64,000 bases of DNA from a virus, in IMG/VR virus record IMGVR_UViG_3300025872_000037, positions 1 through 64,000 of that record; one strand, written 5' to 3'. Position 1 is the first letter of the stretch, and each line of letters opens with the position of its first letter. The notes below the pieces were generated by a model. The model was given only the letters and a program-made list of their open reading frames with translations. It was not told the DNA's origin and made no database searches. Of this stretch, positions 1 to 64,000 are shown one piece after another. Made by a program: the position numbers and the translations under genes.

Positions 1-2
1 CT

Positions 3-785
3 GGAGCAAACAGCGTTGTTTATTTTGGTACAAAAGCCTACTATAAATTTACTAGCTCCGGAAACTTTACAATTACTCAAAAGGATAATGCAAATTTATC
101 ATTCGCCTATGACTTAGTTGGAGGCGGTACTAGTGGTGATAGCGGCCAAACTAGAGATAATTCATATGATGACGGATGCGGTGCTGATGGTGGAAATGCT
201 GGAGATGGAGGACCTGTATATAATTATAGCACCAATTTAGCAAATACAAATCTTAATCAGGCATATGCCGTATCAGTAGCCGCTGCGGGATATGGAAACC
301 ATACAACATATCGTAGTGACACGAGTAATTATGGCACATATGCATCCGGAGGTGGAACAAATGGTGGTGCTGGCTGCGGTGATTCTGGAGGAAATGGAAC
401 ATTAGGAGGATATAATACAATATTATCGATTGATTCTGCTGCTAACACAATTCTTGGATTACAAAAATATGTGTATGCCGGCGGCGGAGGAGGTGGAGGA
501 GGCGGATACGATGCTAATACAGGTGGAGGCAAAGCTGGTGGCAGCCGCGCTATGGGCGAAAGTGGATCTGGAGACGGTGGAAACGGTGGAAACGGTACGG
601 CTCAGGGAGGATATCACGGTGAAAATGCTGGTGGTGCTGGGGCGAATAGCGGAGGAGGCGGTGGAGGTGGCGGCGGTGGAGGTGGCTACTCAGTGTGGAC
701 GAATCCAAATTACACCTCATACGGAGGCGCCGGTGGATCTGGCGGGTCTGGTTTTGCGTGGTTCGTTTTGACATATTGCGAATAA
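3..785 (+). CDS. Glycine-rich tail fibre/virion protein, 5'-truncated
   Basis: Reading the frame by hand, it is open from position 3 to TAA at 785, extending the listed 471..785 ORF. It has many GGGGG/GGNGG tracts and ends GGAGGSGGSGFAWFVL. Lies upstream of the neck genes. Confidence 0.65.
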   Translation, partial: GANSVVYFGTKAYYKFTSSGNFTITQKDNANLSFAYDLVGGGTSGDSGQTRDNSYDDGCGADGGNAGDGGPVYNYSTNLANTNLNQAYAVSVAAAGYGNHTTYRSDTSNYGTYASGGGTNGGAGCGDSGGNGTLGGYNTILSIDSAANTILGLQKYVYAGGGGGGGGGYDANTGGGKAGGSRAMGESGSGDGGNGGNGTAQGGYHGENAGGAGANSGGGGGGGGGGGGYSVWTNPNYTSYGGAGGSGGSGFAWFVLTYCE

Positions 786-790
786 TTACT

Positions 791-1327
791 ATGGCTCATT
801 TTGCAAAAATAGAAAAAATAGAAAATAGCGAAAATAACTTATTTAAAGTTATTTCTGTTATTGTTGTTCCAGACGACCAGGAACATAGAGGAGCTGAATT
901 CATTAATACGGATCTCAATATTGATGGTACCTGGATACAATGCAGTTTTAACACAAAAGCTGGTCGCCATTTGGCTGGGAAAACTCCATTTAGGAAAAAT
1001 TATCCACTCCCAGGATGGTTATATGATTCTTCTAAAGATGCTTTTATCCCACCAAAACCACAGAAAAATTCAAGTTTTATATTAGATGAAGATATGTGTA
1101 TCTGGATACCTCCAGTTCCATACCCGCTAGACCGATATTACTATACGTGGAATGAACAAAAATTACAGTGGGAAAAATCACCGAAAGCAATTGCTTTTCC
1201 AGAAAGCTGGGTATGGGATAAGTATGAATTTCGATGGAATCCTCCAGTTCCGTATCCGAGCGATGGTAAAAAATATTATTGGAATGAATCAATTATAAAC
1301 TGGAGTTTAGTTGAATCTAATGCTTGA
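791..1327 (+). CDS. Conserved phage protein (MAHFAK... family) that accompanies Gly-rich fibres; possible fibre assembly factor
   Basis: ATG at 791. Contains WIQCSFN, FRKNYP..G..YD...DAFIPPKP and two copies of W.PPVPYP.D...Y.WNE. Confidence 0.6.
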   Translation: MAHFAKIEKIENSENNLFKVISVIVVPDDQEHRGAEFINTDLNIDGTWIQCSFNTKAGRHLAGKTPFRKNYPLPGWLYDSSKDAFIPPKPQKNSSFILDEDMCIWIPPVPYPLDRYYYTWNEQKLQWEKSPKAIAFPESWVWDKYEFRWNPPVPYPSDGKKYYWNESIINWSLVESNA

Positions 1328-1547
1328 GAAAATAAAATATTCATCAACAACTGTCGCTGACGTAATATCAACTGCTGTAATTCAAAATAGACTTCTTTTA
1401 GAAGAACCAGAATTTGCTTCTAGAATTAAAACCTGTAAAAATTGTGAATTTTTCATTCCAGAAACTAGTCGATGTTCTAAATGTGGGTGTTTCATGCAGA
1501 TAAAGGCAAAACTTATTGCTGCAAAATGCCCACTCGATAAGTGGTAA
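1320..1547 (+). CDS. Small Cys-rich protein (DUF6171-like)
   Basis: CxxC...CxxCGC...K......CPLDKW pattern. Confidence 0.6.
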   Translation: MLEKIKYSSTTVADVISTAVIQNRLLLEEPEFASRIKTCKNCEFFIPETSRCSKCGCFMQIKAKLIAAKCPLDKW

Positions 1548-1556
1548 CATAAAAAC

Positions 1557-2306
1557 ATGGCCTCACCCAATTCCAGACAAACACTCATCGATTACTGCCT
1601 ACGCTCACTCGGACAGCCCGTGATCGAGATCAACATCGATGACGATCAGGTGTCAGACCGCGTGGACGAGGCCATTCAGTTTTACCGCGAGTATCATTCA
1701 GATGCAATCATTCGCCACTATCGAAAGCATCAGCTGACTCAGCAGAACATCACTGACGGATACATTGACATTCCTGATCAGCTACTGTTTGTCTCTCGTA
1801 TCTTTCCCCTGGCAAACAATACCGTATCCTCCTCGGGTATGTGGTCTGCGCGCTATCAGATGCACCTGAATGACGTCTATGACCTTCAGTATGCCGGCGC
1901 TCTGGTCAACTATGAGATGACACGCCAGTTCCTGGAGATGCTGGATATGCAGCTCAACGGCGTTCCACCAGTACGATTTAACCGCCACATGAATCGCCTG
2001 TATATAGATCTTGATTGGGGATATCGTGCCGCGGCGGGAGAATACATTATGGTCGATGCGTACTCTGCGATCGATCCAGAAACATACACCGATATCTACA
2101 ACGATATGTTCCTGAAGAAGTACACCACGGCTCTCATCAAGCGTCAGTGGGGTATCAACCTGAAGAAGTTTGAGGGCATCCAGCTTCCAGGTGGAGTCAC
2201 GATGAACGGGCAGCAAATTTACCAGGAGGCGATCGAAGAGATCAAACAGCTTGAGGACGAGATGGAGTTGAAGTACGAGAAGCCGGTAGACTTCTTCGTG
2301 GGATAA
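1557..2306 (+). CDS. gp13: Neck protein gp13
   Basis: LIDYCLRSLGQPVIEIN at the N-terminus and QWGINLKKFEGIQLPGGVTMNG; synteny with gp14-gp15. Confidence 0.92.
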   Translation: MASPNSRQTLIDYCLRSLGQPVIEINIDDDQVSDRVDEAIQFYREYHSDAIIRHYRKHQLTQQNITDGYIDIPDQLLFVSRIFPLANNTVSSSGMWSARYQMHLNDVYDLQYAGALVNYEMTRQFLEMLDMQLNGVPPVRFNRHMNRLYIDLDWGYRAAAGEYIMVDAYSAIDPETYTDIYNDMFLKKYTTALIKRQWGINLKKFEGIQLPGGVTMNGQQIYQEAIEEIKQLEDEMELKYEKPVDFFVG

Positions 2307-2309
2307 TCC

Positions 2310-3263
2310 ATGGCTCGCAACGTTTATTTCTCTCAGAACGTCAGGTCCGAGCAGAACCTCTACGAGGATCTGATCGTAGAGTCGTTGAAGATTTACGGGC
2401 AGGACTGCTACTATCTGCCGCGTAATATGATTTCTCGTGACATGATTCTGAACGAGGCCGTCGAATCAAAGTTCGATGATGCCTATATGGTTGAGATGTA
2501 CCTCGAGAACGTGGATGGTTTTGAGGGAGATGGAGCTCTCATGACGAAGTTTGGTCTGGAGATTCGTGACCAGGCAACATTCGTGGTTGCCAAGCGTACC
2601 TGGGACAAACTCGTCGGAATCTGGAACAATGGCATCATCTCAACCCGCCCGGCTGAAGGTGACCTGATCTATCTACCTCTCTCAAAGAGCTTCATGGAGA
2701 TTAAGTTTGTAGATCATCAGTCTCCATTCTATCAACTCTCGAAGTTCCCTGTGTACAAGCTACGTTGCGAGCTCTTTGAGTACTCCAACGAGGAAGTCAA
2801 TACTGGAATTCCTGAACTTGATAGACTTGAACAGAAGTTTAGCACCGAATACTTCTTTGAGATTTCTGGTACCGGTCCATTGTTCACGATCGGAGAGGAT
2901 GTCAAGCAGGTTCTGGTTCCAGCCGCTGGCGGAAATCCTGCACAGGAAATCTATGGAAAGATCTTAAAGATCGACAAAGAATCACCGACCGCGGCATATA
3001 AGATCGCCATCGGCGGAATCTCTACCAATACTGGAGAATTTGCCAAGTTCCGTGTCACGACGGGAGCGACGGACAAGTTGATCGGACTCACTTCGGGTGC
3101 ACAGTGGAATATCACTGTGGCCTATGAGATCGATAATACTCAGACCAACCTGACATTCGTAAACAACGCACAGGGAGCACAAAACCGAGCAATGGAAGTG
3201 ACAGCGGACACGATCATCGACTTCACGGAGAGCAATCCATTCGGAGACCCATCAAATGTTTAG
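2310..3263 (+). CDS. gp14: Neck protein gp14 (with C-terminal insertion)
   Basis: EQNLYEDLIVESLKIYG, KFGLEIRD, RPAEGDLIYLP and C-terminal DFTESNPFG. Confidence 0.9.
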   Translation: MARNVYFSQNVRSEQNLYEDLIVESLKIYGQDCYYLPRNMISRDMILNEAVESKFDDAYMVEMYLENVDGFEGDGALMTKFGLEIRDQATFVVAKRTWDKLVGIWNNGIISTRPAEGDLIYLPLSKSFMEIKFVDHQSPFYQLSKFPVYKLRCELFEYSNEEVNTGIPELDRLEQKFSTEYFFEISGTGPLFTIGEDVKQVLVPAAGGNPAQEIYGKILKIDKESPTAAYKIAIGGISTNTGEFAKFRVTTGATDKLIGLTSGAQWNITVAYEIDNTQTNLTFVNNAQGAQNRAMEVTADTIIDFTESNPFGDPSNV

Positions 3264-3999
3264 TGGACACTACTATCACGCCACGATTCGCAAGATGGTG
3301 TCCGTCTTCGGGACGCTCTTCAATAACATTTCCGTGGTTCGCAAAGATGCTACAGGAAAGGTCGTGAACATCACACGGGTTCCTCTGGCCTACGGACCAA
3401 AGCAGAAGTTCCTGGCACGTCTAGATGAACAGCCCGGCCTAGATGATGCTAAAGTTGCTATGAAGCTGCCGCGCATGTCGTTTGAGATCGTCACCTTAAC
3501 CTACGATGCGACCACAAAGATCAATCGTAACAACACATTGACATTTTCGGCGTCTGATCCTGCCAGCCGTAAGGTCATTCGTACTTATGCCCCATACCGC
3601 ATGGGCCTGCAGCTTTCCATCATGGCGAAGAATCAGGATGATGCTCTGCAAGTTCTCGAGCAGATCCTTCCTCACTTTCAGCCGGAGTATACTGTCACCA
3701 TCAAAGATCTGGACGAGCTCAACCTCAAGACCGATGTTCCATTCGTTCTCACCGGTGTACAGATGAATGAGGACTATGAGGGCGACTTCGTTCAGCGCCG
3801 GGCGATCATCTATACTCTGGACTTTGAGACGCGCCTGAGATTCTATGGCCAGGTCAATGATAAGGAAGTCATTCAAAACGTTCTGGTCGATTTTCGTAAT
3901 CCCACGACTCTTGACGGAATGGAACGCCTGGACATCGAGCAGTTGACTCCGACTGGTACGATCACGACTCAGATTATTCCGTTCACGGACTTTAACTAA
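3256..3999 (+). CDS. gp15: Tail sheath stabiliser/tail terminator gp15
   Basis: YYHATIRKMVSVFGTLFNNI, VPLAYGPKQKF, LPRMSFE and EQILPHFQP. Confidence 0.92.
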   Translation: MFSGHYYHATIRKMVSVFGTLFNNISVVRKDATGKVVNITRVPLAYGPKQKFLARLDEQPGLDDAKVAMKLPRMSFEIVTLTYDATTKINRNNTLTFSASDPASRKVIRTYAPYRMGLQLSIMAKNQDDALQVLEQILPHFQPEYTVTIKDLDELNLKTDVPFVLTGVQMNEDYEGDFVQRRAIIYTLDFETRLRFYGQVNDKEVIQNVLVDFRNPTTLDGMERLDIEQLTPTGTITTQIIPFTDFN

Positions 4000-4017
4000 T
4001 CCTCTGACCTCTATATC

Positions 4018-4452
4018 ATGGACAAATCAAAAGAGATGATAAAGAGACTGGAGGAGAACCTACCAGAGGTTCCTGTTCCCCCGTCTGACCATGTTCAGGA
4101 CGACTACGAGTTCTCTCGAGAGACGTATCGTAACCTGGTCAGTAAGTCGAACGAGGCGATCGAACAGATGTTGAGTCTGGCCATGCAGTCAGAGCATCCG
4201 CGTGCCTTTGAGGTACTCAGTAACATGCTGAAGAACACATCAGACATGACTGACAAGCTGATGGCGTTGCAGAAGGCCAAGAAAGATATACAGAAGAAAG
4301 ACGAAAAAGTACAATCAGAAAAACCGTCTCTGACTCAGAATAACTTGTTTCTGGGTTCCACTACGGATCTTCAGAAGCACCTCATCTCTCAGCTAAAGGA
4401 ACAAAATGTCGCCGCCGCAGAACAACCAAGGGATGTTCGTCAAGAACGCTGA
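4018..4452 (+). CDS. gp16: Terminase small subunit gp16
   Basis: DYEFSR...HPRAFEV...NNLFLGSTTDLQK motifs; directly upstream of gp17. Confidence 0.9.
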   Translation: MDKSKEMIKRLEENLPEVPVPPSDHVQDDYEFSRETYRNLVSKSNEAIEQMLSLAMQSEHPRAFEVLSNMLKNTSDMTDKLMALQKAKKDIQKKDEKVQSEKPSLTQNNLFLGSTTDLQKHLISQLKEQNVAAAEQPRDVRQER

Positions 4453-6031
4453 ACTTGGGTATCTAGGCAACCCGAGCGTCAAGCGAGACGGAGTCCAGCA
4501 GAAATTCACCGAGATCGAGGTCTCGGAATACCTGAAGTGTATGAAGGATCCGGAGTATTTTGCCCGGACCTACGTGAAAGTGATTTCTCTGGACCGAGGC
4601 CTGGTGGCGTTTGAGCCGTATCCCTATCAGGGAAAGATGTTCGAGCATTTTAACACTCACCGATTCTCCATCGTTCTGGCCTGCCGTCAGTCAGGTAAGT
4701 CGATCTCATCGGTCATCTACCTGCTCTGGTTTGCACTCTTCCAGCCCGACAAGACGATCGCGATCCTGGCCAATAAAGCGGCCACCGCCCGAGAGATGCT
4801 GGCGCGCGTAACCCTGGCGCTGGAGAATCTACCGTTCTTCCTGCAACCCGGTTGCCGAGCTCTCAACAAGGGATCCATCGAGTTCTCGAATAACTCTCGA
4901 ATCATTGCGGCCGCCACGTCCGGCAGTTCGATCCGCGGTCTCTCGGTCAACCTGTTGTTCATGGACGAGTTTGCCTTCGTCGAGAATGCCACGACTTTCT
5001 ATACCTCGACCTATCCCGTCGTTTCATCGGGTAAGACCTCTCGAGTCATCATCACATCGACGGCCAATGGCGTCGGCAACCAGTTTCATAAGATCTGGGA
5101 GGGAGCCGTTCAGGGCATCAATGAGTTCAAGCCATTCCGAGTCGACTGGTGGGATGTACCGGGTCGAGACGAGGAATGGAAGCGCCAGACGGTGGCCAAT
5201 ACCTCTGAGCTGCAGTTCCAGCAAGAGTTCGGAAATTCGTTTCATGGTACCGGAAACACACTGATCAATGCCGAGACCTTGCTATCACTCAAGGCCGAGA
5301 ATCCAATCTATACACAGAATGGGGTCAAGGTGTATGAGAAACCGATATCAGATCACAACTACGTGATGGCGGTTGATGTGGCCAAGGGACGCAACCAGGA
5401 CTTCTCTACCTTCTCTATCGTTGACGTGACTGCCCGCCCATTCAAGGTTGTGGCCACCTATCGTGATGCCCTTGTGTCTCCACTCATTTTCCCTGATACG
5501 ATCTACAAGTATGCTAAGACCTACAATAAGGCATACATCATCGTGGAGAGCAACGACCAGGGATCGGTGGTGTGCAATGGCCTGTATTACGACCTAGAAT
5601 ACGAGAATATGTTCGTGGAGTCGGCGGTCAAGAACGGATCGATCGGTCTGACCACCACCAAGAAGACGAAGCGGATCGGTTGTTCCAATCTGAAGGATCT
5701 GATCGAGGGAAAGAAGCTGATCATTCCGGATGCCGATACGATCCAGGAGCTCAGTACATTTGAGGCGGTCGGATCATCCTATGAGGCCGCCGAGGGTAAT
5801 CACGACGATACGGTCATGGCACTCGTGGTATTTGCCTGGTTCGTGGCGACCGACATCTTCGTGAACATGTCGAGCATGGATATCCGCGACATGTTATACA
5901 ATGAGAGATTGCGCCTGGTGGAGGAAGATGTGGCTCCTGTGGGAATACTCGGGAATCTTGAGAAAAATACCGAGGATGAAGGCCGATTCGTTGACTCGGA
6001 TGGAAACGTTTGGGAAAGTTCGACCTATTAG
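4406..6031 (+). CDS. gp17: Terminase large subunit gp17
   Basis: Walker A RQSGKS, Walker B LLFMDEFAF, ITSTANG, nuclease motifs VDVAKG and HDDTVMAL. Confidence 0.97.
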   Translation: MSPPQNNQGMFVKNAELGYLGNPSVKRDGVQQKFTEIEVSEYLKCMKDPEYFARTYVKVISLDRGLVAFEPYPYQGKMFEHFNTHRFSIVLACRQSGKSISSVIYLLWFALFQPDKTIAILANKAATAREMLARVTLALENLPFFLQPGCRALNKGSIEFSNNSRIIAAATSGSSIRGLSVNLLFMDEFAFVENATTFYTSTYPVVSSGKTSRVIITSTANGVGNQFHKIWEGAVQGINEFKPFRVDWWDVPGRDEEWKRQTVANTSELQFQQEFGNSFHGTGNTLINAETLLSLKAENPIYTQNGVKVYEKPISDHNYVMAVDVAKGRNQDFSTFSIVDVTARPFKVVATYRDALVSPLIFPDTIYKYAKTYNKAYIIVESNDQGSVVCNGLYYDLEYENMFVESAVKNGSIGLTTTKKTKRIGCSNLKDLIEGKKLIIPDADTIQELSTFEAVGSSYEAAEGNHDDTVMALVVFAWFVATDIFVNMSSMDIRDMLYNERLRLVEEDVAPVGILGNLEKNTEDEGRFVDSDGNVWESSTY

Positions 6032-6047
6032 CCCAAAAACAGCTATT

Positions 6048-6055
6048 TATAAATA
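6048..6055 (+). promoter_or_regulatory. T4-type late promoter (TATAAATA) for gp18
   Basis: Exact gp55 consensus in the intergenic region before gp18. Confidence 0.8.
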
Positions 6056-6118
6056 AAGGCAGCGAATATCCGTATTATGTTTCACATCAAACCCTAACTT
6101 TGAGCATCCTAAAAACTC

Positions 6119-7828
6119 ATGGCATTCCAAGTATCACCCGGAGTTCAAGTCAACGAAATTGACTTGACCAATGTCGTTCCGGCTGTGTCCACCTCAATTG
6201 GTGGATTCACCGGAGCTTTCAACTGGGGTCCTGCCGAAGAGATCCGTACGGTCAGCAGCGAGAAGGAACTCGCCGAGACTTTCGGAACTCCAAACGACAC
6301 GACCGCAAAATCATTTTTCACCGCTGCTTCATTCCTGAAGTATGCCAACGCCCTCAAGGTCGTTCGTGTTGTTCATTCAACTGCACGTAATGCTACCTCG
6401 GGATCCGGTGGTAACTCAGGACTGCTGATCAAAAATCGCGAGGAATACGATAATTCGTATGCCGGCGGTTCAGCCAACGTCGGCGCTTTCGGCGCTCGTT
6501 GCCCAGGAGTTTTAGGAAATTCACTCAAGGTTGAGGTTTGCTCTAGCTCGACAGCATTCACTGGCTGGACATTCGCTGGTGAGTTCGATGGAGCCCCAGG
6601 AACAAGTTTATACGCCGCAAAGTACGGTTCATCTAATGATGAACTGCACATCGTGGTCATCGACGAAGATGGTCTGATCAGCGGAACGAAGGGCACGGTT
6701 CTTGAGAAGTTTGCATATGCTTCTCAAGGATCTGACGCAGTGAAGGATGACGGCACTTCTAACTACTATAAGAACGTCATCAACGCCAACTCAAAGTACA
6801 TCTACTGGCTCGACCTGTTCGACGCGGTTGACGGCGCTGGAACAACCCTTCAGAATTCAGGCGAAGCTGCGAGCGGCGGCATCGCATATGATACGGAGAC
6901 AATAATTCTTCCATTCTCTCTATCTGGAGGTGTGGATGGTACTGCAGCCGGTGCAGCCGAGATCTCGACCGGTATCGACCTCTTCGCTGATGCCGAAACA
7001 GTTGATGTGAATCTGCTGTTCTCGGTCAACGATGCAAATGGTGTTAATACCATTGCAGCAAAGCTGATCTCGATCGCTAATGCCCGTAAGGATGTTGTGG
7101 CCTTCGTTTCTCCTCCAACTGAGGATAGCGTCGGAACCGCCACGCCAACGACCGATGTCAAGGCCTGGGCTGATACGCTGACCTCGACCTCCTATGCTGT
7201 TGTTGACAGTACAGCGCTGAAGATCTACGACAAGTACAATGACGTCTATCGCTGGATCCCAGCCGCCGGACATGTCGCCGGTCTCTGTGCATACACAGAT
7301 AACGTTGCCGATGCCTGGTTCTCACCTGCCGGATTCAATCGTGGCCAGCTCCTCGGAGTCACCAAGATTGCATTCAATCCAAAGCAGGCGGATCGCGATA
7401 CGCTCTACAAGGCACGTATCAATCCGATCGTGAGCTTCCCTGGCCAGGGCACAGTTCTCTACGGAGACAAGACCGCCCTCGCCAAGCCATCGGCCTTCGA
7501 TCGCATCAACGTCCGTCGTCTCTTCATCACCTTGGAGAAGTCAATCTCCACAGCGGCTAAGTTCCAGCTCTTCGAGCTGAACGACGAATTCACCCGCGCA
7601 ATGTTCCGCAACATGGTCGAGCCATTCCTGCGTGACGTTCAGGGCCGTCGTGGTATCACCGACTTCAAGGTCGTCTGTGACGAGACCAACAATACTGGTG
7701 ATGTTATCGACCGCAATGAGTTCCGTGCTGACATCTACATCAAGCCAGCCCGTTCAATCAACTTCATCACTCTGAACTTTATCGCCACTCGCACTGGCGT
7801 TGAGTTCTCCGAGCTGACTGGAAGCTAA
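6119..7828 (+). CDS. gp18: Tail sheath protein gp18
   Basis: SPGVQVNEIDLT, WFSPAGFNRG, FDRINVRRLF and IYIKPARSINFITLNF. Confidence 0.97.
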   Translation: MAFQVSPGVQVNEIDLTNVVPAVSTSIGGFTGAFNWGPAEEIRTVSSEKELAETFGTPNDTTAKSFFTAASFLKYANALKVVRVVHSTARNATSGSGGNSGLLIKNREEYDNSYAGGSANVGAFGARCPGVLGNSLKVEVCSSSTAFTGWTFAGEFDGAPGTSLYAAKYGSSNDELHIVVIDEDGLISGTKGTVLEKFAYASQGSDAVKDDGTSNYYKNVINANSKYIYWLDLFDAVDGAGTTLQNSGEAASGGIAYDTETIILPFSLSGGVDGTAAGAAEISTGIDLFADAETVDVNLLFSVNDANGVNTIAAKLISIANARKDVVAFVSPPTEDSVGTATPTTDVKAWADTLTSTSYAVVDSTALKIYDKYNDVYRWIPAAGHVAGLCAYTDNVADAWFSPAGFNRGQLLGVTKIAFNPKQADRDTLYKARINPIVSFPGQGTVLYGDKTALAKPSAFDRINVRRLFITLEKSISTAAKFQLFELNDEFTRAMFRNMVEPFLRDVQGRRGITDFKVVCDETNNTGDVIDRNEFRADIYIKPARSINFITLNFIATRTGVEFSELTGS

Positions 7829-7855
7829 ACCATCAACTAAAGGAGAACACTTACA

Positions 7856-8383
7856 ATGGCTAATCTAGGAATCAATGATTTCAAGGCAAAGCTAGTCGGT
7901 GGTGGAGCACGCAATAACCTGTTCAAGGTTACCGCGAACTTCCCTGCCTATGCTGCCGGAAATGTTGAGCTTGCGTCCTTCCTCATCAAGTCCGCAGCTC
8001 TTCCATCATCACTCATCGCTCCGATCACGATCCCATTCCGTGGTCGTCAGATTCAAATCGCGGGAGATCGCGTGTTTGAACCATGGGGCGTCACAGTCAT
8101 CAATGACACGGGATTCGAGCTCCGCAATTCCTTCGAGCGCTGGATGAACGGTATCAACCAGCATGCAGCAAACACCGGTCTGACAAATCCTTCGGATTAT
8201 ATGGCTGACCTGGCTGTTGAGCAGCTCAATAAGGACGGCACCGTACTGAAGAAGTACGACTTCCGCGGATGCTGGGTCTCAAACGTCTCCGCAATCGATC
8301 TGAGCTACGACTCAGAGAACACGATCGAGGAGTTCGGTGTCGAGTTCCAGGTCACCTACTGGGAATCAAATACGACTACTTAA
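7856..8383 (+). CDS. gp19: Tail tube protein gp19
   Basis: GGARNNLF, PFRGRQIQIAGDRVFEPW and IEEFGVEF. Confidence 0.95.
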   Translation: MANLGINDFKAKLVGGGARNNLFKVTANFPAYAAGNVELASFLIKSAALPSSLIAPITIPFRGRQIQIAGDRVFEPWGVTVINDTGFELRNSFERWMNGINQHAANTGLTNPSDYMADLAVEQLNKDGTVLKKYDFRGCWVSNVSAIDLSYDSENTIEEFGVEFQVTYWESNTTT

Positions 8384-8409
8384 TGGTAGTTTTTCCTCAA
8401 TAAATAATT

Positions 8410-8444
8410 GGCGTGGGGGTGTTTTTGGCCCCCACGCCTTTATT
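8410..8444 (+). terminator. GC-rich hairpin/intrinsic terminator after gp19
   Basis: GGCGTGGGGG (8410-19) pairs with CCCCCACGCC (8429-38), followed by TTTATT. Confidence 0.6.
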
Positions 8445-8474
8445 CGTTAAGAAACCCCCACAAAACATCTCGTC

Positions 8475-10058
8475 ATGGCACTCAAATTCTTTGGATTCAC
8501 ATTCGGCAAGGAGGATGACTCCAACGATCGCGAGCTGATCAAGAGGAAGAACCTCGAGAAGCAGGCGGTATCGTTTGTTCCACCGACCTCGGATGATGGA
8601 TCGACTGCCATTGCAGCTGGTGGGTACTATGGTCAGTACTTGGATCTGGAGGGAGATGCGGCGAAGACTGACGTCGATCTCATTCGTAAGTACCGCATTG
8701 CAGCCGAACAGCCGGAGTGTGACATGGCCATTGAGAACATCGTGAATGAGTCGATCATTCATGAGTACAACGAGAATCCGGTCGATCTGAACGTAGATGA
8801 CCTAGAGCAGCCGAGCTCGATCAAAAAGGCAATCAAGGAGGAGTTCGACCACGTTCTCCGCCTACTCAATTTTAACCTGAACGGACAGGATATTTTCCGT
8901 AGATGGTATGTCGATGGTCGTTTGTACTATCACATTATCGTGGACGAAGAGAACCCTCGCAACGGTATCCAGGAGATCCGTGGAGTCGATGCTCTGCGTA
9001 TTCGCAAGGTCCGCGAGATCAAGGAAGAAACCGATCCGGTGACGGGCGCCCGCGTGGTGCGTACTCTGGATGAGTATTACCTTTACCAGGATGGCGGTCT
9101 GCAGAAGTCTGATGTTGGTCTGAAGATCAACAAGGATGCCATCTGCTATATCACATCGGGTATCCTGGACGCTTCGCGTAAGCGTGTTCTTTCCCCTCTG
9201 CACAAGGCACTGAAGCCGGTCAACCAGCTCCGCATGATGGAGGACGCGCTGGTGATCTATCGTCTCTCCCGTGCTCCTGAACGTCGTATCTTCTACATCG
9301 ACGTTGGTAACCTGCCAAAGGGTAAGGCCGAGGAGTACATGCGTACGATCATGAACCAGTATCGCAACAAGCTGGTCTATGATGCCCAGACCGGAGAGAT
9401 TCGTGACGACCGTAAGCATATGTCGATGTTGGAAGACTTCTGGCTGCCTCGCCGCGAGGGCGGCCGCGGTACAGAGATCACCACACTTCCTGGCGGTGAC
9501 AATCTTTCTCAGATCGAGGACATCCTCTTCTTCCAGAAAAAACTCTATCGTTCTCTGAACGTTCCGATCTCTCGCCTGGAACCTGACAACGGTTTCAACC
9601 TGGGTAAGTCATCTGAGATCACTCGCGATGAGGTCAATTTCCAGAAATTCATTGACAAGCTTCGCAAGAAGTTCTCCGCGGTGTTCATGGAGCTCCTGCG
9701 TACCCAGCTTCTTCTCAAGAATGTCATTACCGAGGAAGACTGGGATGAACTGAAGGAGCATATTCGCATTGACTTCCGCAGGGATAACTTCTTCTCGGAA
9801 ATGAAGGATGCCGAGATCCTTGCCGGCCGCATCGAGCAGCTGAATGCCATCACTCCATTCGTTGGAAAGTATTATTCAGAGAACTGGGTTCGTCGCCATG
9901 TCCTTCGCCAGACTGAGGAAGACATTGAGGAGATGACAGAGGAGATGAGTACAGAGGCTGAGGCAGCTGCCCAGCAGATGATGGAGAATCCTCAAGCGGA
10001 TACTGGCTCTGGAGTTGAGGATATCTCTGCGAACGAGACCTTCGACCGATCGGCCTAA
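8475..10058 (+). CDS. gp20: Portal protein gp20
   Basis: RAPERRIFYIDVGNLPKGKAEEY and EDFWLPRREGGRGTEITTLPGG. Confidence 0.98.
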   Translation: MALKFFGFTFGKEDDSNDRELIKRKNLEKQAVSFVPPTSDDGSTAIAAGGYYGQYLDLEGDAAKTDVDLIRKYRIAAEQPECDMAIENIVNESIIHEYNENPVDLNVDDLEQPSSIKKAIKEEFDHVLRLLNFNLNGQDIFRRWYVDGRLYYHIIVDEENPRNGIQEIRGVDALRIRKVREIKEETDPVTGARVVRTLDEYYLYQDGGLQKSDVGLKINKDAICYITSGILDASRKRVLSPLHKALKPVNQLRMMEDALVIYRLSRAPERRIFYIDVGNLPKGKAEEYMRTIMNQYRNKLVYDAQTGEIRDDRKHMSMLEDFWLPRREGGRGTEITTLPGGDNLSQIEDILFFQKKLYRSLNVPISRLEPDNGFNLGKSSEITRDEVNFQKFIDKLRKKFSAVFMELLRTQLLLKNVITEEDWDELKEHIRIDFRRDNFFSEMKDAEILAGRIEQLNAITPFVGKYYSENWVRRHVLRQTEEDIEEMTEEMSTEAEAAAQQMMENPQADTGSGVEDISANETFDRSA

Positions 10059-10083
10059 TACCTAGAGTCAAGGCATTTCAACC

Positions 10084-10091
10084 TATAAATA
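10084..10091 (+). promoter_or_regulatory. Late promoter TATAAATA
   Basis: Exact consensus ending 12 nt before the ATG at 10104. Confidence 0.8.
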
Positions 10092-10103
10092 AGACTACGC
10101 AAA

Positions 10104-10559
10104 ATGAGCAGCAATATTTACTCGATGATCGATGCACTACGAACCGGTGACGCCTCTGGCGCACAGGATTCATTTAACCGTGCGATGTCCGAGAAGATCA
10201 ATGCTGCCCTGGACGACCGCAAGATGGCAGTTGCAAGTCAGATCTATAATCAGGCAGTCGAAGAATCCGTTGAACTCTCTGAGGAAGAAGCTATTGATGA
10301 GGCAGCGGTTGACGCCAAGGGCCACAAGAGCTCAACTGGCGGTCTGACCCAAAAGGGAAGAGACCACTACAACCGTAAGACTGGTGGAAATCTTCAGGCG
10401 CCAGTCACAAAGAAGCCTTCAGAACTGAAGAAGGGTAGCAAGGCGTATAACCGCCGCAAGTCTTTCTGCGCACGTATGTCTGGGGTCAAGGGACCTATGA
10501 AGAAACCAAACGGTGAGCCGACGCGCAAGGCTCTCGCCCTCAAGAAGTGGAATTGCTAA
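10104..10559 (+). CDS. Prohead core protein (gp67-like N-terminus) fused to a basic DUF6321-like domain
   Basis: Lies between gp20 and gp21. Helical N-terminus IDALRTGD...F...MSEKI...LD.RK; C-terminus GGLTQKGR...RRKSFCARM...ALKKWNC. Confidence 0.65.
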   Translation: MSSNIYSMIDALRTGDASGAQDSFNRAMSEKINAALDDRKMAVASQIYNQAVEESVELSEEEAIDEAAVDAKGHKSSTGGLTQKGRDHYNRKTGGNLQAPVTKKPSELKKGSKAYNRRKSFCARMSGVKGPMKKPNGEPTRKALALKKWNC

Positions 10560-10565
10560 TCTCGC

Positions 10566-11216
10566 ATGAAACTCGTCACCGAATTTAACGACTCAGGACT
10601 ACAATACATCACCGAAGCCGCCGAGGGCGGAATCAAGAAGGTCCGTCTCGAGGGAGTCTTCATGCAGGCTGAAAAGCCGAATCGCAACCGTCGCCGCTAC
10701 CCATTGGGGGTACTGAAGCCGGCGGTTGAGAAGTACATCAATGAGCAGGTTCGTACCGGCCGTGCAGTGGGTGAGCTGAATCACCCAGATGGCCCGACGG
10801 TCAACCTGGATAAAGTTTCACATCGTATTACCGAACTCAAGTGGGACGGTAACAACGTTGTCGGAAAGGCACTGATACTAGACACGCCGATGGGTAAGAT
10901 CGTGAAAGGTTTAATCGAAGGCGGCGTCCAGTTAGGTGTCTCTACTCGTGGTATGGGATCGCTGAAACAGGGCAGAGACGGAATCATGGAGGTCTCGGAT
11001 GATTTTATCCTCTCCACCGTCGACATCGTTCAAGATCCTTCCGCTCCCGATGCTTTCGTCAACGGGATCATGGAGGGCGTCGAATGGGTCTGGGATAATG
11101 GTGTCCTGAAAGCTCAGCAAATTGAAAAGTATGAGACTGAAATTAAGAACGCATCTTCACAGCGTCTCGCAGAGGCGCAGCTGAAGGTTTGGAATGATTT
11201 CCTCTCAAAACTATAA
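10566..11216 (+). CDS. gp21: Prohead protease gp21
   Basis: GVFMQAE..NRN.R.Y, GELNHP, LGVSTRGMGS and DIVQDPSAPDAFV. Confidence 0.96.
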   Translation: MKLVTEFNDSGLQYITEAAEGGIKKVRLEGVFMQAEKPNRNRRRYPLGVLKPAVEKYINEQVRTGRAVGELNHPDGPTVNLDKVSHRITELKWDGNNVVGKALILDTPMGKIVKGLIEGGVQLGVSTRGMGSLKQGRDGIMEVSDDFILSTVDIVQDPSAPDAFVNGIMEGVEWVWDNGVLKAQQIEKYETEIKNASSQRLAEAQLKVWNDFLSKL

Positions 11217-11243
11217 CCGCTACATTAGTAGTACACAGCACAC

Positions 11244-12629
11244 ATGTCTAAGAAAATCAAGAAAGGTCAATTCGATCTGATCGAAGACATCACTGTTGAG
11301 GAACTACGCAAGGATGGACTCGTTGAAGAGGTTGCAGTTTCGGGTGAAGAGTCATCCCAAAAGAAAGATGAGACAGGCTCAGAGGCCACGGATGCCGTAA
11401 AGGCAAATGCCGAGACTAAGAGCGCCATTGACGGTTCTGCTCCTGCAGAGGCCGGCAAGGAAGACCACGTCGGTCAGGGACCTGGAAAGGTCGATGAACC
11501 AGAGGAGCAGAAGAAGGCGCAAGCCGCCGCTGATGCTGCAGCTAATGCAGCACCAACAGCCGAACCTCCAAAGACGAAGGCAGGTCTCATCAATGCCGTA
11601 TACCAACAGTTAGTCAACATGAAGACCGAAGAGGTCGCTAATGTCTACAGTACGCTGGCAAACCCAGCACTGCCACCGAAAGCTGAGGAGCCATCTCCAA
11701 TGCAGACGGGTGACAATAGCACCGATAAAGACGAGAAGAAGGAAGCCGCTGGAGATCCTGGTGCCGATGAGGTCCAGTATCCTGCAGCAGAAGCTCAGCC
11801 TTCCGATATGCCTGGCCAAGAAAATGGCGAGGCTGAAAAGGAAACTGAGACAGAGACAGACGATGCCGGTGAACAGGAAAATGACGGAGAGGAAGAAGAC
11901 AAAGACGAGACCAATGAGTCACTGAAGGTTCTTCTGCAGGCTGAAAAGTCACTCACCGAGGATTTCCGTTCGAAGGCCTCAAGTCTGTTCGAATCCGCAG
12001 TCAAGACAAAGGTAGCATCCGAAGTCGCTCTCATCGAGAAGAATTACAACGCTCGCCTGAACGAGGAAGTCGCCACGGTGACCACTCAGCTGGCCGAGAA
12101 GGTTGATTCTTATCTGAACTATGTTGTTCAGACCTGGATGGAAGAGAACAAGGTTGCAGTCGAGTCCGGACTCCGTACTGAGATCGCCGAGAACTTCATT
12201 GGAGCGTTGAAGAACGTCTTCACTGAATCATACATCGAGGTCCCAGAGGGCAAGGAAAACCTGGTTGATACACTCAACACGGAAGTTTCCAAGCTTGAGG
12301 AACAACTGCTCAAGGCCACAGAGTCTAACATGAAGCTCACAGAGTCAGTCGCTAAGCTCGAGCGCACGCAAGTGATCGCAGAGGCTTCGAAGGACCTGGC
12401 TTCAACAGAGGCTGCCAAACTCGTTTCGCTAGTTGAGGATGTTGATTTCGAGAACGCTGAGGTCTTCACAAAGAAGGTCCAGAGCATCAAGGAGTCATAC
12501 TTCCGCAAGCCAGCTGTTAAGTCCCAAACAACCCAAACCGCGGTAGAATCGACGATCACAGAGGATGCTGAACTCAGCCCACTCATGGCCGCCGCTTCCG
12601 CAGCAATTTCACGCACAGTAAAGCCATAA
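11244..12629 (+). CDS. gp22: Prohead scaffolding protein gp22 with long acidic N-terminal extension
   Basis: C-terminal half has VDSYLNYVVQTWMEEN..AVESGLRTEIAENF; lies between gp21 and gp23. Confidence 0.9.
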   Translation: MSKKIKKGQFDLIEDITVEELRKDGLVEEVAVSGEESSQKKDETGSEATDAVKANAETKSAIDGSAPAEAGKEDHVGQGPGKVDEPEEQKKAQAAADAAANAAPTAEPPKTKAGLINAVYQQLVNMKTEEVANVYSTLANPALPPKAEEPSPMQTGDNSTDKDEKKEAAGDPGADEVQYPAAEAQPSDMPGQENGEAEKETETETDDAGEQENDGEEEDKDETNESLKVLLQAEKSLTEDFRSKASSLFESAVKTKVASEVALIEKNYNARLNEEVATVTTQLAEKVDSYLNYVVQTWMEENKVAVESGLRTEIAENFIGALKNVFTESYIEVPEGKENLVDTLNTEVSKLEEQLLKATESNMKLTESVAKLERTQVIAEASKDLASTEAAKLVSLVEDVDFENAEVFTKKVQSIKESYFRKPAVKSQTTQTAVESTITEDAELSPLMAAASAAISRTVKP

Positions 12630-12674
12630 GGCTTTCAGCGTAACACGCACACACAGTTAGGAGTAATTACAAAA

Positions 12675-14003
12675 ATGTTCAACTCAGAAAACCTACAAAA
12701 GAAGTGGGCACCAATCCTTGAGCACAAGGATCTGCCTTCCATCAAGGATAACTACCGCAAGGCAGTTACCGCAGTCATCCTCGAGCAGCAAGAGCGCGCC
12801 CTCCGCGAAGAGCGTGCGCAGTCAAGCTTCCAGGCCATCACCGAGACAGCAGCCAACGCCACCACTGGTGGAACAGGCAATCTGGCTAACTGGGATCCAA
12901 TCCTCATCAGCCTCGTTCGTCGCTCGATGCCAAACCTGATCGCTTATGATATCGCTGGCGTCCAGCCAATGAGCGGTCCTACCGGACTGATCTTCGCTAT
13001 GAAGAGCAAGTACTCCACACAAGGTGGAACTGAAGCTCTCTTCAACGAAGCTAATTCCGGATTCTCAGGTTCAGGAACACAGGGCGGAAGCTCTTCCTCA
13101 CTTCCTGGCACCGACACCACACCAGCCGACACAATCGCTGATGACTTCGTTGTTGGTCGCGCAATTACGACAGCTTCTGCTGAAGCTCTCGGTAACACCG
13201 GTTCTGCTTTCGGCGAAATGGCATTCTCGATCGAGAAGGCTACCGTCACAGCTCGTTCACGCGCTCTGAAGGCCGAATACACAATGGAACTCGCTCAGGA
13301 CCTCAAGGCCGTTCACGGTCTCGATGCTGAGTCCGAGCTCGCCAACATCCTCTCGGCTGAAATCCTCGCTGAAATCAATCGCGAAGTTATCCGCACGATC
13401 AACGTCAAGGCCATCCTTGGCGCCCAGAGCTCCAATATCACAGCCGCCGGTACCTTCTCGCTGAAGACCGATGCTGATGGTCGTTGGAACGTTGAAAAGT
13501 TCAAGGGTCTCCTCGTTCAGATCGAGCGCGAAGCCAACCAGATCGCCAAGGCAACACGCCGTGGTAAGGGTAACTTCATCCTCTGCTCATCCGACGTTGC
13601 AACAGCCCTCGCCGCTGCCGGCGTGCTGGATTATGCTCCTGCCCTGAGCACGAACCTCGAGGTTGACGACACTGGCAACACCTTCGCTGGTGTTCTCAAT
13701 GGTCGCACCAAGGTTTACATCGATCCATATGCTACCGATGACTATGTCACGGTTGGATATCGTGGAACGAACCCATACGACGCTGGACTCTTCTACGCCC
13801 CATACGTGCCACTCACGATGGTCCGCGCAGTCGGTCAGTCCGACTTCCAGCCACGCATCGGATTCAAGACCCGCTACGGCATGGTCGCCAATCCGTTTGC
13901 TGAGGCCACAGTCGCTGGAACCCAGACCGACAACGGTCTCGGAACCAACCGCGCCAACCGTTACTTCCGTATCTTCAAGGTCACTGACCTGCTCGACGTC
14001 TAA
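12675..14003 (+). CDS. gp23: Major capsid protein gp23
   Basis: GVQPMSGPTGLIFAM, RALKAEYTMELAQDLKAVHGLDAE and FQPRIGFKTRYG. Confidence 0.99.
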   Translation: MFNSENLQKKWAPILEHKDLPSIKDNYRKAVTAVILEQQERALREERAQSSFQAITETAANATTGGTGNLANWDPILISLVRRSMPNLIAYDIAGVQPMSGPTGLIFAMKSKYSTQGGTEALFNEANSGFSGSGTQGGSSSSLPGTDTTPADTIADDFVVGRAITTASAEALGNTGSAFGEMAFSIEKATVTARSRALKAEYTMELAQDLKAVHGLDAESELANILSAEILAEINREVIRTINVKAILGAQSSNITAAGTFSLKTDADGRWNVEKFKGLLVQIEREANQIAKATRRGKGNFILCSSDVATALAAAGVLDYAPALSTNLEVDDTGNTFAGVLNGRTKVYIDPYATDDYVTVGYRGTNPYDAGLFYAPYVPLTMVRAVGQSDFQPRIGFKTRYGMVANPFAEATVAGTQTDNGLGTNRANRYFRIFKVTDLLDV

Positions 14004-14034
14004 TACGTCAGCCGAAGTAACTGATACACTAATT

Positions 14035-14063
14035 GAGGGCCCTCGAAAGGGGGCCCTCTTTTT
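14035..14063 (+). terminator. Intrinsic terminator after gp23
   Basis: GAGGGCCCTC-GAAA-GGGGGCCCTC-TTTTT. Confidence 0.9.
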
Positions 14064-14081
14064 GTGACGATAAATAATGGC

Positions 14082-14549
14082 ATGAACAATCTCACGCTGA
14101 ATAAAAACCTGCTGTCCCCGAACGGGTTCAAGCTGACGATCGACTCGACCAAGTTTTCAAATACCGAGTACTTCTGCATTTCCTCGCCTCTGCCTTCTGT
14201 TTCTGCCACCGAGGCAAATTCCCCATTTCGTAATAAACAGAACTCATATCCCGGAGAAAAGGTGATCTATGCACCACTAGATATCCGATACATGGTCACG
14301 GAGAACATGGATAATTACATCGAGCTGTTTAACTGGATGGTGGATAACGCGAACACCGGCACAATCAACGCGTACGATATCACTCTGCACATTCTGACCA
14401 GCAGCAACAATGTGATACGCCAGGTTCGATTTGTTGAGGCATTTCCAGTCTCGATCGGAGCAATCGACTTCCATACGCAGAACACTGACGTGGAGTATGT
14501 CATCGCTGATGCCTCATTTCAGTATTCCCATTTCTACTTTCTGAAGTAA
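14082..14549 (+). CDS. gp3: Tail completion/tube terminator gp3
   Basis: NLLSPNGFK, ENMDNYIELFNWM and F.EAFPVSIG; GATAAATA late-promoter-like box at 14069-76. Confidence 0.85.
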   Translation: MNNLTLNKNLLSPNGFKLTIDSTKFSNTEYFCISSPLPSVSATEANSPFRNKQNSYPGEKVIYAPLDIRYMVTENMDNYIELFNWMVDNANTGTINAYDITLHILTSSNNVIRQVRFVEAFPVSIGAIDFHTQNTDVEYVIADASFQYSHFYFLK

Positions 14550-14575
14550 GATAGATACTTACAGTCCATTATATT

Positions 14576-15022
14576 ATGATCAACATTGAAGAGATCCACG
14601 AGATGTGGAAAAAAGATTCCGTCATCGATGACCTAAACCTCGATGAGGCGTCAAAACAAACCGCCCGACTGCATGCGAAATATCTGGAGCTCCTGTCAAC
14701 CGCTAAGCTCAGATTGAAGAAGTTTGAGCTTGACCAGAAGACTCTGCTGCGAGACAAGTGGCTTCACTTCAACGGCAAGCTAGACAAGGAGACCATCGAC
14801 AAGTATGGTTGGCCGTACGATCCATTCAATGGCCTGAAGATCATGAAGTCCGACATGGACTACTACTTCAATTCTGATCCTGAACTGCAGAAGTCAGAGG
14901 CTCAGATCATTTACCTCAAGACTTTGGTCGAAACTCTTCAGGAGATCCTAGACTCCGTGAAGTGGCGGCATAGCCATATAAAAAATATGATCGAATGGAA
15001 AAAGTTCACGAGCGGTGTCTGA
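14576..15022 (+). CDS. uvsY: Recombination mediator UvsY
   Basis: W.KDSVID...L...LHAKYL and IKNMIEWKKF.SG; synteny with uvsW. Confidence 0.88.
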   Translation: MINIEEIHEMWKKDSVIDDLNLDEASKQTARLHAKYLELLSTAKLRLKKFELDQKTLLRDKWLHFNGKLDKETIDKYGWPYDPFNGLKIMKSDMDYYFNSDPELQKSEAQIIYLKTLVETLQEILDSVKWRHSHIKNMIEWKKFTSGV

Positions 15023-15038
15023 GGTAAAACATCCTGGG

Positions 15039-15046
15039 TATAAATA
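15039..15046 (+). promoter_or_regulatory. Late promoter TATAAATA driving the homing endonuclease
   Basis: Exact consensus ending 5 nt before the ATG at 15052. Confidence 0.75.
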
Positions 15047-15051
15047 CACTT

Positions 15052-15636
15052 ATGCCCTTCTTCATTTACTGCGCAACCAATCGGATTAACGGAAAGAAAT
15101 ATGTTGGCTACACTGATAATTTTGAACGTAGAAAAAACCAGCATCTGTGGGAAGCCGAGCGTGATCCGCAGTGGCACTTCCACAGAGCAATTGCAAAATA
15201 CGGCAAGGATGCCTTCGATTGGCAAATCCTAGAAGAGAGCAATGATCAGGAGTATACACTTCGTGTTCTGGAAGAATTCCATATCAGGCAGCAAAATTCC
15301 CATGCCTATGACGGGCACGGATATAATTATTCCTACGGCGGAAGTGGAGCGGGAAGACCTGTGACAGAAGAACGTAAGAAAAAAATAAGCGAGACGCTAA
15401 AACGCAAGGGAATAAACTTTGTTAAAACCGGGGCGACTGAAGCTGCTAGACTAGCAGTATTGGGAACCAAGCAATCTAAAGAACACAAGCAGAAAAAAGC
15501 TAAAGCCATATCTAAAAGCGTCACGATAGATGGTGTCACGTATTCGTCTGGAAGAGAAGCCGCTAAATTATTGGGCGTGGCTCCTTCAACAATATCATCA
15601 TGGGTAAAATCTGGAAAAGCCACCAAACATGTCTGA
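15052..15636 (+). mobile_element. Free-standing GIY-YIG homing endonuclease (Seg-like) with NUMOD3-like and HTH tail
   Basis: FIYCATNRINGKKYVGYT...R...H, GYN, KKKISETLK and C-terminal YSSGREAAKLLGVAPSTISSW. AT-richer than its flanks; inserted between uvsY and uvsW. Confidence 0.88.
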
Positions 15637-17158
15637 AATTCTCAAAGTTAAAAAGAAGAATGAAGTGTTTGTAACCATCGAATGCGAACCATCTACTGCA
15701 TATGAATTAACAGATTTTTTTACATTTATGGTCCCAGGGGCAAAGTTCATGCCGGCCTACAAGAACAAGTTCTGGGATGGCAAGATCCGTTTGTTCGATT
15801 CTCGAGCCAAGACGCTGTACGGGGGCCTGATACCATACCTCGATGAATTTGCAGAGGTTCGTGGTTGCACGCTCGAGCACGTCGATTCTGATTACTACGG
15901 AAGAGCCGATGCCCAGGCGTATCTAGATCTGGATGCTGTCAAGACCTTTACGGATACCTTACAGCTTTATGCTAACGGAAAAGCGATCGAGCCCCGAGAC
16001 TACCAGCTCGAGGCGATTCATCACGCGCTGGTTCATTACCGTTCTCTTCTGCTCAGTCCTACAGCATCCGGTAAATCGCTCATCATCTACTGCCTGATCC
16101 GGTATTTCCTGGAGGAGAATCCATCTAAAAAGGTTTTGCTCATCGTCCCGACAACGTCCCTGGTCGAACAGATGTTCACCGACTTCAAGGACTATTCAAC
16201 TCTGGACGAGAGCTGGGACAATGAGACGGAGTGCCATCGAATCTACTCCGGCAAAGAAAAGATGGATATCAACTCTCGTGTGGTCATTACGACCTGGCAG
16301 TCCATCTACAAGATGGATGCTCGGTGGTTCGAACCATACGGAATGGTCGTGGGAGACGAGGCACACACGTTCAAGGCAAAATCGTTGAGTTCCATCATGG
16401 AAAAGTTACGGGATGCCAAGTACCGTATCGGTACGACCGGAACCTTGGATGGCACACAGACTCATAAATTAGTTCTCGAGGGATTGTTTGGCCCAGTTCA
16501 CCGTGTCACGACCACGAAGGAGCTGATGGATTCGAATGCTCTGGCACAACTCTCGATCGATGTTCTGCTCATGAAGTATTCCGATCTGGTTTGTCAGGAC
16601 ACAAAGAAATACGATTACCAGCAGGAGATCGACTTTATCATAGGTCACCAGGGAAGAAATAAGTTCATTCGAAATCTCGCTATGGCTCAGGATGGAAATA
16701 CCCTGATCCTGTACAACTACGTGGAGAAACATGGCAAACCGTTGTACCAGATGATCGACGAGAAGCTCAACGAACTCCCTCGTAGGACTCGTCAACTGTT
16801 CTTCGTTTCTGGTGACGTTGAAACCGATGAGCGTGAAAGAATCCGTGCCATCACTGAGAAGGAGAAGGATGCGATCATTGTGGCATCCATGGGTACGTTT
16901 TCCACCGGTATAAATATCAGAAACCTGCACAACATCATCTTCGCGTCACCATCCAAATCTCAAATAAGAATACTTCAGTCAATCGGCAGAGGCCTCAGAA
17001 AATCAGATGATGGAAGACCCACAAAGGTGTTTGACATCGCTGATGATCTTCACTGGAAGAAACATAGAAATTACACGCTGAACCACGCTGCCGAGAGAAT
17101 CAAACTGTACGGCTCAGAGAAATTCACATTTAAGATCCACGAGGTACCAATTCAATGA
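15629..17158 (+). CDS. uvsW: DNA helicase UvsW
   Basis: PRDYQ, SPTASGKS, GDEAH and LQSIGRGLR (SF2 helicase). Confidence 0.96.
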   Translation: MSEILKVKKKNEVFVTIECEPSTAYELTDFFTFMVPGAKFMPAYKNKFWDGKIRLFDSRAKTLYGGLIPYLDEFAEVRGCTLEHVDSDYYGRADAQAYLDLDAVKTFTDTLQLYANGKAIEPRDYQLEAIHHALVHYRSLLLSPTASGKSLIIYCLIRYFLEENPSKKVLLIVPTTSLVEQMFTDFKDYSTLDESWDNETECHRIYSGKEKMDINSRVVITTWQSIYKMDARWFEPYGMVVGDEAHTFKAKSLSSIMEKLRDAKYRIGTTGTLDGTQTHKLVLEGLFGPVHRVTTTKELMDSNALAQLSIDVLLMKYSDLVCQDTKKYDYQQEIDFIIGHQGRNKFIRNLAMAQDGNTLILYNYVEKHGKPLYQMIDEKLNELPRRTRQLFFVSGDVETDERERIRAITEKEKDAIIVASMGTFSTGINIRNLHNIIFASPSKSQIRILQSIGRGLRKSDDGRPTKVFDIADDLHWKKHRNYTLNHAAERIKLYGSEKFTFKIHEVPIQ

Positions 17159-17547
17159 CATTCGACGACATCGGAGTAGTTCTTAAACTGGTCTCCGGAG
17201 AAACGGTGATCTGCCAGGTTGTTTCGGATACTGACAAGAATCTTCTCATCAAAGATCCGTACATCATCAATGTGATCACCGAAAAGAGTGCTGATGGCAT
17301 CAAGGCCTCAACGTTTTACTCAGATTGGTTCTTAGGTTCTGCTACTCGTGTGCACATGATTCGCAAGGACCATATCATCTCTGCTGCACTGCCAGATGAA
17401 AATCTCACTACGCATTATGGTGAATTGATAGGGATCCGTGATCTCAAATCAGGCGAGTCACCTGCACCAGCTGAGAAGAAACAACCTAAATCATTCTGGG
17501 ATAACCTGAACTTTGGCCAGGATGGCCTAGACTACCGGAACAACTGA
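17155..17547 (+). CDS. Conserved T4-like hypothetical protein (Sm-like fold possible)
   Basis: LKLVSGETVICQV start; usual position between uvsW and gp55. Confidence 0.6.
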   Translation: MTFDDIGVVLKLVSGETVICQVVSDTDKNLLIKDPYIINVITEKSADGIKASTFYSDWFLGSATRVHMIRKDHIISAALPDENLTTHYGELIGIRDLKSGESPAPAEKKQPKSFWDNLNFGQDGLDYRNN

Positions 17548-17688
17548 TATACTGCCCCCTCTGTCCAAGGCAGTTACAAAATACCGGATATCGAGGTCGG
17601 TGTAAAATAGATAGTTGGCCAAAGCTTTCTATTTTACAATTGGTGCAGGTTAGTTAGTGTTATGGTGAGGATGGAAATATCATGACGA

Positions 17689-18297
17689 ATGACAACTGAA
17701 ACTGACACACTAATCAAACCTCCCGTGAAGAAATCAAAACGGGAAGGCGAACACTATGTGAACAACCGTGAATTCTCACAGGCTGTTCTCGAGTATGTGC
17801 AGTCCGTAAGGGCTGCCGAGAAGGACTCAAAGGAAGTTCCACGGATCACAGAGTACATCGGCCGTTGCTTTCTCAAGATCGCCGAGGGTCTTTCTCACAA
17901 GCCTAATTTCATTCGTTACACCTATCGTGAAGAGATGGTCATGGATGCTGTGGAGAATTGCATCAAGGCCATCATGAATTACAACATTGCTGCCACGACT
18001 CGCACCGGGTACCCGAATGCCTTTGCGTACTTCACGCAGATCTGCTACTATGCCTTCATTCGCCGTATCATGAAGGAGAAGAAGCAGCAGGACATTAAGT
18101 TTAAGTTCATCGAGCACGCCGGTCTTGAGGATTTCATGTCTAACACCGAGGATGAATTTGGCGGAGCAATCATTCAAGATGCTGGCTTCATCAACGTCCT
18201 CAAGAAGCGTATCGATCGGAAGAACGAAGTGGACAAGAAGATCAAAGAGTTCAAGAAGAAACACAAGTCAAAGTCTCAGCTTGACATGATATGCTGA
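17689..18297 (+). CDS. gp55: Late-transcription sigma factor gp55
   Basis: HYVNNREF, IAEGLSHKPNF..YTYREEMVMDAVENC and NAFAYFTQI. Confidence 0.95.
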   Translation: MTTETDTLIKPPVKKSKREGEHYVNNREFSQAVLEYVQSVRAAEKDSKEVPRITEYIGRCFLKIAEGLSHKPNFIRYTYREEMVMDAVENCIKAIMNYNIAATTRTGYPNAFAYFTQICYYAFIRRIMKEKKQQDIKFKFIEHAGLEDFMSNTEDEFGGAIIQDAGFINVLKKRIDRKNEVDKKIKEFKKKHKSKSQLDMIC

Positions 18298-19355
18298 TTG
18301 CAGTTCTCAACGACACACACTGCGGAGTTCGTAATTCCTCCGACGTTTTCTTGGACTACTTCGCCAAGTTTTATGGCGAAGTATTCTTCCCGTACTGCGA
18401 GAAGCATGGGATCAAGCAGATCCTTCACCTGGGGGACTATTACGATCATCGGAAGTTCATCAACTTCAAGGCGCTGAACCATAACCGCAAGACGTTCCTG
18501 GAACCAATGTGTGAACTGGGGATGACGATGGACATCATTCCTGGTAACCATGACGTGGTCTACAAGAATACGAATGAGCTCTGCTCGTTGAAAGAACTTC
18601 TGGGATACTTCCTGGAGAACGTCAACATCGTGATGCAGCCAAAGGTCATGAACTATGACGGCTGCAATGTGGCTCTTCTCCCATGGATCAATCCAGAGAA
18701 CCATGCAGAGTCGATGAAGTTCGTGGAGACGTGCAATGCCTCGATCCTCGGCGGTCACCTCGAACTGAATGGTTTCGATATGATGAAGGGTGTTCAGTCT
18801 CACGGCGGAATGGATCCTGCGCTGTTCTCTCGCTTTGAGCAGGTCTGGTCAGGACACTTCCATACCAAGTCGAAGAAGGGCAACATCCACTATTTAGGAA
18901 CTCAGTTCGAGATGACCTGGGCAGACGAGGGCGACTGGAAGTATTTCCACGTGTTCGATACGGCCACACGGGAGCTTCACGAGATCCGCAATCCTCACGA
19001 GATCTACTGCAAGTTCATCTACAACGATGCACGACTCGACCCGGACACCATCGACGTAACCGATGCCAAGGGTAAGTTCGTGAAGGTCGTCGTGGCGAAC
19101 AAGACTGACTTCTTCAAGTTCGACCGCTTTATCGATCGCCTGCAGAAACAGGATCCGTTCGAATTGAAGATTGCCGAGAGCTATGACGAATTCAGCGGAG
19201 ACCGTATTTCCTCTGATGCTGTTGATGCCATCACCGATACCGCCACGCTGATGGATACATATGTTGATGCAGTTGAAACTGAACTGAACAAGGACACGAT
19301 TAAAATCAAGCTTCGCGAACTGTACGCAGAGGCACAAAATCTTGAGGCCGTTTAA
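18291..19355 (+). CDS. gp47: Recombination endonuclease subunit gp47 (Mre11-like)
   Basis: DTHCG, HLGD, GNHD and SGHFH metallophosphoesterase motifs. Confidence 0.95.
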   Translation: MLIAVLNDTHCGVRNSSDVFLDYFAKFYGEVFFPYCEKHGIKQILHLGDYYDHRKFINFKALNHNRKTFLEPMCELGMTMDIIPGNHDVVYKNTNELCSLKELLGYFLENVNIVMQPKVMNYDGCNVALLPWINPENHAESMKFVETCNASILGGHLELNGFDMMKGVQSHGGMDPALFSRFEQVWSGHFHTKSKKGNIHYLGTQFEMTWADEGDWKYFHVFDTATRELHEIRNPHEIYCKFIYNDARLDPDTIDVTDAKGKFVKVVVANKTDFFKFDRFIDRLQKQDPFELKIAESYDEFSGDRISSDAVDAITDTATLMDTYVDAVETELNKDTIKIKLRELYAEAQNLEAV

Positions 19356-19358
19356 GGC

Positions 19359-21077
19359 ATGGCAATTACATTTCGTCATATTAAGTGGAAGAACTTCCTC
19401 TCCACGGGGGATGACTTTACCGAGATAAACCTGGACAACCGTTCGTCCACTCTAGTGGTCGGACCAAACGGGGCAGGTAAGTCCACGATGCTTGATGCTC
19501 TCTCGTTCGCTCTCTTCGGAAAGCCACATCGAGACATCAACAAGCCACAGCTCGTGAACTCGATCAATGGAAAGAACTGTGAAGTCGAGGTTGCGTTTAC
19601 TGTAGGAAAAACAGAGTTTCTAGTTCGACGTGGAATCAAACCCAGCATCTTTGAGATCTGGCAGAATGGGAAGATGGTGAACCAGGAATCGCATGCGATG
19701 GACTACCAGAAGGTTCTGGAGCAGAATATACTCAAGCTCAACCACAAGTCCTTCCATCAGATCGTGGTTCTCGGATCCTCGTCCTTCATCCCGTTCATGC
19801 AGCTTCCGGCTCAGCACCGGCGAGAAGTGATCGAGGATCTGCTGGACATCAATGTGTTCACGAAGATGAACACGATCCTCAAAGAGAAGTCTGCACAGCT
19901 TCGGGACAAGCTAGGAGCAACTGCTCATGAGGCCGATGTCAATGACCGTACGATCTCGATGCAACACAAGTTCATCGATGAGATCAAACATCGCAATGCC
20001 GATAACGTCAAGAAGAATCTGAAGAAGATTGAGGAACACACTCAAATCGTTCAGCAACTTCAGGCCAAAAACGAAGAGCTTCAGGCAGAGGCCGATCGAG
20101 TTCCAAACGACATACGTTCTTCGCTGAAGAAGACCGAGGAAAAGAGACAGGCCCTGCTGTCCTATCAGGCCCAGATCAAGTCGAACATGCAGAGGGTGGT
20201 TAAGGATGCAAAGTTCTACGAAAACCACGATAACTGCCCCACATGCTCGCAGATGCTTGTTCCTACATTTAAAGCCGAGAAGCTTCATGCCTGCAAAGAA
20301 TCTGCCAGAGAATTGACCGATGGTCAGGCAAAACTCGCAGAAGAACTGAAGAAGGTCGAAGATTCTCTTGGAGAGATCTCTACCACGATGAACCGTCTGG
20401 ACGAAATCCAACAGCTCATTCGGACTAACCGTTCTCAGATTCAACTTCATACCAAATACATCTCAGAGTTCCAGCAGGAAAATGCAGAGATGAAAGACGC
20501 CAGCCTCGAGGAGGCCGAGAAGAAACTCGAGGAACTCCTGGACCTGAAGGAAAATCTGTCCACGCAGAAATCAATCTACTACGAGCAAGGCGCCTACAAC
20601 CAAGCAATGTCCGAGATGCTGAAGGATACCGGCATCAAGACGAAGATCATTCGCCAGTACTTGCCGGTGATGAACAAGCTCATCAACCAGTACCTGCAGA
20701 CTCTCGACTTCTTTGTCTCGTTCAACCTGGACGAAGCGTTCGAGGAGACGATCAAGTCTCGCTACCGCGATGACTTCTCGTATCCATCTTTCTCTGAGGG
20801 AGAGAAGCAGCGAATCGACCTTGCTCTTCTTTTCACGTGGCGTCAGATTGCCAAGATGAAGAACTCGGTGAGCACGAACCTGCTGGTTCTAGACGAGACC
20901 TTTGATTCCTCGATGGATGCCGATGGTGTGGAGAACCTCATGAAGATCCTGAAGACCCTAGATGCCGGTACCTCAGTCTTCATCATCTCTCACAAGACCG
21001 ATGCTCTGGACAGCAAGTTCCCGAACAAAATCGAGTTTGAGAAGGTCAAAAACTTCTCGCAGATCAAACAAAAATAA
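19359..21077 (+). CDS. gp46: Recombination endonuclease subunit gp46 (Rad50-like)
   Basis: GPNGAGKS, CPTC zinc hook, FSEGEKQRIDLA and LDETFD. Confidence 0.96.
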   Translation: MAITFRHIKWKNFLSTGDDFTEINLDNRSSTLVVGPNGAGKSTMLDALSFALFGKPHRDINKPQLVNSINGKNCEVEVAFTVGKTEFLVRRGIKPSIFEIWQNGKMVNQESHAMDYQKVLEQNILKLNHKSFHQIVVLGSSSFIPFMQLPAQHRREVIEDLLDINVFTKMNTILKEKSAQLRDKLGATAHEADVNDRTISMQHKFIDEIKHRNADNVKKNLKKIEEHTQIVQQLQAKNEELQAEADRVPNDIRSSLKKTEEKRQALLSYQAQIKSNMQRVVKDAKFYENHDNCPTCSQMLVPTFKAEKLHACKESARELTDGQAKLAEELKKVEDSLGEISTTMNRLDEIQQLIRTNRSQIQLHTKYISEFQQENAEMKDASLEEAEKKLEELLDLKENLSTQKSIYYEQGAYNQAMSEMLKDTGIKTKIIRQYLPVMNKLINQYLQTLDFFVSFNLDEAFEETIKSRYRDDFSYPSFSEGEKQRIDLALLFTWRQIAKMKNSVSTNLLVLDETFDSSMDADGVENLMKILKTLDAGTSVFIISHKTDALDSKFPNKIEFEKVKNFSQIKQK

Positions 21078-21081
21078 GGTT

Positions 21082-21163
21082 TAAGTTGTTGATGGTGAAG
21101 AGTTTGCAAACAAAAGCAAACTGAGTTATTTACACCAGCACCGGTCGTGCTAGGATTCTGTCA
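21082..21163 (+). promoter_or_regulatory. Early promoter (ATTTAC-N17-TAGGAT, leaderless) with upstream inverted IHF-like box
   Basis: ATTTAC 21128-33, TGcTAGGAT 21148-56, ATG 6 nt later. TAAGTTGTTGAT at 21082-93 is the reverse complement of the ATCAACAACTTA repeat. Confidence 0.65.
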
Positions 21164-23406
21164 TGATGAATTCCACTGCACAGGGCACGCTGGCCCGACT
21201 GCTCTCGAAGGAGAACATCACGATCCAGCACGGCAACTTTCAGACCGCCTTCTTTGACGTGGAGTCCCGCACCCTTGGCCTCCCCATCTGGCAGAACAAG
21301 GGCAAAGACGTCTACGATCTGCTCGTCGGCCACGAGGTTGGCCACGCTCTGTTCACCCCCACCGACTTCCACAAGGATATGCGGGGTGCTCGGCAGGATT
21401 ACATCAATCTCGTCGAGGATGTTCGCATCGAGCGGATGATCCAAAACCAGTATCCTGGCCTGATCTCCTGCTTCGCTCGAGGCTATGCTGACCTTGCTGC
21501 CGCCGACTTCTTTGGCATCAACAAGACCGGTACTGGCAAGCTCAATCTTCCTGACCGCCTCAACATCAAATTCAAGCTTCGGAATCTGATCGACATTTAC
21601 TTTAGCCCCGACGAGCTCAAGATCAAAGCGCAGATCGAAGCTGCTCAGACGTGGGATGAGGTCGTTCAGGCCGCCCTCGATCTCGAGAAGTTCGTCAAAG
21701 AGGCTGCCGCTAAACAGCAGGAGCCACAGATTCCTCAGCCCCCGCAGCCCCAGTCTCAGGATGGCCGCGAGGAGAGCGAAGGCGAACAGTCTAGCCAGCA
21801 GGAGCAGAGCTCGGATTCCTCCAAGGATACCGCAGAGACCTCCGCGGAGGATGACTCGGACGATTCTTCGTCTGATGACAAGAAGGGCGACTCGATGCAG
21901 AATGATTCTGACGAGAAAGGCGAGCAGACGTCTGAGAAGCCTGATCCTCAGGACGCAAGTGGCGCCAAGGACACGGCCGAGAAAACCGAGCAGGAAGGTA
22001 CTTCTAGCAGCACGGACAAGCCTACCGACTTCGCCAATCCGGATACGAATCTGGATGTCTCAACTCAGCGCAGCTTCGATCTCAACGCTGAGAAGCTTCT
22101 GGACAAATCGAAGGAGACCCTTCAGACCTGCTTCGCCAAGGCCCCGACGCGCGCCGAGTGCATGGAGAACATCATGCCCTACGATGAGCTTAAGACTCGC
22201 CGTATGCGGAGCGTTTATTTCTCCGAGTCTTTTAACAACCCCGTGGCCCGCGAGAGGTTCAACGACTTCCTCAAGGCCAATCGGAAGGTCATCGGTATGA
22301 TGGTCAAGGAGTTTGACCTCCGTAAGTCTGCCCATCAGTATTCTCGAGCCACGACGTCCAAGACTGGTTCGCTCGACCTCAATCGCCTGCATGCCTATCG
22401 TACGAGCGATGATGTGTTCCTCAGCGTCACCAAGCTGGCCAACGCCAAGAATCATGGAATGGTGATGTTCGTGGACTACTCTGGCTCGATGGCTCGGGTG
22501 CTTCCCTCTGTCCTGAAGCACCTCATCAACATGGCTCTCTTCTGCCGTCAGGCCGGTATCCCCTTCAAGGTGTATGGATTCACGAGTGACATTTCGCAGC
22601 GAAACAAGTCGGTCGAGTACGCTACGGTCATCGGTGGCGGTACGGATAAAGTCCTCGTTTCCAATACGATTCTCCTCGATCTGGTCAACTCTGATCTTAG
22701 CAAGACGGAGTTCAATGATGCCATCTATAGCATGTGGCTCCGCGCGCAGAACGATTCCTGCAAGTCTGGTGTCGAGACACTTGGCAGTACTCCTCTCAAC
22801 GAGACGATCGTGATCGCTCACGATATCATCAAGGATTTCCGTGCTCAGCACAACTTTGACAAGGTCACCGCGATCTTCCTGACCGACGGTGCCGGTAATC
22901 CTCTCCGCGTCGGTCTATCCAATGTGAGGTTTGACAACCGAGTCGGTTCTCCTAGTGTTCTTGGCTATCAGCTCTATGCCAAGACCTCGTTCAAGATCCA
23001 CGGTCGAGTCCTCACTGCGGACCATGGTAATATGACCGAAAAGCTGCTCGAGAACCTTAAGATCACGACCGGCTGTGATACGATGGGCTTCTTTATCCCT
23101 GCCGGCCGCTGGGTGCTCAACAACACGATCGCTGCAGCCATCCGCCGTATGAAGAACTGGAACACGCTGATGCCGAAGTACGAGCAGTCCTACAAGGAAG
23201 ATGGTTTCCTCTCTCTTCCTGGTGCCTATGGCTACGACAGCTTCTTCATCGTGGGATCTGGCAATGACCTCGACATCGAGGACGAGGAGCTAGAGATCAC
23301 GCCTGACATGACGCGCAGCAAGATCGCTCGCCAGTTCAAGAATTTCTCTGCCTCTAAGAAGGGCAATCGCATCTTCGTGACGAAGTTCTCAGAGGCTGTT
23401 GCCTAA
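21163..23406 (+). CDS. CobT-like protein: HExxH peptidase-like N-terminus, acidic linker, VWA domain
   Basis: HEVGH, NLVEDVRIE, and MIDAS elements DYSGSM, GSTPL, LTDG. Confidence 0.85.
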   Translation: MMNSTAQGTLARLLSKENITIQHGNFQTAFFDVESRTLGLPIWQNKGKDVYDLLVGHEVGHALFTPTDFHKDMRGARQDYINLVEDVRIERMIQNQYPGLISCFARGYADLAAADFFGINKTGTGKLNLPDRLNIKFKLRNLIDIYFSPDELKIKAQIEAAQTWDEVVQAALDLEKFVKEAAAKQQEPQIPQPPQPQSQDGREESEGEQSSQQEQSSDSSKDTAETSAEDDSDDSSSDDKKGDSMQNDSDEKGEQTSEKPDPQDASGAKDTAEKTEQEGTSSSTDKPTDFANPDTNLDVSTQRSFDLNAEKLLDKSKETLQTCFAKAPTRAECMENIMPYDELKTRRMRSVYFSESFNNPVARERFNDFLKANRKVIGMMVKEFDLRKSAHQYSRATTSKTGSLDLNRLHAYRTSDDVFLSVTKLANAKNHGMVMFVDYSGSMARVLPSVLKHLINMALFCRQAGIPFKVYGFTSDISQRNKSVEYATVIGGGTDKVLVSNTILLDLVNSDLSKTEFNDAIYSMWLRAQNDSCKSGVETLGSTPLNETIVIAHDIIKDFRAQHNFDKVTAIFLTDGAGNPLRVGLSNVRFDNRVGSPSVLGYQLYAKTSFKIHGRVLTADHGNMTEKLLENLKITTGCDTMGFFIPAGRWVLNNTIAAAIRRMKNWNTLMPKYEQSYKEDGFLSLPGAYGYDSFFIVGSGNDLDIEDEELEITPDMTRSKIARQFKNFSASKKGNRIFVTKFSEAVA

Positions 23407-23503
23407 GTGGTTAGAACACCAACAACTTATACCGCAACAAATCTGTGTACGAGAGCCGCGAAATAGTGTAGAATGTCTGCGTAGTTTGATTTCTTCTTAG
23501 ATC

Positions 23504-24679
23504 ATGAAAGACACATCCCTCAAGATTATCTCGGTCCTGTCCGAGAAGTACCCTGACCAAGTTCAGTTCCGCCGTAAGCAGATCGATGACGTAGCCGTAG
23601 AGCTCGGCTTCGGTTTCAAGGGTGCAGCCGAACTCATCGGCGACGAGTTCAAGGTTTCTCGTGGCCTTTACGACCTCACTCGAGTCATCAAGAAGTCCAC
23701 GGAGCCGCTTCCTCAAAAGCCGGTCGCTGCAACTCCTGTCATGAAGCTTTCGGCTGCGATCTCCTCGACAATCAACGAGGACTCGTACGTCCCTTCGCAG
23801 GACGAGACCTACGTACCATGGGGTGCCTACTCTGACGTGGCCCAGATCATCAAGGCCAAAACTTTCTATCCGATCTATATCGCTGGCCTCTCTGGCAATG
23901 GCAAGACCATGATGGTCGAACAAGCCTGTGCCTCTCTCGGCCGCGAGTACATCCGAGTCCAAATTTCCCCGGAGACAGACGAAGACGACCTCATCGGTGG
24001 TTTCCGACTTCTCAATGGCGATACGGTGTTTGCCAAAGGTCCGGTCATCAAGGCCATGGAACGAGGCGCCATCTTACTCGTCGATGAGATCGATCGAGCG
24101 ACCAACAAAATCATGTGCTTGCAGGGTGTTCTTGAGGGCAAGCCTGTTTTGATTAAGAAGACCGGTGAAGTGATTCATCCGTCTCCGGGGTTCAATGTTA
24201 TCGCGACGGCCAACACAAAGGGCAAGGGCTCTGACGATGGCCGATTTGTGGCAGCCACCATTATCGACGAGGCGTTCCTCGAGCGGTTTGTGGCCACCAT
24301 CGAGCAGCCTTACGCCGCATTCGCCACGGAGAAGAAGATTGTCCTCCGCCACATGGAGAAGTACGGCCGCCGTGACGAGGACTTCGCTGAGAAGCTCTGC
24401 ACGTGGGCAGAGGTCATTCGCAAGACCTTTGCCGATGATGGCGTTGACGAGGTCATCTCGACCCGACGTCTCTGCCACATCGCCCATTCCTACAAGATCT
24501 TCGAGGATCGCCTCAAGGCTGTTCAGATGTGCATCAGTCGCTTCGATCTCGATACCAAAACTGCGTTCTTGGATCTTTACACGAAGATCGATCCGATGGT
24601 TCAGCCGGTTCGCGAACCGTCAGTAACTCCGGCTGATGCTCCGGTTACCGCGGAGGCAGCAAACGCAGCCTCCTTCTAA
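23504..24679 (+). CDS. CobS-like MoxR-type AAA+ ATPase
   Basis: GLSGNGKT, LLVDEID, ATANTKGKG, AFLERF and ISTRRL. Confidence 0.9.
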   Translation: MKDTSLKIISVLSEKYPDQVQFRRKQIDDVAVELGFGFKGAAELIGDEFKVSRGLYDLTRVIKKSTEPLPQKPVAATPVMKLSAAISSTINEDSYVPSQDETYVPWGAYSDVAQIIKAKTFYPIYIAGLSGNGKTMMVEQACASLGREYIRVQISPETDEDDLIGGFRLLNGDTVFAKGPVIKAMERGAILLVDEIDRATNKIMCLQGVLEGKPVLIKKTGEVIHPSPGFNVIATANTKGKGSDDGRFVAATIIDEAFLERFVATIEQPYAAFATEKKIVLRHMEKYGRRDEDFAEKLCTWAEVIRKTFADDGVDEVISTRRLCHIAHSYKIFEDRLKAVQMCISRFDLDTKTAFLDLYTKIDPMVQPVREPSVTPADAPVTAEAANAASF

Positions 24680-24790
24680 TTCCCAGCAAATCCTGTTTAC
24701 AAAAACAGGAAACAGTTTAGGATCGTTGCATGGTGAGTGATCCGCACCATGCAACTTAAAACAAAGATGGATCATTGAAAACATAATACC

Positions 24791-25030
24791 ATGGCTAAGA
24801 CCAACACAAACCAGAAGACGCGTATGATCAAGTTCCTTGCTAACGGCAAGGAGTTCACCATCACTGAGCTCGAGCGCCGCCTCGCGATTGCCAATCCTTC
24901 GGCAGTCGTTGCGCAGCTCCGTGACGAGGGTCACGTCATCTGGACCAACCGTCATAAGGACAAGAAGACCGGTCGCCGTATCTTCAAGTACCGCTATGAC
25001 ACCGCTCGTAGCGCTCAGAACCTCCGCTAA
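24791..25030 (+). CDS. Small basic winged-helix DNA-binding protein
   Basis: FTITELERRLAIANPSAVVAQLRDEGHVI...YRY pattern. Upstream promoter GTTTAC(24695)-N17-TAGGAT. Confidence 0.6.
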   Translation: MAKTNTNQKTRMIKFLANGKEFTITELERRLAIANPSAVVAQLRDEGHVIWTNRHKDKKTGRRIFKYRYDTARSAQNLR

Positions 25031-25045
25031 GTTCTAGGCTACAAC

Positions 25046-25077
25046 ATTGGCTGTAGGGCAAAAATCCTACAGCCAAT
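25046..25077 (+). terminator. Stem-loop between the wHTH gene and gp45
   Basis: ATTGGCTGTAGG...CCTACAGCCAAT perfect 12-bp stem; weak U-tract. Confidence 0.5.
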
Positions 25078-25092
25078 CCACTTTTATCCATC

Positions 25093-25764
25093 ATGGTACT
25101 CTCACAAAACACAATCGAGATCCTCAAAAACTTCGCGGCCATCAACCCAAATCTGCTGTTCAAGCAGGGATCCATCGTGGATACGGTCTCGGACGCAAAG
25201 ACCATGATGGGATCTGCAAAAATCGCAGAGGTGATGCCACAAGAATTTGGCATCTACGATCTGAACGAGTTCCTATCTATCCTCACGCTAGTTGATCAAC
25301 CTCAGCTTGAGTTCGGAAAGACATCGGTCACAATTCGTGATGGCAACACATCCATCGAATACCGGTATGCAGCCCTCGACACCCTCACGGTACCTACGAG
25401 GAGAGTGTCTATGCCAGCGCCTGAGGTAGTTCTAAATCTGACGTCAGATTCTATGAATCGCCTGAAGAAGGCGGCATCTGTGTTAGGCCACAGCTCGATC
25501 CAACTCGAGGGCAAAAATGGTAGGATTTCAGCGAACATTGTCAATCCGAAGGACAAGAGTTCGAATAAATACACGATTGTGGTGGACGAGAAGAATGCTT
25601 GCACCAAGGTCTTCTCGCTCATCATACCCATCAGCCACCTAAAAATGATGACGGGTGATTACGTGGTCTCGTTCAGTTCTAAATTGATCAGCCACTTCAA
25701 GAACACCAGTATTCCAGTTGAATACTGGATCGCTCTTGAAAAAGAGTCGACGTTCGGTTCCTAA
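25093..25764 (+). CDS. gp45: Sliding clamp gp45
   Basis: LSQNTIEILKNFAAIN, FGIYDLNEFL and YWIALE. Confidence 0.95.
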   Translation: MVLSQNTIEILKNFAAINPNLLFKQGSIVDTVSDAKTMMGSAKIAEVMPQEFGIYDLNEFLSILTLVDQPQLEFGKTSVTIRDGNTSIEYRYAALDTLTVPTRRVSMPAPEVVLNLTSDSMNRLKKAASVLGHSSIQLEGKNGRISANIVNPKDKSSNKYTIVVDEKNACTKVFSLIIPISHLKMMTGDYVVSFSSKLISHFKNTSIPVEYWIALEKESTFGS

Positions 25765-25794
25765 GAAGTCGAACAAACCTAGGTACAACACAAC

Positions 25795-26079
25795 ATGGAA
25801 AACCAAGCAGATACAACCAACGCTACCGCTCCTGAAGCGGGTCAAACCAACACACCTCCGCAGCTCGGTCTTAACGATCTGGCCGCAGTGGTTCAAATGA
25901 TCGACGTATGCTCCAAACGCGGAGCATTCGAGGGTCCTGAGCTCTCCGCAATCGGCACGCTCCGTACTCGTTTCGTCGAGTTCCTGAAGGCTAATACCCC
26001 GAAGGATCAGCAGGGTGGAGCAGCCGCTCCAGCCGGCGGTGTTGAAACCGTTCCAGGCGCCGCTCTTCCACAGAGCTAA
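25795..26079 (+). CDS. Conserved hypothetical protein
   Basis: L..NDL....Q.ID.CS.RGAF.G.EL..IG pattern typical of T4-like marine phages. Confidence 0.6.
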   Translation: MENQADTTNATAPEAGQTNTPPQLGLNDLAAVVQMIDVCSKRGAFEGPELSAIGTLRTRFVEFLKANTPKDQQGGAAAPAGGVETVPGAALPQS

Positions 26080-26105
26080 CGGATAGCAAATCCGATCGGA
26101 CTTTT

Positions 26106-26140
26106 GGCGCGTAGTCTGTAAAGAACGCGCCTTCTTTTTT
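26106..26140 (+). terminator. Intrinsic terminator
   Basis: GGCGCGT...ACGCGCC followed by TTCTTTTTT. Confidence 0.6.
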
Positions 26141-26154
26141 GACCAATTTTTATC

Positions 26155-26409
26155 ATGAGCAACATCCCTACATCTATTGAAGATCGCGCAGCGATCCGTA
26201 AAGCCCTCGACCAGATCTCTGAGGAGTATACCAACATCGAGACGTCTCGTTCTCAGATCAAGGAGATCCTGAACGCACTCGAGGACAAGTACAAGACTCC
26301 GAAGAAGACCATGTCCAAGGTAGCGAAGCTCTACCACAAACAGAGCGTCTCCGAGTTCGAATCCGAAGCATCAGAAATCAAGGCGATTTACAAGACCATC
26401 GTTTCGTGA
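26155..26409 (+). CDS. dsbA: dsDNA-binding protein, T4 DsbA-like
   Basis: 84-aa helical protein with IKEI....EDKY..PKK..SKVAKLYHKQ. Confidence 0.7.
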   Translation: MSNIPTSIEDRAAIRKALDQISEEYTNIETSRSQIKEILNALEDKYKTPKKTMSKVAKLYHKQSVSEFESEASEIKAIYKTIVS

Positions 26410-26422
26410 TTTGATTGTCCCC

Positions 26423-27379
26423 ATGAAGGAAGCAGACTCGAATCGTGAACATCTGTGGGTCGAGAAGTATCGGCCCACAACCATTTCTGACTGTGTTCTG
26501 CCTGAACATCTGAAGAAAACGTTTCAGGGAGTAGTTGACTCCGGTGAGTTGCACAACATGCTTCTCACTGGAACTGCAGGTCTTGGCAAAACCACAGTGG
26601 CTCGTGCGCTGTGCAACGAGCTGAATCTGGACTACATCCTGATCAACGGATCTGAAGAATCAGGAATCGACACGCTCAGAAACAAGATCAAGCAGTTTGC
26701 TTCCTCAGTTTCTCTCACGAGTGACAACCACAAGGTAGTTATCCTTGACGAGGCAGACTACCTGAATCCTCAGTCGACTCAACCAGCCCTTCGTGGATTC
26801 ATCGAGGAGTTCTCAAACAATTGCAGGTTCATCCTGACATGCAACTTCAAGAATCGGATCATTGAACCCCTGCACTCTCGCTGTGCCGTTATTGAGTTCA
26901 ATACCAGCAAAAAGCAGCTTGTTGACGTTGCAGCAAAGTTCTACAAGAGGCTGATTCACATTCTGAAGACCGAGAAGGTCGAGTTTGACGATAAGGTCCT
27001 GATCGAGCTCGTCATGAAGCACGCGCCAGACTGGCGTCGTATCATCAACGAGTGTCAGCGTTACAGCTCTTCAGGGAAGATCGATACCGGTCTTCTCTCG
27101 AACCTTAGTGACGTTAACATCTCGATCCTCATGAAATCCCTGAAGGAAAAGGACTTCAAGTCCATGCGTGCCTGGGTATCGAACAACATCGACACTGAAC
27201 CTGCTGCAATCTTCCGAAAAGTATTTGACAACATGGTCGAGTATGCGAAGCCTCAGTCAGTTCCTCAGGTTGTTCTCATTCTGGCAGAATACCAGTACAA
27301 GGATGCCTTCGTGGCAGATCATGAGCTCAACATGGTTGCATGCATGACCGAACTGATGGCATCGATCGAATGGAAATGA
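26423..27379 (+). CDS. gp44: Clamp loader large subunit gp44
   Basis: LWVEKYRP, GTAGLGKTT, ILDEADYL and PLHSRC. Confidence 0.96.
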   Translation: MKEADSNREHLWVEKYRPTTISDCVLPEHLKKTFQGVVDSGELHNMLLTGTAGLGKTTVARALCNELNLDYILINGSEESGIDTLRNKIKQFASSVSLTSDNHKVVILDEADYLNPQSTQPALRGFIEEFSNNCRFILTCNFKNRIIEPLHSRCAVIEFNTSKKQLVDVAAKFYKRLIHILKTEKVEFDDKVLIELVMKHAPDWRRIINECQRYSSSGKIDTGLLSNLSDVNISILMKSLKEKDFKSMRAWVSNNIDTEPAAIFRKVFDNMVEYAKPQSVPQVVLILAEYQYKDAFVADHELNMVACMTELMASIEWK

Positions 27380-27600
27380 ACTGGCCAAACACGCTCCCTC
27401 ACAAAGCCTTTGGATCCATGGTTTGCGTCATGGCGCCAGCAGATCGTAAACTCACTGTAGGAAAGCGCTATGCCATACTTGATATGGATCCCGTGGCTCT
27501 CGGCCCAGGCGAATCGCGCTTTGATTACTACGTCCAGGATGACAACGAACTTTATGTTTGGGTTCAGCCTGAATGCTTCGCGGACTTCATTTCCAGGTGA
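27376..27600 (+). CDS. Small hypothetical protein inserted between gp44 and gp62
   Basis: ATGA overlap with the gp44 stop and GTGA overlap with the gp62 start; LTVGKRY...YYVQDD beta-rich pattern. Confidence 0.6.
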   Translation: MNWPNTLPHKAFGSMVCVMAPADRKLTVGKRYAILDMDPVALGPGESRFDYYVQDDNELYVWVQPECFADFISR

Positions 27601-27992
27601 ACTTCTTCGACTATCTCAATAGCATCAACCATTCGAAGGAAAATCTGATGGTTGACTCTGTATCCGAGAACGCCTACAATAGCTTCATGGTGAACCGTGG
27701 GCTATCGTATTTCTCGGATACGGTCCTATTGGCAAATGAGATGAATCGGCTGCATCATGCAGATAAGCCTCTCCAGTATTCGTTTTTGATAAATACGGTG
27801 AGAAAGAATAAACGCTTCAGCAAATGGATTAAACCCCAGGAAACTGAAGACCTCATGATTGTCAAAGAATACTATGGCTACAGTAATGAAAAGGCTAGGT
27901 CTGCTTTGTCGATCCTGAGTGCAGCACAAATAAGCGAACTCAAATCTAAAATCGACAAAGGTGGAAAATCAGGAAATAAAGCCTCAGGCTAG
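27597..27992 (+). CDS. gp62: Clamp loader small subunit gp62
   Basis: FDYLNSIN, YNSFMVNRGLSYF.DT and KEYYGYSNEKA; GTG start. Confidence 0.92.
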   Translation: MNFFDYLNSINHSKENLMVDSVSENAYNSFMVNRGLSYFSDTVLLANEMNRLHHADKPLQYSFLINTVRKNKRFSKWIKPQETEDLMIVKEYYGYSNEKARSALSILSAAQISELKSKIDKGGKSGNKASG

Positions 27993-28416
27993 CACTCAGA
28001 TCGACGAAACTCCGGTCGAGTGGACTCCTGCAATGATGCTTGAGGTCACGCTGAGTCAGCCTGATGACTTCCTGAAAATCCGAGAGACGCTGACCAGAAT
28101 CGGTGTCGCCTCCAGAAAAGAGACAAACAAGCTTTACCAGTCTTGCCACATCCTGCACAAGCAGGGCCGTTATTTCATAGTTCACTTCAAGGAATTGTTC
28201 TTGCTGGATGGTAAGCCTTCAAATCTGAACGTGAACGATGTTCAGAGGCGAAACACAATTGCCACTCTTCTTTCAGACTGGGGACTGGCTTCCATCGTGA
28301 ATACCGAACAGTGCCGGGAAAAAGCACCGTTACGCCAGATTAAGATCATTCCTCACAAAGAGAAGAATCAGTGGGAACTGCTGCCGAAGTATTCTATCGG
28401 CAACACGAAATCCTGA
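27961..28416 (+). CDS. regA: Translational repressor RegA
   Basis: DDFLKIRETLTRIGVAS and LYQSCHILHKQGRYFIVHFKELF. Confidence 0.96.
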   Translation: MENQEIKPQASTQIDETPVEWTPAMMLEVTLSQPDDFLKIRETLTRIGVASRKETNKLYQSCHILHKQGRYFIVHFKELFLLDGKPSNLNVNDVQRRNTIATLLSDWGLASIVNTEQCREKAPLRQIKIIPHKEKNQWELLPKYSIGNTKS

Positions 28417-28425
28417 TAAATAAAT

Positions 28426-28515
28426 TTGCCGGCAATACCGTCGGCAACCATCGGTGCCCTTTTGGGGCCGGTGGAAGTTAGTTAACCTTGCTATCATTAG
28501 GAGGAAAGTCAGATG
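28426..28515 (+). promoter_or_regulatory. ROSE-like RNA thermometer in the hsp20 5' UTR
   Basis: Three consecutive hairpins. The last, CCUUGCUA-UCAU-UAGGAGG, pairs UUGCU with the SD and leaves a bulged G. Confidence 0.7.
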
Positions 28516-28971
28516 ACAACGTATACTACCAATAATGCGTCATTCACATTCCCACGTTCAAACTTCGTGGGATTCGAACGTCTGTTCGATGAGTTGTCCC
28601 GTAATACGGTGAACAACACGAACAACTACCCGCCGCACAACATTGTTCAGATCGACGAGGATAATTTCCTCATCGAGATTGCGGTTGCGGGGTTCAAGCA
28701 TGAGAATCTGGATATCCAATTGAAGGATTCGATTCTCACTGTCACCGGAAAGAAGGAGGATACTCGTACGTATTCTCACAAGGGAATCTCTTCCCGTGAG
28801 TTCGTGCGTACCTTCACTCTGGGTGAACACGTTCAGGTGAACGGAGCAGATCTCGAGGATGGCATTCTGGCCATCAAGCTCGAGCGCGTGATTCCAGAGG
28901 AAGAGCGCCCGCGAAAGATCGAGATTGGAGCAGAGACAAAGAAAACAAAGAAGTCATTCCTGAAAGATTGA
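28513..28971 (+). CDS. Small heat shock protein (Hsp20/IbpA-like)
   Basis: NYPPHNI, IEIAVAGF, HKGISSREF.RTFTL and DGILAIKLE..IPEE.RPRKIEI. Confidence 0.95.
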   Translation: MTTYTTNNASFTFPRSNFVGFERLFDELSRNTVNNTNNYPPHNIVQIDEDNFLIEIAVAGFKHENLDIQLKDSILTVTGKKEDTRTYSHKGISSREFVRTFTLGEHVQVNGADLEDGILAIKLERVIPEEERPRKIEIGAETKKTKKSFLKD

Positions 28972-28992
28972 CATTGATTCATTGAGAATGAC

Positions 28993-29021
28993 ACGGCGGC
29001 TGGAAACGGCCGCCGTTTTTT
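28993..29021 (+). terminator. Intrinsic terminator after hsp20
   Basis: ACGGCGGC-TGGAAACG-GCCGCCGT-TTTTT. Confidence 0.85.
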
Positions 29022-29057
29022 GTTTACTTTTGTACCGGTCGTGTTAGGGTATTGAGT

Positions 29058-31640
29058 ATGACGTTCTACACAAATGTCCTTTCGAAGGACGGTAAGATCC
29101 TGTACCGAGGTTACGAGGACGGATCTCGAGTCAAAAAGAAGATCAATTTTCAGCCCACCCTTTTCAAGGAGGCGGCCAAGCAGTTTGAGGATAGCACCTG
29201 GGTTTCTCTGGATGGAAAGAAGCTACGCGAGGTGCAGTACGCCTCGATCAAGGAAGCATATCAGGACAAGAAGATGTGCGAGGATCTCAAGATCCCACTC
29301 TGGGGCAACACGAGATTCGTTTCTCAGTTCATCCAAAAACAGTTTCCTGGAAACATTCTCTTTCAGCGTGATCTGATCCAGGTGGTCAGCATAGACATCG
29401 AGACTCGTTCCGACAACGGGTTTCCGAACGTTGAGACCGGTGACCAAGAGATCTTGTCCATCGCCCTGAAGAACAACAAAGAGGATTGCTTCCATCTGTG
29501 GTGCATGAAAGCCTATGATGAGACCAATTCCTCTGTCAAGGCGAAGGTCGAGGTTCACCAATTCGTAAACGAGAAGGCCATGTTGATGGACTTCCTCAAA
29601 TGGTGGTTCAACCCGAAGAATACTCCAGACATTGTGACTGGCTGGAACAGCCGTCTCTTTGACGTGGCGTATCTGTATGCTCGTATCCGCGGCGTCCTAG
29701 GTGAAGAGCTCGCACTCCATCTTTCACCCTGGAAGATGTGCGAGGAAGAAAAGATCTCGTTCAAGGGGCGATCCCGTGAAGCGACCTTCATCGATCTCCT
29801 GGGTATTTCACAGCTAGACTATCTGGATCTCTTCAAGAAGTTCACGACTCACACCTACGGAAACCAAGAGTCCTACAAGCTGTCTCACATCGCCAAGGTG
29901 GTTCTGGGTGACGACAAGATCCAGTATGATGGCACGCTTCAGGAGCTTTACGATAACGATCCTCAGACCTTCTTCAATTACAACTTGAAGGACGTTGAGC
30001 TGATTGAACGCTTCGAGGACAAGCTCGGCCTGATCACTCTGGCACTCACCATAGCGTACATCGGTGGTGTCAATTACATCGACACTCTCGGCACGACCGC
30101 AATATGGGACTCGATCATCTACCGAGACCTGTGCAAGAGGAACGTGACCATACCTGCATTCATTGAGGAGAGAAAGCGGGTCCCGTACCCGGGCGGATAC
30201 GTGAAGGACGTGGCCGTGGGCAAGCACAATTGGGTTTGCTCGTTCGACGTGAACTCGATGTACCCGAATCTGTTCGTACAGTACAACATGTCTCCCGAGA
30301 CCATCATCGGTGGACAGGGTGACATTACGCCTGGCATCGATCCGGACATGTTGCTGTCAGACAGACCATTCACTCCGGTCCATAACAACATCATGGCAGC
30401 AAATGGTGTTCACTTCAGGTCAGACGTTCAAGGAGTGATTCCTCGGTTGGTCGACGAGATCTACAATCAGCGTGTCAGCCTGAAGCAGGCCATGCTGGCC
30501 GAAAAGAAGAAGCTTGAGACACTTCCGAAGTCCGACAAGGAAGCTCGTCGCCAGTGTGAGCGCGAGATCTCTCGACTGGAGAATCACCAAATCGCCGTCA
30601 AGATCCTTCTGAACAGTCTCTACGGTGCGTGCGGCAACATCTACTTCAGGTACTTTGATCTGCGGGTGGCCGAGGGAATCACTCTCACTGGTCAGACAGC
30701 CATTCGAGCGGCGGAGAAGGCCGTCAATGCCTTCATGAACAAAACTCTGAAGACCGAGGGTAAGGACTACGTGATCGCGATCGATACCGATTCTTTGTAC
30801 GTCTCAATGGACAAACTCGTACAGAAGTTTGATCCGAAGAATCCTTGCAAGTTCCTCGATGAGTTCTGCAAGAAGGCAGTCGAACCGGTTCTGGAGGAAG
30901 CAATGCAGAATCTGGCCACAAAGACGTTCTGCCCGAAGAATCGTATGGTGATGAAGCGAGAGGCCATTGCTGATCGTGCCATCTGGACGGCCAAGAAGCA
31001 TTACATCCTGAACGTCCTGAACAACGAAGGCGTCCAGTATGCCGAGCCGAAGATCAAGATGATGGGAATCGAGGCGGTCAAGTCTTCGACTCCCGAGATC
31101 TGCCGTGATGAGATGGGCAACATGTTCAAGCTCATCATGAGCGGAACTGAGGAAGACGTAAAGAAGGCCCTGTCAGAGTTTCGATCGAAGTTCATGGCTA
31201 TGCCTGTTGATGAGATCTCTTTCCCTCGTGGTATCAGTGACATCGAGAAGTGGATGCCACGAAACAAGAAGCAGATCGATGAGCCGAGTCTCTTCGACGA
31301 ACAAGTGATCTCAAATCGAATCTACGAGAAGGGAACTCCGATCCATGTCCGAGGCGCTCTTCTTTACAATAATCTGGTCAGAAAGAATCGTCTCACCAAG
31401 AAGTACCCACTCATCCGAGAGGGTGACAAGATCAAGTTTGTCTACCTGGCAGAACCGAATCCGATTCACGAGAACGTCATCTCTTTCCCCGAATCTCTTC
31501 CGAAGGAGTTCAAGCTAGACAATTTTGTGGACCGCGAGGTCCAGTTCGAGAAAACGTTTCTTGATCCCCTCGATCCAATCTTTAAGGCGATTCGAATGAA
31601 TCCTACCAAGGAAGTGACTCTCGAACAATTCTTCACTTGA
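29058..31640 (+). CDS. gp43: Family B DNA polymerase gp43
   Basis: ExoI DIET, region II SFDVNSMYP, KILLNSLYG, DTDS and C-terminal clamp-binding TLEQFF. Promoter GTTTAC(29022)-N17-TAGGGT directly upstream. Confidence 0.98.
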   Translation: MTFYTNVLSKDGKILYRGYEDGSRVKKKINFQPTLFKEAAKQFEDSTWVSLDGKKLREVQYASIKEAYQDKKMCEDLKIPLWGNTRFVSQFIQKQFPGNILFQRDLIQVVSIDIETRSDNGFPNVETGDQEILSIALKNNKEDCFHLWCMKAYDETNSSVKAKVEVHQFVNEKAMLMDFLKWWFNPKNTPDIVTGWNSRLFDVAYLYARIRGVLGEELALHLSPWKMCEEEKISFKGRSREATFIDLLGISQLDYLDLFKKFTTHTYGNQESYKLSHIAKVVLGDDKIQYDGTLQELYDNDPQTFFNYNLKDVELIERFEDKLGLITLALTIAYIGGVNYIDTLGTTAIWDSIIYRDLCKRNVTIPAFIEERKRVPYPGGYVKDVAVGKHNWVCSFDVNSMYPNLFVQYNMSPETIIGGQGDITPGIDPDMLLSDRPFTPVHNNIMAANGVHFRSDVQGVIPRLVDEIYNQRVSLKQAMLAEKKKLETLPKSDKEARRQCEREISRLENHQIAVKILLNSLYGACGNIYFRYFDLRVAEGITLTGQTAIRAAEKAVNAFMNKTLKTEGKDYVIAIDTDSLYVSMDKLVQKFDPKNPCKFLDEFCKKAVEPVLEEAMQNLATKTFCPKNRMVMKREAIADRAIWTAKKHYILNVLNNEGVQYAEPKIKMMGIEAVKSSTPEICRDEMGNMFKLIMSGTEEDVKKALSEFRSKFMAMPVDEISFPRGISDIEKWMPRNKKQIDEPSLFDEQVISNRIYEKGTPIHVRGALLYNNLVRKNRLTKKYPLIREGDKIKFVYLAEPNPIHENVISFPESLPKEFKLDNFVDREVQFEKTFLDPLDPIFKAIRMNPTKEVTLEQFFT

Positions 31641-31678
31641 TAATTTACTTTGTCCGTTAACCATCATATCATACCAAC

Positions 31679-32035
31679 ATGCCAAATCATAATTCATCAT
31701 TCACGTTCAGTTATACTACCGAGGGTTACCAAGGTATCAACTATTCATCTCCTCCTCGCACAATTACATTTGATGTCGAGCGCGCAGAGGATCTTACACA
31801 CGCAGAATTATGCGAATGTTTCCAGGACTTTCTGAAGGCCTGCGGCTATATGTTAGACAACGGCACGATTGAGTTCGTTCCGTTCTCAGATGAGCCAGAT
31901 ATCCGTGAGGAAGATTACAACTACGAGCCGGCCCAACCTGAAGTTCAGGAAGATCCAAACCAGCAAAAGTTTGATTTCGCCAATAACGAAAACGTAGACA
32001 CCACTGGTTACGACCCAACACGCGGCGCCGTATGA
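31679..32035 (+). CDS. Hypothetical protein
   Basis: EL.E.F.DFLKACGY motif common in phage hypotheticals; own early promoter at 31643-72. Confidence 0.6.
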   Translation: MPNHNSSFTFSYTTEGYQGINYSSPPRTITFDVERAEDLTHAELCECFQDFLKACGYMLDNGTIEFVPFSDEPDIREEDYNYEPAQPEVQEDPNQQKFDFANNENVDTTGYDPTRGAV

Positions 32036-32430
32036 GCAACGACTGGGTACAAGATATCGCTGATATGCACCGCAAGTTCGGTGTCAATGATGCAGTACGC
32101 AAGATGGATGCTGATAAGCTAAAAGCATTTTTGGAGTTTCGCATTCGTTTCCTACAAGAAGAACTTGACGAGATGCGAAACGCCGACGATCCTGAAGAAG
32201 TAACGGACGCGCTGATTGATCTATGCGTTGTTGCCATCGGAACAATGGATGCTTTGGATATCAACGCTCATATTGCTTGGGATGAGGTGCATCGTGCAAA
32301 TATGTCTAAGCAAGTTGGCATCAAGGATTCACGTCCGAACCCGCTTGGCTTGCCAGACTTAATTAAGCCAAAAGGTTGGATTGCTCCATTTCATACTGGT
32401 AATATCGGTTTGCTTGAAAAGCTTAAGTGA
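32032..32430 (+). CDS. MazG-like all-alpha NTP pyrophosphatase (possible dCTPase/dUTPase)
   Basis: LQEELDE...EEVTDALID, WDEVHRANMSK and DLIKPKGW. Confidence 0.85.
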   Translation: MSNDWVQDIADMHRKFGVNDAVRKMDADKLKAFLEFRIRFLQEELDEMRNADDPEEVTDALIDLCVVAIGTMDALDINAHIAWDEVHRANMSKQVGIKDSRPNPLGLPDLIKPKGWIAPFHTGNIGLLEKLK

Positions 32431-33377
32431 AGCACTCACTGACAGTTTTCGATTCGATCTTCGACAACAAGACATCCAAGCGGATGGATTTTGCCGAGTG
32501 GACCGATCTCGAGAAAGTACTTTATCGCCTGAGCAAAATGCCAGGTTATAAGGCAAAAAGGGGAGAGATGAAAAAATCATCCTCACTCATCTCTCCCGCA
32601 ATCTATCAGCCCAACTCGACCCGAGCCAACGCGAACGTCATCGCATGGGCGGGTTGGGCTGCTCTGGATGTTGACTCCTACGAGGGTGATATGCAGACTG
32701 GCCTGGCTCAGTACCAGGACTATCATTTCGTCTGTTACTCGACTGCGTCCTCAACTATAGAGAAGCCGAAGTTCCGTCTCGTCTTTCCTCTGGTTCGTCA
32801 TGTTCCGGCTGAAAGCATACGTCACTTCTGGTATGCGCTGAACAAGCAGTTTAATTCCATCGGAGACGAACAGGCAAAGGATCTGAGTCGTATGTACTAC
32901 GTTCCTGCTCAGTATCCTGGTGCCAACAACTTCATCTTCACGAACTCTGGTAAGTGGATCGATCCTGACCAGCTCATGGCTCGGCACACCTATCTGCAGA
33001 AGACGAACGGCAGCATCCTCGATGGAATCCCTCAGGCCATGAGGGATGCACTGATGGAGGCCAGGAAGGAAAGGATGACGAATCGAGACGTTCGTTGGAC
33101 GTCCTATCGTGATTGCCCATTCGTCAACAAGAAGCTCATCGGAGAGTACCGGAACATCTCTGGGATCGACGGTTCTGGTCGGTACCGTATGATCTACAAG
33201 ATCATGACCAGCATCGCGTGTAATGCGGTCAAACGGAAGTACCCGATATCCCCAGAGGAGATCTCGAGCATGGTTCGTCAGCTAGACGAAGAGACCTCGA
33301 GGATCTACCAACGGCGGCCTCTGCATGTGGAAGCCGAGCGTGCAATCGAGTACGCCTATGCCCATGCAGATCAATAA
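32427..33377 (+). CDS. Archaeo-eukaryotic primase (PrimPol)-like protein with helical C-terminal domain
   Basis: R...NV, ALDVD (motif I), YSTASS..KPKFRLVFPL (motif II region) and KDLSRMYYVP (motif III). Confidence 0.65.
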   Translation: MKHSLTVFDSIFDNKTSKRMDFAEWTDLEKVLYRLSKMPGYKAKRGEMKKSSSLISPAIYQPNSTRANANVIAWAGWAALDVDSYEGDMQTGLAQYQDYHFVCYSTASSTIEKPKFRLVFPLVRHVPAESIRHFWYALNKQFNSIGDEQAKDLSRMYYVPAQYPGANNFIFTNSGKWIDPDQLMARHTYLQKTNGSILDGIPQAMRDALMEARKERMTNRDVRWTSYRDCPFVNKKLIGEYRNISGIDGSGRYRMIYKIMTSIACNAVKRKYPISPEEISSMVRQLDEETSRIYQRRPLHVEAERAIEYAYAHADQ

Positions 33378-33389
33378 GTTATGGTGCAT

Positions 33390-33456
33390 TGGTAATCAAC
33401 AACTTAGGTAATTCTTAGTTGTTTACCTTTGCAAGGAATTTGCTAGGATATTGGCA
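33390..33456 (+). repeat. Repeated early promoter element, copy 1 (IHF box + GTTTAC-N17-TAGGAT, leaderless ATG)
   Basis: TGGTAATCAACAACTTAGGTAATTCTTAGTTGTTTAC; nearly identical to 47281 and 47660. Confidence 0.85.
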
Positions 33457-33863
33457 TGATGATTAACCAACTCGACAAGCAGACCCTCAAGACGATTCGT
33501 GCCGAGCTCGACCTCGCCATGAAGAACATCGAGAACCGGTACGGCGTGGTCCTTCGGACCGGCACCTGCCGCTTCACGTCCGAAGCCGCCACGATGAAGA
33601 TCGAGATCGCCACCCGCGGTGCTGCTGGCGAGGTGGTCGACACCGAGCTTGCCAACCTTCGCCGGAATCTGGCGTACCTCGGCCTGCGCGACGAGAACGT
33701 CGGCCAGACCTTTACCTACGGTGGCAAGACCTACAAGCTGACCGGCTACAAGCCGAAGCGTTACGCGAAGCCGTATCGCCTGCAGTGCCTCAACGACGGC
33801 AAGACCTACGTTGCTCCGGCGGACATGGTTCGTCGTGGCCTCGGTCTAGCCGTCCAGCCCTGA
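33456..33863 (+). CDS. Early hypothetical protein
   Basis: 135-aa ORF with strongly biased codon usage, directly behind the repeated promoter. Confidence 0.75.
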   Translation: MMINQLDKQTLKTIRAELDLAMKNIENRYGVVLRTGTCRFTSEAATMKIEIATRGAAGEVVDTELANLRRNLAYLGLRDENVGQTFTYGGKTYKLTGYKPKRYAKPYRLQCLNDGKTYVAPADMVRRGLGLAVQP

Positions 33864-33865
33864 GT

Positions 33866-34459
33866 ATGCGAGTCAAGCTCACCCCTGAATCGGTCTCCTT
33901 TGCTATCGCAGAGGGGACCGAGATCTTTAAGAATTCTCGCAGCCTCAATTACCGAGACACGGAGCAGATAAAGATTAACAATTCCTTGCGAGGCGCATTC
34001 GGCCAACAAGCCTTCATTGAAGCGACGGGAGGCCGTCGCGTAACAGTTGAGGAGTGTCCAGCCTTTGCGTATGACGTGAAAGCCTCTAACGAGGCGATCC
34101 ACGCGTACTGTGGGTGGACTCTGCCGCTCGAGATGGACGCGGCGCGAGTTGAGGTAAAGACGAGCCGGATTGGCGGCCTCACGAAATGGATATCCTTCAA
34201 CGACCAAATGTTCAAGCACGTCACTAGGTGTGCAACCGCAGGGATGCTCGACTATGTGATCTTCTACGGAGTCCAGAACGAGGACCTGAAGAACTATGAG
34301 GCCGATGTTAGCCTTCTCGGAATTATTTCTGCCAAGGTTCTAACTCAGCAATTCACGGGCCCAGACAGGGAACGCCGACCATCGCTTCAAAACAAAGGAG
34401 ATTCGTTTCTTAATAAGAATAGCATCAACCGACAGAATCTCGGCCATATCTTTTTGTGA
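33866..34459 (+). CDS. PD-(D/E)XK nuclease-like protein
   Basis: Helix GAFGQQAF, then YDV...VEVKT; start at ATG 33866. Confidence 0.55.
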   Translation: MRVKLTPESVSFAIAEGTEIFKNSRSLNYRDTEQIKINNSLRGAFGQQAFIEATGGRRVTVEECPAFAYDVKASNEAIHAYCGWTLPLEMDAARVEVKTSRIGGLTKWISFNDQMFKHVTRCATAGMLDYVIFYGVQNEDLKNYEADVSLLGIISAKVLTQQFTGPDRERRPSLQNKGDSFLNKNSINRQNLGHIFL

Positions 34460-34496
34460 TTTACAACCGCAACCATCTGTTTAGGATCTGACACCT

Positions 34497-35000
34497 ATGA
34501 AGGAATCAATTAAAATCTTGCACGAGTGTGCTGAACTGCAGCTCAAGAAGTCCAATGACTACCAGAATCCAAATTCCACGATCCGCCAAGCGGACTACTA
34601 TCCTCGCGGATTCGCTTCTATCCTGGACATCATCCATACCAAGGTCCTCCGCATGCGCTCGGTCCTCGAGGCCATGGAGAATGACCCAAACTACAATCCC
34701 AACTTTGAGTCGCTTGAAGATTCAGCCAAAGACCTGATCAACTACGCCTCATTCGCCGCTGCGTTCATTCGTGGTGGTATCGATGGCCAGGATCCGAAGC
34801 GTGACTTCTTGAATCGCCCTCGGAAGACTACGACTGGCACCATTAAGATAACTAGCTACGGGCCGCCAAGCGGCCAGCCATTCAATCCTCCTCCGGCAGG
34901 TAGTGTCTACCTGGACTGTAATACACCAGCCCAAGGAAACCTGACCGTCACCGGCACAGAAAACTCTCAGACAAAGTATTTCACCAATGCTAACAGTTAA
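34497..35000 (+). CDS. Nucleotide-modification-associated domain 1 (Nmad1/DUF1599-like)
   Basis: KKSNDY...K..R.....ES.EDS..DLINY pattern. Confidence 0.75.
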   Translation: MKESIKILHECAELQLKKSNDYQNPNSTIRQADYYPRGFASILDIIHTKVLRMRSVLEAMENDPNYNPNFESLEDSAKDLINYASFAAAFIRGGIDGQDPKRDFLNRPRKTTTGTIKITSYGPPSGQPFNPPPAGSVYLDCNTPAQGNLTVTGTENSQTKYFTNANS

Positions 35001-35652
35001 AGACATCCGCCAACACTTCAAGGATGCTCTGACCCGTGAGGACTTCGTCATCGACAAGTCCGGTGTCAAGACCATCGAGATGGTCGGCGCCTCATTCCTG
35101 GCGAACGAGGATGCCATTTTCGGTGACGTCAATTGGGACTATGTCCGCCGTGAGATCCAGTGGTATGACAGCATGTCAAAGAAGGTCGCGGACATTCCTG
35201 GAGGTGCACCTAAAGTTTGGCAGGCTGTAGCCTCCAGCAAAGGAGAGATCAACTCCAACTATGGTTGGTGCATCTATTCCTCGGACAATCATAAGCAATA
35301 CTGGTCGGTGATGCTCGAGCTGCTGGCGAATCCAAACAGCCGCAGAGCCGTCATGATCTACACGCGTCCTACGATGCATTCTGATTATTGCCGAGATAAC
35401 ATGTCTGACTTCATGTGCACCAATGCGGTTCAGTACATGATTCGCAACAATGACCTTCATGCCGTGGTTCAGATGCGGTCCAATGATGTCGTCTTTGGTT
35501 ACAAGAACGACCGAGCCTGGCAACACGAAGTGATGGGTCGTCTTCTCGATGATCTGAACTCGAAGGGCGATAACCGCTATGGAATGGGAACTCTGACCTG
35601 GCAGGTCGGATCACTCCACGTCTACGAGCGCCACTTCAACCTCATTCAATGA
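34987..35652 (+). CDS. gp42: dCMP hydroxymethylase (T4 gp42 homologue)
   Basis: Colinear with recalled T4 gp42: DKSGVKTIE, REIQWY, VASSKGEINSNYGW, SRRA.MIYTRP, DFMCTN (catalytic Cys), MRSNDVVFGYKND (Asp179 equivalent) and GSLHVY. Confidence 0.92.
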   Translation: MLTVKDIRQHFKDALTREDFVIDKSGVKTIEMVGASFLANEDAIFGDVNWDYVRREIQWYDSMSKKVADIPGGAPKVWQAVASSKGEINSNYGWCIYSSDNHKQYWSVMLELLANPNSRRAVMIYTRPTMHSDYCRDNMSDFMCTNAVQYMIRNNDLHAVVQMRSNDVVFGYKNDRAWQHEVMGRLLDDLNSKGDNRYGMGTLTWQVGSLHVYERHFNLIQ

Positions 35653-36293
35653 ACTGTAACAAGTGGGACAACCGCTACCTGAGCCTGGCCAGAGAGGTCG
35701 GTTCGTGGTCCAAAGATCCTTCTCGCAAGATCGGAGCAGTGGCAATCGGAACCTGGGGCCAGGTTCTGTCACAGGGTTACAACGGTTTCCCACGCGGCAT
35801 TGAAGATACCGAGGACCGCCTGAACGATCGCCCGACAAAATACCGGTACGTCGTTCATGCGGAGATGAATGCCATCTACAACGCCAGTTTTAGCGGTGCG
35901 ATGTTGGCCGGTGCAACCATGTACGTGCACGGGCTTCCTATCTGTTCAGAGTGCGCGAAGGGAATCATACAGGTAGGAATCGGCCGCGTGGTCATACCGA
36001 GGCAGGAAGTACCAGATAACTGGAAAGAATCCTGTGAGTTCACCCGAACACTTTTTCATGAAGCAAAAATTCAGCTCGACGAAGTCGATTTCACCGAGAC
36101 TCATAGTTGTCGGAATGAACCCAGCGAAAACCCGTGGGAACCGGTCAAGATCTCCATCACTCCGGAGACTGGACGTATGGATGGATCGCCTGAAGATCCA
36201 GAGGTACTCGTTCATCAACAGCTCGCAGGCGCAAAAACCAAGGCTGTCAAATCTAGACCTGAATACTTTGGCCTTGACAAAAGGCTACGATAA
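35649..36293 (+). CDS. cd: dCMP deaminase (with about 65-aa C-terminal extension overlapping the next gene)
   Basis: SKDP..KIGAV, GYNGFPRG, HAEMNAI and PICSECAK. Confidence 0.9.
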   Translation: MNCNKWDNRYLSLAREVGSWSKDPSRKIGAVAIGTWGQVLSQGYNGFPRGIEDTEDRLNDRPTKYRYVVHAEMNAIYNASFSGAMLAGATMYVHGLPICSECAKGIIQVGIGRVVIPRQEVPDNWKESCEFTRTLFHEAKIQLDEVDFTETHSCRNEPSENPWEPVKISITPETGRMDGSPEDPEVLVHQQLAGAKTKAVKSRPEYFGLDKRLR

Positions 36294-36450
36294 GGTCATT
36301 GCCCTTGGCGGGTTTGCCTCGCGAGCGCTGGATCGGATATCGGTCCAGCATTTTACTTTACCTCACCCGAGTCCTCTGAATCGAAAACTCAACGATCCAA
36401 AGTTTGAGGCCGCGGCGCTTGAAAAATGCTATAACTACCTGTACGCATGA
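36058..36450 (+). CDS. Minimal uracil-DNA-glycosylase-superfamily protein (SMUG/MUG-like motifs)
   Basis: Motif A VVGMNPA, VIALG..A and motif B PHPSPLN. Confidence 0.75.
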   Translation: MKQKFSSTKSISPRLIVVGMNPAKTRGNRSRSPSLRRLDVWMDRLKIQRYSFINSSQAQKPRLSNLDLNTLALTKGYDKVIALGGFASRALDRISVQHFTLPHPSPLNRKLNDPKFEAAALEKCYNYLYA

Positions 36451-37613
36451 AAATTGAAATGACCCCTTACTACGACGAGTTCCTTCGCTACTTTAATCTG
36501 GCAAAGGATCAGCAGGCCAAGTGTAACCTTGGCATTATTCCTTACAAGGAATCTGAAATGGGAGATGCTCTTCTCGAGAACGTCGAACTGTACGATGTGG
36601 TGGAACGTAAGTACGCCGGTTTCTCTCAGATCGTCAATGACGTATTCTATGGATGGGCAGAGGAACATCCATACTGGCACAAGATGAAAGATGGCCACCA
36701 TAGCAAGCAGCGGAAAATCGTGGCCACGAACTGGACCGGTAAACAGAAGGTCTTCGGTCTAGAGGAATGGCTGTACGTCTTCCTGTTGCACCGAGTCTGC
36801 GGATCAGGAATCAATTACTCTCACAAACCATCAGGTTACCACAATACCCTACTCTTCGAACTTCACAAGTGCAATACGATCGAAGAAATGGTGGAGATGG
36901 TAAAGACGTATCCAAAGTCATTCTACACCTCGGTGGGATATCAGTTCCCGGCATTTCCAAAACCACATGCCGGGTCGGGGTACAAGCGAGGCGGTGATTA
37001 TTACTTGGCCGAATTTGCTCCGAGGTTGGTCAGGGACTTCGCAAAATTTTTGCAGGAAGCTCCTTCCCAGAAGGATCTGAGAGTATTGGGAGAATGGCTA
37101 TTTGCCTGGAACAAGAAGAATGGTCTGCGGGCCTACCGCTTCCAGTATGCCGCCTTCATTGCCGATGTCGCGGACTGGTTCCCTCAGTTCGTCAATCGGA
37201 CCAGCCATTTCTACTACGGTTCGAATGCCGTCGAGTGCATCTCGTACCTGGCAAAGCCGATGGGGCGACTGAAGGAGGAACAATTCTTGGATGCCGTGAT
37301 GGACAGAATCTATCTGGACACTGGATCGGTTCCCTACAATGCCGAAGACGTGTGCTGTGACTTCATCCGCTGGGTTGAGAATTATGTTCGTCCTGGAGCA
37401 GACTATGGCCACCTGGATCGAGACAAATTGTGGTCTTCTCACCGAATCACCGATCACCCGTACGGGCGCCAGAAGCCAATGCTTGAACTTGGTCTCATCA
37501 AATCTTTCAACGATTTGGATGTACACCCGTCCGACGACTATATACTGTCTAGGGCTGCAATGACTGTTACGGAATACAAGAACAAAGTGAAGGAACTTTA
37601 TGGCGCACGATAA
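36447..37613 (+). CDS. Putative amino-acid:DNA transferase (aGPT-Pplase-like, HhH-glycosylase fold)
   Basis: YDVVER (cf. FxNVxR), LLHR, FQYAAFIAD, YGSNA..C and AEDVCCDFIRW (cf. ExxxCExxK); context next to a PLP enzyme. Confidence 0.6.
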   Translation: MKIEMTPYYDEFLRYFNLAKDQQAKCNLGIIPYKESEMGDALLENVELYDVVERKYAGFSQIVNDVFYGWAEEHPYWHKMKDGHHSKQRKIVATNWTGKQKVFGLEEWLYVFLLHRVCGSGINYSHKPSGYHNTLLFELHKCNTIEEMVEMVKTYPKSFYTSVGYQFPAFPKPHAGSGYKRGGDYYLAEFAPRLVRDFAKFLQEAPSQKDLRVLGEWLFAWNKKNGLRAYRFQYAAFIADVADWFPQFVNRTSHFYYGSNAVECISYLAKPMGRLKEEQFLDAVMDRIYLDTGSVPYNAEDVCCDFIRWVENYVRPGADYGHLDRDKLWSSHRITDHPYGRQKPMLELGLIKSFNDLDVHPSDDYILSRAAMTVTEYKNKVKELYGAR

Positions 37614-38487
37614 TCATGTCGTTGACGGAATCAACAAAGACCTGAAAGGATTGTCCTGGGCCGATGCCAAGGACTATTACCTAGGTCTTTGCGAAGGCTG
37701 GAAACCGTACAATCCGCCACCAGTTGTGGTGGAGCACGATGGTGTACAGGTGGTACGCGACGATCTGATCGTTGGTACGAAGACTCGCGCCGGAGATCTA
37801 CTGGCAGCCAAGGCGCCGCTCAAGACGATCGTGTACTGCCAGCCGCGTGTGGGTCTGGCCGGCGTTTCGATCGCCGATGTGGCCAAGAGGCACAACAAGA
37901 ACGTTGTTCTGTTCATGCCTTCCTCGAAGGAGATCTCTCGCCATCAGGCTTGTTGCATCGAGCGCGGTGCCACGGCATACTTCGAACGCATTGCTGCCAT
38001 GCCGAACCTGAATCGGAAGGCCGAGATGTGGGCCAAAGAGAACGGCGCATTCTTCGTTCCTCTCGGCCTCAAACACGAGTTAGCCACCGCTGGTATCGTT
38101 CACGCAGCCTCGATGATTCCGGAACCAGATGAAGTCTATGTGGCCATCTCGACCGGAGTGCTCTCTCGTGCCCTGCAGATCGCCTGGCCGAACGCAAAGT
38201 TCCACTGTGTGGCTGTGGCTCGTAATCTCAAGGAAGGTGAACTTGGCCGTGCCGAAGTCATCACCGAACCTCTGGACTTTACTGTAGCCGAGAAGAAGGA
38301 GAACCTGCCGCCGTTCCCGACGGTCAATACGTACGATGCGAAAGTCTGGAAGTACGTCCCGAAGAATGTCCGCGGAAAGAAGATCCTCATGTGGAACGTC
38401 GGTACCGAACCGGTTCTGAAAGACGAGACCATAATTCAGAAGACGAAGTCCTATCGTGACTGGGCAAAGAAGGAATCTAAAGGATGA
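37600..38487 (+). CDS. Fold-type II PLP-dependent enzyme of DNA-hypermodification clusters
   Basis: VVRDDLIVGTKTR (PLP Lys), VAISTGVLSRAL (phosphate loop), YDAKVW and WNVG. Confidence 0.8.
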   Translation: MAHDNHVVDGINKDLKGLSWADAKDYYLGLCEGWKPYNPPPVVVEHDGVQVVRDDLIVGTKTRAGDLLAAKAPLKTIVYCQPRVGLAGVSIADVAKRHNKNVVLFMPSSKEISRHQACCIERGATAYFERIAAMPNLNRKAEMWAKENGAFFVPLGLKHELATAGIVHAASMIPEPDEVYVAISTGVLSRALQIAWPNAKFHCVAVARNLKEGELGRAEVITEPLDFTVAEKKENLPPFPTVNTYDAKVWKYVPKNVRGKKILMWNVGTEPVLKDETIIQKTKSYRDWAKKESKG

Positions 38488-39509
38488 AATCAGTACTCGT
38501 AACTACTCCGATGGCTCCGATCTCGGAGCGCATCAGCTCTCATCGCGCCGCTCAGGCCGTGATCTATGCTGACCAGATTGCATCCAAGGGATATGACGTC
38601 ACGATCAACTTTGGCGGCAAGATCGACAACTACAATGACTGGGATATCCTGGCCGTTTACCACGGTAACGACTGGGGTGGTACGGTCAATATGTTCGGCG
38701 GCGTAAAGGCCTACGCGGCGATCGATCAGATCGTTAACCTATCGAAGTTCAAGGGAGAAGTATGGTCACTGGCAATCGATTTCCCAGACTATGCCGGGAT
38801 GATCAAGCCACGAGTGGACAAAGAACCAGACGCCCATCCAGCCTGGAAGAACGTCGACTGGGAAAATCTATCGAAGATGGTGACTTCGAGCTTGAAGATC
38901 CATACGAACGATTTTGTTGAATCGGGAAAACTTGCCTTCGGAGATTCACATGCGATCTCGATGTACCGTACAGGGTGGGAAGTCAACTCCGTACCGTTCA
39001 AGACTTTATATGGAGCTCTGGATATGGGACTCAAGGAATTTGTTATTGACGACGAGTACCAAGAGCTTGAGGTCTACTTCGGCAACATTGACATTCGTCA
39101 CCACCTGCTTCGTCAGCCAGATCCGAAGAAAGCGACTCAAGAACTCGTGTGCCGGTACGTCAAGCAGGCAAAGGAACTCAGAGAATCTGTCAAGGCCGAT
39201 GTGATTCGTATCTGGGAACCGCTGCCCATCGAGAACGAATCTCGCAAGTTGCCTAAGACCGGTTACTACAAGGGAACTCCGTTCTACGGATCCTGGACAG
39301 AGCGTAACGAGATCCGCAAGGTTTTTGTGGAAGAACTTCTGTCGAATTCTATCGACGGCGTGGATATTTTCCGATGGACCGACAAGCTCCTCAACGAAAA
39401 GGGAGAGCTTGATTTCGAGGCCATGGAGAAACCACAGTCCGTTCATCTTTCTCGTGCCTCCTATCCGCACTGGAGTGGAAAAGAGTGGAACGATTCTCAG
39501 ACAAAATAA
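38484..39509 (+). CDS. SGNH/GDSL-fold hydrolase or acyltransferase with N-terminal Rossmann-like domain
   Basis: Block I FGDSH, block III FGNIDIR and block V SVHL. Confidence 0.6.
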   Translation: MKSVLVTTPMAPISERISSHRAAQAVIYADQIASKGYDVTINFGGKIDNYNDWDILAVYHGNDWGGTVNMFGGVKAYAAIDQIVNLSKFKGEVWSLAIDFPDYAGMIKPRVDKEPDAHPAWKNVDWENLSKMVTSSLKIHTNDFVESGKLAFGDSHAISMYRTGWEVNSVPFKTLYGALDMGLKEFVIDDEYQELEVYFGNIDIRHHLLRQPDPKKATQELVCRYVKQAKELRESVKADVIRIWEPLPIENESRKLPKTGYYKGTPFYGSWTERNEIRKVFVEELLSNSIDGVDIFRWTDKLLNEKGELDFEAMEKPQSVHLSRASYPHWSGKEWNDSQTK

Positions 39510-39546
39510 GATTTACAACCGTCACGAAATGTGACATGATACCTTT

Positions 39547-40626
39547 ATGTCATCACTGTTATCTAAGCTTAAGAAAAACTCAAAGATCGATCAGACCGAC
39601 GTGCTGGACAAGTCCGAACTCTTCAATGATAAGGACATGATTCCCACGGATATCCCGATGCTCAATGTGGCACTCTCGGGTTCTCTGGATGGCGGCCTTA
39701 CCTCTGGCCTGACGGTCCTCGCCGGTCCATCGAAGCACTTCAAGTCGAGCTACTCGCTCATCATGGCCTCTGCGTATCTTAAGAAGTACCCAGAAGCCGT
39801 CATGCTTTTCTACGATTCTGAGTTCGGTTCTCCACAACAGTACTTCAAGACCTTCGGTATCGATCCGTCTCGAGTTCTTCACACTCCTGTCACAAATGTC
39901 GAGGAGCTGAAGTTCGATCTGGTCAATCAGCTGAATGGCCTGGAGCGTGGAGAGAAGGTCATCGTGATCATCGACTCGATCGGTAACTTGGCCTCGAAGA
40001 AGGAAGTCGAGGATGCAATGAACGAGAAGTCGGTGGCTGATATGTCTCGAGCTAAGGCTCTCAAGGGTCTGTTCCGTATGGTCACTCCGTACCTGACTCT
40101 CAAGAACATCCCGCTCGTGGCCATCAATCATAGCTACAAGACGATCGAGATGTACTCGAAGGACGTCATGTCCGGTGGTACCGGCATCTACTATTCTGCC
40201 AATGCAGTCTGGATGCTTGGTCGCCAGCAGGACAAGGATGACGATGGTCTGCACGGCTATCACTTCGTGATCAACATCGACAAGTCTCGCTTCGTGAAGG
40301 AGAAGTCAAAGATTCCGATCTCGGTCTCATTCAACGGTGGCGTTGAGAAGTACTCTGGTCTTCTCGAGACCGCGCTGCTCGGTGGCTTCGTGACGAAGCC
40401 TTCGGCTGGTTGGTACCAGCGCAAGGGCGACGAGAACAAGTACCGCGAGAAGGATACATACGCAGCTGAGTTCTGGGATCCGCTTCTCAACTCGAGCGAC
40501 TTCAAGGAGTTCATCAAGGGCCACTTCACCGTTGGCTATCGTTCTATCTTAGATAATGAGGAAGCAAAGATCACCAAGTCAAACCTAAAAAATCTATCAG
40601 TTGAGGACGAAGAGGATGAAGAATAA
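39547..40626 (+). CDS. uvsX: Recombinase UvsX
   Basis: AGPSKHFKS, FYDSEFG, IDSIGNLASKKE and SGGTG. Confidence 0.96.
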   Translation: MSSLLSKLKKNSKIDQTDVLDKSELFNDKDMIPTDIPMLNVALSGSLDGGLTSGLTVLAGPSKHFKSSYSLIMASAYLKKYPEAVMLFYDSEFGSPQQYFKTFGIDPSRVLHTPVTNVEELKFDLVNQLNGLERGEKVIVIIDSIGNLASKKEVEDAMNEKSVADMSRAKALKGLFRMVTPYLTLKNIPLVAINHSYKTIEMYSKDVMSGGTGIYYSANAVWMLGRQQDKDDDGLHGYHFVINIDKSRFVKEKSKIPISVSFNGGVEKYSGLLETALLGGFVTKPSAGWYQRKGDENKYREKDTYAAEFWDPLLNSSDFKEFIKGHFTVGYRSILDNEEAKITKSNLKNLSVEDEEDEE

Positions 40627-40981
40627 GATCACCTCTAAATCTTACAAGCTTCTCGACAGCGAGAATGAAACGTATGCCGTACGAATCCTTGACAAAAAGT
40701 ACGAGGATGTTATCATCCAATACGGAAAGATTTCTCTCAAGGTCAACGAAGACTCCGAGACTGCAACGTTGAGCTATAAGTTCAGCATCGTCGATTGCCC
40801 AGATAAATTTATCAAAGAAGATCTGGAACACGACAAGAACTTCAATACATACGTCGGAGACATTCTAACGTTCATCATCCAAAGCGCATTCGATACCGGT
40901 AACTATACCTTCGGCGACGGAAAATCCTCTGATGTCAAATCAACTACAGACAACGATTCTTCAGAAAATCGTAAACGATGA
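40616..40981 (+). CDS. gp40-like protein (head vertex assembly chaperone position)
   Basis: Lies between uvsX and gp41; VIIQYGKI...VGDIL. Confidence 0.55.
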   Translation: MKNKITSKSYKLLDSENETYAVRILDKKYEDVIIQYGKISLKVNEDSETATLSYKFSIVDCPDKFIKEDLEHDKNFNTYVGDILTFIIQSAFDTGNYTFGDGKSSDVKSTTDNDSSENRKR

Positions 40982-42293
40982 GAAGTTTTGCAGGAAAGTT
41001 CTGCCATTCATCAAGACTGAGTACTTCGATTCTGCACACAAGTGCGTCTATCGGTTAGTACTCGACTTCATCACGAAGTACAACAAGCTGCCGACTCGTG
41101 CAGCTCTGGACATCGACTTCCAGAACAAGGCAGAGACGTCTGAGGATCTGTATCCAAAGGCGGTCTCGATCCTTGAATCTCTGGATCAGAATCCTCAAGT
41201 AGAAGAAACATGGTTGCTAGAGAACACGGAGAAGTGGTGCAAAGACCGCGCCGTGTTCCTGGCCATCATGGAATCCATCGAGATCATCGATGGCAAGAAG
41301 AAGGATCTCTCGAAGGATGCGATTCCTGACATCCTTCACAAGGCTCTGGGAATCAACTTCGACAATTCTGTCGGACATGATTACCTGCAGGACTTTGAGA
41401 AGCGGTATGACTTCTATCATCGTGTCGAGGATCGTCTGCCGTTCGACCTTGAGCTGTTCAACACCATCACCAAGGGTGGGGTTCCTCGCAAGACGCTGAA
41501 CATCGCACTCGCAGGCACTGGTGTCGGCAAATCTCTGTTCATGTGCCACGTGGCTGCTTCTGCTCTAGCTCAGGGTAAGAATGTCCTTTACATCACTCTC
41601 GAAATGTCAGAGGAACGCATCGCTGAACGTATCGATGCCAACCTCATGAACATCCAGATCGATCAACTCTCATCTCTGAGTAAAGGTATGTTTGCCGATA
41701 AGGTCACTCGCATTGCAGGTACCACGGTCGGCAAGCTCATCATCAAGGAATACCCGACAGCATCAGCTCACACTGGGCACTTTCGTGCCTTGCTGAATGA
41801 ACTGAAGCTGAAGAAGGACGTTGTTCCAGATGTGATCTTCGTGGACTACCTGAACATCTGCGCCTCCTCTCGAATGAAGGGCCTAGGTGGTTCGATCAAT
41901 ACCTACTCACTCATCAAGGCTATTGCCGAGGAGCTTCGTGGTCTGGCGGTCGAGTTCAACGTGCCGATCTTCTCTGCAACCCAGACCACTCGATCTGGTT
42001 TCAGCAACACCGACCTCGAGCTTACTGACACGTCCGAGTCATTCGGTCTTCCTGCCACGGCCGACTTCATGTTTGCCTTGATCACCACCGAGGAGCTTGA
42101 GAAGCTTGGCCAGATGATGGTCAAGCAGCTAAAGAACCGGTACAATGACCCGAGTGCCAACAAGAGGTTCATCATCGGTGTTGACCGGTCCAAGATGAAG
42201 CTGTACGATGTGGAGGACAAAGCCCAGACCCTTTCCAAGGAAGCCACGGTCCGTGGTGGATCCAAGGATTTTAGTGATTTCACCATACAATAA
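40932..42293 (+). CDS. gp41: Replicative helicase gp41
   Basis: AGTGVGKS, ITLEMSEE, VDYLNI, SATQTTRSG and QLKNRY. Confidence 0.97.
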   Translation: MSNQLQTTILQKIVNDEKFCRKVLPFIKTEYFDSAHKCVYRLVLDFITKYNKLPTRAALDIDFQNKAETSEDLYPKAVSILESLDQNPQVEETWLLENTEKWCKDRAVFLAIMESIEIIDGKKKDLSKDAIPDILHKALGINFDNSVGHDYLQDFEKRYDFYHRVEDRLPFDLELFNTITKGGVPRKTLNIALAGTGVGKSLFMCHVAASALAQGKNVLYITLEMSEERIAERIDANLMNIQIDQLSSLSKGMFADKVTRIAGTTVGKLIIKEYPTASAHTGHFRALLNELKLKKDVVPDVIFVDYLNICASSRMKGLGGSINTYSLIKAIAEELRGLAVEFNVPIFSATQTTRSGFSNTDLELTDTSESFGLPATADFMFALITTEELEKLGQMMVKQLKNRYNDPSANKRFIIGVDRSKMKLYDVEDKAQTLSKEATVRGGSKDFSDFTIQ

Positions 42294-42333
42294 GTGTTTA
42301 CAAACCACCAAAACATGCTAGGATTCTAAGATC

Positions 42334-42927
42334 ATGGGAATGTTCGACACAGTCAGCTGGGCGGATCCGCTTCCTTTCTCCGAGGAAATGGTCACCCATG
42401 GGCTGAACAAAAACAACTGGTCCTTCCAGACGAAGGACTTCGACTGTTCGATGGACAACTACGTCGTACAGGGCAACCAACTTTTCATCGTGAAATACCG
42501 AGACGAGAAGTGGATTGCGGGCGATCCGAAGGCCAAGAACCTATCAGATCGATTTGGTTACATGGATCGTACGGGAGAATACCTAGATCCGGTAAAAGTT
42601 ACCACAACTGCCAGAGTCTACGACTTCCTGCAGGAGTCCGAATGGAATCGTCTACCGGTCTCTGGGTACGATTACTGGGTCGAATTTGAGGTCGTCTTCA
42701 TCGACGGAAAGGTCGACTCGGTTACTCTGGTGAAGTTCACAACGGAGGATAACTCCGAGAGAAAGCAACGAGACAAGGAGTTTCGAGAGTCTCTGATACG
42801 CGAACAGGCTCGCTGGAGGAATCGGTTCTTCTTTGGTACTCGTCCGTACCGTTTTGTTAGCCGTTACATCCGCAGAGCACTCAATTCAACCGCAGATTTC
42901 TTGTACAGACTTTCCAACAAAATATGA
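42334..42927 (+). CDS. Hypothetical protein (MGMFD... family)
   Basis: MGMFD, FQTKDFD and WVEF..VF.DG; early promoter GTTTAC(42296)-N17-TAGGAT. Confidence 0.7.
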   Translation: MGMFDTVSWADPLPFSEEMVTHGLNKNNWSFQTKDFDCSMDNYVVQGNQLFIVKYRDEKWIAGDPKAKNLSDRFGYMDRTGEYLDPVKVTTTARVYDFLQESEWNRLPVSGYDYWVEFEVVFIDGKVDSVTLVKFTTEDNSERKQRDKEFRESLIREQARWRNRFFFGTRPYRFVSRYIRRALNSTADFLYRLSNKI

Positions 42928-43217
42928 GCACAAATCAAAAGAAAGACGCTGAGCAACTCAAGGTCTTTAATTCTCCGATCTACCGCCGCCGCATCAAACG
43001 CATGGTGGAGATGGCCAAGACCGTCCGTGGGATCCACGGCAAGATCCCGAAGGGTGATCTTCCAAAGCTCAAGGAGACAGCTTCTCAGAAGGAGAAGGAT
43101 CTTCGTGCCCAGAAACAGGCATATCGCCTGAACATCGACGTGCTGCATTATTTTGCGGCCACGATGGTGTCTCACCGCCCGACCGATGTCGGTCCATCCG
43201 AGCAATCCGATGCCTAA
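42924..43217 (+). CDS. Hypothetical basic protein
   Basis: Overlapping start/stop coupling with neighbours. Confidence 0.55.
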   Translation: MSTNQKKDAEQLKVFNSPIYRRRIKRMVEMAKTVRGIHGKIPKGDLPKLKETASQKEKDLRAQKQAYRLNIDVLHYFAATMVSHRPTDVGPSEQSDA

Positions 43218-43497
43218 GGTCGTCATCAACGCCAACTACGGTGGCTTCTTCATCTCGGACGAGGCTCTCGCCAGAATTCGAGAGCTGAAGGGAGGCATAT
43301 CTGAATCAGACTTCCTCAAGGAGCCCCTTCGTAGAGACGACAGAGATTTGGTCACTGTCGTTGAGGAGATGCAGAATAAAGCGTGTGGTAACTGGTCTGA
43401 ATTAAAGGTCGTCGAAGTTCCTGATGACGTTGAGTGGGAAATTCAAGAATATGACGGCTGGGAATGGGTAGCTGAAAAACACAGAACATGGCACTGA
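43210..43497 (+). CDS. Conserved phage hypothetical protein
   Basis: KVVIN..YGGF.IS.EA, R.D..LV.VVEE and EYDG.EWV.E.HRTW. Confidence 0.75.
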   Translation: MPKVVINANYGGFFISDEALARIRELKGGISESDFLKEPLRRDDRDLVTVVEEMQNKACGNWSELKVVEVPDDVEWEIQEYDGWEWVAEKHRTWH

Positions 43498-43661
43498 CAT
43501 ACATCAAAACGCTGGCTCCAATCTGGAACGTCATCGTTGCTGTCCTGAACTTCATGGCCTTCATCTGGCTGGCATCGTTTGTTTTCATCGTTATCTTTTT
43601 TCTTTATCACTGGGTCACCGGTAAACCAATTTCAATGGACTATGATGGTCCTGATTTCTGA
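43488..43661 (+). CDS. Small membrane protein (57 aa, not in ORF track)
   Basis: MALTYIKTLAPIWNVIVAVLNFMAFIWLASFVFIVIFFLYHW...; its stop overlaps the next ATG (TGATG). Confidence 0.55.
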   Translation: MALTYIKTLAPIWNVIVAVLNFMAFIWLASFVFIVIFFLYHWVTGKPISMDYDGPDF

Positions 43662-43966
43662 TGAGCTACAAGATCTTTCTCGGCACTCAAAATCCTCCAG
43701 ATTCTTCGTGGGTTCAACTGCGAAGCTTTTTGGACTTCAAGGTCGCTGTTGCGGCCCGGGGAATCCCAGAAGAAGTGTCATTTGATTATGAACTCGATGG
43801 AGAAGGAAATGGATATGACGCAGCCGCCTGGTTAATCAACCACTGCGTGACATTCTCCATGATTTTTCCAAGGTATTCGGTTGCCTGCAAAATTCCTGCT
43901 CAGTGCGAGAAGATTGAGATGCTCATCAGAAGCTTTAACTCGTACCGCCAGAGCACAATCAAATGA
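43661..43966 (+). CDS. Cyclic-phosphate-processing receiver-like domain, degenerate
   Basis: KIFL....PP..W...RS...F......P..VSFD.EL.....GYD.A.WL scaffold. Confidence 0.55.
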   Translation: MSYKIFLGTQNPPDSSWVQLRSFLDFKVAVAARGIPEEVSFDYELDGEGNGYDAAAWLINHCVTFSMIFPRYSVACKIPAQCEKIEMLIRSFNSYRQSTIK

Positions 43967-44649
43967 AGATTGTCTGCATATCAGACACCCATGGTCGGCA
44001 TCTTGACATGCCGTTACCAGATGGTGATGCCATTATTCATGCCGGAGATTTCTGCTCCCATGGCAGCTACTACGACTGCGTACGTTTCTTTGGATGGTTC
44101 GGGAATCTCCCGTACGAACACAAGATCTGCATTGCCGGAAACCATGATCTTTGGATGGAGAGAGCGTCTCGGTCAGATCTCGATCCGATCATTCCACCGT
44201 CGGTCCGTTATCTTAACGATTCCGGAACTACGATCAATGGGATCAACTTCTGGGGATCTCCGGTCCAGCCGAGGTTCTACAATTGGGCTTTCAATCGTGA
44301 TCGTGGAGAAGACATCAAGAAACATTGGGATCGTATCCCAAATGATACGCACGTCCTCATCACTCACGGGCCCGCTCACGGCCACTGTGATACAGTCTAT
44401 CAGGTCACTCCGGCGGGAATGATGGCGGAGAATACTGGCTGCATGGATCTCCGCGCCACAATTGAAAACATTCGGCCTCACGCACATGTTTTTGGCCACA
44501 TTCACTGCGGATACGGAATGGAATGCAGCGAATCTACTGTATTCCTGAATTGTTCAGTCTGTGATGAATCCTACCGCGCAGTCAATCGTCCGTTCATTCT
44601 AGATCTAAACCCAGACGGCTCTGTCTTTGGAGCCTACGAAGCACTATGA
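43963..44649 (+). CDS. Calcineurin-like metallophosphoesterase
   Basis: ISDTHG, HAGD, AGNHD, ITHGP and FGHIH. Confidence 0.92.
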   Translation: MKIVCISDTHGRHLDMPLPDGDAIIHAGDFCSHGSYYDCVRFFGWFGNLPYEHKICIAGNHDLWMERASRSDLDPIIPPSVRYLNDSGTTINGINFWGSPVQPRFYNWAFNRDRGEDIKKHWDRIPNDTHVLITHGPAHGHCDTVYQVTPAGMMAENTGCMDLRATIENIRPHAHVFGHIHCGYGMECSESTVFLNCSVCDESYRAVNRPFILDLNPDGSVFGAYEAL

Positions 44650-44876
44650 AAATCGCAATCCTACTCTTACTTTCAATCTGGTCCATTGCAGGAATCTTTC
44701 TGTACCTTTCAATGTTCGACTCGACGAACCAGGTCAAGCCCTGGAAATCGGTGGTGAACGTAATTGTGTCCGGCCCAATCATGATCGCAATCACGCTGCT
44801 ATCTCTGGTCATCGGTGTCCTTGCCGAGACATGGGAATGGTTCAGCCGTAAATACAGAACCTGGCTATTCAACTAA
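44646..44876 (+). CDS. Small membrane protein
   Basis: Two hydrophobic segments; ATGA coupling. Confidence 0.6.
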   Translation: MKIAILLLLSIWSIAGIFLYLSMFDSTNQVKPWKSVVNVIVSGPIMIAITLLSLVIGVLAETWEWFSRKYRTWLFN

Positions 44877-44877
44877 C

Positions 44878-45579
44878 ATGACCCTTACAAGAGATTTTCT
44901 TTTTAACGCGGACGAACACGTCAAAAAAGACGTGTCGACCTACGATGCATATGTCGCACTTCCGAAATCTGAGCGTGAACGCAGGGTCTCATTCTGGATC
45001 ACTCCATGGTATAAGACTCCATGGTCATACACCTGGAACCCTCTTGAAGAGGAGTGCGAGGCCACGAAGATCGACCGTTTCCTGAGGAAAAATTATCCCA
45101 TCCAATTCTTCGTTCGCGAATTGGCCACAGATATAAAATACTGGTGGAGAGATAAGAAGTGGGCCGTCATCTCGTTCTATCGAGACTGGGTACCAGGCCG
45201 CCGAGCCGATATGAGGAAGAAGGTTTTTCCTCGTCATTATACCGACCTCGTGGATATGATCGTGACGTTCCACCTGCAGGTGCTCATCGAGTTCGTCGAA
45301 CGAGAGGAAGCTCTCCTCAATAATGATTACACCACAAACGAAACCGATCAGCAGTTTGCTGCCGAGCTTCGCGAGTGCTATGAGTACGCGAGTGCCGGCC
45401 GCGCGAAGATGACGAAGGCGATCGATGCTGAGGCTAATCGAGCATTTAACGAGTCTCGAGAGAATGGCGCGAACTCATCCACTTACAAGAAATTAACCGA
45501 GATGGAAAATGAAGTCATGGACTACGATACAAAGGTCTGTGAATGGGTTGTGAAAAACCGTAACCGTCTCTGGGTATAA
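44878..45579 (+). CDS. Hypothetical protein
   Basis: Long ORF in operon; ATG at 44878. Confidence 0.65.
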   Translation: MTLTRDFLFNADEHVKKDVSTYDAYVALPKSERERRVSFWITPWYKTPWSYTWNPLEEECEATKIDRFLRKNYPIQFFVRELATDIKYWWRDKKWAVISFYRDWVPGRRADMRKKVFPRHYTDLVDMIVTFHLQVLIEFVEREEALLNNDYTTNETDQQFAAELRECYEYASAGRAKMTKAIDAEANRAFNESRENGANSSTYKKLTEMENEVMDYDTKVCEWVVKNRNRLWV

Positions 45580-45582
45580 AAT

Positions 45583-46017
45583 ATGACAAACGACCAAGAT
45601 ACTGATGTCCCGTTCAACACAGACGAGGATCCGTTTCCCAGTGCCATCTGGGACAAAGCTGCCGATGATGCTGCAAAGCGTTATGCTGAGGCTGTACGAG
45701 ACGAGATCTACGAACTAGACGGGTCACAAATCGGAAAGGTCAACTTCAGCCACGAGATGGTCGCAAGTTCTGATCAAAAGAAGAAGGCCAGGTCAATAGT
45801 GATTCGGTCCGACTTCGGGGCGGTTCTCGTTTTACCGGACTTCAAGAAGAAGTCCGCCTCCGCCACGATCCTGAACCTTGGAGTCATTCGTGCCATGAAG
45901 CAGGAAGGGTACACATCAGAATATATCCAGGAGAACGGCAAGATCTATGGCGACGTCAGGCCTTTCGATAAAAAGAACGTTGAGCTATTCGCCTATTACC
46001 TGACCCATAAAATATGA
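45583..46017 (+). CDS. Hypothetical protein
   Basis: 144-aa ORF coupled to thyX. Confidence 0.6.
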   Translation: MTNDQDTDVPFNTDEDPFPSAIWDKAADDAAKRYAEAVRDEIYELDGSQIGKVNFSHEMVASSDQKKKARSIVIRSDFGAVLVLPDFKKKSASATILNLGVIRAMKQEGYTSEYIQENGKIYGDVRPFDKKNVELFAYYLTHKI

Positions 46018-46709
46018 TCTTTGACCATCAAACCGTACGGCTCATCAGCCACACGAAATCGGTCTCCAATGGTCCTGCTGCGATGGATATGCAGGAACTC
46101 GTGGCCTTCTGCGCTCGGGTCAGCAATCCAGCAAACCAGAACAACCTGGAGACATCCGAGAAGCTTGTTCGTTACCTGATCAAACACCGCCACTGGTCTC
46201 CTCTGGAGATGGTCTCGGCCACGGTCGAGATCAACACCACTCGTGACATCGCCCGGCAGATCCTGAGGCATCGTTCGTTTTCGTTTCAGGAGTTCTCTCA
46301 GCGCTATGCCGATCCGACCGCCGCTCTGGAGATGGTGGTCCGTGAGGCCAGGTTGCAGGACAAGAAGAACCGCCAGAATTCGGTTTCAACAGATGACCAG
46401 AACCTCATGATCTGGTGGAAGGAACGGCAGAAAGATCTCATCGAGCTGTCGGAGAGCATCTACAAGGATGCCACTGCCCGTGGAATCGCCAAGGAACAGG
46501 CTCGAGCGATCCTCCCTGAGGGTTGCACGATGTCTCGGATCTACATGGCCGGAACGCTGCGCAGCTTCGTTCACTTCATTGACGTCCGATCTGCCAATGG
46601 GACTCAGGCCGAATGTGCAGACGTGGCCCGAAAGACCGCAGAGGTTCTCAGGCCGGTTTTCCCAATGGTCCTGGAGTTTGTTCAATCTCAAGCCGTTGAT
46701 GGCCAATGA
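46014..46709 (+). CDS. thyX: Flavin-dependent thymidylate synthase ThyX
   Basis: HWSPLE, QILRHRSFSFQEFSQRY (RHRx7S) and AKEQARAILP. Confidence 0.95.
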   Translation: MIFDHQTVRLISHTKSVSNGPAAMDMQELVAFCARVSNPANQNNLETSEKLVRYLIKHRHWSPLEMVSATVEINTTRDIARQILRHRSFSFQEFSQRYADPTAALEMVVREARLQDKKNRQNSVSTDDQNLMIWWKERQKDLIELSESIYKDATARGIAKEQARAILPEGCTMSRIYMAGTLRSFVHFIDVRSANGTQAECADVARKTAEVLRPVFPMVLEFVQSQAVDGQ

Positions 46710-46800
46710 GTTCTGAGAAAAAAGAAAAAACACCTCACAATTTGTTTTACATCGAGCAGTTTCTAGTTAGGATGGTTCTCGTTAAACTGATTCATTCATT

Positions 46801-47157
46801 ATGAATACCAACAACAGCAATAGTCAGAACACGGCCGCCTCGACTCCCAAGTCCTCGAAGGCCTCGAATAAGTCCGCCAATACGGCTACGACCACTGCCA
46901 CCGCTTCGGCTCCCGCCCGCGGTCTCCGCAAGCCTGAGGTCGTTGCGATGCTCAAGAATTTCAAGTTCCCGAGCGAGCCGTTCACCATCAAGCAGGCCTG
47001 CACCGCTCTCGGTGCCGATCACTGGTTGATCCACAACTACGTCAAGGCCAATGGCAAGATCGTCGGCGACGCGCCGAAGTCTGCCGGTCCGAACGGCAAG
47101 GCTCGCGGTAAGGCCGCAAAGCTCTATCAGCTCCCCGCTGACAAGCTGGTCTTCTGA
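46801..47157 (+). CDS. Basic protein with low-complexity N-terminus and possible winged-helix
   Basis: FTIKQACTALG...RGKAAKLYQL; early promoter TTTTAC(46745)-N17-TAGGAT. Confidence 0.6.
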   Translation: MNTNNSNSQNTAASTPKSSKASNKSANTATTTATASAPARGLRKPEVVAMLKNFKFPSEPFTIKQACTALGADHWLIHNYVKANGKIVGDAPKSAGPNGKARGKAAKLYQLPADKLVF

Positions 47158-47280
47158 CCAACCGGCGCGCGGTGGCGCCTCATAATGTCCACCCCTCTTT
47201 TTCATCATCAGAATGGCTGGTTACCTAAGTTATTGGTGGCCAGCCATTTCTGCTTTTGTGAATCTATTTTCTGCGCGTGT

Positions 47281-47347
47281 TGGTAATCAACAACTTAGGT
47301 AATTCTTAGTAGTTCACTTTTTCTGGGTATTTGCTAGTATTTCCTCA
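47281..47347 (+). repeat. Repeated early promoter element, copy 2
   Basis: TGGTAATCAACAACTTAGGTAATTCTTAGT-A-GTTCAC-N17-TAGTAT-N6-ATG. Confidence 0.85.
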
Positions 47348-47658
47348 TGATGAAAAACACCACCCAGAACGAGATGATCAACGGCTGGAACATGAGCCTG
47401 TTCCACTATCACGGCGGCTACCTCTCCTACGGTGAGCTCGTGTTTCAGACCAAGTTCGTGGCTCGGTTCAAGTACAACAAGCGTGACCGTCTTGGCTTCC
47501 AGAAGTTCCTGGTGAACAACTTCACTCCCCTCGAGTACTTCACCCGCCTGATGACGCAGGCTCCCCTCGACATCCTCAAGTCCGCTGGCTACGTCAGCGC
47601 TAGCGAGAAGCGCCTACAGAAACAAAAAGCTTGGTTGTCGTTCTCCAGCGCCCTCTGA
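47347..47658 (+). CDS. Early hypothetical protein
   Basis: FHYHGGYLSY...KFVARFKY...F.KFL..NFT..EYF; leaderless start. Confidence 0.7.
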   Translation: MMKNTTQNEMINGWNMSLFHYHGGYLSYGELVFQTKFVARFKYNKRDRLGFQKFLVNNFTPLEYFTRLMTQAPLDILKSAGYVSASEKRLQKQKAWLSFSSAL

Positions 47659-47659
47659 C

Positions 47660-47722
47660 CATCAACAACTTAGGTAATTCTTAGTTGTTTACTCCAGACC
47701 ACAATTTGCTAGTATTTCCTCA
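47660..47722 (+). repeat. Repeated early promoter element, copy 3
   Basis: CATCAACAACTTAGGTAATTCTTAGTTGTTTAC-N17-TAGTAT-N6-ATG. Confidence 0.85.
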
Positions 47723-47928
47723 TGATGAAACTCACCAAAAAGCTCCCGAACGGTCGCCTGCAAGTCAACAAGTCCGCGGTCATTGCCCGCCTCAAGCAGC
47801 TCCGCAAGGAGCGTAAGGACACCGATCTCCCTGGCCTCCTGCCGGTCTCCGACCGCGAGGTCGTTCGTGAGGCGTCCGAGATGACTCGGTATAACGCCGA
47901 CAAGTTCATCAACACCTCCGAGGACTGA
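47722..47928 (+). CDS. Early hypothetical protein
   Basis: 68-aa ORF directly behind the repeated promoter. Confidence 0.65.
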   Translation: MMKLTKKLPNGRLQVNKSAVIARLKQLRKERKDTDLPGLLPVSDREVVREASEMTRYNADKFINTSED

Positions 47929-47969
47929 GATCCCTCCTTCTGAACAGAAACCTCAAACAACTTTAGACC

Positions 47970-48209
47970 ATGAGCTACAAGAATTGGACCTACACTCCCT
48001 GGGATGACAACGACGGTGATTGCACCAAGATCTGGCATGACTTCACCCACGCGGATGGACGCAGGGTCTCCTGTGACTTCAACCCCTACTCGCGGATGAC
48101 CGCCGAGGATATCCGTCTCTGGTTCGACCTCGGTATGCCTGATCGGATCGACAGCGGTCCGCTGGACAGCTTCGACCTCAACGTCCTCTGGAAGGAAGCC
48201 CATCCGTGA
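47970..48209 (+). CDS. Hypothetical protein
   Basis: 79-aa ORF with typical codon usage. Confidence 0.6.
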   Translation: MSYKNWTYTPWDDNDGDCTKIWHDFTHADGRRVSCDFNPYSRMTAEDIRLWFDLGMPDRIDSGPLDSFDLNVLWKEAHP

Positions 48210-48228
48210 CCGCCGATACCACTAACCT

Positions 48229-48453
48229 ATGAAACTCGATCCTCTCGACATGCTGATGGCAGTCATCACGGCCATCTGTATCTCGTTCCTTGTATCCCTT
48301 CTCATGGCGCTGCCTGTGATGTGGATCTGGAACTCTACGTTCCCAGACCTGTTCCGATTCCCAGAGATCTCCTGGTGGACCGCCTGGAAGATCTCCGTCC
48401 TCTGTTCGTTTCTCTTTAAGACCAGCATTAGCACAAAGTCCGACAACTCGTAA
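48229..48453 (+). CDS. Small membrane protein
   Basis: Hydrophobic; MWIWN...P.LF....IS.W.A motif. Confidence 0.65.
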   Translation: MKLDPLDMLMAVITAICISFLVSLLMALPVMWIWNSTFPDLFRFPEISWWTAWKISVLCSFLFKTSISTKSDNS

Positions 48454-48456
48454 CCA

Positions 48457-48618
48457 ATGAAACCGTACCAGTTCGATATCGTTCAGGAATCATCCTACTC
48501 GATCGCCGAGGAACGTATGATGTCGATCCATGAGGATCCTCATCAGCCGTGGTCTTCCCGTTCTGCTGCGGTAGAGGACGAATTGCCGGTCCAGGAGACC
48601 ATATCCGATGGCTGCTGA
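48457..48618 (+). CDS. Small acidic hypothetical protein (53 aa, not in ORF track)
   Basis: Fills the gap between neighbours: MKPYQFDIVQESSYSIAEE... Confidence 0.4.
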   Translation: MKPYQFDIVQESSYSIAEERMMSIHEDPHQPWSSRSAAVEDELPVQETISDGC

Positions 48619-49105
48619 GGTGCTGGTCACCGGTGGGTCAAAGTTCCAGCGCAAACTCCTACACGAGGCCTGCGATTACTATGTGACCCGTCTACTCGGT
48701 TACCAGATCTCTCGAGAGATCGTCGTGGTCGTCAAGATTCGAAAGAATCTGATGGAGCAGGAAAACTCAAAGGCAGACTGCATCTGGGATGATGACGAAG
48801 ATATGCCTCGGGAGTTTGAGATCCGTCTAGATGCTGATCTGACGATCATGGCGATGCTTCGGTGCCTGGCTCATGAGTGCGTTCATGTGGCACAGTACGC
48901 CTCCGGCAAGATGAAGGACACTAACTCGATTCAGGTCATTAAGTGGAAGGGCAAGAAGATCGATCGAAGAGGGATAGACTATTTTGATCTCCCGTGGGAG
49001 CTCGAGGCCTACGGACAAGAGTTCGGCCTAATGGATCGGTTCATCAATGCCAAAGGATACGCAAAGAAGAAGTGGTACAACGATCCTGACTTTTCTACTT
49101 CTTGA
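48608..49105 (+). CDS. Zinc metallopeptidase-like protein (HExxH)
   Basis: LAHECVHVAQY...Y.DLPWELEAY. Confidence 0.8.
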   Translation: MAAEVLVTGGSKFQRKLLHEACDYYVTRLLGYQISREIVVVVKIRKNLMEQENSKADCIWDDDEDMPREFEIRLDADLTIMAMLRCLAHECVHVAQYASGKMKDTNSIQVIKWKGKKIDRRGIDYFDLPWELEAYGQEFGLMDRFINAKGYAKKKWYNDPDFSTS

Positions 49106-50366
49106 GTTTGAAGCCGATCTTGTTTCCGCCAGGATTTGCTACGTTCGAATGATACTCAAAGATGAATTCACTCTCGGCAAATCCTCTGAGCTCATACTCA
49201 ACCGAGCTGGCCGAGAGGTGAATATAAAGCTGCTGAATGTCGTTCGTTCGAACGATGTCTGTCAGAAATGACGTGTATTTTGGATTCTTGTTGACCTCGT
49301 CAACCAGAGCATAGGCCATCGGAGACAGTATGGCGCCAGATTTTCTCTGGCCGGGAGAATTCCATACCGATACCAGAGTCTCAAGCTTTCCAGCTCTGCC
49401 GATCTTCGAGTAGAAGTTTTTGTCCAGAGCCTTAAACGCCGACTCCCCGTCCTTGAATACCTTCATCCATTCCTCGATCTCCTTGTCCTTATATTCCTTC
49501 TCCCCGATAAGCTTTCCGACGAGGTCATATAGAGGGGATCCGATGGCTTTTGCTGCCATGACGATTCCATCCGTTCCAGAATTTTCTGAGATGGCGCCTA
49601 TGAAGTTATAGATCTTGCGATCATCCGGATTTGTAAAGTTTTTCCCCCTGAGCATTTCCCAGACCGAAGAGATAGACGGTGCAGCACCGCCACCAGCCTT
49701 TGCTGATACTGGAACCTTCAGTTTGTTCTTCAGAATCGCATAGTAGTCCACGAGCTTCTGATTGCTCTTGGATGGAAACTCGATCGCCACAACCTCGTCT
49801 TCCTTGTCGTAGTTATTCAGGAACCACCAAGCTCCGCTGATCTCTCCAAAATCTTTTGCGACGATGGCGATGTCTTTGTCCGAGAGTTTAGCCTTTGGTA
49901 GAGCTGCTTTGTTCTTAGAGCTATTGTTTAGCACCTCAAGCATGAACTCCTTGGCATGAGGAGCAACCATTGCGTTGTTCTTGATCGCCTTCTCGACCTC
50001 ACGAATGAAGCTCGCCCTTGGTATGGTCTTTCCTCCGAGACCCAGACCGTCAGGAGTCAGCATCTTGTTTCCGATGGTCTTGACGTTATCTGTACTGCCA
50101 GACCTAGGTTTCACCCCAGGTTTCTGGAGCATGTCAAACTTGACTCTGACCTTATGAGTCTTTCCGCCGAACTTATAGGTCACAACCGGTTTGCCATCGT
50201 AGTCTTTTGTCGATGGAACTGTGACTTCCTGTCCAGCATTCAGCTTGCCTACGACCTTCGACTGAACCTTCTCATCGAAGGCCTCAGTGTCTTTCTTAAT
50301 GATGGTCGTTACATCCCCGGCAAATTTGTAATACTTTTCCCAGGCAGCTTTTCCAGTTGTCGCCAT
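49095..50366 (-). CDS. Hypothetical protein with restriction-endonuclease-like core
   Basis: KDFGEISG...FP..SN..LVD......VSAK resembles an E..PD..(S)xK variant. Confidence 0.5.
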   Translation of the reverse strand: MATTGKAAWEKYYKFAGDVTTIIKKDTEAFDEKVQSKVVGKLNAGQEVTVPSTKDYDGKPVVTYKFGGKTHKVRVKFDMLQKPGVKPRSGSTDNVKTIGNKMLTPDGLGLGGKTIPRASFIREVEKAIKNNAMVAPHAKEFMLEVLNNSSKNKAALPKAKLSDKDIAIVAKDFGEISGAWWFLNNYDKEDEVVAIEFPSKSNQKLVDYYAILKNKLKVPVSAKAGGGAAPSISSVWEMLRGKNFTNPDDRKIYNFIGAISENSGTDGIVMAAKAIGSPLYDLVGKLIGEKEYKDKEIEEWMKVFKDGESAFKALDKNFYSKIGRAGKLETLVSVWNSPGQRKSGAILSPMAYALVDEVNKNPKYTSFLTDIVRTNDIQQLYIHLSASSVEYELRGFAESEFIFEYHSNVANPGGNKIGFKLKK

Positions 50367-50980
50367 TATTTGATGCCCATGCCTTTTCTCACGTCATGGA
50401 ACATCTCATCCTTGTGAGCTGCACTCATCTTTGACGGAGCTCCGGCATGGAATTGTTTCTTGTTTCCTGTTGATGCATGCTCGCGCATCTTACTGGCCGA
50501 AATGCCGCTTACACCCTCTGAGTCCGGGTCACGTTCTCCGGCCGAGTGAACCGTGATTGACTTGAAGTGGTAGAACCCATGGTCGGTCTTCTTACCGTTG
50601 TATTTGTGCAGAACGGCGTGCATATCTTTGGCTCGGTCTGATCCAGCCACAACATGCAGGTGCTCGACGCCCTTGGAATGAAGGTCGACGGCGTGGTGCA
50701 GAAGACTTGGCTTCTCTTTACTGGAGGTCGAGAGATTCGTGCCAGGAAAAGCCCTCTTCGCGTGCTTCAGCTTTTGGGACGGGCTCAGGGGATTCTTCTT
50801 CGGGTCGTGTGAGTGAGACATGATGACCTCATGACTGGCGCCATGTTTCTTCGCGACGTCATGAACCTTGTTGATCAGTGCCTCGTGTCCATTCGTGATT
50901 GGATTCATTCGAACGAATGACATCACGTGGTGCTTACCAGTCGATTCCTGTTCCGTGACGAATTGAAGAAATCTTTTCAC
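50366..50980 (-). CDS. HIGH-family nucleotidyltransferase (phage cytidyltransferase-like), His-rich
   Basis: RMNPITNGH, KNPL, VAGSDR, SAGERDPD and ISASKMR. Confidence 0.85.
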   Translation of the reverse strand: MKRFLQFVTEQESTGKHHVMSFVRMNPITNGHEALINKVHDVAKKHGASHEVIMSHSHDPKKNPLSPSQKLKHAKRAFPGTNLSTSSKEKPSLLHHAVDLHSKGVEHLHVVAGSDRAKDMHAVLHKYNGKKTDHGFYHFKSITVHSAGERDPDSEGVSGISASKMREHASTGNKKQFHAGAPSKMSAAHKDEMFHDVRKGMGIK

Positions 50981-50982
50981 CG

Positions 50983-52209
50983 TTAGACCTTTCCAAATTT
51001 CTTGACCTTGAGTAGATTCGACCTGGCAAACTCTGCGCGATTGACCAGCTTTGTCGGCTCGGTCTGCCCCTTGAACTTATGGTTCACCACGAATCCCTCT
51101 GGCTTTGAGCGGGTGTCACCGATGTGGTGGGTGAGTCCACCCTCATGCTTCTCGAGGTTCTTCACCAGAACGTTCTTGGCCTGTTGAAGGTGATGGTGCA
51201 TGCTCAGGAGATTATTGTAGTGCCCCTCGTTCTTCTTGATGTGCTCGATGTGACCGGCACCCTCTGCACGCTTCTTCTCCTGGTTGGCCGGAGTCTTGAG
51301 CTTGCTGGCCTGTCTCTCGTAGTGGCCTGCGATGTGTTGCTGAAGACCCTGAGCCGTTGGCTTCTCTCCGGTACGAACGGTATGGTTGATGTACGTGCTC
51401 AGGTGACTGAAGTCTCCCTGATGCTTGGCGGTTGCCTTGTACATTGCTGACCCATGGTTGTCGTGGATCTTCTTGGCCGCAGCCATGTGCTGGTGAAAGG
51501 CGACCTGATCCTTGTGGGGATATTCGACCTTCGAGGTGTCGTGCTCGGCGGTCTTGAAATGAACGTCTGGGTGAGAGCCAAAACTCTTCGTGTCCGGATG
51601 AGGACTCACCGACATGTGCTCGACACCCTTCTTCGTAGGATGTGGCTTGTACTGCTGGTGAACGACGACACCGATCTTTGACTTCTTCACCTTCTCGGCC
51701 TCGGCACCATGAGCGGTGTAGGTGATCGTGTTCGGAGTGAAAGAGACCGATCCGTCCTTGTTGTGCTTGTGATCCTCTGCGGTGTGCATCACGTCTCCCT
51801 GGTAGACTCCAGTCTTTGGTGCAACCTTTGGCAGGTGATGGAGAGCCGACTTCAGTTTGCTGACCAGACCAGGAGCGTGTCCATGGTTCTTCTCGATGTC
51901 GGCGTTGCTGTAATTGATCTTCGGATTCTTGTTGAATGCCGACTTGGTCGCCACAAAGAACTTCTTCGTCTCCGGATGGTGACCGAAGACCAGAGACGGG
52001 GATCCGTCGTACTTCATGGTCAGATCGCTGCTGTGCTTTCCGGCCTTCATGTGCTCGTGAGCCTGAGTGAGGGCGCCGTGGGCATGTTCGAAACCAGCAG
52101 ATCCATGCAAGATCGGACGGTCCTCTGGGTGATGGATGTGTGTCAGCTGTTGCGGATTCGATGCCTCAAGCAGCTCTGTAAATTCAGAAAAGGGTACGAT
52201 CGTGGCCAT
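50983..52209 (-). CDS. DUF6267-like protein with ligase/nucleotidyltransferase motifs, His-rich
   Basis: H.HHPED, KYDG (motif I), YQGD, FTPNTITY, EGFV (IV) and KLVNR.EF (V). Confidence 0.7.
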   Translation of the reverse strand: MATIVPFSEFTELLEASNPQQLTHIHHPEDRPILHGSAGFEHAHGALTQAHEHMKAGKHSSDLTMKYDGSPSLVFGHHPETKKFFVATKSAFNKNPKINYSNADIEKNHGHAPGLVSKLKSALHHLPKVAPKTGVYQGDVMHTAEDHKHNKDGSVSFTPNTITYTAHGAEAEKVKKSKIGVVVHQQYKPHPTKKGVEHMSVSPHPDTKSFGSHPDVHFKTAEHDTSKVEYPHKDQVAFHQHMAAAKKIHDNHGSAMYKATAKHQGDFSHLSTYINHTVRTGEKPTAQGLQQHIAGHYERQASKLKTPANQEKKRAEGAGHIEHIKKNEGHYNNLLSMHHHLQQAKNVLVKNLEKHEGGLTHHIGDTRSKPEGFVVNHKFKGQTEPTKLVNRAEFARSNLLKVKKFGKV

Positions 52210-52215
52210 TCCCCA

Positions 52216-52223
52216 TATTTATA
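52216..52223 (-). promoter_or_regulatory. Late promoter TATAAATA (minus strand)
   Basis: TATTTATA on the + strand, 6 nt before the ATG at 52209. Confidence 0.8.
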
Positions 52224-52237
52224 CTATGGAAATGCCT

Positions 52238-52270
52238 AAAAGAAAACGGGGCGGATTTTGCCCGCCCCGT
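52238..52270 (-). terminator. Intrinsic terminator after the lipoprotein gene
   Basis: Minus strand reads ACGGGGCGG-GCAAAAT-CCGCCCCGT-TTTCTTTT. Confidence 0.85.
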
Positions 52271-52300
52271 GTTAAGGTAAAAGCTTTTACCCTGTGAGGG

Positions 52301-52609
52301 TTATTTGGCCGGAGCTGCAGGGGCCGGTGCAACGATGTCCGAGACACCCTTGACCATTCCACCGACGAGATCCAAACCTCCGCCAACGATTGCTCCGCCG
52401 CCGGAGACGACCTTACCGGCCGCATTGGAAGCAACGCCGAGAGAACGACCGACATCGGCCGCACCATTACCGACGACGTTACCAACGCCACCGATGGCTG
52501 CCTGTCCCATTCCCTTGGCTGAGTTATAGGTAGCATCGACTGTACCGCATCCGGACAGGAGTGCAATGGCCGAAGCAAGAAGAACTGAGGTGAGTTTGAT
52601 GTTTTTCAT
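52301..52609 (-). CDS. Gly/Ala/Val-rich lipoprotein
   Basis: Signal peptide MKNIKLTSVLLASAIALLSG-C with lipobox; GATAAATA late-like box at 52618-25 (minus). Confidence 0.75.
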   Translation of the reverse strand: MKNIKLTSVLLASAIALLSGCGTVDATYNSAKGMGQAAIGGVGNVVGNGAADVGRSLGVASNAAGKVVSGGGAIVGGGLDLVGGMVKGVSDIVAPAPAAPAK

Positions 52610-52639
52610 ACGGAGCATATTTATCCAAAACGGTTCCTC

Positions 52640-52647
52640 TATAAATA
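52640..52647 (+). promoter_or_regulatory. Late promoter TATAAATA
   Basis: Exact consensus upstream of 52708; divergent from the lipoprotein promoter. Confidence 0.75.
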
Positions 52648-52707
52648 GATTTCTATATCACTCCTTGCAAAATCGTTTGCATCGAAAATGGGAAACTCGA
52701 AACAATC

Positions 52708-53043
52708 ATGCTAAGCTTCAAAGACTTTACTCCAGTACAGTATACCGGCGGTGAGACCGAAATGCAGGATCGGTACGCATTCAAGCGTCACCATGGCATC
52801 GTCGGTGAGGCAGAGGATGCCGAGAAGGCATCGACTCCTGGACCAAAGACAAAGATTTCAGTGACGCGTCCTATCGGCCACAAGATCGCCGATATCGGAC
52901 CTGGTGGAACGGAGCATAACGTCCAGACAAAGGACTGGCCAGAGCGTACCTCATCCGAGACAATCTCTAAGATTCGCGGACGTATCAAGGAGAATCGCGA
53001 GCGTCGTGCCAAGCACAAGGAGCAGAACAGCGATCGGTCATGA
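52708..53043 (+). CDS. Hypothetical late protein (probable internal head protein)
   Basis: N-terminus MLSFKDF; basic C-terminus. Confidence 0.6.
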   Translation: MLSFKDFTPVQYTGGETEMQDRYAFKRHHGIVGEAEDAEKASTPGPKTKISVTRPIGHKIADIGPGGTEHNVQTKDWPERTSSETISKIRGRIKENRERRAKHKEQNSDRS

Positions 53044-53957
53044 TCAAATCGTTCTCTCAGTTCCTTTCTGAGGACGCTCCAAAGGAGGTCGTCTTTGCAT
53101 TTGGTCGGTTCAATCCTCCGACCGTTGCACATGAGGCCTTGCTCGAGAAGGTAGCAGATCTCGCCAAGGGCGGTCGTACCTATCGAATCTATTCTTCCAA
53201 GGTCGAGGATCCAAAGAACAATCCGCTGCCGCTGACCGAGAAGGTCAAGTTCATGCGGAAAATGTACCCCCGTCATGCCCGCAGCATCGTCTCGGATACC
53301 GACATCTCTTCTCCACTGCAGGTCTGCACGAAGCTGTACGAACAGGGATTCCGTAAGGTGACTCTGGTCGTCACCGAGAGCAATGTTGCTGAGTTCAAGG
53401 CTCTCCTGAACGGAAACAATGGCCATGAGGGTTCACATGGATTCTACTTCTTCAAGGAAGGAGTCTCGGTTGTTTCATCCGGTCTAAAGGATCCAGATTC
53501 GACCGTTCTGACCGAATCCAAAGTACACGCAGCGATCAGCGCCAATGACCTCGAGCTCTTCACGAAGAGCCTGCCAGCCGGATTCGCTGAGGCCAGAGAG
53601 CTGTTCAATGCCGTCCGTACCGGCATGGGTCTGAGAGAGACGAAGAATTTCCGCAAGCACGTACAGCTTGCACCCGTATCGGAACGCCGTGAGGCCTATG
53701 TGGCCGGCGAGCTGTTCCAGGTCGGAGACGACGTCGTTCTGAAAGAATCCAGTGAGGTCGGCAAGATCTCACATCGTGGCACGAACTACCTGATCGTCTC
53801 CATGCACGACGGCCGCAAGGTCCGTAAGTGGCTGAACGGCGTCGAGTTACTCGAGAAGAAAGCCCCTGAGGTCGTCGAGCTTGAGACAAAGATCGTCATT
53901 GAAAGAGATCCATCAATACCTGGCAAACCAATCTCAAAACTTAGAAACCTGTCCTGA
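53040..53957 (+). CDS. Second cytidyltransferase-like protein, apparently degenerate, with C-terminal SH3-like domain
   Basis: FAFGRFNPPTVAH, KNNPL and REAYVAGELFQVGD.V. Confidence 0.8.
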   Translation: MIKSFSQFLSEDAPKEVVFAFGRFNPPTVAHEALLEKVADLAKGGRTYRIYSSKVEDPKNNPLPLTEKVKFMRKMYPRHARSIVSDTDISSPLQVCTKLYEQGFRKVTLVVTESNVAEFKALLNGNNGHEGSHGFYFFKEGVSVVSSGLKDPDSTVLTESKVHAAISANDLELFTKSLPAGFAEARELFNAVRTGMGLRETKNFRKHVQLAPVSERREAYVAGELFQVGDDVVLKESSEVGKISHRGTNYLIVSMHDGRKVRKWLNGVELLEKKAPEVVELETKIVIERDPSIPGKPISKLRNLS

Positions 53958-55828
53958 TGAAAAACCTGAAGAAGATCCGCGAAGAACATGGCGCCGGTGA
54001 GTGGGGAACACCCGAGCTCACCAAGAAATACCAGGACGAGACACCTGGACAGACCGTCAAGGAGGCGAAGTTCAAGGTCACGTTCATGCACAAGCACCCA
54101 GAGGGTCAGAAGCAGCATGACTATGTGGTCTCAGCTCCTCATCAAAATGCAGCCGACAAGAAGGCCATCGAGCTGCATCGCAAGGCACATCCATCCGGTG
54201 ATTTCCACATGTGGAACTCCGAGGAGCTGTACGAAGAAGGACTGAAGGACGCTTGCTGGAAAGGCTACGAGGCCATCGGAATGAAGATGAAGAATGGCCG
54301 CAAAGTTCCAAACTGCGTACCGAAGGAAGGTCATACCGAGGATGCCCAGGCCGCCCATCAGGCAGCTCATGCGGCGCTGAAGAAGGACGACATCGAGACC
54401 TACCACAAGGAGATGGACAAGAAGTTTGCTGCCCATCAGGCAGCCGAGAAGGAAGCGGCCAAGAAGCCGGTCAAGACGTTCGAGGCCACAGAATTCAAGG
54501 CCGATGAAGGCCTACTGGCACGTATCAAGAAGGACCACGAGGAACTCAAGAACAAATCCACGAAAGAAGTTCTCGCTGTTCACCAGGGACAACATCGAGT
54601 TCGTTCGAACTATACGGCAGCAGAGATCGGCGGAAAGCATGCCATGATCGGTGACATCCTTCGCAATCGCCATGGATCGAAGCACGTCGATCACTATTTC
54701 AGCCAGAAAGAAGACACCGAGGAGAAGAATCTCAAGATCACCAAACACGAGAAGATGGCCGTTGAGGCATCAAAGCGCGGTGACAAGCAGGCACAGCAAT
54801 ATCACCTGGCAATCGTCTCGAAGCTCAAGAACGAATCCGTCGCGGTGAACGAAGAGGCCGGTCAAACGCACCGGGTCGACGTTATGATGGATGATCCGAA
54901 GAAGGGCGAGATCGTTCGTGGCGTCTACCAGACCCACAAGGCAAAACTCCTGAAGAGAGTCCATGTCCAGGCAAACGATCCAAAGGACGCCGAGGCAAAG
55001 GCACACGCCCACTTCACGAAGCAAGGATTCAACGTCCATAGTGCCAAGCACCATTCGGTCGTACAGGAGAGCACAGAGATCTCCGAGGCCGCTACTGGAG
55101 ATGAAAAGACACAGAAGCACCTAGTGACCGTCACAGTGACGGATCCTCAACACTCCATGCAGACCAAGCGCAAGGAGAAGATCATGAAACGCGTGAAGGT
55201 CTCCGCAAAAGATCCGAAGGATGCCGTTGCCAAGGCCGAGGCTCACTATAAGAAGCACGGCTTCAAGGTCCATGATTCACTGCACCACTCGGTCGTTCAG
55301 GAAAGCCTGGACACTGATGAGATCGTGGATTCTACAGAAGAGCCATCCAACGACCAGCAATTACTTTCGATGGCCCGCGGTCAACTGTCAGAGATCGCTG
55401 ATATGGCCAAGGAACTTGTGGATTCTATGGATGAGACCGATGACCTCGAGCCATGGATGAACGCAAAAATAACCACGGCGTATGTCAACCTCGACGACGT
55501 CCATTCCTTCATTGCATATGGCGACGAGTATTCAACAGACAACGATTCTGAAAAAGAAAAAGGTGAGCTCGGAGAAGCAGCCGGAGAGATCGATTCGGAA
55601 GAGAAAGCGCAGATCGCCAAGATGCAAACCCTCATCCGACTCGGAATGCTCAACATCGCAGAGCTCCCCATCGCCCTCAGAGTGATGAAGAAGCTGGCAT
55701 CCGATCAGCAGATTAACATGGTAGAGGACCGAAAGATGCTGCTCAAGCTTCTCTCAGAACTTATCGAACTGGTGACGGAGGACGACACAGTCTTCCGCCG
55801 CGTCAAGATGAACGTTCAAAAGTCCTAA
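53957..55828 (+). CDS. Modular His/Lys-rich protein, probable internal head polyprotein
   Basis: Small modules (CWKGY..G.K.K.G..VPNCVP; duplicated KRV.V.A.DPKDA.AKA.AH...GF.VH...HHSVVQES) separated by (I/L/V)xE sites. Confidence 0.7.
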   Translation: MKNLKKIREEHGAGEWGTPELTKKYQDETPGQTVKEAKFKVTFMHKHPEGQKQHDYVVSAPHQNAADKKAIELHRKAHPSGDFHMWNSEELYEEGLKDACWKGYEAIGMKMKNGRKVPNCVPKEGHTEDAQAAHQAAHAALKKDDIETYHKEMDKKFAAHQAAEKEAAKKPVKTFEATEFKADEGLLARIKKDHEELKNKSTKEVLAVHQGQHRVRSNYTAAEIGGKHAMIGDILRNRHGSKHVDHYFSQKEDTEEKNLKITKHEKMAVEASKRGDKQAQQYHLAIVSKLKNESVAVNEEAGQTHRVDVMMDDPKKGEIVRGVYQTHKAKLLKRVHVQANDPKDAEAKAHAHFTKQGFNVHSAKHHSVVQESTEISEAATGDEKTQKHLVTVTVTDPQHSMQTKRKEKIMKRVKVSAKDPKDAVAKAEAHYKKHGFKVHDSLHHSVVQESLDTDEIVDSTEEPSNDQQLLSMARGQLSEIADMAKELVDSMDETDDLEPWMNAKITTAYVNLDDVHSFIAYGDEYSTDNDSEKEKGELGEAAGEIDSEEKAQIAKMQTLIRLGMLNIAELPIALRVMKKLASDQQINMVEDRKMLLKLLSELIELVTEDDTVFRRVKMNVQKS

Positions 55829-55832
55829 TAAC

Positions 55833-56135
55833 ATGTCATCACGGAAAGCAGAAGCAGTCGTAGATCAGCGCCTCGATCGCATCGAGTCTAAGATCGACAA
55901 GTTATCCGAGGCGATCGTCTCGATCGCGAGAGCAGAGGAGAAACTGATTCAACTTGAGAACGACAAGAAGTTCCTCATGGAACGCATGTTGAACATTGAG
56001 GAGAGAGTCGCAGATACAGAGAGAAGGACAGAGGAGCACAGTTCAGCAATTTCAATCATCCAACGTATTACCTGGATCGTGGTCTCAACAGTCGTTGCAG
56101 GCGCGGCCGGTGCATACATCCACTTCGGTAAATAA
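55833..56135 (+). CDS. Coiled-coil protein with C-terminal TM helix (XhlA/holin-like architecture)
   Basis: RLDRIESKIDKL..AIVSIARAEEK...WIVVSTVVAGAAGAYI. Confidence 0.6.
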   Translation: MSSRKAEAVVDQRLDRIESKIDKLSEAIVSIARAEEKLIQLENDKKFLMERMLNIEERVADTERRTEEHSSAISIIQRITWIVVSTVVAGAAGAYIHFGK

Positions 56136-56150
56136 GAAGAACCAACAATC

Positions 56151-58340
56151 ATGAAGTCAATCCTATCAGTCGCAGAGGCATACGCAAAGATGTCGGAGGA
56201 CTCCCAGAATCTGGCAGCCACCAACGCCGCACAGGCACAACAGAAGCAGGAGGATCAACCAGAGATTCCATCCTGGGTCCCTGGCAACATTCCTGGTGAA
56301 AAGAAGAAGGAATTCGCAGAGGCCGCCAAGAAGGCCTGGGAATCCGACAATACTCAGTTTGACTTCGACGGCCGTACCTACAAGATCACCGAGAAGCGTC
56401 ATGGCAATCAGGACAAGCTCGATGTCAATAACAACGGCAAGATCGACGCCGATGATCTCGCGGCTCTCCGTTCCGGTGAAAAAGAGGCAAACGAGGAACT
56501 CGTCGGAAACCAGCACAAGCTTGATGTCAACAAGAATGGAAAGATTGACGGAGATGATCTGGCTGCCCTGCGCGCCGGTAAGAAACCGACGAATGAGCAC
56601 CACTTCGAGAACGAGACGGAGACTCCTGGTCAGACCCAATATCCTGGATCTGATATGAAAGATACCAATGGAAACGGCGAGATCGACGGAGAAGACAAGG
56701 CCGAGATGCCAGACAAAGAGGAAAACGACGAAGGCCTGGAGGAGAGTGTCCGCCTGAAGAAGTCACAGGATATGCTGAAGGTCGCCCATGGCGCAATGTC
56801 CCGTGACGAGTACAAGAAGAAGTGGGCACATCTCAAGAAGCCAAAGAACAAGCTCGCTGGCCCTGGCGGTCTGTACAAGAACCTTGTCAAGGAAGGCGAA
56901 GAAAACCCAACCGACAAGCTCACTATCGACGTTCCTGCAATGATCCGCGCTCTGGAGAAATCCCGCGAGGACTTCAAGTCTGATGCCGACATCCATAATT
57001 TTGTTCAGGATCTTCTCAAGAAGAAAGACCAGGAAGTCAAGACAAATGACCTGCCAGGTGAGCCAGTCAAGGAAGCCCTGGATCCAAAAGCCGATGCAGG
57101 AGAATGGATCAGCGACTTCGTGCACAGCACGAATCCAAAGTTCGATGGTAAGTCACCAGAAAAACGCAAGGAGATGGCCCTGGCCGCTTACTACCAGGCG
57201 CGCCGTGATGCCGGCCTCAAGGAAGAGGTCATGACTGAGGCAACTGCCACGGATCTCAGCAAGAAAGCACACGCCCTCTCGGCTGCAGCAAACACAGCGA
57301 AGGATCACAAGGCCGCTGCAAATGCTCACTATAAGGCAGCCGAGGCATTACGCCGCCACACGACTGCCAATGCCGCAAAGACAGGAGCGAAGGCAGACGC
57401 TGCTCACGATGCTGCACTTAAACACGAAGAACTCGGTGACAAACACCTCGAAAAAGCTATGACAAAGAAAGAATCAACACAGATTAACGAGAACGTCGCC
57501 GGTGACGCCCGCGCGGTCGACTTGACCACAGCGGCAAATCAGGCCTCTGCTCTGGCTCACTCGACTCCATCAGAGGCTGGAGCCCTGGCGCATCACGATG
57601 CCGCCACGAAGGCGCATCAACATGCTGCCGATCACTACCGCGTCTATGCTCACCATGCCGGAGATCCTGAGCTTCGTCGCGCAGCTGAGATTCACCACAA
57701 GTTCCATACGGATATGGCTCAGCATCATACCCTGAAGGGCGTCAGCCTGAGCATGGACGACAAACCGGCAAACAACGTGAATCGTTATGCTTCCGGACAT
57801 GTTGAGGAAAGCACAGCCGTCAACGAAGCATTGGCCCATGACGAAAACATCAGCAAGAAGGCACACGACCTCTCTGCAGTAGCAAAGAAGTCAAACACTC
57901 CTAGCGATCACCTCGAGGCAATGAAGGCACACAATACTGCTCAACTTCATCATGCCAAGCTCTATCACAGCGCTGCACAAAAGAAGGATTCAGCAGCAAA
58001 GGATGTTCACGCTAAAGCATATCACGACCATAAGATGGCAGCCGATCTTCACCATGATACAGCACAATTCATTGCTGTTACAAAGGGCAGCGTCAAGGAA
58101 GGTACTGCTGCTGATGCCAAAGGCGGCCCTGAGGTCATGGACGTTGCTACCAAGAAGATGAAGGATGAGGCAGATAAGAACGTCAAGGCTGAGGAAGCAC
58201 CTTATACCAACAAGGCAGACGGATCAGAGGAAGTTACTCCTGCTGAAAAGCCAAAGGCCAATCCTTCTCCAATGCCAACTCTGACCAAGGAACAAGCACT
58301 GCGTTCTGTCGCTGATGCATACGTTGCAATGCAGAAATAA
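56151..58340 (+). CDS. Modular protein with EF-hand-like repeats and His/Ala-rich helices, probable internal head polyprotein
   Basis: DVNNNGKIDADD, DVNKNGKIDGDD and DTNGNGEIDGED; WISDFVHS.NPKFDGKS.EKR..MALAAYY module; repeated xxE junctions. Confidence 0.7.
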   Translation: MKSILSVAEAYAKMSEDSQNLAATNAAQAQQKQEDQPEIPSWVPGNIPGEKKKEFAEAAKKAWESDNTQFDFDGRTYKITEKRHGNQDKLDVNNNGKIDADDLAALRSGEKEANEELVGNQHKLDVNKNGKIDGDDLAALRAGKKPTNEHHFENETETPGQTQYPGSDMKDTNGNGEIDGEDKAEMPDKEENDEGLEESVRLKKSQDMLKVAHGAMSRDEYKKKWAHLKKPKNKLAGPGGLYKNLVKEGEENPTDKLTIDVPAMIRALEKSREDFKSDADIHNFVQDLLKKKDQEVKTNDLPGEPVKEALDPKADAGEWISDFVHSTNPKFDGKSPEKRKEMALAAYYQARRDAGLKEEVMTEATATDLSKKAHALSAAANTAKDHKAAANAHYKAAEALRRHTTANAAKTGAKADAAHDAALKHEELGDKHLEKAMTKKESTQINENVAGDARAVDLTTAANQASALAHSTPSEAGALAHHDAATKAHQHAADHYRVYAHHAGDPELRRAAEIHHKFHTDMAQHHTLKGVSLSMDDKPANNVNRYASGHVEESTAVNEALAHDENISKKAHDLSAVAKKSNTPSDHLEAMKAHNTAQLHHAKLYHSAAQKKDSAAKDVHAKAYHDHKMAADLHHDTAQFIAVTKGSVKEGTAADAKGGPEVMDVATKKMKDEADKNVKAEEAPYTNKADGSEEVTPAEKPKANPSPMPTLTKEQALRSVADAYVAMQK

Positions 58341-58356
58341 TTAACCACCATTCGTC

Positions 58357-58692
58357 ATGGCCTCACTATTCGATAAAATCAAACGAGCCCTAGGCTTCTA
58401 TCCTGAGGTCAACTACGGCTCATTCTACAAGATCGAGGAGAAGACAGGTGAACCTATCAAGGTCACCTATTCTCCTGCTCCAGCTCCGGTTGATCCTCCT
58501 CCAGCCCCAGAGCCAGAGATTCCAGAATCTTTGAGCTCGCAGGAGGCTGCAGTCGACACGAAGGATGATGGCATCGATCTGACGGCCATGACGAAGGCTG
58601 AACTGATTCAGTTTGGCACCGAGAGAGGCATCTCTGTCAATTCCAGGATGAAGAAGCAGGAGATCATCGACGCCATTAATTCTAAACTTTAA
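58357..58692 (+). CDS. Protein with Pro-rich linker and Rho-N/HeH-like nucleic-acid-binding domain
   Basis: DLTAMTKAELIQFGTERGISVNSRMKKQEIIDAI. Confidence 0.7.
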   Translation: MASLFDKIKRALGFYPEVNYGSFYKIEEKTGEPIKVTYSPAPAPVDPPPAPEPEIPESLSSQEAAVDTKDDGIDLTAMTKAELIQFGTERGISVNSRMKKQEIIDAINSKL

Positions 58693-58775
58693 TGGCTAAA
58701 AAAGCAAAAAAGTTTGTGGCCTACAAGCGCAGGCCATCAGGAAAGAACAAATATAAAGCTGGCAGATTCATTTAA
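58692..58775 (+). CDS. 27-aa basic peptide (not in ORF track)
   Basis: MAKKAKKFVAYKRRPSGKNKYKAGRFI; TAATG overlap with the upstream stop. Confidence 0.4.
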   Translation: MAKKAKKFVAYKRRPSGKNKYKAGRFI

Positions 58776-58807
58776 GTATTTCATAGCGGTACCTCATAAA
58801 TACCGCT

Positions 58808-59176
58808 ATGAAACTTTTTGATGAACTGACAGAGGATAATTTCACGCTCTTTGCAGCCAAGCACTACAGCAACCCGCAGTGCCTAGATATCGCCGAGTTC
58901 GAGGAGGATATTGCAAGATTTAAGTATGTCAAACGTCTCCTGAGACGGTATAATCAGTCAGGAGACCTGCAAGAAAGACTGATCTTAAATCACCTGATCA
59001 TCATCTCCAATGTCTTTGGAATCAGTGCAGCAAACAAGATGCTGTTCCACAAGATTGAAGAAGAGCTCTGGCCGGCACTCAAAACATTTTTAGTTTACCT
59101 CAACTATCTTCCAGAAAACGAAAAGGTTGAGATTCCACTCGACCAGAACATTGTCAAAGTCCTCAGAAGCATATGA
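58808..59176 (+). CDS. Conserved T4-like hypothetical protein
   Basis: NF.LFAAKHY.NPQC....EF.ED..RFKYVKRL...RLILNH; CATAAATA late-like box at 58795. Confidence 0.8.
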   Translation: MKLFDELTEDNFTLFAAKHYSNPQCLDIAEFEEDIARFKYVKRLLRRYNQSGDLQERLILNHLIIISNVFGISAANKMLFHKIEEELWPALKTFLVYLNYLPENEKVEIPLDQNIVKVLRSI

Positions 59177-59523
59177 ACCCCCAAGTCCTTCAATCACTCG
59201 CCTCTGCCTACTCAGAGGTAACAGAGGCCTATAATCTGAGCAAGGGCCACAAGGTGTATCACGATGCAGCATCCGCTGAGTTTGCCAAGCACTACGTGAA
59301 GGGTCACAAGGGAGAACACACTCCTGGTGCACCAACAGAGAAGCACGAGAAGGACTCCGAGGAATTTCACAATACGTACAGCTCACAGCATGTCCGTACC
59401 GGTTTCGGTGGTTCCGGAACATCCGTCTACACCCATAAACAGTCCGGGGATAAGTTCCAGGTTGTCCGCCGTGCAAATGGCCAGGGATTCGACGGTACCG
59501 ACCACAACATCACAAAACTGTGA
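59173..59523 (+). CDS. Hypothetical His-rich protein
   Basis: N-terminus LQSLASAYSEVTE resembles that of 56151 (ILSVAEAYAKMSE). Confidence 0.6.
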   Translation: MNPQVLQSLASAYSEVTEAYNLSKGHKVYHDAASAEFAKHYVKGHKGEHTPGAPTEKHEKDSEEFHNTYSSQHVRTGFGGSGTSVYTHKQSGDKFQVVRRANGQGFDGTDHNITKL

Positions 59524-59888
59524 TGAAAACGGTTCGGAAACTCCGTGAGGATGGAACTCCTGCAGGTGGAGCTCCTGGCATGTCTTCCCCGGCAAATGTT
59601 ACGGGAGATTCCCCGAACATGGCGATGCCACCATCAATGGTACCTGGGCCGGTGATTCGCCGCAAGTACCGCCAGTTTGACCTGGAACCAGAGACTTTTC
59701 GAAAGTTTGAGAAGGGAAAGATGAAGTTCGAGAGATGGTCCCGTTTCCTGGATCTCAGCAATGAGAACCATAAAGCCATCTACGATTACGCATACAGCAA
59801 TCGTGGCAGGGACCATACAATCGTCATTCGTGATAGCAACACCGGAGCACTTCGTGCGATTCGCCGCCGTCCACACAACGGCGAGTGA
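59520..59888 (+). CDS. Conserved T4-like hypothetical protein
   Basis: F...GK.KFERWSRFLD...I..YA...IVIRDS.TGALRAIR. Confidence 0.7.
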   Translation: MMKTVRKLREDGTPAGGAPGMSSPANVTGDSPNMAMPPSMVPGPVIRRKYRQFDLEPETFRKFEKGKMKFERWSRFLDLSNENHKAIYDYAYSNRGRDHTIVIRDSNTGALRAIRRRPHNGE

Positions 59889-60026
59889 ACGATGTAAAAG
59901 TGCCCAGGTATAGATAAGGTCACTGATTTTTTCAGGCCGTAAGTCACTTTACGGTTTACATCTGACGCACTGTGCAGTACAGTGTTGGTCGGCTAAATTT
60001 ATTCATTCTGCGCGTATCCTACCACT

Positions 60027-61001
60027 ATGATCTTCGAGGAACAGATCTCTCGTAAACCTGACCATTATCCATGGACTGAAGAGTTCATCACAGCCATGCA
60101 CAACGGCTTCTGGACCGACAAGGAGTTTAATTTCCAGAGTGATGTGCAGGACTTCAAGACGGAACTCACCCCTCAGGAACGAGAGATGATCTCCCGATGC
60201 CTCTCGGCGATCGGCCAGATCGAGGTCGCGGTCAAGACATTCTGGGCAAAGCTCGGAGAGAACCTTCCTCACCCTTCCATCACAGACCTGGGCTACGTGA
60301 TGGCCAACGTCGAGGTGATCCACAACAATGCCTACGAGCGTCTTCTCCGAGTGCTGGAGATGGAGCACATCTTCGAGGAGAACCTAAAGCTAGACATCAT
60401 TCAGGGCCGTGTCCAGTACCTCCGCAAGTACCTCAAGAAGCACTACAAGGATGCCCGCAAGCAGTACGTCTATTCCTTGATCCTTTTCACCCTGTACGTG
60501 GAGAACGTGTCCCTGTTCAGCCAGTTCTACACCATCAATTGGTTCAACCGTTATCGGAACGTCCTGAAGGATACGGCACAGCAGGTCGCCTATACCTCCA
60601 AGGAAGAGCTGATCCATGCCTTAGTTGGCATCAAGCTCGTCAACACCATCCGCCAGGAACATCCTGAGCTGTTTGACGAGGAGCTCATCGAACGCATCCG
60701 CCATGAGTGCGAGGAGGCCTATAAGGCAGAGGCTCGCATCATTGACTGGTCGGTGAATGGCTATAAGGGAGACGGTCTCAACTCTGATATCCTGAAGGAA
60801 TTCATCAAGAACCGCCTGAATGATTCTTTGGTCCAGATCGGCATCAAGCCGGTCTTTGAGAACCTAGACCAGAAACTCCTGGAGCAGACGACATGGTTCG
60901 ATGAGGACGTGCTGGGCAATACCGCCACAGATTTCTTCTTCAAGCGGCCGGTGGAATACTCGAAGAAGTCCCAATCGTTCTCATCATCTGATCTTTTCTA
61001 A
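60027..61001 (+). CDS. nrdB: Ribonucleotide reductase beta subunit, class Id (NrdBi)-like
   Basis: AIGQIEVAVKTFW, EVIHNNAY, ENVSLFSQF, EELIH and C-terminal DFFFKRPVEY...DLF. Confidence 0.92.
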   Translation: MIFEEQISRKPDHYPWTEEFITAMHNGFWTDKEFNFQSDVQDFKTELTPQEREMISRCLSAIGQIEVAVKTFWAKLGENLPHPSITDLGYVMANVEVIHNNAYERLLRVLEMEHIFEENLKLDIIQGRVQYLRKYLKKHYKDARKQYVYSLILFTLYVENVSLFSQFYTINWFNRYRNVLKDTAQQVAYTSKEELIHALVGIKLVNTIRQEHPELFDEELIERIRHECEEAYKAEARIIDWSVNGYKGDGLNSDILKEFIKNRLNDSLVQIGIKPVFENLDQKLLEQTTWFDEDVLGNTATDFFFKRPVEYSKKSQSFSSSDLF

Positions 61002-61004
61002 ATC

Positions 61005-62654
61005 ATGAATCAACGTTACTATTGGCTCAACGAGGACTCGCGCCTCTTCCTGGAACGCGGTTACCTGGCCCAAGGTCAGACGCCTGAACAGCGAGTTCGC
61101 CAGATCGCAGAGGCCGCCGAGACGATCCTGAGAATCGATGGCTTTGCGAACAAGTTCGAGGACTACATGTCCCGTGGGTGGTACTCCCTGTCATCACCCA
61201 TCTGGGCAAACTTTGGAATCCAGCGTGGATTGCCAATCTCATGCTTCGGATCATACATCTGTGACAAGCTCGAGTGCATCCTTGAGAAGACCGCAGAGGT
61301 CGGAATGATGACGAAGATGGGTGGCGGCACATCTGCCTATTTTGGCGGCCTCCGTGCCCGTGGGTCAGATATCTCGACCGGAGGAAAGTCCTCTGGACCG
61401 GTCCACTTCATGGAGATGTTCGAGACCACGACCAACGTGGTGTCCCAGTCAAACGTGCGTCGTGGATCCTTTGCGGCCTATCTGCCAGTCGAGCACCCTG
61501 ATGTTCTCGAGTTCCTGCAGATTCGCAGTGAAGGCCATGCTATTCAGAACCTATCGATCGGCATCACGGTGACAGATGAATGGATGCGGTCAATGGTTGC
61601 CGGGGATGAAAGCAAGCGCAAGATCTGGGGCAAGATCATACAGAAACGATTTGAGTCTGGCTATCCATACATCCTCTTCACGGATGCGGTCAACGGAAAT
61701 GCTCCTCAGGTCTACAAGGACAAGGGCAAAAAGATCGTGGCCAGCAACCTTTGCTCTGAGATTGCACTCTCCTCGACCGAGGACGAATCGTTCGTCTGCA
61801 ATCTGTCCTCGATGAATCTCCTGCACTACGATGAGTGGAAGGATACTGATGCTCCAGAGGTCATGACCTATTTCCTCGATGCCGTGATGACCGAGTTTAT
61901 CCGCAAGGTCTCAGGAATGCCTTTTATGCAGGCACCATACCGTTTTGCAGTGAACCAGCGTGCTCTCGGAATCGGCGTGTTGGGCTGGCATTCTTACCTG
62001 CAGTCCAAGATGATTCCTTTCGAGTCGTTCGAGGCAAAGCTTCTCAACGTTCAGATCCACAAGCTCCTGCGCGACAAGACTCAGTCCGCCAGTCGAAAGA
62101 TGGCCACCGAGTACGGTGAACCGGAACTCCTCAGGGGATACGGTCTACGTAACGTCACGACGCTGGCGATTGCTCCTACCACATCCTCGAGCTTCATCCT
62201 GGGCCAGGTTTCTCCATCGATCGAGCCGCTCAATTCCAACTACTTCGTGAAGGATCTCTCCAAGGGTAAGTTCACCTACAAGAATCCTTACCTCGAGACG
62301 GTTCTGGAAAAGCACGGCAAGAACGACCGAAACACCTGGCAGACTATCCTCGTCAGAGGTGGATCCGTTCAACACCTCGACTTCCTCTCGGAAAACGAGA
62401 AGGACGTCTTCAAGACCTTCGGTGAGATCTCACAGAAAGAGATCGTCATTCAGGCCGCGGCTCGTCAGAAGTACATCGATCAGAGCCAGAGCCTGAACCT
62501 GATGATTCATCCGAAGACTTCCCCGAAAGACGTCAATCAACTTCTCATTTTTGCCTGGGAGCAGGGCGTCAAGAGCCTTTACTACCAGCGCGGAACCAAT
62601 CCTGCCCAGGAACTTGGGCGTAACCTGTTGCACTGTGCATCCTGCGAAGCATGA
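61005..62654 (+). CDS. nrdA: Ribonucleotide reductase alpha subunit (short, no ATP-cone)
   Basis: LPISCF, SNLCSEI, FVCNLSS, AIAPTTSSS, KSLYY and C-terminal CASCE. Confidence 0.96.
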   Translation: MNQRYYWLNEDSRLFLERGYLAQGQTPEQRVRQIAEAAETILRIDGFANKFEDYMSRGWYSLSSPIWANFGIQRGLPISCFGSYICDKLECILEKTAEVGMMTKMGGGTSAYFGGLRARGSDISTGGKSSGPVHFMEMFETTTNVVSQSNVRRGSFAAYLPVEHPDVLEFLQIRSEGHAIQNLSIGITVTDEWMRSMVAGDESKRKIWGKIIQKRFESGYPYILFTDAVNGNAPQVYKDKGKKIVASNLCSEIALSSTEDESFVCNLSSMNLLHYDEWKDTDAPEVMTYFLDAVMTEFIRKVSGMPFMQAPYRFAVNQRALGIGVLGWHSYLQSKMIPFESFEAKLLNVQIHKLLRDKTQSASRKMATEYGEPELLRGYGLRNVTTLAIAPTTSSSFILGQVSPSIEPLNSNYFVKDLSKGKFTYKNPYLETVLEKHGKNDRNTWQTILVRGGSVQHLDFLSENEKDVFKTFGEISQKEIVIQAAARQKYIDQSQSLNLMIHPKTSPKDVNQLLIFAWEQGVKSLYYQRGTNPAQELGRNLLHCASCEA

Positions 62655-62833
62655 AGATTGAAAAAGAATGCAATTGTTGCGGGGCTCTGTACTCCATACT
62701 CTTTACGGAGCTCCCGCAGGAACTTGATCCTGAATTTGAAGATCAGGAGATGGACGAGGAATCTGAGTTTTACCCAGAGTTCTGTCCTTTCTGTGGATCT
62801 CACGAATCTGACGAAGACGAGGACGAAGACTGA
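62651..62833 (+). CDS. Small acidic Zn-ribbon protein
   Basis: CNCCG...FCPFCG; commonly follows nrd genes. Confidence 0.65.
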   Translation: MKIEKECNCCGALYSILFTELPQELDPEFEDQEMDEESEFYPEFCPFCGSHESDEDEDED

Positions 62834-62844
62834 TACATAGTACC

Positions 62845-63261
62845 ATGTGGTACTATCGTGGTGAACTATTTGATCCAAAGCCAGAGGAACTTGATCCGAA
62901 GAAAACGATCGGATTCGTCTATCTCATCACGAACCTGGTGAATGGCCGGCTTTACGTCGGCAAGAAACTCTTTTTCTCCTCGAAGAGCAAGCAGGTCAAG
63001 GGAAAGAAAAAGAAGTTCAAGGCTGAGTCTGACTGGAGATCCTACTACGGATCGAACGCTGCGATTCAGGAGGACGTCAAGGATCTGGGTCCTGGTAGCT
63101 TCAAGAGGGAGATCCTTTACCTCTGCTCCTCGAAGTCTGAGTGTTCCTATTGGGAGGCCTACGAGCAGTTCACCCGTAAGGCCATCCTGGACCAGAAGTA
63201 CTACAACGACTGGCTGACCTGTAAGATCACCAGGAAGCACCTCAAAAATCTGCAATTTTGA
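62845..63261 (+). CDS. Short GIY-YIG endonuclease
   Basis: GFVYLITNLVNGRLYVGKK, ESDWRSYYGS and YYND. Confidence 0.85.
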   Translation: MWYYRGELFDPKPEELDPKKTIGFVYLITNLVNGRLYVGKKLFFSSKSKQVKGKKKKFKAESDWRSYYGSNAAIQEDVKDLGPGSFKREILYLCSSKSECSYWEAYEQFTRKAILDQKYYNDWLTCKITRKHLKNLQF

Positions 63262-63301
63262 TGTTTACATCTGCCCTCTCCTGGGGTAGTATGTCTGGAC
63301 A

Positions 63302-64000
63302 ATGATCATCGTAGATTACTCTGGCGTGGCCATCGCTAACCTGTTTGCCATGCGTATCTCGGTCTCCGAGGGATTAGTTCGTCATTGCATCCTGAACTCC
63401 CTGAGACTTTACAATGCGAAGTACCGTCGGGAATACGGCCAGATGGTTCTGGCCTGTGACGGCGGTGGCACCTGGCGTCGCGAGATGTTCCCTCAGTACA
63501 AGGCTTCCCGCAAGGCCGCCCGTGAGTCGGGGGACATCGACTGGAAGGAATTCTTCCGGATCCTCGGCAATGTTCGAGACGAGATTCGCGAGAACCTCCC
63601 CTTCAAGGTCGTACACCTGCAGGGAGTCGAGGCCGATGACATCATCGCCACGCTCACCGATAGCACCCAGGAGTTTGGAAAGCATGAGCCGGTCATGATC
63701 ATTTCCTCCGATAAGGACTTCGTTCAGCTCCATCGGTACAAGAATGTTCGTCAGTACAGCCCGATGGCCAAGGAGTTCGTCAAGGAGAAGGATCCGGTTC
63801 GTTACCTGCAGGAGCACGTTCTGCGTGGCGATACTGGTGACGGTGTTCCGAATGTTCTTTCTCCGGATGATGTGTTTGTCTCCGGTGGCCGTCAGACACC
63901 TCTTCGTGCCAAACTCATGGATGAGTGGATCTCTAACTGGGATTCACTGCAGACCAAGATGACGGCTGAGCAATATCGCAATTTCCAGCGCAATCAAGCT
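63302..64000 (+). CDS. rnh: RNase H/5'-3' exonuclease (T4 rnh), 3'-truncated
   Basis: Read by hand from ATG 63302: MIIVDYSG, WRR..FPQYKASR, EADDIIA, ISSDKDFVQL and GDTGDGVPN. Confidence 0.93.
   Translation, partial: MIIVDYSGVAIANLFAMRISVSEGLVRHCILNSLRLYNAKYRREYGQMVLACDGGGTWRREMFPQYKASRKAARESGDIDWKEFFRILGNVRDEIRENLPFKVVHLQGVEADDIIATLTDSTQEFGKHEPVMIISSDKDFVQLHRYKNVRQYSPMAKEFVKEKDPVRYLQEHVLRGDTGDGVPNVLSPDDVFVSGGRQTPLRAKLMDEWISNWDSLQTKMTAEQYRNFQRNQA

What the first reader, a model, noticed from the sequence alone, without database searches (positions are those of the whole stretch)
32032..39509. Candidate new DNA hypermodification system: amino-acid-type modification built on hydroxymethylcytosine
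Seen: between gp43 and uvsX lie a MazG-like pyrophosphatase, an AEP-like protein, a PD-(D/E)XK-like protein and then six-plus translationally coupled genes under one early promoter (34459-87). These are Nmad1, gp42-type dCMP hydroxymethylase, dCMP deaminase, a UDG-fold protein, an aGPT-Pplase/AADT-like protein, a fold-II PLP enzyme and an SGNH-fold protein. Established: T4 keeps gp42 and beta-glucosyltransferase in this slot. Amino-acid:DNA transferases and PLP decarboxylases are characterised in thymidine hypermodification (ViI, M6, phiW-14, SP10 types), where they act on 5hmU activated by a DNA kinase. Here the synthase has the cytosine-specifying Asp, a separate ThyX supplies dTMP, and no canonical glucosyltransferase, dUMP hydroxymethylase or kinase is recognisable in the window. 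Inference: 5hmC is decorated with an amino acid, PLP-processed (for example decarboxylated) and possibly acylated, giving a cytosine derivative I do not know to be described. An alternative is that hm-dCMP is deaminated to hm-dUMP, a new route into T hypermodification.
Basis: partly seen in the sequence, partly recalled or inferred. Interest (0 to 1): 0.92.

Follow-up and report, generated by a model that had tools for sequence, protein, structure and literature searches.

The report
Phage cytosine hypermodification cassette without kinase
An uncultured freshwater T4-like phage carries, where T4 keeps its glucosyltransferase, a conserved gene set that probably makes hydroxymethylcytosine and then attaches and trims an amino acid on it, a DNA chemistry so far shown only for thymine.

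Summary
34987-35652 is 60% identical to T4 gp42, with its Cys and cytosine-specifying Asp. 36447-37613 has no Pfam or PHROG match. Its AlphaFold model (pLDDT 96.8) matches the PaMx11 glycine:DNA transferase best (Z 9.6), then HhH DNA glycosylases. 37600-38487 belongs to phrog_7093, the family of the validated M6 gp52 PLP decarboxylase. 38484-39509 has a T4 beta-glucosyltransferase-like N-domain (below threshold) and SGNH-like motifs. In other phages it is fused to the transferase (7 of 7 long relatives tested; 80 IMG/VR fusion loci).

The transferase, PLP enzyme and 38484-type protein co-occur in 63 of 63 unfused loci with room. All 127 neighbouring thymidylate-synthase homologues carry the cytosine-type Asp. 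No 5-hmU DNA kinase, radical SAM enzyme or second synthase was found in this record or in a 99%-complete relative.

Best reading (about 0.6): hmC replaces C before replication, and an amino-acid-derived group is added after it. The 38484 protein would stand in for the kinase (inferred). The chemistry is unproven and no cultured phage carries the full set. A kinase-dependent version was proposed in print for TET clusters.

The parts
32032..32430 (+). MazG-like nucleotide pyrophosphohydrolase. It is the likely dCTPase-type pool editor; that role is inferred.
   Evidence: PF01503 E 4.1e-8 and phrog_671 E 3.7e-22. A homologue lies upstream of the cassette in 31 of 36 related loci with room.
34497..35000 (+). 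Nmad1/DUF1599-like protein, the first gene of the overlapping block.
   Evidence: PF07659 E 0.0017, below the cut-off. phrog_18404 E 4.6e-13. Present in 48 of 53 related loci with room.
34987..35652 (+). gp42-type dCMP hydroxymethylase (P0004). Cys144 and Asp175 align with T4 Cys148 and Asp179.
   Evidence: 60% identity to T4 gp42, E 4e-100. 23.6% identity over 148 aa to RB69 gp48. Glu, Cys and Asp are conserved. It is the only TS homologue found in the 128-kb record.
35649..36293 (+). dCMP deaminase. The domain ends near 36090 and the ORF tail overlaps the next gene. It is an accessory part of the cassette.
   Evidence: PF00383 E 2.4e-17 and phrog_174 E 1.7e-39. Present in 35 of 61 unfused cassettes and 13 of 80 fusion loci.
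36034..36450 (+). Small UDG-superfamily protein with motifs GMNPA and HPSPLN. The likely start is the ATG at 36058. It is an accessory part.
   Evidence: PF03167 E 1.1e-5, 26 bits against a cut-off of 24.3. Sequence. Present in 38 of 61 unfused cassettes. No PDB sequence match.
36447..37613 (+). Divergent amino-acid:DNA-transferase-like (aGPT-Pplase/HhH fold) protein, P0001.
   Evidence: AF2 pLDDT 96.8. Best PDB match is 8z2m_A, PaMx11 gp46: Z 9.6, rmsd 3.9, 207 residues aligned. [quoted passage not shown] No Pfam or PHROG hit.
37600..38487 (+). Fold-type-II PLP enzyme of the M6 gp52 decarboxylase family (P0002). The candidate Schiff-base lysine is K61.
   Evidence: phrog_7093 E 1.4e-37. M6 gp52 is in the same family at E 2.2e-159. 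K61 is invariant in 11 of 11 aligned relatives. Cysteine synthases in the PDB match at E 0.006.
38484..39509 (+). Two-domain protein P0003. The N-domain resembles the T4 beta-glucosyltransferase N-domain. The C-domain has the SGNH-like motifs GDSH, GNID and SVH. It is the proposed activating or partner enzyme of the transferase.
   Evidence: PF09198 matched below the cut-off in 19 of 34 relatives, best E 1.6e-4. hhalign of the N-domain against T4 b-gt residues 30-101 gave probability 62%, E 7.7e-5. It is fused N-terminally to the AADT-like domain in 7 of 7 long relatives tested and in 80 IMG/VR loci.
34460..34487 (+). Promoter-like site (TTTACA-16-TAGGAT) ahead of the block.
   Evidence: 9 of 12 consensus matches. 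The region gave 12 sites against 7.5 +/- 3.3 in shuffles. This is not evidence of function.
46014..46709 (+). ThyX (context): an independent route to dTMP.
   Evidence: PF02511 E 2.1e-41.

Best explanation
This is a conserved cassette for hypermodifying 5-hydroxymethylcytosine in phage DNA.

Shown by homology:
- A gp42 orthologue makes 5-hm-dCMP.
- A MazG-like pyrophosphohydrolase and a deaminase edit the nucleotide pools, and ThyX makes dTMP.
- The hydroxymethylated base would therefore replace C during replication, as it does in T4.

Inferred:
- On the finished DNA, the 38484-39509 protein prepares or activates the 5-CH2OH group. Its N-domain resembles the part of T4 beta-glucosyltransferase that faces hmC-DNA. 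Its C-domain has SGNH-like motifs. It would take the place of the P-loop 5-hmU DNA kinase used in the thymidine pathways.
- The HhH-fold transferase (36447-37613) flips the base out and substitutes an amino acid.
- The PLP enzyme (37600-38487) then processes that amino acid, most likely by decarboxylation.
- No radical SAM isomerase is present, so the amino acid must keep a free alpha-amine. That fits a ViI-like O-linked serine, which would give a 5-(2-aminoethoxy)methyl-type cytosine. The exact product is a guess.
- The small UDG-like protein and the deaminase are optional accessories.
For: - Synthase identity. It is 60% identical to T4 gp42. The unfused-lineage synthases have a median 62.7% identity to T4 gp42 against 26.7% to RB69 gp48.
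- Cytosine type. Glu, Cys and Asp equivalents are present in 126 of 127 synthases beside the module. The remaining one has a gap at Glu but keeps Cys and Asp.
- Transferase. The fold matches are coherent. The E300-D301-x-x-C304 motif is invariant or nearly so. It has the same Glu-to-Cys spacing as the metal-binding Glu243 and base-clamping Cys247 of PaMx11 gp46 (PMC11472151, section 14 read).
- PLP enzyme. It falls in the family of the biochemically validated M6 gp52 (PMC8989533, passages read).
- Linkage. 63 of 63 unfused loci with room have the PLP enzyme and P0003 downstream of the transferase. 55 of 61 have gp42 upstream. Among the 80 fusion loci, 76 have the PLP enzyme and 65 have a TS homologue.
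- Rosetta-stone fusions of P0003 and the transferase.
- No kinase. phrog_800, the family of the M6 gp54 kinase, gave only short P-loop matches. They lie in gp44-type and gp46-type ATPases of G000, G002, G003 (99% complete) and G004.
- tblastn of M6 gp51-54 and gp58, T4 b-gt and RB69 gp45-48 against the record found only the gp42 locus.
- Position. The cassette sits where T4 has gene 42 and b-gt, between 43 and uvsX.
Against: - No chemistry has been observed. The phage is uncultured, and the sequencing runs on hand are contigs only.
- P0001 matches no Pfam or PHROG model, even at E <= 10. Its profile does not find the AADTs of M6, ViI or SP10. The only hit, in phiW-14, was a 131-aa unrelated ORF at E 0.004.
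- Z 9.6 for a helical protein is only about 1 above the glycosylase and DUF2419 matches. Foldseek against the PDB gave nothing at E <= 0.001.
- The P0002 profile matches M6 gp52 only weakly in a direct search (E 1e-4 and 0.005) and does not find ViI gp226.
- The fold of P0003 is unknown. AF2 failed, and three profile searches of the PDB were empty or noise.
- Known AADTs need a phosphorylated substrate, and no phosphate donor enzyme was identified.
- A GT2 gene elsewhere in the record could glycosylate hmC instead or in addition.
- The record is 76% complete, so a kinase could lie in the missing part. The 99%-complete relative has none.
Confidence: 0.6

Rival explanations
1. Thymine route. hm-dCMP made by the gp42 homologue is deaminated by the adjacent dCMP deaminase to hm-dUMP. 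hmU enters the DNA, and the AADT and PLP enzymes build a thymidine-type hypermodification as in ViI or M6.
For: The deaminase is translationally coupled to the synthase. Every characterised AADT and the M6 gp52 decarboxylase act on hmU derivatives (PMC8989533 passages; PMC11472151 section 4).
Against: - The deaminase is absent from 26 of 61 unfused cassettes and was found in only 13 of 80 fusion loci. It could, however, be encoded elsewhere.
- 127 of 127 linked synthases are the Asp (dCMP) type.
- No 5-HMUDK was found.
- ThyX supplies ordinary dTMP.
- The UDG-like protein has SMUG-like motifs. That family is recalled to excise hmU, which comes from memory and was not tested.
Confidence: 0.1
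2. hmC is modified, but not by amino-acid transfer. P0003 would be the real transferase, adding an acyl, sugar or other group to hmC. The HhH protein would act only as a base-flipping or DNA-binding partner. The PLP enzyme would make or tailor a small-molecule donor.
For: - P0003 lies in the b-gt slot and resembles the b-gt N-domain.
- Cultured Aeromonas phages have gp42 but no glucosyltransferase (PMC2993671 passages). They carry a P0003-like domain without this AADT family or the PLP enzyme.
- Some relatives add GT2 and UDP-galactopyranose mutase genes.
Against: - The P0003 C-domain does not resemble the UDP-glucose domain of b-gt (hhalign probability 0.1%).
- The transferase keeps a Glu/Asp-Cys motif like the PaMx11 active site.
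- The PLP enzyme belongs to a family whose tested member acts on DNA-bound amino acids.
Confidence: 0.2
3. There is no joint pathway. The block would be ordinary nucleotide metabolism (gp42, deaminase, MazG) next to unrelated repair and metabolic genes: an HhH glycosylase, a UDG, a PLP enzyme and an esterase.
For: HhH glycosylases score nearly as well as the AADT in the fold search (Z 8.2 against 9.6). T4-like genomes do pack unrelated early genes tightly.
Against: The three unknowns stay together in 63 of 63 unfused loci and 76 of 80 fusion loci, across lineages with different flanks, and always near an Asp-type synthase. Two of them are fused into one polypeptide.
Confidence: 0.07

Closest known systems
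Thymidine hypermodification pathways of phages ViI, M6, PaMx11, SP10 and phiW-14 (5-HMUDK kinase + AADT/aGPT-Pplase + tailoring enzymes)
   Same: - An HhH-fold transferase whose best structural match is PaMx11 gp46.
- A PLP enzyme in the same PHROG as M6 gp52.
- Linkage to a thymidylate-synthase-type hydroxymethylase.
- Many relatives carry a second, distant AADT-like paralogue (hhalign probability 81%), like the paralogous pairs known in those systems.
   Different: - The precursor synthase is the dCMP type, not the dUMP type.
- There is no P-loop 5-hmU DNA kinase and no radical SAM or FAD enzyme.
- A b-gt-N/SGNH-like protein is linked or fused instead.
- The transferase is too divergent for the Pfam or PHROG models.
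T4 hmC system (gp42, gp56, alpha- and beta-glucosyltransferases)
   Same: The gp42 orthologue is 60% identical. The genomic slot between gene 43 and uvsX is the same. hmC would be supplied before replication and decorated after it.
   Different: No UDP-glucose-binding domain is present. The decoration genes are a transferase and a PLP enzyme. The pool editor is MazG-type rather than gp56-type; this last point is inferred.
Metavirome C5-MT/TET clusters with a P-loop kinase and aG/PT-PPlase (Burke et al. 2021, PMC8256090)
   Same: Those authors proposed that 5hmC in DNA could be phosphorylated and further modified by an aG/PT-PPlase-type enzyme (passages read).
   Different: In those clusters hmC arises after replication at GpC sites through a methylase and TET, and a P-loop kinase is present. 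Here hmC comes from gp42 and no kinase is seen. Neither system has a determined product.
RB69/DLP3 arabinosyl-5-hydroxycytosine system (PMC13326640)
   Same: A TS homologue with the Asp substitution occupies the same slot of a T4-like genome and is followed by decoration genes (sections 24 and 25 read).
   Different: P0004 is only 23.6% identical to RB69 gp48 against 60% to T4 gp42. No arabinose-nucleotide genes or GT-B transferases lie in the cassette.

Membership tests
AADT / aGPT-Pplase (amino acid:DNA transferase) | DNA-glycosylase-like helix-hairpin-helix fold resembling PaMx11 gp46 | tested here: met
   The model has pLDDT 96.8. 8z2m_A is the top match of 48,161 chains: Z 9.6, rmsd 3.9, 207 residues aligned. 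HhH-GPD glycosylases and DUF2419 follow at Z 8.5 to 5. BFVD hits are named AADT, Pplase1 and HMUDK-helical.
AADT / aGPT-Pplase (amino acid:DNA transferase) | Sequence match to the family's profile models or to characterised members | tested here: not met
   There was no Pfam hit at E <= 10 and no PHROG hit at E <= 0.001. hhalign against M6 gp51 gave probability 0.3%. The profile found no AADT in M6, ViI, SP10 or phiW-14. A 62%-identical UniProt protein does carry the automatic name 'AADT domain-containing'.
AADT / aGPT-Pplase (amino acid:DNA transferase) | Active-site metal-binding Glu and base-clamping Cys (Glu243 and Cys247 in PaMx11 gp46) | tested here: inconclusive
   E300 and C304 are invariant in 41 sequences and nearly invariant in 77, with the same spacing. 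The PaMx11 residues come from PMC11472151 section 14. No residue-level superposition was available.
AADT / aGPT-Pplase (amino acid:DNA transferase) | Works with a P-loop 5-hydroxymethylpyrimidine DNA kinase | tested here: not met
   phrog_800 gave only P-loop matches in clamp-loader and SbcC-like ATPases in 4 records, one of them 99% complete. M6 gp54 found nothing in the record or in the 80 fusion loci.
AADT / aGPT-Pplase (amino acid:DNA transferase) | Transfers a free amino acid or amine to the 5-methylene of a pyrimidine in DNA | not testable with these tools
   This needs enzyme assays.
M6 gp52 / ViI gp226 PLP-dependent decarboxylases | Membership of the same sequence family, with a conserved Schiff-base lysine | tested here: met
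   phrog_7093 matches P0002 at E 1.4e-37 and M6 gp52 at E 2.2e-159. K61 is invariant in 11 of 11 relatives. Caveat: the direct profile match to M6 gp52 is weak, and ViI gp226 was not found.
T4 gp42 dCMP hydroxymethylase | Catalytic Cys148, Asp179 and Glu60, and closer kinship to gp42 than to the 5-hydroxy-dCMP synthases | tested here: met
   60% identity to T4 gp42. The residues are conserved. 23.6% identity over 148 aa to RB69 gp48. The product itself was not measured.
T4 beta-glucosyltransferase (GT-B) | N-terminal acceptor-side domain | tested here: inconclusive
   PF09198 was always below the cut-off (14.8 to 16.5 bits against 27). It recurred in 19 of 34 relatives. hhalign gave probability 62%, E 7.7e-5, over b-gt residues 30-101.
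T4 beta-glucosyltransferase (GT-B) | C-terminal UDP-glucose-binding domain | tested here: not met
   hhalign of the C-domain alignment against T4 b-gt gave probability 0.1%.
SGNH/GDSL hydrolases and acyltransferases | Blocks I (GDS), III (GxND) and V (DxxH), and the flavodoxin-like fold | tested here: inconclusive
   G153-D154-S155-H156, G200-N201-D203 and S319-H321 are invariant in 34 sequences. No canonical Asp precedes the His. Lipase_GDSL matched 2 of 34 at E <= 1. The atlas feature hits of 0.91 and 0.89 are leads only. The fold was not obtained.
UDG superfamily | Pfam UDG domain with motif A and motif B | tested here: met
   PF03167 scored 26 bits against a cut-off of 24.3. The motifs GMNPA and HPSPLN are present. 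Their SMUG-like character is recalled, not tested. There is no PDB sequence match.

The most novel reading that the evidence does not exclude
The 38484-type domain is a new, non-kinase enzyme that activates the hydroxymethyl group of hmC in DNA, for example by making an ester leaving group. That would allow an HhH transferase to install an amino acid, which a PLP enzyme then decarboxylates. The result would be a cationic aminoalkyl-cytosine that fully replaces C in widespread freshwater and marine T4-like phages. It would be the first amino-acid-derived cytosine hypermodification and a second, independent way to activate DNA for group transfer.
Probability: 0.3. Interest if true: 0.9.

Novelty: new variant of a known kind. 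Interest (0 to 1): 0.8.

Why it matters
Amino-acid-derived DNA hypermodification has been demonstrated only on thymine, and it always depends on a DNA kinase. This cassette links the same transferase and PLP logic to the T4-type hmC pathway, and a different, unexplained partner enzyme replaces the kinase.

The families are large: 954 and 1126 protein clusters at E <= 0.001. In IMG/VR, 569 confirmed stretches were found for the unfused form and 298 for the fused form. The chemistry could therefore be common in aquatic phages.

If confirmed, it would add a new natural cytosine derivative. It would also yield new enzymes for labelling 5hmC in DNA, a new resistance phenotype against restriction and CRISPR, and a candidate function for an orphan 795-aa protein of cultured Aeromonas phages.

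Tried and rejected
- Both protein-atlas calls returned no structure.
- Profile searches of PDB sequences with the P0003 family were empty or noise. The whole protein and the N-domain gave nothing. The C-domain gave one de novo design at E 3.
- Single-sequence PDB searches of P0001 and P0003 gave nothing meaningful.
- Foldseek of the P0001 model against the PDB gave no match at E <= 0.001.
- Complex prediction on P0001 + P0003 gave no verdict (score 0.00; controls not run). This counts neither for nor against binding.
- megablast and tblastn of the block and of P0001 against 50,697 phage records found nothing.
- The fused query found only the P0003-like domain in 43 cultured phages. None of the 43 covered 80% or more of the query.
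- The C-terminal half of the Aeromonas 44RR 795-aa protein could not be tied to the AADT family (hhalign probability 0.1%; one BLAST segment at E 0.016).
- The phiW-14 hit of the AADT profile (E 0.004) lies in a 131-aa hypothetical ORF and was dismissed.
- 5-hydroxycytosine as the product was considered and rejected for this phage on identity. It stays open for the fusion-lineage synthases, which are 32% identical to gp42 and 26% to RB69 gp48.
- The sequencing runs are Logan contigs of freshwater and other aquatic metagenomes. They cannot show base modification.
- Literature searches found no paper describing an AADT acting on cytosine. The terms were: hypermodification/5-hydroxymethylcytosine/phage/amino acid; AADT/hypermodification/5hmC; aGPT-Pplase with dCMP hydroxymethylase; hypermodified cytosine/phage/PLP; and aGPT-Pplase alone. 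Judging by title and abstract, I found no cytosine-directed AADT among the 10 aGPT-Pplase papers; most concern thymidine systems or phage genome reports.
- One long relative (P0259, 1347 aa, 13 short stretches) was not examined for fusion.

Full report
**What the window is.** The window is the first 64 kb of a 128,087-base IMG/VR virus record that is estimated to be 76% complete. It is a distant T4-like phage. Its gp43 is at most 44.6% identical to any phage record. gp45, gp44, uvsX and gp41 are present. The stretch recurs in freshwater metagenomes from several studies, as assembled contigs only.

**Observation.** On the + strand, seven ORFs follow 34497 with overlaps of 4 to 14 nt. The exception is the deaminase ORF, whose tail overlaps the UDG ORF by 260 nt in another frame.
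- Pfam and PHROGs confirm the MazG-like pyrophosphohydrolase, a primase-like protein, a thymidylate-synthase homologue, a dCMP deaminase and a UDG-superfamily protein.
- Nmad1 is below the Pfam cut-off but matches phrog_18404.
- 33785-34459 matched nothing.
- The proposed promoter is a 9-of-12 consensus match. The region gave 12 such sites against 7.5 +/- 3.3 in shuffles.
- T4 does keep 42 and b-gt between 43 and uvsX.

**The synthase.** P0004 is 60% identical to T4 gp42 (E 4e-100). It keeps the residues that align with Glu60, Cys148 and Asp179.

A 2026 paper showed that Asp-bearing homologues such as RB69 gp48 make 5-hydroxy-dCMP instead (PMC13326640, sections 24 and 25 read). I therefore compared them. 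P0004 is 23.6% identical to RB69 gp48 over 148 residues. It is thus a gp42 orthologue, and 5-hm-dCMP is the expected product. It is also the only TS homologue that tblastn finds in the record. A 99%-complete relative likewise has only one.

**The transferase.** P0001 has no Pfam, PHROG or NCBIfam match. Its family is nevertheless large and conserved: 954 clusters at E <= 0.001 and 147 representatives at 50% identity.
- With a 77-sequence alignment, AlphaFold gave pLDDT 96.8.
- Against 48,161 PDB representatives the best match is the PaMx11 5-PmdU glycinyltransferase gp46 (Z 9.6, rmsd 3.9, 207 residues). DUF2419 and HhH-GPD glycosylases follow.
- Foldseek against the PDB was not significant.
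[quoted passage not shown] Weaker hits include several AADT, Pplase1 and 5-hmdU-kinase-helical-domain proteins.
- The nearly invariant E300-D301-x-x-C304 motif has the spacing of the metal-binding Glu243 and base-clamping Cys247 of gp46 (PMC11472151 section 14). This correspondence is inferred, not superposed.
- Profile searches did not connect the family to M6 gp51 or to other known AADTs.

**The PLP enzyme.** P0002 matches phrog_7093 at E 1.4e-37, and M6 gp52 defines that family (E 2.2e-159). M6 gp52 was shown to decarboxylate a DNA-bound glycine adduct and ViI gp226 to decarboxylate O-serinyl-thymidine (PMC8989533 passages).
- Lys61 is invariant in 11 relatives.
- Cysteine synthases are the nearest solved sequences (E 0.006).
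- The direct profile match to M6 gp52 is weak, and ViI gp226 was not found.

**The last gene.** P0003 also belongs to a large family of 1126 clusters.
- Its N-terminal third recurrently touches the T4 beta-glucosyltransferase model below threshold (19 of 34 relatives, best E 1.6e-4).
- hhalign puts it on b-gt residues 30-101 with probability 62%. That region ends at the position of Asp100, which I recall as catalytic in b-gt.
- Its C-terminal part does not resemble b-gt. It carries the invariant motifs GDSH, GNID and S-V-H, with only faint GDSL signals. Its fold remains undetermined.

**Rosetta-stone evidence.** All 7 relatives of 639-790 aa that I tested have a P0003-like N-terminal half (28-39% identity) and a P0001-like C-terminal half. 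An eighth long hit was not examined. A scan of IMG/VR with these fusions returned 298 confirmed stretches. In the 80 loci kept, the order is fusion, then PLP enzyme (76 of 80; the other four loci end too soon), then a TS homologue (65 of 80). None of the 80 had a hit to M6 gp51-54.

**Neighbourhood of the unfused form.** I examined 80 loci that are 64-93% identical in P0001.
- 63 of 63 with room downstream have both the PLP enzyme and P0003.
- 55 of 61 with room upstream have gp42.
- The six exceptions are one lineage with the order P0003, AADT, paralogue, PLP, GT2, UDP-galactopyranose mutase.
- The deaminase is present in 35 of 61 and the UDG-like gene in 38 of 61, so both are optional.
- 42 of 76 loci carry an extra 345-aa gene between the transferase and the PLP enzyme. 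It is a distant paralogue of the transferase (probability 81%) and is absent from this record.
- Every one of the 127 linked synthases has Asp at the cytosine-specifying position.

**The missing kinase.** phrog_800, the family of the M6 gp54 kinase, gives only short P-loop matches. They lie in clamp-loader and SbcC-like ATPases in this record and in three relatives, one of them 99% complete. No radical SAM, b-gt or RB69-type transferase homologue was found. A GT2 gene exists at C1:84467-85216, among CsgG-, FecR- and cyclase-like genes. Relatives have a GT1 gene far from the cassette. Glycosylation therefore cannot be excluded.

**Reading.** The evidence fits a module that builds on hmC rather than hmU and works like the ViI/M6 pathways. 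P0003 would take the kinase's place. This role is inferred from three things: its fusion to the transferase, which parallels the known kinase-AADT fusions (PMC8989533 passage); its b-gt-like N-domain; and the absence of a kinase. Without an isomerase, the PLP step needs a free alpha-amine, as with O-linked serine in ViI. An aminoethoxymethyl-type cytosine is therefore my best guess.

**Novelty.** The searchable literature holds no AADT acting on cytosine. Burke et al. 2021 did suggest that TET-made 5hmC might be phosphorylated and passed to an aG/PT-PPlase in some metavirome contigs. The present system differs in three ways: the gp42 route, the missing kinase and the new partner domain. No cultured phage in the collection has the full set. 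Aeromonas phages 44RR, 31 and 25 have gp42 and no glucosyltransferase (PMC2993671 passages). They carry a 795-aa protein with the P0003-like domain, which offers a tractable entry point.

Noticed in passing
window 35649-36293 and 36034-36450: The deaminase ORF runs about 200 nt past the end of its domain (near 36090). It overlaps the UDG-like ORF in another frame, and its tail is low-complexity. In relatives such as L022 the two genes overlap by only 29 nt.
   Followed up: partly
L022:9106-10143 and L089:9224-10276: A 345-350-aa gene lies between the transferase and the PLP enzyme in 42 of 76 related loci. It is a distant paralogue of the transferase (hhalign probability 81%) and is absent from this record.
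   Followed up: partly
L022:12087-13286: In one T4-like lineage, a C-5 cytosine DNA methylase-family gene (PF00145, E 1.3e-19) is translationally coupled to the end of the cassette.
   Followed up: no
L089:11143-13423: Another lineage adds a GT2 glycosyltransferase and a UDP-galactopyranose mutase directly after the PLP enzyme. This suggests a further galactofuranosyl decoration.
   Followed up: no
L001:4399-8379 (Aeromonas phage 44RR2.8t.2): The 795-aa protein with the P0003-like N-domain sits next to a gene annotated as a sodium-dependent galactose transporter. Its C-terminal half has a faint HhH-like segment (BLAST E 0.016).
   Followed up: partly
G000:C1:84467-91557 (L194:1468-8558) and C1:74937-76448: Outside the window, the phage record encodes a GT2 glycosyltransferase, a CsgG-like protein, a FecR-domain protein, a CHASE2 adenylate/guanylate cyclase and a TPS-domain protein.
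   Followed up: partly
PP438422.1:26911-27591; KY006853.1:552-1238: The only cultured-phage matches to the PLP enzyme (29-35% identity) lie in genes annotated as DNA methylases, in Microcystis phage Mae-JY30 and two Erythrobacter phages.
   Followed up: no
window 32427-33377 and 33785-34459: A primase-like protein (phrog_9765, E 4.3e-62) and a 224-aa protein with no family match separate MazG from the cassette. Homologues occur only in the closest relatives.
   Followed up: partly
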